From assembly GCA_044352465.1 (NCBI GenBank), contig JBILDU010000012.1, forward strand, positions 1-42,622: a DNA stretch of 42,622 nucleotides, read 5' to 3'. The DNA comes from Bdellovibrionota bacterium (GTDB lineage Bacteria; Bdellovibrionota_C; UBA2361). The notes below the pieces were generated by a model, which saw only the letters and a list, made by a program, of their open reading frames with translations, had not been told where the DNA came from and did not search any database. Below are positions 1 to 42,622 of the stretch, piece by piece (the stretch's first letter is position 1; every line of letters begins with the position of its first letter). The position numbers and the translations under genes were made by a program.

Positions 1-516
1 GGTGGTCAGAATACGGTTCCCAACGTACTTATAAAGCGGCATGCCACCGCGCAGCGCTGCGCCGCGGGTCATCATCCGCGACCCCATCACCATATCGGCT
101 TCCCCGCGCACCAGCGGTTCGAGGAGCCCCGCGAGGCATTCGGGAGCATACTGTCCGTCCCCGTGAACGAGGGCCACGATATCAAAACCACGATCAAGCG
201 CGTATTTGTACCCGACCTTCTGATTCCCCCCGTAACCCTGGTTCTTCTCATTACGGTGGACGGTGAGCTTGGCGATGTTATGCTCGTGTTTGTAGCCGAG
301 CGCAGCGTAGTACCCATTGTCCGTGCTGCAATCATCGACAACAAAGATCTCTTCGACCCGAGCGTACACATCCGCTGGAATACGAGAGATGGTCTTGATA
401 AGGTGGTCGACCGCGTTATACGCGATGATAAACACGCCGATACGCGGCTCAGCGATTTGCTGTTCCGAGCTTCGCTGTTCAGAGACCTGCGTTTTTGAAA
501 TCTGCAGTTCGGTCAT
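1..516 (-). CDS. Glycosyltransferase family 2 (DPM1-like), 5' part only; runs off the window edge
   Basis: Hand translation from ATG 516 (alternative in-frame ATG 534): MTELQ...IGVFIIAYNA...EIFVVDDCSTD...NEKNQGYGGNQKVGY...DIVALVHGDGQYAPE...ADMVMGSR. These are GT2 motifs. The ORF track omits it because there is no stop in the window. Confidence 0.9.
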   Translation of the reverse strand, partial: MTELQISKTQVSEQRSSEQQIAEPRIGVFIIAYNAVDHLIKTISRIPADVYARVEEIFVVDDCSTDNGYYAALGYKHEHNIAKLTVHRNEKNQGYGGNQKVGYKYALDRGFDIVALVHGDGQYAPECLAGLLEPLVRGEADMVMGSRMMTRGAALRGGMPLYKYVGNRILTT

Positions 517-609
517 TGAAGCATCCCGCCCCATGAGTCAGGCCTATCATACCGGAGCGCTCGGCGCGATTTCCGGCATCGCGGTTCTGCTATCCCCCGC
601 AAAGGAGAC

Positions 610-2076
610 TCAATCAGCAGAACCCTCGCGAGCGGTCGCGCGAAATGTCCCTACAAGATCATACCCCGCGACCTCGGTGATTTCAACGGACCCGATGGTG
701 CCGGGCTGTACCGAGCCCACATCCGCCCCTTCGATATCGTTAATTATAACCGTACCATCGACCTCCGGAGCCTGGAACCGGGTCCGGCCGGTAAGAAGCA
801 GGTCGGTTTCCTCGTGCTCGCCCTCAACAAGGACTTCGACCGCAGTTCCGACGAGTGCCTCAAGAGTCTGCTCATTGACCCGCTGCTGGGCCAACATCAG
901 CCGCTCCCGCCGCGCGTCTTTCTCCGCGGCATCGACCTGATCCGCCATATCGTGGGCTGGAGTGCCCGGCTCTGGAGAGTAAGTGAAGATGCCCACGCTC
1001 GAGAAATGGCCCGCCGCAATGAAGTCCTCGAGCTCTCTCACATCGCTCTCGGTCTCACCGGGGAAACCAACGATAAATGTCGTGCGTAACTTAATCTCCG
1101 GCGCGTGACCCCGGATAAACTCAATGATGCTCCGCGGCGAATAACGACCCACCGGACGTTGCATTCTCTTCAGCACCGCCTCGCTTGCATGCTGTAGAGG
1201 CAGATCAAGATACCGACACACGTTTTGAGAACCGGTGATCGCATCGAGAAGGGCGGCGTCGATGCCGATGGGATAGGCGTACAGTAGACGGATCCACGGC
1301 ACCGCACCATCACCATCGAGGCGCTTCAAAAGCGCGGTCAAATCGCCGTTCTTGTGGTCTTTTCCGAAAGAGGTCAGATCTTGGGCCACGAGGTTGACCT
1401 CCTTGACCCCCTGAGCGCCGAGCTCCCGAACTTCACGCGCAACCGAATCGATCGAGCGACTCCGCATCGCTCCGCGGATCTTCGGGATAATACAGAAGGT
1501 ACAGGGTCGATTGCACCCCTCTGACACCTTCACGTAGGCGGTGTGCGAACGGGTCGAGAGATAACGGGGCATCGTATCGTCGTACAAGAAGTACGGTCGC
1601 GCCGCTCCGGCGAGCTCTGAGCCAAACGCAGCACCCGCTGCCTCGCCCACCTTGAGGATGTCATCAACTGAGATAAAAGAGTCGACCTCTGGAATCGTCT
1701 TCTTCAATTCGTCCCGGTATCGCTCAACGAGACATCCGGCCACGATTAGCTTCCGAAGCCGGCCGCGCTCTTTATATTCCGCCACGTTCAAAATCGAGTC
1801 GATGCTTTCCTTCACCGCGCTCTCAAGAAAGGAGCAGGTATTCACGACGGCGACATCGGCGGTCTCCAGATCGGTCACGATCTCATAGCCATTCTTGCGC
1901 AGAACGCCCAACATGACTTCAGAGTCGACCTGATTCTTGGCGCAGCCGAGAGTAATAACCGCCGCCCGCCCCATGAAGACCTCAGGCCCTAGCCCACTAC
2001 CGTCACGCTCAATATTAAGCGCCGGTGTGCGCGAGCATCCCCCACCCTCTTGAACTACCTTCAGTGACGAACTCAT
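610..2076 (-). CDS. rimO: Ribosomal protein S12 methylthiotransferase RimO
   Basis: ITLGCAKNQVDSE, NTCSFLESA..ES, radical SAM CxxxCxxC (CNRPCTFCIIP), C-terminal TRAM with QAPEVDG. GGGAG precedes ATG 2076; alternative start ATG 1974. Confidence 0.95.
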   Translation of the reverse strand: MSSSLKVVQEGGGCSRTPALNIERDGSGLGPEVFMGRAAVITLGCAKNQVDSEVMLGVLRKNGYEIVTDLETADVAVVNTCSFLESAVKESIDSILNVAEYKERGRLRKLIVAGCLVERYRDELKKTIPEVDSFISVDDILKVGEAAGAAFGSELAGAARPYFLYDDTMPRYLSTRSHTAYVKVSEGCNRPCTFCIIPKIRGAMRSRSIDSVAREVRELGAQGVKEVNLVAQDLTSFGKDHKNGDLTALLKRLDGDGAVPWIRLLYAYPIGIDAALLDAITGSQNVCRYLDLPLQHASEAVLKRMQRPVGRYSPRSIIEFIRGHAPEIKLRTTFIVGFPGETESDVRELEDFIAAGHFSSVGIFTYSPEPGTPAHDMADQVDAAEKDARRERLMLAQQRVNEQTLEALVGTAVEVLVEGEHEETDLLLTGRTRFQAPEVDGTVIINDIEGADVGSVQPGTIGSVEITEVAGYDLVGTFRATAREGSAD

Positions 2077-2089
2077 ACCGCTACGCTCC

Positions 2090-2809
2090 CTATTTCGCTC
2101 TCTGATCGTTTATGTCGGTCCCTGCAGGAAATTCCGCCTTGAAAAGCGAGTCAGCTACATCAAGGTTCGGTTTTCGATCGGTCAAAAAAATCGTCGTCTC
2201 GTTTCCCCCGACGTCGACTACCCGCGCCCCAATGGGCAAACGCTTCTCGTCTACTTTGAGTATAAACCCCTTCAACCCCTCATCCGATCCGGCACCTCTG
2301 GGGCGTAGCTCAAAAACGACTCCGGCACCATCAACGCACGCCCGCGCAACTTCGAACTTATCACTGAGCCCGCCCAGCCCCATCAGAAACGCCACCGGCA
2401 GATCGGAGATCAACACATCGCGAAACTCATCGATCAAAACCTGCTTTGCTTCGGGTTGATAGAACCATACGGTGGTGTCGCGCACTAAAAAGGTCTGCGA
2501 CTCCGGCGAGCGGTAATCCCACCGCATCCTGCCCGGCTTTACAAACACCATCTCCCCAGAGCTACGCTCCGAGACGTCAAGCGCGGCCATGTAAGAGTCT
2601 TGGACGAAAGCGGCGCGCAGAGTCTGCAGTCCCTGATACGACGACTCCACTTCGCCCAAAAGCTTCTGTGCTACCGCTGGAACTGTCGGCTCACCCCGAC
2701 ACTCGAACTGGTCCTGCCCCACCGCGAGCGCGGTGCTGGCACCCGAGGCAACAGTAATGAACGCGCCAACGAGCGCCGGGAAACAAGCCGTTCTGAGCCG
2801 ATTGAACAT
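2090..2809 (-). CDS. lolA: Outer-membrane lipoprotein carrier protein LolA
   Basis: Signal peptide; motif A-F-V-Q...SGEMVFVKPGRMRWDYRSPESQ; position directly after ftsK is typical. Confidence 0.88.
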   Translation of the reverse strand: MFNRLRTACFPALVGAFITVASGASTALAVGQDQFECRGEPTVPAVAQKLLGEVESSYQGLQTLRAAFVQDSYMAALDVSERSSGEMVFVKPGRMRWDYRSPESQTFLVRDTTVWFYQPEAKQVLIDEFRDVLISDLPVAFLMGLGGLSDKFEVARACVDGAGVVFELRPRGAGSDEGLKGFILKVDEKRLPIGARVVDVGGNETTIFLTDRKPNLDVADSLFKAEFPAGTDINDQRAK

Positions 2810-3060
2810 ACCGCCCTAGGCTAGAGGAAATTCAAATCTTTCGCAAATCTGAGGGGTTAGCCAATCTTCTGAAGCTCGCGTAACAACGAAGAGAACAGCT
2901 CGCTACGAACTAAGGTGGCGTAACAAAATGAGGTTTTTATTGGTCTCGGCGCTCCACTATCCACCGCCAGGGAACGACCACCGCGACCGAAAACGTTCCT
3001 GGGAATGTCTCGGCCGTACGGGGTGGCGCTACGAGAACCGACAAGAGAACACCGCCTCCG

Positions 3061-5709
3061 TCAACTCTCGGGCTGTTCCTCGCCTCCGCGTGGCGCGATG
3101 ACGTCGCGGGGCTTTGCACCGTCCATTGGCCCCACCACACCTTCGCGCTCCATCATATCGATGATCCGCGCAGCACGGTTGTAGCCGATACGAAAAGCCC
3201 GTTGCAGCATTGAGGTTGAAGCCTGCCCCTTCTCCATAACAAGCTCGAGCGCCCGATCATAAATAGCGTCGTACTCATCCTCGTCGAGCAAAAGATCTTT
3301 CGTCTGACTGTTTTCAGACTCCTCCACGAGCGCCTTATCGCACATCTCGATGATTCGCTGATCGTAACGAGGCTTGTGCGCCTTCTTTAACGCATCCATC
3401 ACCCGCTTCACCTCAGCATCGGAGACGAACGCCCCGTGCACCCGCTTCAAGGCCTCTGCCCCGGGGGCCATGAACAACATATCGCCTCGACCGAGAAGTT
3501 TCTCTGCGCCCATCGAATCAAGGATCGTGCGCGAATCGATCCGGCTTGAGACGCGGAAAGAAAGTCGGGCCGGGAAGTTCGCCTTAATCAGACCGGTGAT
3601 AACATCGACGGAGGGGCGTTGAGTAGCGAGTATAAGATGAATACCCGATGCCCGCGCCTTCTGCGCAAGCCGGGTGATAAGCTCCTCAATATCACGGCCA
3701 ACGGTGAGCATAAGGTCAGCCAACTCATCGATGACGATGACTATCTTTGGAAGCGGCTCAAGCTTCTCATGAAAATCAGCTTTCTCCTCCTCCGCGGCAT
3801 CGCCTCCGCCCTCAACCGGAAGCGCTGGCTCGATAGTTCCTCCCTCGAGGACCTCTGCCTCCGAGAGCTCGATTACCTCGGTCTCTTTCGGGAGTGCTCC
3901 ATCTGGGGATTCATCTCCCCTGACGACGCGGTTATACCCATCGATGTTACGAACACCGAACTTCTGCATCAAGCGGTAGCGCCGATTCATCTCGTTGACG
4001 GCCCACTCCAACACGGCTTTGGCTTGGCGAGGGACGGTGACGACCGGCACCCGCAAATGGGGAATGTCTTCGTAGATGCTCAACTCGAGGATCTTCGGAT
4101 CGATGAGAATGAGCCCCAACTCCTCCGGACTGGCGCGGTAGAGGAGGCTTAGAAGGAGCGTATTGATACACACCGACTTACCGGTACCGGTTGCACCGGC
4201 CATGAGAAGGTGCGGCATCGTGGCGATATCAACCACAACGGGATCCCCGTACGTATCCTTGCCGATGGCCACAGCCAGCGCTGAGTCGGCCGTCAAAAAA
4301 GCTTCGCTTTCAAGGCAATCGCGGAGGCGGACAATATCGCGATTTTTATTCGGCACCTCGATACCCACCGTGCCCCGTTTCGGTATCGGTGCGATAATCC
4401 GTATCGAGCTCGCGCGAAGACTCATCGCCAAATCATCTTGAAGTGCGGCGATCTTCCCCACCTTCACGCCAGGTGCCGGCTCGAACTCGAACAAGGTAAT
4501 GACCGGCCCGGGATGAACCTGCGTCACTTTGCCAAGGATACTAAAATCGCGGAGCTTGCTCTCGATCTGCCGCGACTTCTCAAGTAGCTCATCGTCGTTC
4601 TCACTTCCCACTCCAGGCTCTCCGGGCGTGAGGAGCGCCACGTCAGGGAGTTCATAGGGGGGATAATTTGAAGGGGTCTCATCGGGCTCGGGAGGCTCAA
4701 CCTTCCGAATCTTCTTCACCTCAGCGCGAGACTCGCCAACGTCACGACGCTTCACCACAACGTGAGAGAAAGGCTCATCACTCGGCGCTGTTACAGGCAC
4801 GACCTCCTTCTCAACCGCCGCCTCAATTTTCGAAACGGGGGGTGCGACCTCGCCCGCTGACGGGTCGCGCGAGGGCTTGGTGCTCTTTGCCTTGAGCCCT
4901 ACCGGCACACCATCTTCCGCTGCGCTCATTGGGACAGGATCTCGATCACGAAGAGAGCGACGACTTCGCTCCGGCTCGACGTCAGTGACCCGCCGTACCT
5001 CCGCCGTGCGGGCGGATATGCCCCGCATCCCACTCCCAATCGACCGATGGAGGTATCCGAGCGTCTTGAGCAAGGCGAGCGGGGTCTGAATAAAACAGAA
5101 CCGCGCCACTATTCGCACGTAGCGGAGACCTCGGGCGACGAGTTCAACAACGCTCAGACGCGACGCGAGCGATGCTGAAAAAAGAAGGAACGCCAACGCA
5201 ACAAGGGCAGCACCGGCGGTGTTTCCCATCCGAATGAGCGGCTGAGCGATAAACTGGCCAACTAAACCACCACCGCGCTCGCCAAAAACAACCGAACCCA
5301 TCGTGGCAGCGCTGACGATGACACTCAACAAGCCCGCGAGTCCCACGAGAACTCCACGAACCGAAATCGGCTCGCTCTTCACCCCTCGCTCCTCCCGTTC
5401 GTCGTGCCCCCACCAATAGAGCGACCTTAGGAGCGCCCAGAAGACCGGTACCAACGCACACCAACCGAAGAATCCGGCGAGCATGGTTCCGGTAAAATGG
5501 CCGAGGGGACCGAGAAGATTCATCCCCGCATTTTCTGATGCTCGGGTAACTTCAAAAGAGATAAAGCTCACACACAGGAACACCGCAAGCGCGAGGAAGG
5601 CTACCGCGAGCGCTTCATCAAGGAGCCCCCCGTGGGTTAACGAGGCGAGATCCTTCGCCACCGACTTTTGGCTTTTCTTTCGACTGGAGGAGGGACGACG
5701 CTTCGACAT
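3061..5709 (-). CDS. ftsK: DNA translocase FtsK/SpoIIIE
   Basis: N-terminal TM region; HLLMAGATGTGKS (Walker A), IVIDELADLM (Walker B), LATQRPSVDVITG; gamma domain ASTSMLQRAFRIGYNRAARIID. Confidence 0.97.
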   Translation of the reverse strand: MSKRRPSSSRKKSQKSVAKDLASLTHGGLLDEALAVAFLALAVFLCVSFISFEVTRASENAGMNLLGPLGHFTGTMLAGFFGWCALVPVFWALLRSLYWWGHDEREERGVKSEPISVRGVLVGLAGLLSVIVSAATMGSVVFGERGGGLVGQFIAQPLIRMGNTAGAALVALAFLLFSASLASRLSVVELVARGLRYVRIVARFCFIQTPLALLKTLGYLHRSIGSGMRGISARTAEVRRVTDVEPERSRRSLRDRDPVPMSAAEDGVPVGLKAKSTKPSRDPSAGEVAPPVSKIEAAVEKEVVPVTAPSDEPFSHVVVKRRDVGESRAEVKKIRKVEPPEPDETPSNYPPYELPDVALLTPGEPGVGSENDDELLEKSRQIESKLRDFSILGKVTQVHPGPVITLFEFEPAPGVKVGKIAALQDDLAMSLRASSIRIIAPIPKRGTVGIEVPNKNRDIVRLRDCLESEAFLTADSALAVAIGKDTYGDPVVVDIATMPHLLMAGATGTGKSVCINTLLLSLLYRASPEELGLILIDPKILELSIYEDIPHLRVPVVTVPRQAKAVLEWAVNEMNRRYRLMQKFGVRNIDGYNRVVRGDESPDGALPKETEVIELSEAEVLEGGTIEPALPVEGGGDAAEEEKADFHEKLEPLPKIVIVIDELADLMLTVGRDIEELITRLAQKARASGIHLILATQRPSVDVITGLIKANFPARLSFRVSSRIDSRTILDSMGAEKLLGRGDMLFMAPGAEALKRVHGAFVSDAEVKRVMDALKKAHKPRYDQRIIEMCDKALVEESENSQTKDLLLDEDEYDAIYDRALELVMEKGQASTSMLQRAFRIGYNRAARIIDMMEREGVVGPMDGAKPRDVIAPRGGEEQPES

Positions 5710-5966
5710 CGGAAACCTTGGTTACAACTAACCGCACTCCGCGGGGACTTACGCCCGACAGATAAGAAACGGCTTTATAAAACGACACAGTATCGTACCG
5801 CGGGGGATCTAGAAACTGGGAAAATGAGCGGCCAAGGGGTTCTCGAGCTGAGACACGCTAGCACTGTACGAGGCTAACCCCCGAGCTGGGGCGAAAATTA
5901 AGTGAGGTCTCCCGGTGAGCCAGACAGCTCCCCGAGGTAAGGACACAGCCCCTCTACACCGCCTCC

Positions 5967-6632
5967 CTAACGTCGAAACGTCCCTGCCCTTGCCTGGGCA
6001 AGCTCACGCCCAGCCGCCGAGAACCCGTTCGCCAAAATCTCTTGGGCTGACGCAAAGCGACCTATCGAACCAGCCTCGAAGCGGGCACGGAGATTAAACA
6101 CGTTGTCGGAGACCGGCTCATCTGTGTAGTGGTAGGTGGCTCCCCAAATATCAGCCCCAGAGTCAGCTCGAACAACCCGCATCGAGAAGTCGACGGTCGC
6201 TGGGCGATCGGCTCCCAAGGCGGTCCCGTCCCGCTCCACAAACTGATGAACTGTGGTAATAAGCACACCATCGACACCTAACCGACGGGCGACCACTCGA
6301 GGATCGAGATGCCGAGCCTCTGGAATATCCTTCTCCACGGCGCTCGGCGAAATCACTTTAAAGTCGGACTCACGCGCGAAAGCCGCGCCGAGCTCCCGGT
6401 CGGCTCTCTCGCGAACCTCATCGCCAAGGAGCCGCACCTTTTGCTCATAACGAACCGGCAGGAGCACTAACGAACTCAACCTCACAAACTCGTTTGGATT
6501 ACCCGCCCGCGTCACCAGACTGGGGGACGTCCGCATTGAGGGCACCAAAGGGCGCGCTCCCCCCGCGCACCCCCCGAGGACCAAAACAAAGAGGCCGAAA
6601 CAACAAACCGCGAGCCACGAACGAACAACCAT
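5967..6632 (-). CDS. Putative lipoprotein of unknown function (alpha/beta fold, possibly LpoB/DUF799-like)
   Basis: ATG 6632 preceded by GAAGGAG; hydrophobic stretch ending in lipobox-like LGGC. Family assignment is tentative. Confidence 0.7.
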   Translation of the reverse strand: MVVRSWLAVCCFGLFVLVLGGCAGGARPLVPSMRTSPSLVTRAGNPNEFVRLSSLVLLPVRYEQKVRLLGDEVRERADRELGAAFARESDFKVISPSAVEKDIPEARHLDPRVVARRLGVDGVLITTVHQFVERDGTALGADRPATVDFSMRVVRADSGADIWGATYHYTDEPVSDNVFNLRARFEAGSIGRFASAQEILANGFSAAGRELAQARAGTFRR

Positions 6633-6916
6633 TCCTATCTCCTTCACATCACCCCACCCGAGTGTATTGAACACTCTAATCACTGTACAGCACAGATCCA
6701 TCGATAAAGCCATGATGGGGAACGCCGAGCCCACCTTAGTTTTGCTGACTTTGAGGCCTTCAGAGCAAGTGCGAATACCTTGACGCCCCCCATCGTACTC
6801 CCCAGGGCACCACTGTCCCCAACCATCCCGTTCGCTCTTGCTTTTGTCAGCAAAATGGAATTACCTATCCAAGGCGTTCGGCGGTATCAAATATTATTTT
6901 TGTCTGTCGAATCGAT

Positions 6917-6925
6917 TGCTATAAT
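6917..6925 (+). promoter_or_regulatory. Extended -10 sigma70 promoter (TGCTATAAT) for the acidic protein gene
   Basis: Perfect TGnTATAAT with an AT-rich tract upstream, ~150 nt before ATG 7074. Confidence 0.65.
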
Positions 6926-7073
6926 CATCTAGTCTTACGATGAGTGAGAGGGCACCTCTCCTCTGGTGTCGCTTCCCCTCGCCCTATCAGTTTTCACCAC
7001 ACGAGGGGTTGAGCGGGACAGCGACTGGATGCGAAGTAAAAAGGTGCGAATCGAGGAGCGATTAGGATTTCCT

Positions 7074-7562
7074 ATGACGAGCAAGGCGGCGGAAAAGATC
7101 ATCGAGGCATTAACCCAACTCATGGAGGGTTATTGCGAGCTTCAAGAAGCTGTCGAAAACGATTACGGCGCCGCCGAAGCGGGCGACGATGATGAGGGGG
7201 GTGAGCTCAACGCTGAGGCTGATGCCGCCCTGGTTACTGAGGTCCGCGCGGCTATTGAGGCGGTGCTGGAAGCAGAGGACTACACTCCTGACGAGCTCGG
7301 CTCAATCATTTCAACCCTTACCGATGCGCTCGAAGAGATTGACCCCGACGTCTTTGAGAAGCAGGTCGAGGGCGACGACGATGACGATGATGATGATGAC
7401 GACTACGAAGAGGAAGACGGCGACGACTACGAGGAGGAGGGCTACGAAGAGGAGGAGTCCCCTCGCGGTGGAAAGAAGAAGCGCCCCCTCGAAGAAGATG
7501 AGGATGAAGCGGAGGAGGAAGACGAGGACGACGATAAGCCGAAGCGGCCTCGGAAGCGGTAA
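7074..7562 (+). CDS. Highly acidic hypothetical protein (162 aa) with basic clusters near the C-terminus
   Basis: ATG 7074 after AGGA; helical N-terminal ~95 aa, then poly-D/E with YEEE x3, GGKKKRP and KPKRPRKR; has its own promoter and terminator. Confidence 0.8.
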   Translation: MTSKAAEKIIEALTQLMEGYCELQEAVENDYGAAEAGDDDEGGELNAEADAALVTEVRAAIEAVLEAEDYTPDELGSIISTLTDALEEIDPDVFEKQVEGDDDDDDDDDDYEEEDGDDYEEEGYEEEESPRGGKKKRPLEEDEDEAEEEDEDDDKPKRPRKR

Positions 7563-7642
7563 AGTATTATGCCGTGCTGGCTTACGGGGCTCGGGCGGCT
7601 TCGAAACCGCCCCAACCTCAGCCACAACGGGTGATCCGCGAT

Positions 7643-7675
7643 AAAAAAAGCCGCCCCTCGTCGGGCGGCTTTTTT
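7643..7675. terminator. Bidirectional intrinsic terminator
   Basis: AAAAAAAGCCGCCC-CTCGTC-GGGCGGCTTTTTT between convergent genes. Confidence 0.88.
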
Positions 7676-7747
7676 ATAATCTACAACGTCAATGAATTCG
7701 CCGGTGAAGCGAAAACATCGAAATCTTGCCCACAAATCGAGAGAGAC

Positions 7748-8965
7748 TCACGCCACCAGGCGAAACTCCGCCCACGACTGTAGCGGATAACGGGCCACAG
7801 TCCGCTCGATCTCCTGCCGCGTAACCCCGCGTACCCGATCGATCACCTCCGATAACGGCTGCACGTGGTGACGAGCGTTCCACGACATGCCGAGACCCAT
7901 CATCCGCCCCATCGGCAACTCCCCACCTAATACAATCTTTGAGATTACCTTGGTCTTCGCGCGTTCCAGATCAGCGACGGAGAAATCGAGGGGGGCGGAA
8001 ACGATCGCACGCAGTTTCGCCGCCACGGTGTCGAGTTTGTCCGGGGTTGTGCAGGCATACGCCATGAAGGTCCCGGTACCATCGCGCTCGTCGTTATCAG
8101 CATCGGCCGATTCGGCGAGCCCAGAATCAACGAGCTCCCAATAGAGCTTCGAGCCGGTCGAGTCCCCCAAGATCAAAGCTAGAATGCCCATCGCGTAGCG
8201 CTCATCTTCACCGGAGTGCGCCCCCTCAGTGAGCAAAACAACGTGAGACTGAGCGATATTCGGCTTGCGGTACTCCTTAAAGAGCGGCTGCGCGTGATGC
8301 AGCGGACGCTCCCGCACCGCCGGGAAATCGACCCAGTGGCCACACCAACGCTCCGCGTCGCTTACGAAAGCGTTCCAGTCAACATTGCCGGTACCCACGA
8401 GGACAATATTACTCGGCGAATAGCGCCGGTCGAAGTACGACCGCATCTCGGGCTGCTCCAGCGCCCCGATGGACTCCGTCGAGCCGAGCACCGAATTCCC
8501 GGCCGGATGGCGCCCGTAGTAGTCAGCCATTGCCCGCTCAAAGAGGTAAAAATGGGGCCGATCTTGATACAGGGCGATCTCCTCAAGGATCACCTTCTTT
8601 TCAGTCGCAAACTCCTGGGGGTCGATCGAGGGGCGCAGCATATCGGCGAGGATCCCGTGCATCTCCCGAAAATACTCCGGCAGGACCGCAGCGTAATACA
8701 CCGTGTTCTCCTCCGAGGTGAATGCGTTCGCCTGCGCTCCGATCTTACCCAACGCATAGGTGAGCTCGAGCGCATTTCGGTTGCCGGTCCCCTTAAACAT
8801 CATGTGCTCAAGGAAGTGGGATACGCCGGCCTCTTTAACGGTTTCATCCCGCGACCCGGTCTTCACAAAGAAACCGATCGCGCAGCTCTTCGCCGCCGAA
8901 TTGATCTCGCCGATTATCTTCAAACCGTTCGAAAGACGGTGCTCAAGTATCTTACTCGTCGTCAT
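7748..8965 (-). CDS. M16 (pitrilysin/MPP-like) zinc peptidase, catalytic subunit
   Basis: HXXEH motif GVSHFLEHMMFKGT; NAFTSEENTVYY; EKKVILEEI. Confidence 0.92.
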   Translation of the reverse strand: MTTSKILEHRLSNGLKIIGEINSAAKSCAIGFFVKTGSRDETVKEAGVSHFLEHMMFKGTGNRNALELTYALGKIGAQANAFTSEENTVYYAAVLPEYFREMHGILADMLRPSIDPQEFATEKKVILEEIALYQDRPHFYLFERAMADYYGRHPAGNSVLGSTESIGALEQPEMRSYFDRRYSPSNIVLVGTGNVDWNAFVSDAERWCGHWVDFPAVRERPLHHAQPLFKEYRKPNIAQSHVVLLTEGAHSGEDERYAMGILALILGDSTGSKLYWELVDSGLAESADADNDERDGTGTFMAYACTTPDKLDTVAAKLRAIVSAPLDFSVADLERAKTKVISKIVLGGELPMGRMMGLGMSWNARHHVQPLSEVIDRVRGVTRQEIERTVARYPLQSWAEFRLVA

Positions 8966-10200
8966 AGGTCTCCTCCACTCATCGAGAGCTCGCGCGCGCC
9001 AAGGGTTAACAGTGAAATTCGTGCAGCGGGAAAGGAGCCGAGGTACCGATCGATCGATTCGCGAGTTACCCCATCGATACCGGCTTGAATCTCCCGGTGA
9101 GAGCGAACCCGCTTATCAAGCCACCAGTCGCTCGCGTTCGAACTGGCGCGCGCGCCGGTCGATTCCTCACCGATAATTAAAGAGGCTTTGAGATTCGCCT
9201 TTGACCGTTCAAGCTCCTCCTCCGACGCTGATCCATGCAATCCGCGCAGCTCGCGCAACATTACTTCGAGGGTCTCTTGAGCCCGCTCTGGGGTCGTCCC
9301 CGCGTATGCGGTCATCGTGCCGTAATCACGGGTGGCTGAATGTCGGGCGAAAACGCTATACACAAGCCCACGTTTCTCACGCACCTCGATAAAGAGACGC
9401 CCAAACATCCCGCCTGAGAGCACTCCGGTCGCGACCTTCGCTGTATAGAAATCGGAATGACCGAAGGGGCACGAGGGATACGCCAGGACGATTTGGAGCT
9501 GAGCGGATTCATCGTGGATATGGAAACTCCCGTGCGGCGGCAGCGGCCCGAACGGCGGAACCGTGACTCCCGTTCCCCGCCACGCCCCAAAGGTATTCTC
9601 CACCAGCTCGACGATCTGGGGCGCACTCACTTTTCCAGCGACTGAAAGAATAGCTCCCTCAGGCTGAAACCGACGACGCCAATCTCGCTCGAGATATTCG
9701 CGCGAGCAGCTGGAGAGCCCCGCAATCGTCCCAAGAGGCGATCGGTTATACGGCGGCGGGTAATAGCGCGCCGAGAGCTCGATGCCCGCTCGCCGCGCGG
9801 GATTGTCGTTCAGCGCTCCGATATCTTGGAGCAGCAAGCTCCGAATACTCTCAATTTCCTCTGCGGGGAGGTGCGGCTCGCGCACCATCGCCGCCACATT
9901 TTTGAGCGCTTGGGGGAGATGCTCTGCCAGGAGGGCACCGCGATAAAAAAATCGATCGTGTCCGGAGGACTCGCTATGACTGATCCCAAGATCGTCGAAA
10001 GAATTGGAAAGCGCCCGTGAGTCGAGCCCCCCCGCCCCCCGCGAGGTCAGCTCCGTAAGTAACAGAGAGCTTCCCTCATAGCCCAACTCATCGGTGGTCA
10101 TCCCTCCGGGTATATGCAGGTCGTAGGCCACCGACTCAACGTGGTCGATCTGCTCGACGATGAGAGTCAGTCCATTTGAGAGTGTGTGAATCGAAATCAT
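8962..10200 (-). CDS. M16 peptidase, non-catalytic partner subunit
   Basis: M16 fold motifs (LSNGLTLI, GRLFIEVREKRGLVYSV) but HXXEH replaced by LLLTE; ATGA overlap with the catalytic subunit gene. Confidence 0.88.
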   Translation of the reverse strand: MISIHTLSNGLTLIVEQIDHVESVAYDLHIPGGMTTDELGYEGSSLLLTELTSRGAGGLDSRALSNSFDDLGISHSESSGHDRFFYRGALLAEHLPQALKNVAAMVREPHLPAEEIESIRSLLLQDIGALNDNPARRAGIELSARYYPPPYNRSPLGTIAGLSSCSREYLERDWRRRFQPEGAILSVAGKVSAPQIVELVENTFGAWRGTGVTVPPFGPLPPHGSFHIHDESAQLQIVLAYPSCPFGHSDFYTAKVATGVLSGGMFGRLFIEVREKRGLVYSVFARHSATRDYGTMTAYAGTTPERAQETLEVMLRELRGLHGSASEEELERSKANLKASLIIGEESTGARASSNASDWWLDKRVRSHREIQAGIDGVTRESIDRYLGSFPAARISLLTLGARELSMSGGDL

Positions 10201-10229
10201 GCGCTATTCCTCACCGGGTCCTCCTTAAA

Positions 10230-11600
10230 TTATCTTCCCGAAATCGCCTGCGGGTCGCCGCCGCCCTCTGCACACTTATTGCGCGCCCGCACCAGATCAG
10301 TGAGGGTCGTTACCCCACCCGCCCCCTCTTCGAACGAGCGAAACATTAACGCCATCTCACGGGGATAGTGTAAGGCTTGCCGAGAGCTAAACAGCGCCTC
10401 ACGGACCTCGCGAAGTTCGATAGTCTCGGGGCTACGGATCAAAATAAGAGGGTTATCCCGGGAGTCGCCCCGCGCAAGGATCCCGCGCCGCTCGAGTGCA
10501 TCGAGTGCAGGCTTTAACACCACGGTGCTGCACCCCAAAGCCTCTGCCACCTCAAGGTCGTTGGGTGGACGACGACCCTTAATAAAGGCGTCGGCGATCA
10601 TGACAAGCGACTGAACAGCAAGCACCATTCCCGCATCACCGACACTCATCACTGAGCGCTTCCACAGCTTGCCGTTCCGCGGAAGATACTGCGCTTGGTA
10701 CGAAGCTTCAGCGCCAAAGAGTACGATCGTCCACGCTAAATATAACCAGAAGAGAAATATCGGAATCGCCGCTAAGGTCTGATAGATCGTGTAGTAAGAG
10801 GAAAATCGCTCCACATATACCGCAAAACCGATCTTCGCGAAGCCAAATAAGAACCCGCCAAGAAAGGCTCCAAACATCGCTGAACGGACCTGCACCGGCG
10901 CTTTGGGAACGAGATAATAGAGGGAGAAAAACGCTACGAAATCGATGAGAAAAGGCAGTATCGCGGTGTAGATCGCATTCAGATACCAGATCCACTCCTG
11001 CCCATTACCGCTACCGAAATAGCCGAGCCGAAATTTTCCAAAATAATAGGCCGAAAGCGCCAGGACGGGCGCCACGACGATGACCGCCGAGTAGATCCCG
11101 ATCCGATTGCTTAATGAGCGCGCCTCATACACCTGCCAAATCTCGTTGAGCGCGTACTCAACCGAGTTAATCAAGATAACAGCGGTCACCACGAGAAAGG
11201 CGGCCACCAAAATATTTAATGAGGAGATCATCGAGCTGAACTCCCCAAGATAATGGAGAACTGAATCCACCGCCTCCATATTGGGTACGAACTGACTGAA
11301 GATGAACTTTCGAATCTCCGGTAATTTATCCCCGGAGACCGCGAATGAAGCGAGCAGTCCGAAGGCCAAAGCGGTTATCGGAACTAGCGAGAGCAGGGTC
11401 GTGTAGGCCAGCGAGGAGGCTTTGGAGAAGCCGTTCCCCCAATAAAAGCGGTCGACGGAGGATACGATGACGCGAGACAACCACCGAACTTCGCTCACGA
11501 ACCAACGCCCGATTTTCTGGGGCCAGGAGAGAATCTCCCGAACCTCAGCTACCGTTTCAGCGCTGCGACGTTGAATCTCTGAAGATAGCGACACGGCCAA
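10230..11600 (-). CDS. YihY/BrkB-family inner membrane protein with C-terminal HTH-like domain
   Basis: ASSLAYTTLLSLVP, INSVEYALNEIWQV, LAAIPIFLFWLYLAWTIVLFGAE; tail EVAEALGCSTVVLKPALDALERRGIL. Start uncertain (TTG 11600 or GTG 11594); the track's 11687 start overlaps the predicted promoter. Confidence 0.88.
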   Translation of the reverse strand: MAVSLSSEIQRRSAETVAEVREILSWPQKIGRWFVSEVRWLSRVIVSSVDRFYWGNGFSKASSLAYTTLLSLVPITALAFGLLASFAVSGDKLPEIRKFIFSQFVPNMEAVDSVLHYLGEFSSMISSLNILVAAFLVVTAVILINSVEYALNEIWQVYEARSLSNRIGIYSAVIVVAPVLALSAYYFGKFRLGYFGSGNGQEWIWYLNAIYTAILPFLIDFVAFFSLYYLVPKAPVQVRSAMFGAFLGGFLFGFAKIGFAVYVERFSSYYTIYQTLAAIPIFLFWLYLAWTIVLFGAEASYQAQYLPRNGKLWKRSVMSVGDAGMVLAVQSLVMIADAFIKGRRPPNDLEVAEALGCSTVVLKPALDALERRGILARGDSRDNPLILIRSPETIELREVREALFSSRQALHYPREMALMFRSFEEGAGGVTTLTDLVRARNKCAEGGGDPQAISGR

Positions 11601-11668
11601 CAAGAAAATAAAAACACCGTCACCGGGGAACCTCGACCTTACACCGATTGCGCCCCAACCCGTATACC

Positions 11669-11681
11669 TATAATGATTATA
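11669..11681. promoter_or_regulatory. Symmetric pair of -10 hexamers; candidate bidirectional promoter
   Basis: TATAAT-G-ATTATA between divergent genes yihY (-) and 11777 (+). Confidence 0.5.
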
Positions 11682-11776
11682 CCGCACCGGGAATTTATTC
11701 AGAAAGGCATATAAAATCGCTCAATTGCTGGATGAATGAGCGGCCTGGCTAACTGAACAGAAAGCACTCAAATCGA

Positions 11777-12091
11777 ATGTCATACCGCTGTTCTAAATGC
11801 TCGCACGAAATCCCCCTCAGCGTAGGCGCGCGGGTCGGTCGTCGTGATAGCTGCCCTCAATGCGGAGCCGACCTGCATAGCTGCCTTCACTGCGTCCACC
11901 ACGACCGTTCAGCCTACAACGAATGTCGCGAACCCCAAGCCGAGCGAGTGCTGGACAAAGAGAGGAGCAACATGTGTGATTATTTCACCCCCTACACGGG
12001 GCCGGCTCGCGACCCGAAAGGAAAGGGTTCGACGGACTACCTCAAAGGTCTCGACGACCTTTTTAAGCCGGAGAAGAAGGAGAAGCTGTAG
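11777..12091 (+). CDS. Small Cys-rich, probably zinc-binding, hypothetical protein
   Basis: CSKC, CPQC, CLHC plus NEC and NMCDYF; ends LDDLFK. Confidence 0.8.
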   Translation: MSYRCSKCSHEIPLSVGARVGRRDSCPQCGADLHSCLHCVHHDRSAYNECREPQAERVLDKERSNMCDYFTPYTGPARDPKGKGSTDYLKGLDDLFKPEKKEKL

Positions 12092-12167
12092 GCGGCATAA
12101 AAAGCAACCGCACCCTTTTAGGCAAGTGCTAGGAGCCTCCTCCGACCACAGATATTAGCCGACAGCC

Positions 12168-13169
12168 CTAAATGCCACCCGGTCCACCAGCCGGGCTACT
12201 GGCAATGTGGTCGTATCCCGTATGAGGGAGATCTTCGGTGATGCCGCTCCTTTCAAGCAACACGCGGCCCGACTCCGTTATCTCTCCGATAACCGCGCCG
12301 GAGACAACCCCTCGATCAGCCGCCCTTAGCGTGTAGAGTAACTGATAGTCGTCCCCACCGGATAACGCGAGACTCAAGCGATCGACCCCCAAAAGCTCGG
12401 CGAGCTGAGTCGTCTCGGGGTCAAACGGTATCGACTCAGCAACGATCTTGGCCCCCACCCCACTCATTCGACAGAGGTGATGAATCTCACTTGAAAGACC
12501 ATCGCTAATATCGATCATCGCAGTGGCGAACGGCGCTACCGCATCAACGAGATCAAGCCGGCACTCAGGGAGTCGGTGCAGCGCTTTGATACCCTCAAAC
12601 CCGGAGAGATTCCGCCGATATGCAAGCAAACCTGCAGCCGCGCCGCCAACGGGCCCCGAAAGGCACACGAGATCCCCGGGGCGCGCACCGCTCCGAGTCG
12701 ACAGATGGACCTCACTCTGGATTACCCCCACAACGGTTATCGTGACGACGAGTTCGCCGGTGCCTACGGTCGTATCGCCTCCCAGAACGAAGGCACCGAG
12801 CCGCCGAGTCGCTCGATGGATTCCTCGATAAAGCTCGCTCAACTGAGCAAATTCATAGTTGGGTGGGGTCGAGAGCGCGATGTAGACGTGGCGAGGCTTC
12901 CCGCCCATCGCGACGATATCGGAGGCCGCCGCCTCAATGGCTTTGAACCCGACGTCGCTCGGGGAAGAGATCGCTGCATCGAAGTGCCGACCGCCGACCA
13001 CCGTGTCGGTGGTCACCGCCACTAACTCGCCGCCGAACCGAACAACTGCAGCATCATCCCCGTTGGGAACAACGACCTCAGCTCCCGGTTCAGCAGAGTC
13101 AAGAAGCCGCGCCAATAGTTCCGTTTCGTTGCGAGCGGGACCAACGAACTGAGATTTTTGGGGGCACAT
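12168..13169 (-). CDS. thiL: Thiamine-monophosphate kinase ThiL
   Basis: GDDAAV, TTDTVVGGRHF, SDIVAMGG, GGDT, AMIDISDGL, GGDDYQLL. Confidence 0.95.
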   Translation of the reverse strand: MCPQKSQFVGPARNETELLARLLDSAEPGAEVVVPNGDDAAVVRFGGELVAVTTDTVVGGRHFDAAISSPSDVGFKAIEAAASDIVAMGGKPRHVYIALSTPPNYEFAQLSELYRGIHRATRRLGAFVLGGDTTVGTGELVVTITVVGVIQSEVHLSTRSGARPGDLVCLSGPVGGAAAGLLAYRRNLSGFEGIKALHRLPECRLDLVDAVAPFATAMIDISDGLSSEIHHLCRMSGVGAKIVAESIPFDPETTQLAELLGVDRLSLALSGGDDYQLLYTLRAADRGVVSGAVIGEITESGRVLLERSGITEDLPHTGYDHIASSPAGGPGGI

Positions 13170-13266
13170 GGCGAGGCTCCGAGCGTCGCATCATTCACAT
13201 CAGCGCACGCAAATCAGCAGACGGTAGCACACCCCCTTGGCCCGAGACAAAGACCCGCCACAGGGG

Positions 13267-14682
13267 CTACTCCGTGGCTGTGCCCGCCACGGCCGGCGGC
13301 GCGTCGCTAATGCCGAGCTTATCCATCTTATATTTGAGAATTCGGCGACTAATACCGAGCAGCTCGGCTGCGCGGGTCTGCACATAATTGGTCTTTCGGA
13401 GGGCCTTCACGATCATCTCGGTTTCGAATCGACGCTCCGCATCCTCAAAGCTCATCGGATCATCCCCCGCGGCGGGCTTATACGTCTCGCGTTGATGAAC
13501 CGCCTTTAATTTACGCGGCAGATCGTTTGCTGTGACGATCTCGTTAGGGCAGAGCGCCATAAGGCTTTCAACGACGTTCTCAAGCTCGCGCACGTTCCCG
13601 GGCCAATCATACTCGATAAGAGTTTTTAGCGCCTCTTCATCGAGCCGAAGCTCCTTGCCCCCATAGGCTGGTTTGAACTTCGTTACGAAGTGCTCAACCA
13701 GAAATGGGATATCCTCAAAACGATCCCGCAGTGGCGGCAGGTTCAAGCTCACCACGTTGATGCGATAAAAGAGATCTTGGCGAAAGAGCTTTTGAGCGAT
13801 CAATTCCTCGAGGTTTTTATTCGTGGCTGCAATAATCCTCACATTGACCTTGATCGGCTTTGAGCGACCGACCCGGTAGAACTCCTGCTCCTGGAGGAAG
13901 CGGAGCATCTTTACCTGGACCGGCAGACTCAATTCCCCGATCTCGTCGAGAAACAGGGTTCCACCGTCGGCGAGCTCAAAATGGCCGACCCGCCGCTCAA
14001 CCGCGCTTGTAAACGCCCCCTTTTCATGACCAAACAGCTCCGATTCGATCAACGTCTCGGGGATCGCGGCGCAATTGATCGGAACAAACGGTCCGTTTTT
14101 TCGGGGGCTGAGGTCGTGGATTCGTCGAGCCACGAGCTCTTTTCCCGTCCCCGATTCTCCCGTAATAAGCACCGTCGCATCACGGGGCGCAATCTGGGCG
14201 ACCCGCTCGAAGGTTTCGCTCATCGTCGGGGAGCGACCGACCATCGAGCCGAAGTCACCCGCAGGTACCACCAGACTCGAACGTACAACTTGCCTGTCAC
14301 GAACAGCACCTTTCGCTTCCCCGAGCGTCGCGGTCAGAAGGCCGGTGAGCTCCTCAATATCGAAGGGCTTGCTCAGATAATCAACCGCGCCCCATTTCAT
14401 CGCTTGCACCGCAGTGCGCACGGTATTCGTCGCGGTAAGCATGATGACCGGAGTGTCTCCACGCCGCTCGCGGAGCTCCTTCAAAGTATCCATCCCCCCA
14501 AGATTCGGCATCAACACGTCAAGAAGGACGATATCGGGATCAAAATCGTCAAGACGGGCCAGCGCTTGTTCCCCATCGATCGCCGTGTCGACGTCGTAGT
14601 CCCCCTTAAGCAAGAGCTTCAGGGAGTCCCTGATCGCCGCCTCGTCATCAACGATCAAAATTCTCTTTCGCGCCTCAATCAT
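13267..14682 (-). CDS. Sigma54-dependent response regulator (NtrC/AtoC family: REC-AAA-Fis HTH)
   Basis: ILIVDDE...LLDVLMP...[63 protein letters not shown]. Start 14682 or 14694. Confidence 0.95.
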
Positions 14683-14757
14683 CGCCCTACCCATGGAAAA
14701 ACCGTCTGTCAGCGCCCCCACACGAACCGTGACAGCTAACTGTTAAGATGCAGCCGT

Positions 14758-14793
14758 GTACGTTTTTGACTGCACCGCAGCACAAAAATGTAC
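14758..14793. promoter_or_regulatory. Inverted-repeat pair; candidate binding sites for a bEBP/Fis-HTH regulator
   Basis: GTACGTTTTTG-N14-CAAAAATGTAC (10/11 complementary) just upstream of the regulator gene. Confidence 0.5.
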
Positions 14794-15039
14794 GAACGAC
14801 TCGAAGGTAAGGCCCCAGAGAAGCTTAGTCAATTCAGTAAATTAGCGAGTGCCGGTCGAGGCGGCTAAAAAAAAACTTCGTACTGGTTCAAAAAAGGTCA
14901 GAAACGCCGGGAACTAAAGGGGTCGCGGGCTAACCCGCGTCGTAAAAATAGCGCCCCTCACCCTCCCCTCAAATGTGGTCAAAAATCGGGGGAAACAGCG
15001 CTCTCGCAGGGGGACGAAAAAAATCCCTGAAAGCGGGCG

Positions 15040-16428
15040 CTAGTAATCGTTCATCCGCTTCCACGCCTCTTCGCGGCGAGCGATGTCCGGGTCAGCCACG
15101 ATATTCTGCAGGACTACCCGTCCGAGACGGGCATGAATCTCCTCAAGCGGCGCGTTGCGCGCATCTGGTACCAATGGATCCATAAAATCGGGGTGATACC
15201 GCATCATGTGCTCCAGCACCGCGCGATCGTGTTCCGACTTCGAGATAATCGCCCAGATACTTTTTCCCACAAAGGCGAAATCGCTCATGCCCCAGTCAAG
15301 GAGGCGAGTGACGTAGTGCCCTGCCGTCAGAAGCTCCTCAGGAGCCGGGGGGCGCTCAAAGGCGTAGGACCCTCCACTGTTACGCATACGATCGGCGATC
15401 CCCACGAGGTTCGCCACCAGTTGAGGGTGACAGTGCGGTGACAAGATCTTCCGTTCAAGAGTTGAATCGAGATAGGTCATCTTTATCGGGTGAACCCGGC
15501 GTAGCAGCGCTTCATCGAGAGGGCGGTTAAAATTTTTGGTAAAGATCAGCAACAGGTTACTGACGTTCGCATCGATCGCGGGACGTGATTCAAGCCACAC
15601 CCGCGCGTCTTGAATCGGTCCGAGAAAGAACGTATCGATCGCTGCGTCAGGCTTATCAAGCTCATCGATAAGGAGAATAATCGGCTTTTCCTGGGATTTA
15701 AGATACGCCCGGGAGACGATACCGAGGTTCATAAGCTCGCTACCATCGCGAGCTCCCTTTCCGACCATCGCGTTGGCCATCGCCAGAGTTGAGGGAGATT
15801 CGATCAAATTCTGTGTGGGCATCCCCTTGTAGCAACTGAGACACATCAACTCTGCGCCGCAGATCTGCGCGAGCGACTTCGCCATGTAGCTCTTACCGCA
15901 GCCCGAGGGGCCCTCAAGCAGCAACGCGCGGATCTTTGTACTCGGGGTATTGAGCAGCAGCGATATCTGCACCGCCAGATACGGCAAACACTGATAACCC
16001 ACCCGACTGAGCTTATCAGCTATCTCCTCTGGCGTTCCGATGTTGTCGAAACCGGGCCTCTCGGCGACATATTCGGATGAAAACTGTTTGTTTTGGTAGG
16101 TCGCTGGCGGAGTCGGCTCTTCAACGAGACGGGGCTTGGGAAGATCCGCCAATGCGGCCAGAGAGTTCGAGATACTCGAAACCGCGACGGGTCTCTCCTC
16201 TTTGAGTGGAGAGTCTACAGGCGCAACGTCGACTGAAGACTGTGGGGTATCGAGCCGCGAACGAATCAACGGCTGCGGGGTATCGCTTCTATTTTGAGCG
16301 AGCCTTATGTGCGAGTGATCTCCTCCATGGCTCCCTCCGGTTGGCTCAGCCTTACCGCCCGGAACGAGAACTCCGCGCCGCGAGGCTCGCCTCGATTCCC
16401 CTAATGATCGACGCTTCGGCAGCATCAT
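15040..16428 (-). CDS. MoxR-family (CoxD-like) AAA+ ATPase with a long disordered N-terminus
   Basis: LLLEGPSGCGKS, ILLIDELDKPD, LDEALLRRV; first ~125 aa are Pro/Ser/Arg-rich. Confidence 0.85.
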   Translation of the reverse strand: MMLPKRRSLGESRRASRRGVLVPGGKAEPTGGSHGGDHSHIRLAQNRSDTPQPLIRSRLDTPQSSVDVAPVDSPLKEERPVAVSSISNSLAALADLPKPRLVEEPTPPATYQNKQFSSEYVAERPGFDNIGTPEEIADKLSRVGYQCLPYLAVQISLLLNTPSTKIRALLLEGPSGCGKSYMAKSLAQICGAELMCLSCYKGMPTQNLIESPSTLAMANAMVGKGARDGSELMNLGIVSRAYLKSQEKPIILLIDELDKPDAAIDTFFLGPIQDARVWLESRPAIDANVSNLLLIFTKNFNRPLDEALLRRVHPIKMTYLDSTLERKILSPHCHPQLVANLVGIADRMRNSGGSYAFERPPAPEELLTAGHYVTRLLDWGMSDFAFVGKSIWAIISKSEHDRAVLEHMMRYHPDFMDPLVPDARNAPLEEIHARLGRVVLQNIVADPDIARREEAWKRMNDY

Positions 16429-16571
16429 AGAGCTAACGACCTAGGATAAAGACCTGAACCCGCCCACGCCCCAAGGTTGGGAAGGGAGCTAGTTCTGTAC
16501 GAACTTACCGATAGTTATGGCCGTCGATTGAACCGGAGTAGCATCAAATTACCCGATTAATCCCCTCATTT

Positions 16572-16584
16572 TATCAATGGCTTA
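16572..16584. promoter_or_regulatory. IHF consensus site
   Basis: TATCAATGGCTTA matches WATCAAnnnnTTR exactly; lies in an AT-rich patch upstream of the MoxR gene. Confidence 0.45.
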
Positions 16585-16863
16585 GAGCCCTTCGCCAAAT
16601 ATCCCCTGACTGGGAAAGCGACTCCTAGAGAACCTACGGCGTCGGCTTTGTCGCCCGTATCGGCCGTCTGAGGGGTAGCGAGGCCTGCCCAAGACCCATA
16701 AAAGGCGCGCAGACTCCGCGCTCTCAGTCAAACCCACTCACCGCCCCTCCAGGGCCGCCGCCGCGCAAACGTGCCGCGCTGCGGGCGGGCGCGAGGAGAT
16801 TCGACTCCTACGCGACCGGTAGGTGTCTTGTCATGGGGACAGGTAGCGGCAGGGTGCTTACCC

Positions 16864-19191
16864 TCACGAGGATGCCGAACGAGTGGCTTGAGCCTCGGTC
16901 TCTTCCCGGTAGTAAGCGCTGTAGTAGCGATTGTAGTAGTAGTAATCCCCGCTCGTCACATCGACATGGTTAAGCACAACCCCGAGGATACGGGCTCCGA
17001 CCGATTGGAGCCGCTTACGCGCGTCGTTCACCACTCGGCGGGGAGTTGACGCGCCTTTCAGCACCAGCACAACACCATCAACATACCGCGACAGAATGAC
17101 CGAGTCGGTGACCGGAAGGACGGGTGGTGAATCGATGAGCACGTAGTCGTACTCACTCGCGAGCCGGTCGATGAGACTTGCCATCTCCAGCGAACCCAAT
17201 AGCTCCGCCGGATTGGGCGGTATCGGGCCACTCGAGATAAACGTCACCCGCTTGACGAGGTCGGTCATCGCAACCTCCTCGACAGTGCGTTGGCCGGTCA
17301 AAATATCCACTAACCCAGCGCGTTCCCGATCGAGATTGAAGTGGCGGTGAATCGCCGGACGGCGAAGGTCTGCATCGATTAAGACAACCCGGCCGCCGGA
17401 GCTCGCCAAACTGATGGCGATATTCACCGTCGACGTCGTTTTCCCTTCCGACGACTGCGCCGACGTCACCAAAATAATCTTCGGTGGTTCCCCGGCTTGG
17501 GACAGGAGCACACCCGTTCGGATCGTACGATAAGCTTCAGCAGCCAGTGACTTCGGCGACTGCAGGAAGACGATCGGAAGATCCGATTGGGCGGCATCAA
17601 CGCGCTGTAACTCAAGGCTCGAGCTGAGCGATGCGGGCTCACCCGGAGGTGGCGGAGCGGTATCGAATGCGGGCACCACGCCAAGGGAGGGCAGCTGAAG
17701 CACCGCCGCGACGTCCTCAGGAGTACGGACCGTATTATCTAGATAACTAAGGAGAAATGCGAGCCCGATACCAGCCCCAAGCCCCAGGAGAACACCCAGG
17801 AGGACAACAAGCTTCTTGCGCGGATGACTCGGGTAGAGCGGTACCGTCGGATGATCAACGATCGAGATATTTGAAGAGTTGCTCTCAACCGCGAGTGAGG
17901 TCTCCTTTATCTGACGGAGCACGTTCTCCAAAAGATCACGGGACGAGGTGAGTTCGCGATTGAGGACGTTGTATTGTACCTGTTTCTTTGAGAGCTCAAA
18001 CGCTCGACTCTTCTGTTGCTCCAACTCCTCTTGGAGATTCTTCTCCTCCTCGGCCGCAGCCGCCGCTTTCGCTTTGAGCCCCGTGACGATCTGCCGGCGC
18101 TGCCCTTCGATAGAGCGCTTTAACTCAGCTATCTGGGAACGGAGTTGGGCGACCCGAGGATAGCTATCGGTGAACTTCGCCCGAAGTTGGCCGAACTCCG
18201 CCTCAAGCTTCGCCAGCTCCGACCGCATCGTTTGTGTCGAAACATCGTCGAAACCCGCCGAGGATGATTCAAGCGACTTCAGTGACTCACCGTAGAGATT
18301 TTCAGCCTCGATCCGCTTCGCCGTTACCTCAGTAAGCTGGCGACTAACCAACGAGAGTTTTTGGGCGATGATATTTTCGTCTTTGTTGAGCGCGATGATC
18401 GAATTCGCCTCAGCGTAGTCGGCGATCTCCCGCTCAAGGTCGGCCACTTTTTCGCGCAGCTCATCGGCCTGACCACGCAGAAATTTGAGCCCGCGAGCTT
18501 GTTGCGCCATCCGCGAGCTGCGCACCCAATCCTGATAGGCTACCGAATGCCGGTTAGCTATCAACGCAGCTAGAACCGCATCGTCCGAGGTGGCGCGTAT
18601 AGCCACGAGGGAGGTGCGCCGAATCGGACGAACCTCTATCCCGCTCAGATAGCCCCGAATATCCTCAACCGACGACTGATAGGTCGAGATCGAGTCCGGC
18701 AGCGCCGGCTTCGAGTCTGTCTTCCCTCCACCAAAAAGCGACGCAAAGAAACCGGGTTTTTTACGAACCTCGAAAGCCTCTTTTATCTGCGGGTCGGTGA
18801 GCACTTTGTCCGCCAGCGAGAAGCTCTTTATCTCCTCGATCTGAGTCTCAAGATAGTTCGCCTCTTTGCTCTTCTGCTCAAGCATGTCCTCGATCTTGGT
18901 TGCCGCGAGGATCGGCTCGTAGGTCGAAATCCGGATCTTACTTTCAGCGGTGTAGAGCGGGGTGGCGGTGAAAGCGTAGATAAGCGCCAACAGAAGTCCA
19001 ACGAGGGCGGCGGCGCCCACGAGATGCCGGTACTTAAAAAGTATCCGACCGTATTCACGTAACGGAGCTTCGGACCCATCGTGCGGCGCCCCACCACCGA
19101 AGCCCCCACCGAGCGATCCCCCTGCCAGCGGTTCAGCCGGTAGGTACGTTGGCAGCGCGCGAATATTTTTGGACGGAGCGAGATCAGACAT
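16864..19191 (-). CDS. wzc: Wzc/GumC polysaccharide co-polymerase with BY-kinase domain
   Basis: Two TMs around a coiled-coil; AEAYRTIRT, SAQSSEGKTT, LIDADLRRP, LIDSPP; Tyr cluster DYYYYNRYYSAYY. Confidence 0.93.
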   Translation of the reverse strand: MSDLAPSKNIRALPTYLPAEPLAGGSLGGGFGGGAPHDGSEAPLREYGRILFKYRHLVGAAALVGLLLALIYAFTATPLYTAESKIRISTYEPILAATKIEDMLEQKSKEANYLETQIEEIKSFSLADKVLTDPQIKEAFEVRKKPGFFASLFGGGKTDSKPALPDSISTYQSSVEDIRGYLSGIEVRPIRRTSLVAIRATSDDAVLAALIANRHSVAYQDWVRSSRMAQQARGLKFLRGQADELREKVADLEREIADYAEANSIIALNKDENIIAQKLSLVSRQLTEVTAKRIEAENLYGESLKSLESSSAGFDDVSTQTMRSELAKLEAEFGQLRAKFTDSYPRVAQLRSQIAELKRSIEGQRRQIVTGLKAKAAAAAEEEKNLQEELEQQKSRAFELSKKQVQYNVLNRELTSSRDLLENVLRQIKETSLAVESNSSNISIVDHPTVPLYPSHPRKKLVVLLGVLLGLGAGIGLAFLLSYLDNTVRTPEDVAAVLQLPSLGVVPAFDTAPPPPGEPASLSSSLELQRVDAAQSDLPIVFLQSPKSLAAEAYRTIRTGVLLSQAGEPPKIILVTSAQSSEGKTTSTVNIAISLASSGGRVVLIDADLRRPAIHRHFNLDRERAGLVDILTGQRTVEEVAMTDLVKRVTFISSGPIPPNPAELLGSLEMASLIDRLASEYDYVLIDSPPVLPVTDSVILSRYVDGVVLVLKGASTPRRVVNDARKRLQSVGARILGVVLNHVDVTSGDYYYYNRYYSAYYREETEAQATRSASS

Positions 19192-19202
19192 CGCGTACTA
19201 CC

Positions 19203-20381
19203 TTAGTTCACCACATTCACGGTGCCACCGACACCAAAGTTCAATATCCGGCTAATCCCCTCGAAAGTATCTTGGGTTAACCGACGCCCGGAATCGGAGG
19301 GCACCCGCACGATATCGCCGTTACGAAGTCGAACGTCACGATCCTCTCCGCGCGAAATCCGCTCGAGATCAATGACGAGACGGGCCTTCTTATCGGGGTC
19401 GCCAACATCTCGGACTATCTCTACCTCATCCACTTTCGCGCCGTAAGTGATCCCCCCCGCGGCGGCTAGGGCGCTTAAAAGGGTCATCTGGCGACCAAGA
19501 TCAAGTGCGCCCCCCTTTTCCACCTCGCCTTCCACCGTCACTTTACCGCTCTCCGGAACGATGATCATATCGCCACCGCGGACCGGCACTTCAAGGGGAA
19601 TGCCGCCGTTCGTGCCGATGACGTGGTCCAAATACATCTCAACCGCACTTTTCTTCAGCGAGTCCGCCTCCTGACTCGCTAAGGCTAATCGGGCACGCGC
19701 CTCAACCTCATTCCCCGCCGAGACCCCCGAGAGCTCAGCCGGAATAAAATTCACAAAATTCCCGGCCTTATCAGAAACTCCACCCGCCTCGCTGATGAGC
19801 TCAAGCAAACTATTTGAGCCTTTTTTGAGGGGATAAGTGCCGGGGTTTCGAACCGCCCCCATAACCGCCACCTTCTGGCTCCCGTAGTTCGTGATGAAAA
19901 CAGAAACTTGGGGGTGCCGCACAAACGCGGTCAGCCTCCCCGTGAGATCGTCGAGCAGCTCAGGCTCCGTGAGGCCCGCCGCCTTTACCGAGCCGATAAG
20001 GGGGAGCGCCATGAACCCCGATTCCCGCACCCGCACCGAAACGTTCAATTCAGGCACATCGAAGACGTTAATCTCAACCTCGTCGCCTGGGCCTATTCGG
20101 TACGTGCTATCACGGGATGGTCCCTCTGCCCGGCTCCGAATGAGTTTAAGGAGTCTCTCCTGTTGGTGTTTCTCGTATGCGAGGAACAGCTCCCGCTCCT
20201 CTTCTGGCGTTGGCAGAGCTATCCCCTGCTGCTGGGCTTCTGCGCGCACGTCGGAGCGGGGCTTGGTAAAGCTTTTCCCGATACCACACCCCCCGAGAAA
20301 GAGCGTTGTCACGCTCAGGCAAACCAAAACGGTACGCCGCACGGTAACGTGTTCTCTTATAGTTTTAACGGTCATCATCAC
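19203..20381 (-). CDS. wza: Polysaccharide export lipoprotein (Wza/OPX, SLBB domains)
   Basis: Lipobox FLGGC; YRIGPGDEVEINVFDVPEL; VAVMGAVRNPG; LLELISEAGG; GDIVRVP. Confidence 0.9.
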   Translation of the reverse strand: MMMTVKTIREHVTVRRTVLVCLSVTTLFLGGCGIGKSFTKPRSDVRAEAQQQGIALPTPEEERELFLAYEKHQQERLLKLIRSRAEGPSRDSTYRIGPGDEVEINVFDVPELNVSVRVRESGFMALPLIGSVKAAGLTEPELLDDLTGRLTAFVRHPQVSVFITNYGSQKVAVMGAVRNPGTYPLKKGSNSLLELISEAGGVSDKAGNFVNFIPAELSGVSAGNEVEARARLALASQEADSLKKSAVEMYLDHVIGTNGGIPLEVPVRGGDMIIVPESGKVTVEGEVEKGGALDLGRQMTLLSALAAAGGITYGAKVDEVEIVRDVGDPDKKARLVIDLERISRGEDRDVRLRNGDIVRVPSDSGRRLTQDTFEGISRILNFGVGGTVNVVN

Positions 20382-21296
20382 TTACCGCCCCATCCTTAAC
20401 CGTGCCACATCAAGCGAAGGCTCACACGAAATCAAGAGCTCCCGCCGCCGCACCGCCTTAAACCCCGCACAATCGAAGATCACCAACGTCTCGTCTTTAG
20501 CCGCCTTGCCGAGGACCGTCGGGTCAGACGTAAAAAGCACCCCCAAGGTTCCCTCCCGAAGGGCGGTGAGACCGCGCGGCGGCTCATGAAAACCGCGAAC
20601 AACGACCGTTGAAGCACCCGTTTTTTCGACCTGCTGAGAGCGCCCAACCCGAGCGAGAGTATACTGCTTGCCCGGTCGATACTCCATCACCCGAAACGAC
20701 CCGCTGCCAACGAAGTTTACCCCTTGGCCGAAATCTCGGCCAAAGATAAGCGCCGACTGACGCTCCCAGATAGGGCAACGCGCCAGTTCACGCGGAAGCG
20801 CTAGCCGGGTATCCGCCTCAACCTCGAGGTCGACCCACTCTTGGAGCGCATCATACGGGGTTTTATCCCGCCGAGAAACGCTCTTTTTGACCCCACGAAG
20901 CCCTCCCTTTTTGATGCACTGCTCAAGGGAAAACAACACATCTTCCGCAGAGATCGGCCGGCCACTGTGAAATCGAGCCCCCCGGCGAACCCGTAGGGAC
21001 CACCGGGTGAAGTCGGGGTTCACCTGCACACTATCGGCAAGCGCCAACTCAAATTGATTCTTGGTGGGAGTCCCATCGCTCCGACGCCGCAACGACAAAA
21101 GAGTATCTCCTACCGCCTCCCGAACCACGAGGGCTGCAGGATGGGGGCTCCCTAGAACATCAAGCCCCTCTCCAAAATCCGCAACCCCAATGGTGACCGT
21201 CTCCTGAGCATAGGCAGCCGTCTCCCCCCCCCTTAAGAGTAACACCGCAACAAGGCTAGCGAACCCAAGCGCTCTATTCAGACCAGCGAACACCAT
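20382..21296 (-). CDS. Short family-5 (OppA/DppA-like) solute-binding protein
   Basis: Signal peptide; LADSVQVNPDFTRWSLRVRRGARFHSGRPISAEDVLFSL; VGSGSFRVMEYRPGKQYTL; only 304 aa. Confidence 0.75.
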   Translation of the reverse strand: MVFAGLNRALGFASLVAVLLLRGGETAAYAQETVTIGVADFGEGLDVLGSPHPAALVVREAVGDTLLSLRRRSDGTPTKNQFELALADSVQVNPDFTRWSLRVRRGARFHSGRPISAEDVLFSLEQCIKKGGLRGVKKSVSRRDKTPYDALQEWVDLEVEADTRLALPRELARCPIWERQSALIFGRDFGQGVNFVGSGSFRVMEYRPGKQYTLARVGRSQQVEKTGASTVVVRGFHEPPRGLTALREGTLGVLFTSDPTVLGKAAKDETLVIFDCAGFKAVRRRELLISCEPSLDVARLRMGR

Positions 21297-22608
21297 ACAC
21301 CTTAATTAATTTAACGAGCGCGTTGCGAAATGAGCGGGGCCGATCGGAGCTGCCGTAGTGGATCTTCCAATATCGAAAATTTCCCCCTTCGAGTCGAAGA
21401 GTCACGGTCGGGGTCTGCCCAAGGTTGAGGGCAGTTACCTGCACCCGATCACTTAACTGGACCCACGTGGCATTGTCATTACTACCCATGAGTTGAATGA
21501 CAGCCCCCTCGACCGCGGCCCCCGGCGCGACGGCGGCTACCTCAACAAGACGGGGCTGATAACCCACCGGAACATAAAATCCGAGCGAAGTGTAAAATTC
21601 ATCAAAAGTGGCGATGTCGTCGTGCCCCCAGGCTACGAGCGCTGTCGCCGCCGGGCGAGTGTCGGACTTCTGTACCGCCCGCACCACCGCCAACTCCTCG
21701 AGCTCCGACCTCGCGGTGTAATACGCCGCAAGCTCCCCCCCGCCGATACGGCGATAGATATCGGCGAGCTCTCGATCCGCCGTTTGCTGAACGTTTGAGC
21801 CAGCAGCCACTCCACCGAGCTCACCCAGTCGGCGGCGATGAAGATCCGCCGGGATCTTCTGAGCCACGAGCGCTGCCCGACTCTCCTCGATCGCCTCTAG
21901 TTGCAACGTGGCCCACATCGAGGAAAGCTCCCGGAAAAGCTCTGGCTTGCGCTCCCGCATCAACTTTGCCCACTGCAATACGTGGGGGAATCGCCCCGGC
22001 ACAATTCTTTTCAGCCGCTCAGGATTGAGCATATTCGAGAATACGAATTCAGTTTCGTTCGGACGCACCTCAAGCTTTAGGGTCAAAAACCGGTTCAAGA
22101 GCCGATCAAGTTCACCCTCATCTCCCGACCACAGCGCCAATTGCGCCGCCGCATAGATTACCCGCGTATTGGTGGAATCAGCGGCCAGCGCGAAGGCTGC
22201 CACTTTGCGAAAATCTCCCTCGGTATAGCGCTCGGAGCACCGCACGCTCCCGAGAAGCTGACGCAGATTGGCCCAATTAATGAGATACGCGGCGTTACGT
22301 GGCTCGCGGCGAATAGCCTCGCCAACCATACCTAACGCCTCACAGAACATCTCAACCCGACGACGCGGCTCGGTCTCAAGCTCGCCCTCCCGCCGAAGCC
22401 GCGCACCGAGTCGCGCATACGGGCGTCCCGAGACGAGGGTCGCGCCCGCGGCGCGCCGAACGAACTCCGTCTCCTGCTCAGCTAAAACCGGCTCCTCACG
22501 GGGAGCGTCGATCGTCTTAAGGGCCCGGCTATCACGCCAATCGACAAGGGCACTCCCCACTCCGAGAAGAGCAAGCCCACCGACGCAAAGAGGAAAAAGC
22601 CACCGCAT
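21274..22608 (-). CDS. Membrane-anchored or exported hypothetical protein with TPR-like helices and a C-terminal discoidin (F5/8C)-like domain
   Basis: N-terminal hydrophobic segment; EAIRREPRNAAYLINWA (TPR-like); IQLMGSNDNATW...NFRYWKI (discoidin-like). Confidence 0.65.
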   Translation of the reverse strand: MRWLFPLCVGGLALLGVGSALVDWRDSRALKTIDAPREEPVLAEQETEFVRRAAGATLVSGRPYARLGARLRREGELETEPRRRVEMFCEALGMVGEAIRREPRNAAYLINWANLRQLLGSVRCSERYTEGDFRKVAAFALAADSTNTRVIYAAAQLALWSGDEGELDRLLNRFLTLKLEVRPNETEFVFSNMLNPERLKRIVPGRFPHVLQWAKLMRERKPELFRELSSMWATLQLEAIEESRAALVAQKIPADLHRRRLGELGGVAAGSNVQQTADRELADIYRRIGGGELAAYYTARSELEELAVVRAVQKSDTRPAATALVAWGHDDIATFDEFYTSLGFYVPVGYQPRLVEVAAVAPGAAVEGAVIQLMGSNDNATWVQLSDRVQVTALNLGQTPTVTLRLEGGNFRYWKIHYGSSDRPRSFRNALVKLIKVYGVRWSE

Positions 22609-22780
22609 AATATTAGTTCAAGACCTCTCCAAGAGAGTACCCAAGAAGATAGTTTCGGCGAAAGAGGAAAGGTCGCCACCCCAGGAGAATTAAGGGGCTT
22701 TAGGACGGAAGCATATCAAACCGAAAAAACCGTTGCCACGGGCGCTGTAGAGGAACTGGAGCGAACGAGAACTTCAGCCT

Positions 22781-23629
22781 CTACCGAGAAGCGAGTTCGG
22801 CAACTGCGGACACCGCCTGGATGGCTATTCCGAGCCGGTTGGCCTCTCGAACCACCTCATCCGGCTGAAGAATAATGGTCTTTCCGGCTTCGACGACCAG
22901 AGCCGTGACCCCGTTTCGTTCACACGTCGCGATCGTCTGGCAACCGATCGTGGGAAGATCGAGCCGCTCATCTTGGTGCGGTTTACAGACCTTGACGACG
23001 ACAAGCCCCCTACCGGCTAATTGATGCGCCCGCTCGATCGCTTTATCGGTGCCCTCAACTGCCTCAACGGCGACCACGAGCCCTCCAGCTGCCACAACGG
23101 TTTGACCGATATCAAGCCCACCAATTACTTTGGCGGCCTCCCATCCAAGCACCGCATCGCGGCGCTCGTCGACCGTGAGAAGCCGCTGCGTGAGCGGTCC
23201 AACGGCGGGAAGCGCCCGATCGAGAAGAAGACTGGCTCCAAATACTTGGAGACCCTCACGTTCAAGCTCACCGGCGATGCCCCGCAGAATAACGTCGTCC
23301 TTGATGCTGCGCAGCCGTGCGACCAGAGCAGCTCCGCGCCAATCGAGGCTCACCCCACCAAATAGTTTGACCCGGGAGATCCCGCCCGCAAACGCGACAT
23401 GCCGAACGCCTTGGGAGCGGAGAAAAGAGATAAGTTTCCCGAGCTGCCCCACCCGAACCCAACGGACCTTTGAGACCACACTCTCTAAAGCTGGATCGGT
23501 CTCCCCCCGGTGAGCCACCGCAACAACCGTCAGCCCCCGCTCCTTGGCCCGTCTGGCTACCTCGACCGGAAACGTACCGTTCCCAGCGATGAGCCCGACC
23601 GGCGAGATTAAATCCTCAACGGCTACCAT
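22781..23629 (-). CDS. lpxI: UDP-2,3-diacylglucosamine diphosphatase LpxI
   Basis: GLIAGNGTFP, LDIGQTVV, AVEAVEGTD, KPHQDERLDLPTIG; follows lpxA. Confidence 0.92.
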   Translation of the reverse strand: MVAVEDLISPVGLIAGNGTFPVEVARRAKERGLTVVAVAHRGETDPALESVVSKVRWVRVGQLGKLISFLRSQGVRHVAFAGGISRVKLFGGVSLDWRGAALVARLRSIKDDVILRGIAGELEREGLQVFGASLLLDRALPAVGPLTQRLLTVDERRDAVLGWEAAKVIGGLDIGQTVVAAGGLVVAVEAVEGTDKAIERAHQLAGRGLVVVKVCKPHQDERLDLPTIGCQTIATCERNGVTALVVEAGKTIILQPDEVVREANRLGIAIQAVSAVAELASR

Positions 23630-23680
23630 GAAGAAACCCGCTGACTCGTTAAGAACGAACGGCGTACCGCCGTCCACCGC

Positions 23681-24496
23681 TCAGCCCTCTTCGTCAGCCG
23701 CGCCGGCCCCACGACGAGGGCCCGCCACGCCACGCTTTGAGCCAAGAATAAATTCGAGAAATCCCCGTCCCGCAGGGAAGTCCGTACAGCTTCCGAGGAG
23801 TGCACGAACACGCTCATGAAGAGACCCCGTCCCAAAGAAAACCTCCCGATAAAGCCGCTTCAATCGGGCGATATCGGGGGCACTCATCCCGTGGCGCTCA
23901 AGCCCTATCCTGTTAAGTCCCACCAGACGGGCGCGATCCCCTTGCGCCATCGTAAACGGAGGGATGTCCTTGGCGACCATCGCCCCTCCGCCGACAATCG
24001 CTTGATCGCCGATCTCGACAAATTGATGGATACCGCTCAGCCCCCCGATCGTAACCTTGTTGCGAATAACGACGTGCCCAGCAATCGCAGCCGAATTCGC
24101 AATGACATTTCCGCATCCGACGTGGGAGTCGTGCCCGATATGGCTGTTCGCCATAAAAAGATTCCCATCACCGATTGTCGTTCGCATTCCTCCACCAGCA
24201 GTTCCCGGCTGCAATGTCACGAACTCCCGCACGATATTTCGCGACCCGAGCGTCAGGGTGCTTGGCTCACCCCGATATTTGAGATCCTGCGGCGGAGCGC
24301 CCACTGACGCGAACTGAAAGATCACGTTCTCGTCGCCGAGCTCCGTTCGACCATCGAGTACGACGTGAGGACCGATGCGATTCCCGGCTCCCATGCGGAC
24401 GTCGGGTCCGATAACCGCATAAGCCCCGATGGAGCAACCGTCACCGATTACCGCACCTGCCGCAACTATCGCCGTTGTGTGAATCTCGCTCGCCAC
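23681..24496 (-). CDS. lpxA: UDP-N-acetylglucosamine acyltransferase LpxA
   Basis: Hexapeptide repeats; PPQDLKYRGE, REFVT, SHIGHDS, GIHQF, DIPPF, GLNRIGLER. Confidence 0.97.
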   Translation of the reverse strand: MASEIHTTAIVAAGAVIGDGCSIGAYAVIGPDVRMGAGNRIGPHVVLDGRTELGDENVIFQFASVGAPPQDLKYRGEPSTLTLGSRNIVREFVTLQPGTAGGGMRTTIGDGNLFMANSHIGHDSHVGCGNVIANSAAIAGHVVIRNKVTIGGLSGIHQFVEIGDQAIVGGGAMVAKDIPPFTMAQGDRARLVGLNRIGLERHGMSAPDIARLKRLYREVFFGTGSLHERVRALLGSCTDFPAGRGFLEFILGSKRGVAGPRRGAGAADEEG

Positions 24497-24509
24497 CGCG
24501 CATGCCTAC

Positions 24510-24956
24510 TTAATCAGCCTCAGCCGCCGAGATCGTTGCCGAAGCCACGACCTTGTCGCCAACCATTACGGTGCCGCTCATGATCCACAGCGGGCGACGT
24601 TTCCGTACTGAAACCATCTCGATTCGGAGCGTGTCTCCCGGCACAACCTGGCGCTTCCACTTACAATCGGTGGCTCCAACAAGAAACACCGTCTTCCCAG
24701 CGCCCACACCGTCTTGGGAGCGGCGCGCCAGGATAGCTCCCGTTTGGGCCATCGCCTCGAGAATCATCACCCCGGGCATCACCGGTCGGCCCGGAAAATG
24801 ACCGGTGAAATAGGGCTCGTTCATGGTGACGTTCTTAATCCCGACGGCCCGCTCGTTATCAACAAACTCAACGATCCGGTCGACCATGAGAAATGGATAC
24901 CGATGCGGAATGATCTCCTGAATCTGAACCGCATCGTAGATTATCTGCTCTTCCAT
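24510..24956 (-). CDS. fabZ: 3-hydroxyacyl-ACP dehydratase FabZ
   Basis: IPHRYPFLMVDR, GHFPGRPVMPGVMILEAMAQ; ATG 24956 after GAAGGAG (the track starts at 24977). Confidence 0.97.
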   Translation of the reverse strand: MEEQIIYDAVQIQEIIPHRYPFLMVDRIVEFVDNERAVGIKNVTMNEPYFTGHFPGRPVMPGVMILEAMAQTGAILARRSQDGVGAGKTVFLVGATDCKWKRQVVPGDTLRIEMVSVRKRRPLWIMSGTVMVGDKVVASATISAAEAD

Positions 24957-25012
24957 CGCCGCTGCTCCTTCGTCCAATCTCCCAACAAATACTACCGCGC
25001 CCCGCTCCGCGG

Positions 25013-25561
25013 CTACAGATCGACCTTCTTCTTATTCAGAAGTTTGACCACATCCGCCGTAATATCGATACGCGAGCTCGCATAAACCACCGTGCGTGGG
25101 TCCTTCTCGATAATAAAAGGATATTTACCAGCCGCTCCAACCTCAGCGATCGCCGCGTCTATCTCTTTAATCACCCGGGCCATCTCCGCGTTATTCTTTT
25201 TCGCGGCCTCAGCCCGTTGATCTTGTAAAAGCCGCCCGAACTCACGTTCGTTCTTCGCCAGAATCTGCCGCTTCTCCTCGAGCGCGGCCGAGGAGAGAAG
25301 CCCCGATTGCTTCTGGATATCCTCCGATAGTTTCTGAAGTTCGGCTCGACGACGCTCGAGCATCGCTTCGCGCTTCTTCAAATCGGCCTCAAGGTTTGAC
25401 CGGGCCCCTTTTCCAACGAGTGACTCATCGATGATCTTCTGCATATCAACGACATAGACGAGCGGCTCGGCCGAAAAACCGTGCGACGGGGCGATGAGAA
25501 AACTCGCCGCGAGAACGACGAGGGCACAAAAGAGGTGCAAAGAAACAATCAATTTTTTCAC
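25013..25561 (-). CDS. skp: Periplasmic chaperone Skp/OmpH
   Basis: Signal peptide, VVDMQKIIDES, coiled-coil, IDITADVVKLL; GTG 25561 after GGAG; follows bamA. Confidence 0.9.
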   Translation of the reverse strand: MKKLIVSLHLFCALVVLAASFLIAPSHGFSAEPLVYVVDMQKIIDESLVGKGARSNLEADLKKREAMLERRRAELQKLSEDIQKQSGLLSSAALEEKRQILAKNEREFGRLLQDQRAEAAKKNNAEMARVIKEIDAAIAEVGAAGKYPFIIEKDPRTVVYASSRIDITADVVKLLNKKKVDL

Positions 25562-25774
25562 GCGTGGTACTCCATGGGCGCCGCTTCTCGCTGGGCTCAC
25601 CACAGCACCAGCGAGACAAAGGACGGCGCGTTATAGCCCCTCTTTGTGGGAAGCCGCGCGCCCCTCAGCGTTGCAACACTATAGTTTATAACCCCCCGAA
25701 ACTCAAACAGCTCCCGAACTTGCACCGAGGGGCGCAGCGCGAGCTCCTCCCCCAGTACTCAGGCAGAACCTCTC

Positions 25775-28093
25775 CTACAACGGGGCACCGAAGGAGAACA
25801 TCGTCACCATCGAGCTCTCCCCCTCTTCCCGATCGATCGGGAAGCCGAATTCAACCCTAATCGGACCAACGGGGGAGCTCCAACGAATTCCGTAGCCATA
25901 AGCCTCGCGGAGCTCTCCGAAGTCGATCGAAACACCATCATCGAAGGCGTTACCGATGTCGTAAAACACGACTCCCTTGAATCCCGCCGAGTTAATCAGC
26001 GGGAAGATGACTTCGAGGTTATTAACAAACTCCTTGCTACCGCCGTACTCGTTTCCATTCTCATCCTTCGGGCCCAAGGTGCGATTCTTGTAGCCACGAA
26101 CCGAGTTAATCCCTCCGGGAAAGAAACGCTTAAAGAGCGGAAACGGCTCATCGTCATAGCTTTCGCCGTAGCCGAACGAGGTCCGCCAGGAAAAAACGAA
26201 TTCGCCGACAGAGGTTGTCAGAAGCGGATGGTACAACACATTCCGCGCTTCCAGCAGGTAGTAGTCCTGATTTCCCCCCACACCGGCTAACTCGAGCGAC
26301 AGAACCTGCCGGGACCCCTTGGTGGGATTCAGCGGATTATTGATCGTGTTACGAACGAGCTTGGGAGTAAAAGCCGACGACGTTGAGCGGCCCTCTGAGT
26401 CGATAACCAGTTGGGCCGCATCGTTCTCGTCAACGTTCTTGATCTCAATGTCGAGATACTCGTATTGGAGTGAAAAGGCGATATCTTCAGCCCATTCGCC
26501 CAGGACCTCCCCCAGCGGATACCCAACTTCCATGCCACCACCGGCCAGGTCGCGATCAAAATCGTCGTACTCCCGCTGACTCATGAGAACATCTGCCCCA
26601 ACTGACCAGAAGGAATCGTTGAAACGGGGGTCCTTGACCGCAAAGACCAGATTATTCCGCTCGGTGCCGATATCGGCATTGATCGAGGCGCTCCGCCCAC
26701 GCCCGAAGAAGTTATTCTCTGTCAGCCGCGCGTTAAAGAGCGCTCCGTCGGCGCTTGAGAACCCCGCGCCGACGCTAAACGACCCGGTTGAACCTTCCCG
26801 CACGTTGACTAAGAGATCCACCGTGTCCGGTGCCCCCGTCGGCTCAGAGGTGATGCTGACCTCCTCGAAATAGCCGGTTCGCTCCAGGAGCTGTTGGCTT
26901 CGCCGCACTTTCGCCCCGGAATACTGACTCTGCTCCTCAACCCGAAGCTCCCGTCGGATAACGTTGTCGTAGGTTTTATCGTTACCTCGAATCTTTATTC
27001 GATCGATCGAAACGGGGTTTCCCTGACTCACGGCGAAATCGATACCGACCGTACCGTTCATCTTGTCGACCGCTGTGCCCGGAACTACGTTCGCAAACGC
27101 ATAGCCGCGATCAGAATACTTGTCGCTTATTTTAAACGCATCTTCCCGAATTTTAGCTGCGCTGAAAATCGCCCCAGGCTCGGTGTCGATCCCCTCCATC
27201 GTCTTCGCCGCATCAGCATCGATAAGGTCTCCCGACGCGGTGACCTCGCGGATCGTATAGCGTGCGCCTTCCTGTACATCGAAGGCGATAGCTATCGCGC
27301 CGTCCTTTACCTCGATCTGGGGCTCACTGACCGCACCGTCGAGGTATCCATTATCGAGCATCCACTGCCGGAGCAAGGCGCGATCGTTCTCTAACATGTC
27401 CCGATTAAGCCGGCCTGTCCCGAGAAGCCACGACTTATACCAACGGTGCTCCTTGGTCTGCATGGTCTCGCGAAGGTCACCCTCGTCGACGTTTTGAAGC
27501 CCCCGAAATACGATCGAGGTGATCTTGAACTTCGCGCCCTCGGACACGTTGAACGTCAGGTCAACCTGGTTGTCGCTCACGGGAACAACAACATAGTCGA
27601 ACGCGGCATCGTAAAATCCCTTACCCTGATAAAACACCACTGCGTTGCGCATGAGCGCCTCTACCCGTGCCTTATCCAGAAAGCGGTTGGTGCCGAATTT
27701 GAGCACGTCAGCGAGGTCTTTCTCGGAAACCTCCTCGTTGCCCTTAATGAAAACCTTCCGCACTACCGGCTTCTCGACCACGACATATCTCAGCGTCGCC
27801 CCACTCGGTCCCCCGGCGACCACACTTGCCGTCACCTGCGAGAAGAATCCGGTGTTGTAGATCGCCTTAATGTCAGCGCTGACAGTTTCGGCGCTGACGC
27901 TCCCGGGGACGCTTTTGATCTGGGCCTTCACGGCCGCGGTATCGATACGCTGATTACCTTCAACGGCAACGGACCGAACAGCGCTCAAGCCACTCGGATC
28001 GGCTGCCCTGGCGGGGAGCGCTACGGCGCTCAGAGCCACTACCGCCACGATTAGGCACCGAATTAAGGATCTTATTTCCATACACCTCTTCAT
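25775..28093 (-). CDS. bamA: Outer membrane protein assembly factor BamA
   Basis: POTRA repeats (VEGNQRI, IRGNDKTYDNVIRREL); SVRGY motif; WSSPVGPIR. Alternative start ATG 28081. Confidence 0.96.
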   Translation of the reverse strand: MKRCMEIRSLIRCLIVAVVALSAVALPARAADPSGLSAVRSVAVEGNQRIDTAAVKAQIKSVPGSVSAETVSADIKAIYNTGFFSQVTASVVAGGPSGATLRYVVVEKPVVRKVFIKGNEEVSEKDLADVLKFGTNRFLDKARVEALMRNAVVFYQGKGFYDAAFDYVVVPVSDNQVDLTFNVSEGAKFKITSIVFRGLQNVDEGDLRETMQTKEHRWYKSWLLGTGRLNRDMLENDRALLRQWMLDNGYLDGAVSEPQIEVKDGAIAIAFDVQEGARYTIREVTASGDLIDADAAKTMEGIDTEPGAIFSAAKIREDAFKISDKYSDRGYAFANVVPGTAVDKMNGTVGIDFAVSQGNPVSIDRIKIRGNDKTYDNVIRRELRVEEQSQYSGAKVRRSQQLLERTGYFEEVSITSEPTGAPDTVDLLVNVREGSTGSFSVGAGFSSADGALFNARLTENNFFGRGRSASINADIGTERNNLVFAVKDPRFNDSFWSVGADVLMSQREYDDFDRDLAGGGMEVGYPLGEVLGEWAEDIAFSLQYEYLDIEIKNVDENDAAQLVIDSEGRSTSSAFTPKLVRNTINNPLNPTKGSRQVLSLELAGVGGNQDYYLLEARNVLYHPLLTTSVGEFVFSWRTSFGYGESYDDEPFPLFKRFFPGGINSVRGYKNRTLGPKDENGNEYGGSKEFVNNLEVIFPLINSAGFKGVVFYDIGNAFDDGVSIDFGELREAYGYGIRWSSPVGPIRVEFGFPIDREEGESSMVTMFSFGAPL

Positions 28094-28094
28094 C

Positions 28095-28769
28095 CTAACG
28101 AAAATTCAAACGCCCGCCCGGTTCCATCTCGGCGATCCGGTCCATTGACTGAGCGAGCTCTTGGCTGTGCGTCACTACCACAAGCAGATTGCCTAGCTCG
28201 CGATTCATCGTCAGCAAAAGCTCCTGAACCGCTCCCGCGGTGGCGACATCAAGATTACCAGTCGGCTCATCGGCGAGGATGACCGCCGGGTTCGTCACCA
28301 GAGCGCGCGCGATCGCGACCCGTTGCTGCTCCCCCCCGGAGAGAGCTCCCGGCCGATGATGGAGGCGGTCGTGGAGCGCGACACGCCGCAGCATCGCGGC
28401 TCCCCGCTCCATGGCCTCCGCTTCACTGAGTCCCTCGATGAGAAGGGGCATCGCAACGTTCTCAAGCGCCGAGAATTCCGGGAGCAGGTGGTGGAACTGA
28501 AATATAAAGCCGATATGTTTCCCCCGAAACGCGCTGAGGGCGTCACCCGAGAGCGCATCGAGCGGAGTATCGTCGTACCAGATTCGCCCACTCGTTACCG
28601 TGTCGAGGCCACCCAGGAGGTGCAGGAGAGTGGACTTTCCGATGCCTGAACGCCCAACGATCGCCACGCTACCGCGCTCCGGAAAGTCGAGGGTCACGTT
28701 ATCGAGAACGGTCAGCGCGTGGTCAGCATCCTGATAGCTTTTCGTCACATTTTCAGTACGTATCCGCAT
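28095..28769 (-). CDS. lolD: Lipoprotein-releasing ABC ATPase LolD
   Basis: [50 protein letters not shown]. Confidence 0.92.
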
Positions 28770-28777
28770 ACCCGCAC

Positions 28778-30055
28778 CTACTCGTATCGCAACACGTCGC
28801 TCGGCTGGAGCGCACTTGCGCGCCTTGACGGATAGATCGTCGCCAAAGCGCAGATTAAAAACGCGACCGCGCCAACCACAAAAAAGTTCAACGGCTCGAT
28901 CCGAATCGGCAAAGTCGACATCTGAAAAATTCGCTCATCGAGGGGAAATCCGTAGCGCCGTAGGGCGAGACATCCCCCGAAACCAAGCAGAAGGCCGAGG
29001 ACCGTGCCGATCCCGCCGATCACAGCGCCCTGAATCTTAAAAATCGCAGCGATGCTGCGCTCGTTGGCCCCTAAGGTGCGCAGCACTGCGATATCGCGAC
29101 GCTTCTCAAGAACGATCATTATCAAGGTTGAAATGATCGAAAAACTCGCCATGACGACGATGAGCAGTAGAACGATGAAATAGACTTTCTTTTCGAGCCG
29201 AATCGCATCCCAAAGGGGCTTATTGGTCTGCGTCCAATCTTGAACGGAGAATCCAGCACTAATTCCACCGAGCAGCTCACCAATGCGCTGGGCCACCCGC
29301 GGCGAGTCGTCAATGTCCCGAACCCTAATGTCGAGGCCCGACACGGTGTCACCCATCTTGAAGAAGTTTTGAGCCTCCGGGAGCGACACGTAGGCGAGAC
29401 CACTCTCGTATTCAACGAGCCCCGACCTATACGAGCCCACCACAACGAAGCGTTTATAGCGGGGCACGAGCCCGAACGGCGATGAGGTCAACCCGGAGGA
29501 GAGGAGCGACACCGGACTTCCGGCAAAGAGGCCGAGGCTTTGGGCCAACTCCCGGCCCACGAGGAGCCCCGGAAGATCGACCGCCTGCTCTCCCCCATCG
29601 CCTCCCTCAATCGTAACCTGCGGCGGAGTAAATAATTCATCGATACGGCCATCCGGGACGTAACCCGCCACCTGGACCTCCCCCGCAGACCCCTGCGCGA
29701 CCCCACGAATCAATATGCCAGCCGACCCACTCTGGGTCCGAAGCAAGGCTTGGTGATAGGTAAAGGGCGAAACTGAAACGACCTCGCCGATTTTCCGAAG
29801 TTGTTCGGCCGTATCGCGCCACTGCTCGAGCTTTCCGCCCAACGGCTTCACCACGATGTGAGAATTCGCTCCCACGATCTTCTCCCGGAGCTCGTGTTCG
29901 AACCCGGTCATCACCGCCATCACGATGTTGAGCACCATAACGCCCAGAGCCACCCCGAGGATCGAGATCACCGTGATAATCGTAACGAACGCCTCCGATC
30001 TCTTCGACCAGAGATACCGCAACGCGATTTTTTTTGAGAAACGTAAACTCGGCAC
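28778..30055 (-). CDS. lolE: Lipoprotein-releasing ABC permease LolC/E
   Basis: IALRYL...ISILGVALGVMVLNIVMAVMTGF; EKRRDIAVLRTLGA; TIYPSRRAS. Confidence 0.92.
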   Translation of the reverse strand: MPSLRFSKKIALRYLWSKRSEAFVTIITVISILGVALGVMVLNIVMAVMTGFEHELREKIVGANSHIVVKPLGGKLEQWRDTAEQLRKIGEVVSVSPFTYHQALLRTQSGSAGILIRGVAQGSAGEVQVAGYVPDGRIDELFTPPQVTIEGGDGGEQAVDLPGLLVGRELAQSLGLFAGSPVSLLSSGLTSSPFGLVPRYKRFVVVGSYRSGLVEYESGLAYVSLPEAQNFFKMGDTVSGLDIRVRDIDDSPRVAQRIGELLGGISAGFSVQDWTQTNKPLWDAIRLEKKVYFIVLLLIVVMASFSIISTLIMIVLEKRRDIAVLRTLGANERSIAAIFKIQGAVIGGIGTVLGLLLGFGGCLALRRYGFPLDERIFQMSTLPIRIEPLNFFVVGAVAFLICALATIYPSRRASALQPSDVLRYE

Positions 30056-30148
30056 CGCCTGACCTTACCCGGGGATAATCGCACGCACGAGACGTTACGT
30101 AGGCATGGGAACGTGCGCGGGAATCTCCGACCCCGAAGAGATACTTGA

Positions 30149-31324
30149 TTACGAGCCCAGGGGCAAGTCTGCGGAATTTGGGCGTTTTATGAAGGTGTGG
30201 GACTCAAGAAAATCGCACACCGACCGAAAGGCTGACGAGCGGTGAAAAAGAGCGTCGTGACCCTCCTCAACCCAGGTTATCTGCGGCCTTCCCCAATGCT
30301 CCCACAGCGCCTGAGGATGCTCCGGGGGGACGATATGGTCCAACTTCGAGGCGACAATGAGACTGCGCGCCACCGGAGTTCGTAGGGGATTTTGAAGGGG
30401 CGAGTGCGGGTTAAAAACTGCCGTCAGGAGGTCGGCCGTTACCCCAGCCTCCTGCGCCCCGAGCTCCGGCCTTCCCGAAACGATTCGCCACGCCAAATCG
30501 GCCATCGAGACGAGGGGCACAACCGGGATACAGAATGCCAGCTCTGCTACCCCCGCCCACACACTCGCTACATACCCACCGAGGCTCATGCCGATCGCTC
30601 CGACGTTGTTCGCACCACGTGAACTGAGTACCCCGTGAAGCTCACGCAGGTCGGCGATCGCCTGAAACATAGCCTCGTTGGTGAGGGCGAGGTCGGTATT
30701 TGGAAACAGCACGCCGTTTCCAGCCTCACCGGAAGAGGCGCGTCGCCGACGGCCATGGAACGGCAACTCGAAAAGTACGACGTCGAGCCCCAACCGATAA
30801 AAGATACCCGGTAAAAAAGCGAGCGAATTAAGCCGTTGGTCCCCCATATTCCACCCGTGGATGCCCACGAGGGTAGCCGCAGCACCAGCGGTGTGCCGCC
30901 ACCAGCGAGCATGAACCGAGCGATTCTCCGGGTGGCGATCAAACGTCTCCCTGACCCGACCGGTCAGAGGGACATAGCTCGACTGAAAGACGAGATCCTC
31001 TATCACGCCGTCCTTCAGTCCGTGCACCGGTGTTGCCGAGACTTCCGCTGCCCCGATGCGGCGCGGCCGCGTGAGCGCCTCAATTGAGGGAACACGAGTA
31101 CCGACGAACGCCGCGTACGCCTCCCGAATCGCCTCAGGCTCAAAACGATTGAGCCCTGTGTGGGATGAAAATTGAAGGATCTGCCGACCGACGTAGGCCA
31201 AGGCACGATCGAGTTCGCGTCCACCGACGAGGGTCAGCCGCTCGAATTGGCTCAACCGGTTCTGGGGCGAGCCCAAGAAGCAAAAATCAGCTGGTTTATC
31301 GTCCGTCGGGTTCCCGGAACTCAT
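30149..31324 (-). CDS. Alpha/beta hydrolase
   Basis: GIHGW, LPFHGRR, nucleophile elbow GMSLGG, DHIVPP, GH. Start chosen at ATG 31324 (track: 31408). Confidence 0.85.
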   Translation of the reverse strand: MSSGNPTDDKPADFCFLGSPQNRLSQFERLTLVGGRELDRALAYVGRQILQFSSHTGLNRFEPEAIREAYAAFVGTRVPSIEALTRPRRIGAAEVSATPVHGLKDGVIEDLVFQSSYVPLTGRVRETFDRHPENRSVHARWWRHTAGAAATLVGIHGWNMGDQRLNSLAFLPGIFYRLGLDVVLFELPFHGRRRRASSGEAGNGVLFPNTDLALTNEAMFQAIADLRELHGVLSSRGANNVGAIGMSLGGYVASVWAGVAELAFCIPVVPLVSMADLAWRIVSGRPELGAQEAGVTADLLTAVFNPHSPLQNPLRTPVARSLIVASKLDHIVPPEHPQALWEHWGRPQITWVEEGHDALFHRSSAFRSVCDFLESHTFIKRPNSADLPLGS

Positions 31325-31542
31325 CGCACCAATCTCGAAACACGGCGTGCACACGCTCAGTGACGGGGTCGATATCCTTTTTGACGCCTCCCCCAAGATA
31401 TGATGCATCGCGAGCCCCTCGGGGAGCCTCTCTCGCAGCGCTCGCCGACAAGACCGGGCCCTCCGAGATTAGCTGGCGCAGCCCCGCGGGGGCGCTTTTG
31501 ACCATGATCAGCAAAAAGGAGCGAGGCTCAGAAAACTAGAAA

Positions 31543-32166
31543 CTAGCCGATGAACAGACAAAACTCACCCGAATCCGACAACGTCGTTGAATATCCGAGG
31601 AGATCGGAGCCGTTTTGTCCGGGCCGACATCCCGACAATCCCAATAAACGAACGAGCCTCAGAAGAGTGGTCTCGCGCGAGTCCGTAAGGCCTCCCGGCT
31701 GAACCAAAGCTGAGAACAGAACCTTCTCCCCTTCGCCAGTACCCTCAAGATGGCTTACGGTGACGGTAATACCGGCCCAAATTCCCCGCTCCACCCGTAA
31801 ACTTGCGTAATACTCAACCATCCCGACGAGAGTCCGACGACCGATATCCCAGCTGGCGCTCTCTGAGGCTAGCGCCAAGAGCGTCTCATCGGTGGGAGCC
31901 CGGGCGAAGAGGGTATCGTGAGGAGCCGAGGTAACCCAACCCCACAGCTCCTCAAAGGCCTCTCCATGAGGCTCCCGCCCGGTAAAAGTTTCGACAATGA
32001 ACTCTAGGTCGCCCCGCCCCATCCCCTGACAAACCATCGAGGAGATCGAGTCGATCCGGGCCCCTGTGGGAAGGGCGAACGCGGCCCCCTCGAAAGACGC
32101 CGCACCCTCCGGGGATTCCCCCCGCGGCCCCTTTTCCGGTGTGGGCAACGACTGATCTGGATTCAT
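31543..32166 (-). CDS. Hypothetical protein
   Basis: ~207-aa ORF filling the gap, with a promoter-like motif upstream; no motif recognised. Confidence 0.6.
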   Translation of the reverse strand: MNPDQSLPTPEKGPRGESPEGAASFEGAAFALPTGARIDSISSMVCQGMGRGDLEFIVETFTGREPHGEAFEELWGWVTSAPHDTLFARAPTDETLLALASESASWDIGRRTLVGMVEYYASLRVERGIWAGITVTVSHLEGTGEGEKVLFSALVQPGGLTDSRETTLLRLVRLLGLSGCRPGQNGSDLLGYSTTLSDSGEFCLFIG

Positions 32167-32216
32167 ACGGCTAACCAAGGATTTAAGCTCGACTGCGTCG
32201 AGACAAACACGCCAAA

Positions 32217-32225
32217 GTTATACCA
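32217..32225 (-). promoter_or_regulatory. Extended -10-like promoter (TGGTATAAC)
   Basis: TG-n-TATAAC on the minus strand, ~50 nt upstream of ATG 32166. Confidence 0.4.
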
Positions 32226-32291
32226 GAAAAAACAACGGTTTGAAAACCGGCGTTATCGACAAGGGCGACGACGAGCCTCCTCCGACCTCGA

Positions 32292-34118
32292 TTACACGAT
32301 ACCACGCTCCGGACACTGCTCTTGCCGGGGGCCCGCGACAAGCCAGGTAAGATCGTCCTCGACCCCAACGACCCAACGGCGGGCATCACAGTTAAACAAT
32401 TCCTCGAGTAGTTTCGGGCTAATATCGATGGCTTTCCCAACAACACAGCGGCGCGCACCCAGAAAGGCAGCCGTACGCTCCCCCAAGAGCCTCACCAGCT
32501 GCTCCTCCGAACAAGTTGAAATGAGCTCCCCAACGGTACACCCGGAGACGAGTAGCGCTTCGTCTCGAAGGGGTAACAACGCCTCCCGAAACCGGGCGCG
32601 AAAGGTCGTCGCGGTTTCATTGGCACCATCGCGGGAGCAAAGATCGATGAGGACCCCAACAGCAGCCTCGACGAAATGCTGCCGCCGCTCCTCGAGAAAA
32701 TGGTCGATACTCTCGAGTTCAATCGAATCGCGGAGGGCCAAGATGCTCCGCTTGACCACCTCCAACGGCGCATCGCGGCTCACCCGCAACGTGAGCGCCC
32801 GCCCGTGCGGCATGGTGCGCAGAAAATCTCGCACCACCGGAATTATTTCGGCCCGCGCACCTTCGTCCATCCGCTCCAACGTCCGAATCAGGATACCCGC
32901 TTCATCCACCGCGGGATTTTCCGCGCTCTCTCGCGCGGCTTTAATCGCCCTCGCGAATCCCTCACACACAGCGATCTCCATACCGAACCGAACGAGGTGA
33001 CTCACCTCCACTGCGGCACCGATCTCGTCGAAACTACGCCCCTCCTCGACCGCTAAGCGTACCAACGGGAAATGCTCGCCGGCTCGGTGGGGCAACATGT
33101 CGGTGTAGTGTGCCCCATCGGTCGCCATCTCAATAACCTCCGGGAACACGACACTGGTCGGGCCGTATCTGATGACATGAAAGCTCTCCGCCTCGCGGAT
33201 GAGCGCTCGGTCGATACCGTCCAAACCGCGAAAAAGATCGCGCGCGCCGAGACGCTGAAGCTCACACTCATCGAGGATCAACCGCTCGATGAGCGGAGGA
33301 GTATTACATCCGGGATCACACCGCCCGGTAGCTGTGACCACCTCCTCAGGCGTTCCACCCCAGCGAAAAACCCCATCCGAAAGACCGAACATCGCGCTCT
33401 CTCGCGGGGTGATAATCACAACCTGAAGAGTGCTCGCGAGAAATCGCTCCGCAGCATCGGCGGGGTGATAACCGGTCTCGTCACACAGATCGAGGTAAGC
33501 CCGCGCCGTCCGAAGGTGAAGTTCACGGAGAAACCGTGCGTTCATAAAGCTTCCGTTCTCACGAAAAGCTCCGGAACGATCGGTTACTAACTCCTCGGCG
33601 ATGGCAGCGACCGCGGCGGACATGATCGCCGCGGTGTGGTGCGCTAGCTTAACGGCGCTCACACCATCGGCGATAACACCGCAAAACGTACCGCTCGCCC
33701 GATCGATTCGATGCGCGTAACCGTCCTGACACGGGGCACCGGTCTCGTAATGATATGCCCCCCTCACCTTGAGCACGCCGCAATCGACCGCCAGTTCAAC
33801 CGCAGTCTCGGGCTCGGCTGGGACAGCGGGAATTGCCCCCCGGGTGCGGGCCGCCGCAACCGCCCGCTCAGCGCCACGACTGGAGCGTTCACTGATAAAC
33901 ATTTCGGCGAGTCTACGATCAAAAGGATGGGCAGTTCTTGGAGGAAAGACCCCTGCGCTTTCATACTGCGCCACCTCCCCGATGAGGCGCCCTACCGCAA
34001 TCGGGTCTAAATAGGAGCGCCCGGGGCCGAGAGGGAGCGATACTCCGGCGGCGTCTCTCCCACCAACGGTACCGGCCTTCGCGACACTATTCGGTTCCGG
34101 GGGGAAAGCTGGTGTCAT
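32292..34118 (-). CDS. PP2C/PPM-family (YegK/PphC-like) phosphatase with a large insertion
   Basis: RGAYHYETGAPCQDG, VIADGVS, ASTL, LSDG, MATDG and terminal EDDLTWLV appear in PPM motif order. Confidence 0.72.
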   Translation of the reverse strand: MTPAFPPEPNSVAKAGTVGGRDAAGVSLPLGPGRSYLDPIAVGRLIGEVAQYESAGVFPPRTAHPFDRRLAEMFISERSSRGAERAVAAARTRGAIPAVPAEPETAVELAVDCGVLKVRGAYHYETGAPCQDGYAHRIDRASGTFCGVIADGVSAVKLAHHTAAIMSAAVAAIAEELVTDRSGAFRENGSFMNARFLRELHLRTARAYLDLCDETGYHPADAAERFLASTLQVVIITPRESAMFGLSDGVFRWGGTPEEVVTATGRCDPGCNTPPLIERLILDECELQRLGARDLFRGLDGIDRALIREAESFHVIRYGPTSVVFPEVIEMATDGAHYTDMLPHRAGEHFPLVRLAVEEGRSFDEIGAAVEVSHLVRFGMEIAVCEGFARAIKAARESAENPAVDEAGILIRTLERMDEGARAEIIPVVRDFLRTMPHGRALTLRVSRDAPLEVVKRSILALRDSIELESIDHFLEERRQHFVEAAVGVLIDLCSRDGANETATTFRARFREALLPLRDEALLVSGCTVGELISTCSEEQLVRLLGERTAAFLGARRCVVGKAIDISPKLLEELFNCDARRWVVGVEDDLTWLVAGPRQEQCPERGIV

Positions 34119-34126
34119 ATAAAACA

Positions 34127-34135
34127 ATTATAGCA
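34127..34135 (-). promoter_or_regulatory. Extended -10 promoter (TGCTATAAT) 8 nt before ATG 34118
   Basis: Plus-strand ATTATAGCA is TGCTATAAT on the minus strand; only TGTTTTAT lies between it and the ATG. Confidence 0.65.
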
Positions 34136-34286
34136 GCGTCCCGTCCCCTTAAAGAAGAGAGCAGCCTGCCTCGCTTCACCCTTTCATTCTAGGACCGAAA
34201 GTGGTACAAACCTCTGGTTTTTTCAGCTATTTACCGGCAAAAAGCTCGATCAAAATTCGATTAAAGACATCTTCACAAAAAGCATT

Positions 34287-36017
34287 ATGCAAACCACCTC
34301 ACCACTGTCAGCCGCGGAACGAGAAGAGCTCGCAACCCTACTTTTTCCCGACGCCGCTAACCTGCCGACCGTTGAATCGCTGGAGCAGCGCTATCCTCTG
34401 CGGAACCTTGCGCCCGAAGCGATGGTAACCCGGGTTGCTCCAAGCCCGACCGGATTTGCCCATATCGGCTTCGTCTACACGAGCCTTATCAATCGTCGCT
34501 TCGCGCACCAAACCGGCGGTAAATTCCTCCTACGTATCGAAGATACCGATACGAAGCGTGAGGTCTCCGGTGCTTTTGAAACGATCATCAACACCCTTGC
34601 AACCTTTGGTCTCGATCCCGATGAGGGCTTTGTGCGGGGAAAATCGGCTCAGTTTGAGGAGATCGGCGATTACGGCCCCTACCTCCAATCCAATCGACGG
34701 GACATCTATCGAGCGATGACGCTCCACCTGATCCGCACCGGCTTCGCCTATCCATGTTTCTCGACCGAAGAAGAACTCACCCGGGCAAACGAGTTACAGA
34801 CCCTGCAAAAGGTGCGCCCGGGCTATTACGGTAAGTGGGCGGTTTGGCGCGATGCGCCTCTCGCAAAAATTAAATCGGCGCTCACGGAGGGCAAGCCGTT
34901 CGTCGTTCGCCTTCGTACCTTCGGCGACCCGACCCAACGGGTAACCTGGAGCGATGGAGTCAAGGGTGAGATGTCGATGCCGGAGAGCGACCTCGATATC
35001 GTGATCCTCAAGTCAGACGGGCAATCGCTCTACCATTTGGCGCACGCTATGGACGATCACTTTATGCGGATTACTCACGTCGTCCGGGGTGACGAATGGG
35101 TGTCCTCGGTACCGACGCACATCCAAATCTTCAAAGCCTTCGGCTGGCACCACCCCCACTATTCGCACCTCTCAACGATTCAGAAGCTCGAGATGGTAAA
35201 AGAACTCGACGAGGAAACGGGGCAAGAGGTGGAGCGCCAATCGAAGCGAAAGCTCTCAAAGCGCAAAGATCCTGAGGCGAATGCCGCTTACTATGCGGAG
35301 ATGGGGTTCCCGCCCGGAGCTGTTATCGAATATCTACTCAATATCGCTAACTCCGACTTCGAGGATTGGCGCCGCGCGAATCCGGACGCGCCGGACACCG
35401 GATTTCAGATTAAGCTTGGCAAGCTCTCCCCAGCCGGTGCGTTAGCTGACACCGTCAAGCTTGCAAGCATCAGCAAAGAAGTGATCGGCCGTATGCCGAT
35501 CGAGCATCTCCACACCGCGGCGGTGGGATGGGTCCGGCGATACGACGAACCGTTAGCGGCTCTCATGGAGCGGGACTCCGAATACACGCGCCGATGCTTA
35601 AACATCGAGCGCGGTGGGAAGAAGCCAAGCAAACGGATCGCCACGTGGAGAGACCTCCGTCCGCAGATCGGATGGCTCTTCGATGAGATATTCGGGGGCA
35701 TATCAACCTTCGACTATCCCGAGACGATCTCTCCGGAGGATCGCAAAGCGATCGTCGCGGAGTTCCTTAAAACCTACAATCCGACGGACGACCGCGATAC
35801 GTGGTTTGGCAAGTGCAAGGATGTCGCCAAAGCGCTAGGGTTCGCCGCTGAGATGAAGGAATACAAAGCCGCGCCGCAAAACTTTAAAGGGAGTATCGGT
35901 GACCTCACGATGGTACTACGGGTAGCTATCGCTGGTTCACGCCAAAGCCCCGACCTGCACGAGACGATGCAGGTCCTCGGATTAGAGCGTCTCAAGCAGC
36001 GGCTCATGAGGGTCTGA
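34287..36017 (+). CDS. gltX: Glutamate--tRNA ligase (long form)
   Basis: TRVAPSPTGFAHIG, LRIEDTD, YGPYLQS, AYPCF, DDHFMRITHVVRGDEW, KLSKRK, LRVAIAG. Confidence 0.95.
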   Translation: MQTTSPLSAAEREELATLLFPDAANLPTVESLEQRYPLRNLAPEAMVTRVAPSPTGFAHIGFVYTSLINRRFAHQTGGKFLLRIEDTDTKREVSGAFETIINTLATFGLDPDEGFVRGKSAQFEEIGDYGPYLQSNRRDIYRAMTLHLIRTGFAYPCFSTEEELTRANELQTLQKVRPGYYGKWAVWRDAPLAKIKSALTEGKPFVVRLRTFGDPTQRVTWSDGVKGEMSMPESDLDIVILKSDGQSLYHLAHAMDDHFMRITHVVRGDEWVSSVPTHIQIFKAFGWHHPHYSHLSTIQKLEMVKELDEETGQEVERQSKRKLSKRKDPEANAAYYAEMGFPPGAVIEYLLNIANSDFEDWRRANPDAPDTGFQIKLGKLSPAGALADTVKLASISKEVIGRMPIEHLHTAAVGWVRRYDEPLAALMERDSEYTRRCLNIERGGKKPSKRIATWRDLRPQIGWLFDEIFGGISTFDYPETISPEDRKAIVAEFLKTYNPTDDRDTWFGKCKDVAKALGFAAEMKEYKAAPQNFKGSIGDLTMVLRVAIAGSRQSPDLHETMQVLGLERLKQRLMRV

Positions 36018-36131
36018 CGGTCGAGTCCCCAAGCGCTCGATATCCGGACCATGTGAGGTGCCCGAATTTTTTGTGGAGGGGCAGCTAACCAGACGCTGGT
36101 GTGGCGATTTTTTTTAGGGGGGGAGGACGAA

Positions 36132-37079
36132 ATGCGGTCTTTTTTGATCAATCTTTACGTTGGTATCCCTGGGGCGATCGTCGGTTACTAGATCGCAACC
36201 GAGCTTTTAGGCGCGAGTCCCTGGTCTTTTGGCCTCGGAGTCGTGGTTGGTGCGGGGGGTGCGATGCAGCTATTTAGCTGGTGCCGTGGGCGCCGCGATG
36301 AATCTCTTCGCTCCCTTTTCCTCTGGCTTCTCGGTGTCGTACTCGGGTCGGCGGCGGTCCTCCCCCTACTCGATGCCCAACGGGGAGTCGTGCTCCTCAA
36401 CACAAGATCAACCGACGCTCTCGTTTACCCGGTACAATCCGAGAAACGCCCTGTAGCGGTGGTGGATTTAAGCTTTATCGGCTTCTCAGCGACTTTTGCG
36501 GAACGATACAATACCGACACGACACTTGTATTTAACTCCCCAACCGAATTCAACTACACCCAAATCGCCGCGCGAACACACGGCCAAACACTGCGCTGTT
36601 CCCTCACCGTGGGCCTTCCACGAAACCTCCTCGGGACGTTTCTTCCACCGGACACCATGCGCACCCGGATCGAGCTTCCCCTCTCCGCTGAGGCGAAGGC
36701 GAAGTTAAGGGAGGCGCGTTCGTCAGGTGTTGCGCATCCGGTTTTTGAACTGAATCCGAGCGATCTCGACCTTCAGCCGTCCTGGATAAGGCTCCACGAC
36801 GAGGGTGCCCCAGGAGGGCAGGAACGAGCGGAGCTCCCCGCGCCGGTAGATTTCATCCGCACCCCGCCTCACAGCGACACAGTGTTTATTCAGTGGCACG
36901 ACCACTGCTCAGTTTGGCTCGACGCCCTCAGGAGAGAGAGTCTCGGAGTTATGCTTCAGATCGCGGACCAAGAGCGAAAACCACTCCAAGTTCCCGCCGA
37001 GCTCCAACAGGGAATGGCCGCTGCCCTGTGCAAGCTGCCAGCCATAAACTGCCCAGTGCGTCCGACACGCGCCCCCTAA
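36132..37079 (+). pseudogene. Membrane protein gene interrupted by an in-frame TAG at codon 20 (36189-36191)
   Basis: GGAGGA RBS, ATG 36132, MRSFLINLYVGIPGAIVGY*IATELLGASPWSFGLGV, continuing in frame into the 36243..37079 ORF. It may alternatively be expressed from 36243. Confidence 0.6.
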
Positions 37080-37129
37080 TCGGCCCCCATCCAGAGGTCC
37101 GTCTCATAGCTATACAAAAGCCTTATACC

Positions 37130-37172
37130 GGCGGAATCGGCGCGGCAATCGAGGCCGCGCTCGTATTCCGCC
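37130..37172. other. Strong GC-rich hairpin (REP-like or terminator-like) between convergent genes
   Basis: GGCGGAAT-CG-GCGCGGC [AATCGAG] GCCGCGC-t-CG-t-ATTCCGCC: 17 bp with two single-T bulges and no adjacent U-tract. Confidence 0.6.
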
Positions 37173-37203
37173 CACGAGGATGAACACATTTCCAGACGAG
37201 AGA

Positions 37204-37322
37204 CTAGTCCTTCGACCAATAAGTTTTTTCACTCCCGCAGAGTGAAAAACTAACTCAGGACTAGTGGTGAGCATAAATTCTATTACCTTGCAGGTGAAAG
37301 AATTTAATGGTCGAACCACTAG
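37204..37322. repeat. Two inverted copies of a ~61-bp CTAG-bounded imperfect palindrome sharing a central CTAG
   Basis: CTAG at 37204, 37261 and 37319; each unit folds into a two-stem hairpin; the outer 29-nt arms match 24/29 as inverted repeats. Confidence 0.8.
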
Positions 37323-37954
37323 AAGGCACACTCAGCCCCACAGACACCGATAAGGCACGCTTTTTCACAACCGAAGGAGCCGATGCCGCTAAAACTAGAG
37401 CCTGGCTTCGTGGAGAAGCCGACCCCACACGAGCGTCGACATTCCCACTCATTCCTGCTCCGGCACCGGCGGCATTTCGCCGCTCCCGGTTTGGCCGCCT
37501 CCTCAGCCAGGGCGGATCTCCGCGAGGAGGGGCACAATCGCGAAAGACAGGCGAGCCGACACCGGGGCTTGTTCGCGTCATCGCTCTCTCGACACTCGAT
37601 CTCACAACCGCGAGACTCCCCCTCGAGGCAGAGATCAGTTTCCCCAATCGACTCACCTTGTTCCGGTGTCGGAGCGCGCGCCTCCTCGCGACACCGTGAT
37701 TTTAAGCACCGCTCGATACACCGAAAATGCTCTCGGTCGAACTCGGTGCGGCACTGCTCTCCGCACACCCCCCGGTCGCTCTCGCCGCAGACAGAAAGCC
37801 CGCCCGAGGGTGAGGCCACCGCTCCGCAATCGGTCCACTCGCACCTTGATCCGGGGTCTCCCCGTTCCTCGGCGGCGACAGCAGCACAAAACAATCCAAG
37901 AAGGAGCATGAGGGCTAAAAAGACTCTCAGCGGAGGGGGAGTAGTTAATCTCAC
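37319..37954 (-). CDS. Secreted cysteine-rich repeat protein
   Basis: Signal-like LRVFLALMLLLGLFCAAVAA; 22 Cys after it, with three C-x7-C-x3-C-xn-C-x3-C-x4-C repeats. Start uncertain (GTG 37954; track 38023). Confidence 0.75.
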   Translation of the reverse strand: MRLTTPPPLRVFLALMLLLGLFCAAVAAEERGDPGSRCEWTDCGAVASPSGGLSVCGESDRGVCGEQCRTEFDREHFRCIERCLKSRCREEARAPTPEQGESIGETDLCLEGESRGCEIECRESDDANKPRCRLACLSRLCPSSRRSALAEEAAKPGAAKCRRCRSRNEWECRRSCGVGFSTKPGSSFSGIGSFGCEKACLIGVCGAECAF

Positions 37955-38112
37955 AAGGAACTCAACTTCATATCGGTGACTCGAACCCAGTTTAGGCCGG
38001 GAGGAGAGGGCGCTCTGACGCAAGGACTACCCTTTTACGGTAACAACCCCGACCGCGAGGTGACAACCGCGCATCATACGAATCAACTCACTGAAGGGAT
38101 AAAAAGGGTAAA

Positions 38113-39252
38113 ATGACCCATCCCGGCGCCACCCCTCGATCCACTCTTCATATGCTCCCCGTCGAGGAGATCCCTCCCGTTTTAAGCGAGGTCATGGATG
38201 TTCGCATCGCCCTTAGTCGCCCGAACGCGGCGATCTTTAGAGGCCCCCTCCTTACCCCACCGAGCAGAGCCTACGAGCGCCTGAGGCGCGCATTTCCGGA
38301 ACACTCAGTAATCCTCGATGAAGATCCAGAGGTTGGTGCCCGCCTCGCCATCATCCCCAATCTCTCCAACTCGGTGGCGAAGGCTCACCCGGTCGTCGCG
38401 GTGGTGCTCCTACTCCTTACCTTGGTGACGACCACCGTTGCCGGCTCGATTTACGCAGTCGATGCTGTCGATGGTGGAACTATCGCCTTTCTGCGCGGCC
38501 TACCGTATGCACTCGGCCTCATGGCGATCCTGGGAGTTCACGAAATGGGGCATTACGTCGCCGCACGACGGCACAAGATGAGCGTCTCGCTCCCCTATTT
38601 TATACCCGCGCCATCCGCGCTCGGAACGTTTGGAGCTTTCATAAGGCTCAAAAGCCCCGCACCCAACCGGACCGCCCTCTTCGATACCGCGGTATCCGGG
38701 CCGCTAGCCGGCCTCGTCGTCGCGATACCGGTTTTGGTGCTGGGGCTCCGTTCCTCCGAGATTACGACGACACCGCTCGTCCCCCTCGAGACTCCCCTCG
38801 ACTTCGGCCAAGCGAACATCAATGCCTCCCTGCTTTTGGGGATCCTCGCCCGACTCGCGCTCCCAGCACCGCTTGCTGCCGATAGCGTTGTGCTCTTGAG
38901 CCCACTCGCCTTTGCCGGTTGGCTGGGGCTGTTTGTCACAGCGCTGAACCTGGTGCCGATAGGACAGCTCGACGGTGGACACATCATTCAAGCGATGTTC
39001 GGCCGACGTATCGGGGAGGCGATCGGATCCCTTGCAACCGGCCTGCTCCTTTTGATTGCGATATTCTTTGTGCCCGCACTCCTCCTCTGGGCATTGATCG
39101 TCCTGCTCATCGCTGGCCGTCCCGCACCGACGCTCAATGACCTCACCCCGATATCGGTAGGACGACGAATCACCGGCCTGGGGGCGATCCTTCTCTTCCT
39201 AAGCATCATTCTGCCCTACCCCACTGTGAGCCTCTCGGATCTCACCCCGTAA
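38113..39252 (+). CDS. Site-2 protease (peptidase M50)
   Basis: ILGVHEMGH, SLPYFIP, GTFGAFI, SGPLAG, ALNLVPIGQLDGGHI; multiple TMs. Confidence 0.93.
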   Translation: MTHPGATPRSTLHMLPVEEIPPVLSEVMDVRIALSRPNAAIFRGPLLTPPSRAYERLRRAFPEHSVILDEDPEVGARLAIIPNLSNSVAKAHPVVAVVLLLLTLVTTTVAGSIYAVDAVDGGTIAFLRGLPYALGLMAILGVHEMGHYVAARRHKMSVSLPYFIPAPSALGTFGAFIRLKSPAPNRTALFDTAVSGPLAGLVVAIPVLVLGLRSSEITTTPLVPLETPLDFGQANINASLLLGILARLALPAPLAADSVVLLSPLAFAGWLGLFVTALNLVPIGQLDGGHIIQAMFGRRIGEAIGSLATGLLLLIAIFFVPALLLWALIVLLIAGRPAPTLNDLTPISVGRRITGLGAILLFLSIILPYPTVSLSDLTP

Positions 39253-39424
39253 GATTTTCTACCGGCGCGAGGCTCTCCAAGCGGGATATGAGCGCGGCCA
39301 GGACAGGCGCCCCGAATTATGAGCCCGAGTCTGGTTGCTCTTTTTAGACCCCCCGCTCGTCTGTTGTCTTTTTGTACCTCCACCACTGGCTATCCGCCCC
39401 AAGGCTCGCTAGCATCTGGCGTGT

Positions 39425-40777
39425 ATGCGCGCCATTCACACCCGCAAAGCGGCCCTTGAAATACTCGTTCGCTCAGAGACTCGGGGAGCGTTCTCGTCGG
39501 AGCTGCTCGCGCGGGCGGCCCGATCAAAAGCGATTCACCTTCCCCTCCTGCAACGGCTCGTCAAAGGAACGATCGAGTGGCGTGGCCGTATCGACGACGA
39601 ACTCGCCGCTCGGATACCCCGCCCCCTCTCGCAGTACTCTCCCACCGCCCGCAATATCTTGCGCCTTGCCGCCTATCAGCTCCTCTTTCTTGAACGTGTC
39701 CCGTATGAACGGGTGGTTACCGAATCGGCAGCGCTCCTTTCAACCGAGAAAGTGTCCATTCGCGAGGAGGTACGCGGCGTCATTGAGGGACTACGCAACA
39801 AAAGTCCCGCAGCAAAGCCTCCCCGTACTCCGGAAACAGCCGCGGAGATCGCACGATACTACAGCCACCCCGAATGGCTTATCGAACGCTGGATCGCGAC
39901 ACTCGGGGTCGCCGAGACTCGGCGACTCTGCGGGGCAAACAACCGCGCCTGGCCGGTCTCGATTCGAGCGAACACACTGCGCATATCCCCTCACCAACTC
40001 GCCAAGACCCTGGCGCGCGAAGGAGTCACCACGGCTCCGTCGCGGTATGTGCCGGAGTGTCTGGTTATCAAATCACTTCCCCGCGGGATTCGGCTCGACC
40101 AACTGGAGGGGTTTCAACGGGGCATGTTTCAGGTTCAAGATGAGAGCGCCGCACTCGTCGGGCATCTCATGTCACCGCGCGCCAACGATTTCGTGATCGA
40201 TCTGTGCGCTGCCCCCGGAGGGAAGGCGACCCACCTCGCCACTCTCATGCGCAACCGCGGCGAGGTCTTAGCGCTCGATCTTAATGCCACTCGACTCCGC
40301 TCGATAACCCAGAACTCCCGTCGCCTGGGGCTTTCGATCGTCAAGACACGCGCGGGAGACGCGGCGAAGCTACGCTCCAAACATCTCGCCGACCGGGTGT
40401 TGCTCGATGCGCCGTGCTCCGGATTCGGTGTGCTCGGGAGAAAAACGGATATCCGCTGGGCGAAGACCCCCGCTACTATCAAGGAGCTCGTGGTGCTGCA
40501 AACGAAACTTATCGATCACGCCGCGACCCTGGTTCGCCCGGGCGGAGTCCTCGTCTACAGCACGTGTACGGTGGAGCGCGAGGAGAACGAGGGGATTATC
40601 GAGGCCTTCCTTGATCGACATCCCGACTTCCAACTGCTCCCGCCGCCAGCTGAATTACCGAAGAGCCTCTTTCACGGGAACTACCTTCGAACATGGCCTC
40701 ATCGCCACGGTATCGGTGGCGCATTCGCAGCAGCTCTAGCCCGGGTCACCCCCCCTCAGAGGGGCAATGCAGGCTAG
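39425..40777 (+). CDS. rsmB: 16S rRNA m5C967 methyltransferase RsmB/Sun
   Basis: NusB-like N-terminus (ILRLAAYQLLFL); YSHPEWL; VQDES; DLCAAPGGKA; DAPCSG; YSTCT. Confidence 0.93.
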   Translation: MRAIHTRKAALEILVRSETRGAFSSELLARAARSKAIHLPLLQRLVKGTIEWRGRIDDELAARIPRPLSQYSPTARNILRLAAYQLLFLERVPYERVVTESAALLSTEKVSIREEVRGVIEGLRNKSPAAKPPRTPETAAEIARYYSHPEWLIERWIATLGVAETRRLCGANNRAWPVSIRANTLRISPHQLAKTLAREGVTTAPSRYVPECLVIKSLPRGIRLDQLEGFQRGMFQVQDESAALVGHLMSPRANDFVIDLCAAPGGKATHLATLMRNRGEVLALDLNATRLRSITQNSRRLGLSIVKTRAGDAAKLRSKHLADRVLLDAPCSGFGVLGRKTDIRWAKTPATIKELVVLQTKLIDHAATLVRPGGVLVYSTCTVEREENEGIIEAFLDRHPDFQLLPPPAELPKSLFHGNYLRTWPHRHGIGGAFAAALARVTPPQRGNAG

Positions 40778-40914
40778 AAAGGCCATAGATGCTCATGTAA
40801 ACTGCGAGCACTCGAGTTAATGCCTCGAGCAGTGGTTAAATTTTTGTCTCTTGGAGGCGGCGGCAACGCCATCCCCGGCTGTCGACCGGTTATTCGACCA
40901 ACACACGCGAGTCT

Positions 40915-42147
40915 GTGACGATGCTTTCCCCACCACCGATCGAATACTGGCGCAGCGCTACGGGAGCTGACCTTCTCAAACGGGCCCAAGAGCTCGCCGA
41001 GGCGACGAACTTCGACGGAGCGACATTGGCGCTGCGGATTAAAAGTGCGGCGAAATCGGTCGGGGTGACGGAGCTCAACGGCGTCATCGATCTCGTGCTC
41101 GCGCGCCATAAGGCCACCGCGCGGCTCGGAAAATGGTGCCAGGAGGCGTTCCTTACCTGCCGCAGCGTTGAGCAGGCCTCGCGGCCAGAGATCGCCGGCT
41201 ACCGTGCCCAGGGTTTTGCCAGTTCGAGACATGTGCTCGAGATCGGCACCGGCGCGGGATTCGACACCGCCCATATCGCCCACGTCGCCCACCGGGTCAC
41301 CACCCTCGAACCTGACGCGCGGCTCGCCGAAATGGCCCGATTTAATTTAGCGCTCCAAGGAATTGAGAACGTCGAGGTTCGGGTCAGTACCGCCGAGGAC
41401 TTTCTTGTGTCGAACGATTTGAACCCGTTCGACGGGCTGTACGCCGATCCTTCGAGACGTGATAGCACGGGAGCCCGGATTCGGGCCGCCGAGGACTACC
41501 TGCCACCGGTCGGTCTCATCGTCGCGGCACCGATCAAGGGAGTCGTCGGCATTAAAGCATCCCCGGCGCTCGATATCGCCCTTCCGGAGGGATGGGGGCG
41601 TCAATTTATCGGCTTCGCCGGTGAGTGTCTCGAGCAGACCTTGTGGTCCGGCCGACCCGCCCCGCTTCCCGCGGTCTTTCTCGCCGACACCGCCACCCCG
41701 TGGTTTGACACAGGTGCATGCCCCGCCCTCCTTGCCGCCGACGAGCTGCCGAGCGGCTATCTTCTCGATCCACATCCCGCCCTCGTGCGCGCCCATGCGG
41801 TCGGCTCATTTTATGCTGAACACGGTCTCCGCGAGATCGATCCCCGCTCCCCCTACGGATTATCAAGTGAGCCTTGCATGACTCCGTTCGGCCAACCGTT
41901 TCGAATCATCGAGAGTTTTCCGTTTCGACTCCGCGACCTTAAATCGCGCCTCGAAGCGCTGCGGTGGACTAACCGCACCGAGATTAAGAAACGGGGGGTC
42001 GAGGAGGATCCCGATCAACTGAGGCTAAAGCTCAAGCTTCCGCGCCAGGCTCACCCCACCGATCCCTTCGGCGTGGTGATTTTAGCCCGTCGAGGTGAGA
42101 GTATCCTCGCGATCCTGGCTGAACGGCTACGAAGTGGGGAGGAATAA
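40915..42147 (+). CDS. Class I SAM-dependent methyltransferase with a THUMP-like C-terminal domain
   Basis: EQAS...IAGYRA, VLEIGTGAGFD, YADPSRR, IKASP, YLLDPHPALVRA, EIKKRGV..DPDQLR. Confidence 0.82.
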   Translation: MTMLSPPPIEYWRSATGADLLKRAQELAEATNFDGATLALRIKSAAKSVGVTELNGVIDLVLARHKATARLGKWCQEAFLTCRSVEQASRPEIAGYRAQGFASSRHVLEIGTGAGFDTAHIAHVAHRVTTLEPDARLAEMARFNLALQGIENVEVRVSTAEDFLVSNDLNPFDGLYADPSRRDSTGARIRAAEDYLPPVGLIVAAPIKGVVGIKASPALDIALPEGWGRQFIGFAGECLEQTLWSGRPAPLPAVFLADTATPWFDTGACPALLAADELPSGYLLDPHPALVRAHAVGSFYAEHGLREIDPRSPYGLSSEPCMTPFGQPFRIIESFPFRLRDLKSRLEALRWTNRTEIKKRGVEEDPDQLRLKLKLPRQAHPTDPFGVVILARRGESILAILAERLRSGEE

Positions 42148-42151
42148 TACC

Positions 42152-42622
42152 ATGATCACCATCGATCGAGAGGGTCTCCGCTCGGGCGCGGAGCACTTGG
42201 GTATCCCTCTGTCAGAGGAGCAGGTCGGTCAATTTGAGCGGTATGCTGAGCTCCTCGCCCACTGGAACGAGCGCATCAATCTTACCCGCATCCCCGCAGA
42301 TAAAATCGTACCGCTCCATTTTCTGGATAGCTTGCTACTCCACCACGCCTTTCCCCTTCACGAGGTTCGCTCGCTCATCGACGTCGGCACCGGTGCGGGC
42401 TTTCCTGGAATCCCTCTGGCTATCGCCTTCCCTAAGATCGCCTTCACCCTTATCGACTCGACCCGTAAAAAGGTCGATTTCATCAACTGCGTCGTGGCGA
42501 CGCTTGGCTTAAAAAATGTGACACTGCTCCATACGCGAGCGGAAGATGGCGCTCGCGATCCGAGTCTGCGCGAGCGGTTCGACCTCGCGACTGCCCGCGC
42601 GGTAGCCTCGCTCGACATCCTG
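42152..42622 (+). CDS. rsmG: 16S rRNA m7G527 methyltransferase RsmG (GidB), 5' part only
   Basis: Hand translation from ATG 42152 (GGAGG RBS): ...LLAHWNERINLT...HFLDSL...LIDVGTGAGFPGIPLAI...LIDSTRKKVDF...RAED...FDLATARAVA; runs off the window. Confidence 0.95.
   Translation, partial: MITIDREGLRSGAEHLGIPLSEEQVGQFERYAELLAHWNERINLTRIPADKIVPLHFLDSLLLHHAFPLHEVRSLIDVGTGAGFPGIPLAIAFPKIAFTLIDSTRKKVDFINCVVATLGLKNVTLLHTRAEDGARDPSLRERFDLATARAVASLDIL

Follow-up and report, generated by a model that had tools for sequence, protein, structure and literature searches.

A gene-less 119-bp repeat at CTAG in a Bdellovibrionota genome displays IS630-type ends and two self-complementary arms

Introduction

Insertion sequences of the IS630 family, including ISY100, are bounded by TA and transpose by cut-and-paste, with duplication of TA; the reaction is catalysed by a DDE transposase with an N-terminal HTH, and about 30 bp of each end suffices, according to the available text of PMC2170065. 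TA-bounded ends are also displayed by a 119-bp repeat, termed here the 119-mer, at positions 37204-37322 of a 42,622-nt stretch of DNA from a Bdellovibrionota bacterium (contig JBILDU010000012.1; the whole stretch is referred to as the window). Unlike complete IS630 elements, which have near-identical tips and no inner copy of their ends, the 119-mer contains no transposase.

Several short repeats share part of this organization. RUP of Streptococcus pneumoniae, the closest of them and found with IS630-Spn1, is likewise about 110 bp, gene-less and intergenic, with IS630-like terminal repeats, TA at its ends and recent near-identical copies (PMC2229807, in the part of the review available). The 119-mer differs from RUP, as described there, in its unrelated sequence, its strict CTAG context, the inner inverted copy within each end and a parent element that was not found in the same assembly. 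CIR, from Caulobacter and Brucella, is also about 110 bp and intergenic and offers a precedent for two separately folding arms in place of a single stem joining the ends, a fold that is clear in five relatives of the 119-mer and weakly predicted for its own arm 1, while the table in the available part of the same review gives it no terminal inverted repeats and a GANTC site (PMC2229807). In contrast with that description, terminal repeats are present in the 119-mer, its IS family has been identified, both of its arms are bounded by CTAG, and GANTC is absent from its 119 bp. MITEPsy1 of Pseudomonas syringae is a 100-nt MITE inserting at CTAG, but its IS5-related 18-nt repeats start with GGAAGG, it also uses YTAA, and the available text describes no arms (PMC3189936).

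Within an incomplete coverage of the literature, neither the 119-mer family nor covariation of the arms of IS630 MITEs was found to be described. The 119-mer belongs to a known kind of genomic parasite, most probably the IS630-type MITEs, and what sets it apart is confined to its pair of self-complementary arms. Composite transposons such as Tn5 also consist of two inverted, end-bearing units, of which the outer ends are used. The units of the 119-mer differ from those of Tn5 in being 61-62 bp long and gene-less, in sharing one CTAG and in enclosing nothing. The Tn5-type composite structure is presented in the accessible portion of PMC10969869, and the cMITE catalogue of PMC11602168, to judge from the part available, could list the present sequence.

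Here we describe the organization, copies, empty sites and relatives of the 119-mer. The stretch is interpreted, with a probability of roughly 85%, as a multicopy gene-less element residing at CTAG, with outer ends that match those of IS630 elements and an IS630 transposase acting in trans as the likely agent that moves the whole unit.

Results and Discussion

Organization of the 119-mer

Three CTAG tetranucleotides start at positions 37204, 37261 and 37319, spaced by 57 and 58 bp, and define two units. An earlier note, made from the window alone, had listed these sites together with four stems and characteristic end motifs, and all are present in the sequence, which contains both 8-bp terminal stems, both AT-rich inner stems and the motifs CTAGTnnTTCGACCA (outer ends) and CTAGTnnTGAG (inner ends). 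Its view of the units as inverted homologues also holds, since 45 of 64 columns agree when unit 1 is aligned with unit 2 in reverse complement. The same note missed a 29-nt inverted repeat formed by the two outer ends, which are 83% complementary, as well as the competition of the two arms for the central CTAG. The features are as follows.

37204..37322, no strand: whole repeat footprint, CTAG to CTAG, 119 bp, corresponding to a net insertion of 115 bp
37207..37319, no strand: probable element proper if TA is duplicated, 113 bp, as expected from the IS630 mechanism
37208-37318, no strand: element proper if all of CTAG is duplicated, 111 bp
37204..37207, no strand: left CTAG, seen in the sequence; on an IS630 reading it would comprise the target C, the TA duplication and the first G of the element
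37204..37232, plus strand: left outer inverted repeat, 29 nt including CTAG, with a variable tip followed by a conserved motif
37221-37232, plus strand: conserved motif AAGTTTTTTCAC, within the left outer repeat and inward of the variable tip
37294..37322, minus strand: right outer inverted repeat, 29 nt including CTAG
37204..37264, no strand: arm 1, 61 nt, consisting of the outer repeat and a shortened inverted copy ending in the central CTAG
37261..37322, no strand: arm 2, 62 nt, with the plan of arm 1 in opposite orientation
37261..37264, no strand: central CTAG, common to both arms
37319..37322, no strand: right CTAG, of which 37319-37321 is the TAG stop, on the minus strand, of a Cys-rich ORF
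37319..38023, minus strand: Cys-rich ORF of 234 aa, a host gene and not part of the element

The footprint ends at 37204 and 37322 are common to 21 copies in this genome, whose flanks are unrelated, and loose contig ends gather at, or a few bases from, the same two positions. Duplication of TA and duplication of CTAG are indistinguishable from sequence alone, and by analogy with IS630 the 113-bp limits are the probable ones. The motif AAGTTTTTTCAC is a likely candidate for the transposase-binding site. A homologue of arm 2 stands alone in another genome, G019 (L003; 50 of 62 nt). Relatives of the 119-mer display two inner CTAGs at the centre, separated by a spacer of about 40-50 nt, so that the 119-mer, with its one central CTAG, corresponds to an arm-spacer-arm plan without the spacer.

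Copies and genomic distribution

A BLAST search of this genome (G000) revealed 21 copies on 18 contigs, 19 of them full and two cut by contig ends. Eight of the 19 full copies are identical to the consensus, eight have one difference and three have 3-4. The copies are dispersed singly, with at most two per contig and these far apart, and form no cassette arrays. Besides the 21 copies, C7:29416 retains a single end only, and the same search found no solo unit 1 or unit 2 (61-62 bp). It is the 119-mer as a whole that moves, and not each hairpin. In the congener G001 at least 40 copies are present, 94-98% alike, the count being a lower bound as 40 of 95 candidates were scored. Full-length matches among 41 genomes were confined to these two, the others displaying matches to the first 29-31 nt or to one arm. 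The earlier proposal of a miniature mobile element at CTAG, acted on in trans, is thus borne out by many copies and by the empty sites described below; its action in trans is inferred.

CTAG bounds both ends in 42 of 47 full copies, and the remaining five deviate at one end only. The tetranucleotide is under-represented in this genome (0.59 of expected). The CTAG occupied by a copy belongs to an older end in 3 of 21 cases, compared with 18 of the 1888 remaining CTAGs (p=0.0013), with a fourth case on C97. The genome further contains 89 end-motif matches outside the 21 copies (e.g. L293-L312). Older arms among its sequences are 48-62 nt long with matched tips, many have ends that read CTCG and CGAG instead of CTAG, and at pair 3-62 they present 10 A-T, 6 C-G and 11 unpaired combinations. 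Many old arms resemble lone units; several of these share downstream sequence and may be the ends of longer decayed elements, and they were left out as proof of lone mobility.

The consensus sequences of the two genomes differ at 1 of 119 sites, while the flanking sequences are mostly 65-89% identical. A near-identical element in diverged genomes suggests, as far as sequence comparison goes, a recent transfer between the two species. In sequencing run X6, 105 contigs matched the 2-kb stretch around window positions 37204-37322, 32 of them only 90-95% alike, and the summed depth was 760-960 over the element against 0-12 beside it, which points to many insertions and variants in that sample. A blastn search of a plasmid collection gave no match to the element. 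Viral contigs had no match to the strict end motif or to the central junction, and a transposase was confirmed in none of 17 stretches; the loose motif recovered seven stretches, namely one 131-bp element with the same end motif (L393:2501-2631) and six copies of one unpaired match.

Empty sites

Sites lacking the element were observed at two positions other than that of the window (both copies at L290), where contigs of runs X8, X9 and X10, which derive from one study of a related strain, cross without the element and retain one CTAG. At the first, a C run is longer by one C, which lowers the 115 bp to a net difference of 114 bp; at the second, a 6-nt indel raises it to 121 bp, and one substitution is present as well. 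The net insertion is 115 bp. No clean empty allele was seen for the copy in the window, where the element is missing from run X8 but 135 other letters are present, and G001 is without the whole 1.3-kb region. Eight sites in G001 were too diverged from this genome to display clean empty sites.

These single-CTAG sites fit duplication of TA and of four bases equally well. They are in that respect compatible with an IS5-, IS4- or IS701-type MITE whose target duplication takes in the entire CTAG, like that of MITEPsy1, which duplicates CTAG or YTAA (PMC3189936, available text). The transposases expected of such a parent were not encountered, as DDE_5 had no match in five of five genomes, DDE_Tnp_1 had none in G000 or G001, and nine DDE_Tnp_1 loci were without a good match to the end motif. 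The only complete element among the end-motif matches listed codes for an IS630 transposase. An IS5/IS701 parentage, raised in the earlier note, is thereby rendered very improbable, as the ends match no transposase-bearing element of that kind in these genomes and loci and are of IS630 type.

Neighbouring genes and stop codons

The right CTAG does hold the minus-strand TAG of the Cys-rich ORF, as had been noted, but the element did not supply this stop. The orthologue in G001 (L288) is element-free and ends in TAG; the stop is therefore older than the insertion, and the element landed on it. The Cys-rich ORF has an N-terminal hydrophobic stretch and no Pfam match at E<=0.01, and among four relatives searched a homologue was found in G001 only, with 77% identity over the C-terminal 109 aa. 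A 278-aa ORF at window positions 36243-37079, without a Pfam match, lies between gltX and the Cys-rich gene; in G001 this ORF is absent and the two genes are adjacent. As for a promoter or terminator role, no promoter-like site was detected in the element, and one terminator-like site was found against 0.7 expected.

Copies coincide with stops more frequently than the remaining CTAGs of the genome do: 7 of 21 copies fall on the stop of an ORF of at least 100 aa, compared with 272 of those 1888 CTAGs (p=0.025), a count based on crude ORF calls. This overlap is attributed to TAG being part of the target and to survival outside genes. It also recalls integron attC sites, as does the stem, internal loop and stem fold of about 60 nt, and an attC-like single-stranded recombination site with a CTAG core, served by a tyrosine recombinase, can be envisaged. 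Such a site is the least probable of the readings considered here, since RYYYAAC and GTTRRRY are absent on either strand (in agreement with the mismatch to the attC consensus already noticed), the integron-integrase model TIGR02249 is unmatched in G000 and G001, copies in G000 are dispersed with no cassette arrays, and empty sites lose the whole element while the flanking genes remain. The proposed new recombination site is likewise unsupported; the case cautions that covariation alone does not show a mobile repeat to be a novel site of recombination or a novel RNA. No Rfam family that would identify the repeat was matched at gathering score, window positions 35500-39500 giving one chance match (E 3.6) and five related loci none.

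Relationship to IS630 elements

A scan with the end motif recovered at least 122 stretches, and Bdellovibrionales, Oligoflexia, a delta proteobacterium, Verrucomicrobia and Fibrobacterota MAGs are represented among the matches listed. Relatives of 100-277 bp share the same 29-nt end and have different interiors. The only complete element among the listed matches, L106, is 1209 bp long with inverted repeats identical at 28 of 29 nt and codes for an IS630 transposase (NF033545, 206 bits, cut-off 100) that is about 40% identical to ISPna1-like proteins. Located at L106:1321-2529, it splits the istB gene of an IS21 element into parts covering Pfam positions 3-151 and 155-227. Its ends match those of the 119-mer at 21 of 29 nt, although, as L106 was chosen by end motif, this match is not independent.

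A search with the L106 protein yielded 80 metagenome loci and five genome loci, which together with three earlier loci made 88 examined. Inverted repeats at 18 of 26 nt or better were found at 54 of the 88, and 42 of the 88 were anchored on TAG at both ends, with CTAGT at both in 40 of these 42. Four elements found by protein and not by DNA (L203, L204, L206 and L284) match the 119-mer ends at 21-22 of 29 nt, while the remaining 37 anchored elements match at 12-19. The best match to any complete element is thus 22 of 29, and an exact partner is absent from the set. The closest transposase proteins carry the ends most like those of the 119-mer (21-22 of 29 nt), though over 41 elements transposase identity to L106 is only weakly correlated with end similarity (rho 0.28, p=0.07). 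IS630 elements of the L106 clade are present in two genomes of the same order, G019 and G085, the former of which also has 186-bp elements with matching ends.

Neither G000 (94.9% complete) nor G001 (78% complete) yielded an IS630 transposase, whole or in part. In G000 searches with DDE_3, DDE_5, DDE_Tnp_1 and NF033545, tblastn with 12 proteins and a six-frame profile search were all blank. The missing enzyme may be unassembled, lost or supplied from outside, and since the assembly of this genome yielded no IS630 gene, mobilisation in trans is something we can only infer. Two other groups of IS630 elements, L066 (G034) and those of G103, were considered and rejected, as their ends differ from those of the 119-mer. 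The G103 loci (L381, L383, L385-L387) represent a partly deleted IS630-like family that is unrelated to the L106 clade by tblastn and has a short, nearly perfect palindrome in the end region common to its members.

With copies, empty sites and parent family all in hand, the 119-mer is an ordinary but well documented MITE. Judging by the title of a 1991 study by Tenzen and Ohtsubo, IS630 reportedly prefers the TA in CTAG. From knowledge of the family, the transposase would bind the conserved motif, which lies some 15-26 nt inward of either outer end, cut at the two outer tips and insert the element at the TA of a CTAG, with duplication of TA. Each arm may then be viewed as an outer end followed by a decayed inverted copy of that end, probably left by mini-elements that inserted into one another's CTAG. 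The 119-mer would be the most compact form of this nesting, in which the spacer between two inner CTAGs is gone.

A different enzyme could be proposed on the grounds that the arms are stable single-stranded hairpins and that this genome has three Y1 open frames of 326-331 aa (L366 on G000:C3, L370 on G000:C164 and one at G000:C109:about 1280-2270), with several others in G120, G103 and G115. The 119-mer would then be a hairpin of REP/REPIN type that a RAYT-like HUH enzyme mobilises in single-stranded form, a parallel drawn in the earlier note. This is hardly probable. None of the three Y1 genes in this genome is flanked by the 119-mer, whereas two are flanked by a different repeat. In addition, the arm model applied to ten Y1 loci reached E<0.01 only at L364, about 1.4 kb from the gene, and G001 (78% complete), with at least 40 copies, has no Y1 match. 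To our knowledge, target duplication and IS630-like ends are not features of REP sequences. The repeat beside the two Y1 frames is a tandem 17-nt repeat, found 21 times on eight contigs. An IS110-derived element was also rejected, as this genome has one partial IS110 gene and the longest shared word is 9 nt; that gene (L389, G000:C126:231-653) lies near a contig end, beside another short repeated mobile fragment.

Covariation within the arms

A model of the 60-nt unit, with 60 candidates scored per genome, matched at least 30 of 91 genomes of the order. Ten genomes outside model-building (G103, G115, G089, G035, G116, G032, G101, G117, G112 and G091) carry the arm-spacer-arm plan, in elements mostly of 150-166 bp with inner CTAGs on one or both sides; arm-bearing relatives overall measure 150-225 bp. 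Ten or more further genomes of the order thus display the plan, each time with matched tips that differ in sequence, and it is absent from the parents, as an inner copy was found in 1 of 42 left and 0 of 42 right ends of complete IS630 elements. The arms are accordingly not explained by the parent.

Thirty-four arms from 33 non-redundant complete elements were anchored on an inner CTAG-like motif alone, disregarding pairing. Their inner copy forms on average 5.15 of 8 pairs with its own tip and 3.18 of 8 with the far tip, own-tip pairing being better in 27 arms, equal in five and worse in two. Among non-redundant ends, 11 of 93 reach at least 7 of 8 pairs against 1.6% in permutations, and 0 of 1000 permutations reach the observed mean tip pairing. 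A third measure gave a covariation score of 0.374 against 0.173 for 27 hand-picked arms and is biased, these having been picked partly for pairing. Kinship among families inflates all three measures, so that the counts overstate independence. Covariation across homologues, claimed earlier from the two units, is nonetheless real beyond the 119-mer.

What keeps tip and inner copy matched can be approached from several directions. Correction of short inverted repeats by template switching, which operates in bacteria and can mimic compensation (PMC5941160, available text), is the leading explanation, though it falls short of an even chance. Selection for the arm fold comes second and is plausible, and something else is the remaining possibility. 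A passive origin is favoured because nested insertions occur above chance, some arms consist of two end copies back to back, template switching is available as a process, stems are not spared (variants fall in tip stems in 18 of 67 cases against 15.8 expected, so that young copies display no depletion) and wobble mismatches have no strand bias (7 G-T against 10 A-C, a small sample of 17). Selection is favoured because loops have diverged to noise while tips are still matched, left and right tips have drifted apart, and arm length is steady at 61-62 or about 47-56 nt. The arms of the 119-mer are 61-62 nt long despite their differing inner register, which simple decay would not predict.

An extension of the IS630 reading that concerns the arms only, and keeps the same ends, holds that the arm fold is a working part under selection. 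Each end would pair with the inner copy in its arm, the target-derived CTAG included. The fold might block an end-to-end hairpin and with it slippage excision or RNase III cutting, or the arms might be separable transposition modules. Besides the tip pairing, this possibility draws on two-sided changes between close copies in G120 (L343 compared with L347 and L348) and on lone arms with CTAG at both ends (L314, L316 and L338), although each of the latter is a single case and could be a deletion product. Arm-less elements with the same ends are also abundant, several MITE families (G019, G034, G014) lacking the inner copy, which together with the unspared stems and the capacity of template switching to mimic compensation (PMC5941160, available text) makes a working fold rather unlikely.

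More speculative still is the view that these elements form a lineage of IS630-type miniature transposons with evolved folding ends, in which an inner guide is complementary both to its own tip and to the target-derived CTAG and has been selected for its fold. The fold would govern transposition or survival, either by blocking end-to-end excision or by allowing exchange of arms through cutting and rejoining at inner CTAGs. If true, it would add a structure-dependent layer to a DDE system otherwise expected to recognise nothing but duplex ends. Of the arm-bearing versions found, the 119-mer is the smallest and therefore a cheap substrate for asking whether DNA or RNA folding influences how well non-autonomous transposons fare or whether template switching alone accounts for such covariation.

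Predicted folding of the two arms

Folded alone as single-stranded DNA, unit 1 has a predicted energy of -11.6 kcal/mol (z -5.1) and unit 2 of -15.2 kcal/mol (z -7.3), and in each case 0 of 200 shuffles was as good. Because the arms share one central CTAG, both full stems cannot coexist. Within the whole 119-mer, within-arm pairing of the arm-1 tip is weakly predicted at 0.09 and 0.13 on the two strands, which speaks against a working arm fold, and that of the arm-2 tip at 0.84 and 0.14. In five arm-bearing relatives pairing is predicted to stay within each arm (0.64-1.0), with at most 0.05 between the two ends, which favours a working fold, whereas three arm-less relatives are predicted to pair end to end (0.89-1.0). 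The predicted fold thus separates arm-bearing from arm-less types sharply in the relatives and less so in the 119-mer.

By eye, the tip of L106 can pair in part with the ribosome site of the same element, which lies about 100 nt further inward. Inheritance of the arms from a stem hiding the ribosome site at the parent's left end was considered, and it was unsupported at 44-66 nt. In G120, REP-like palindromes have inserted in the spacer of L344, L345 and L347, giving 176-, 201- and 224-bp versions of the element.
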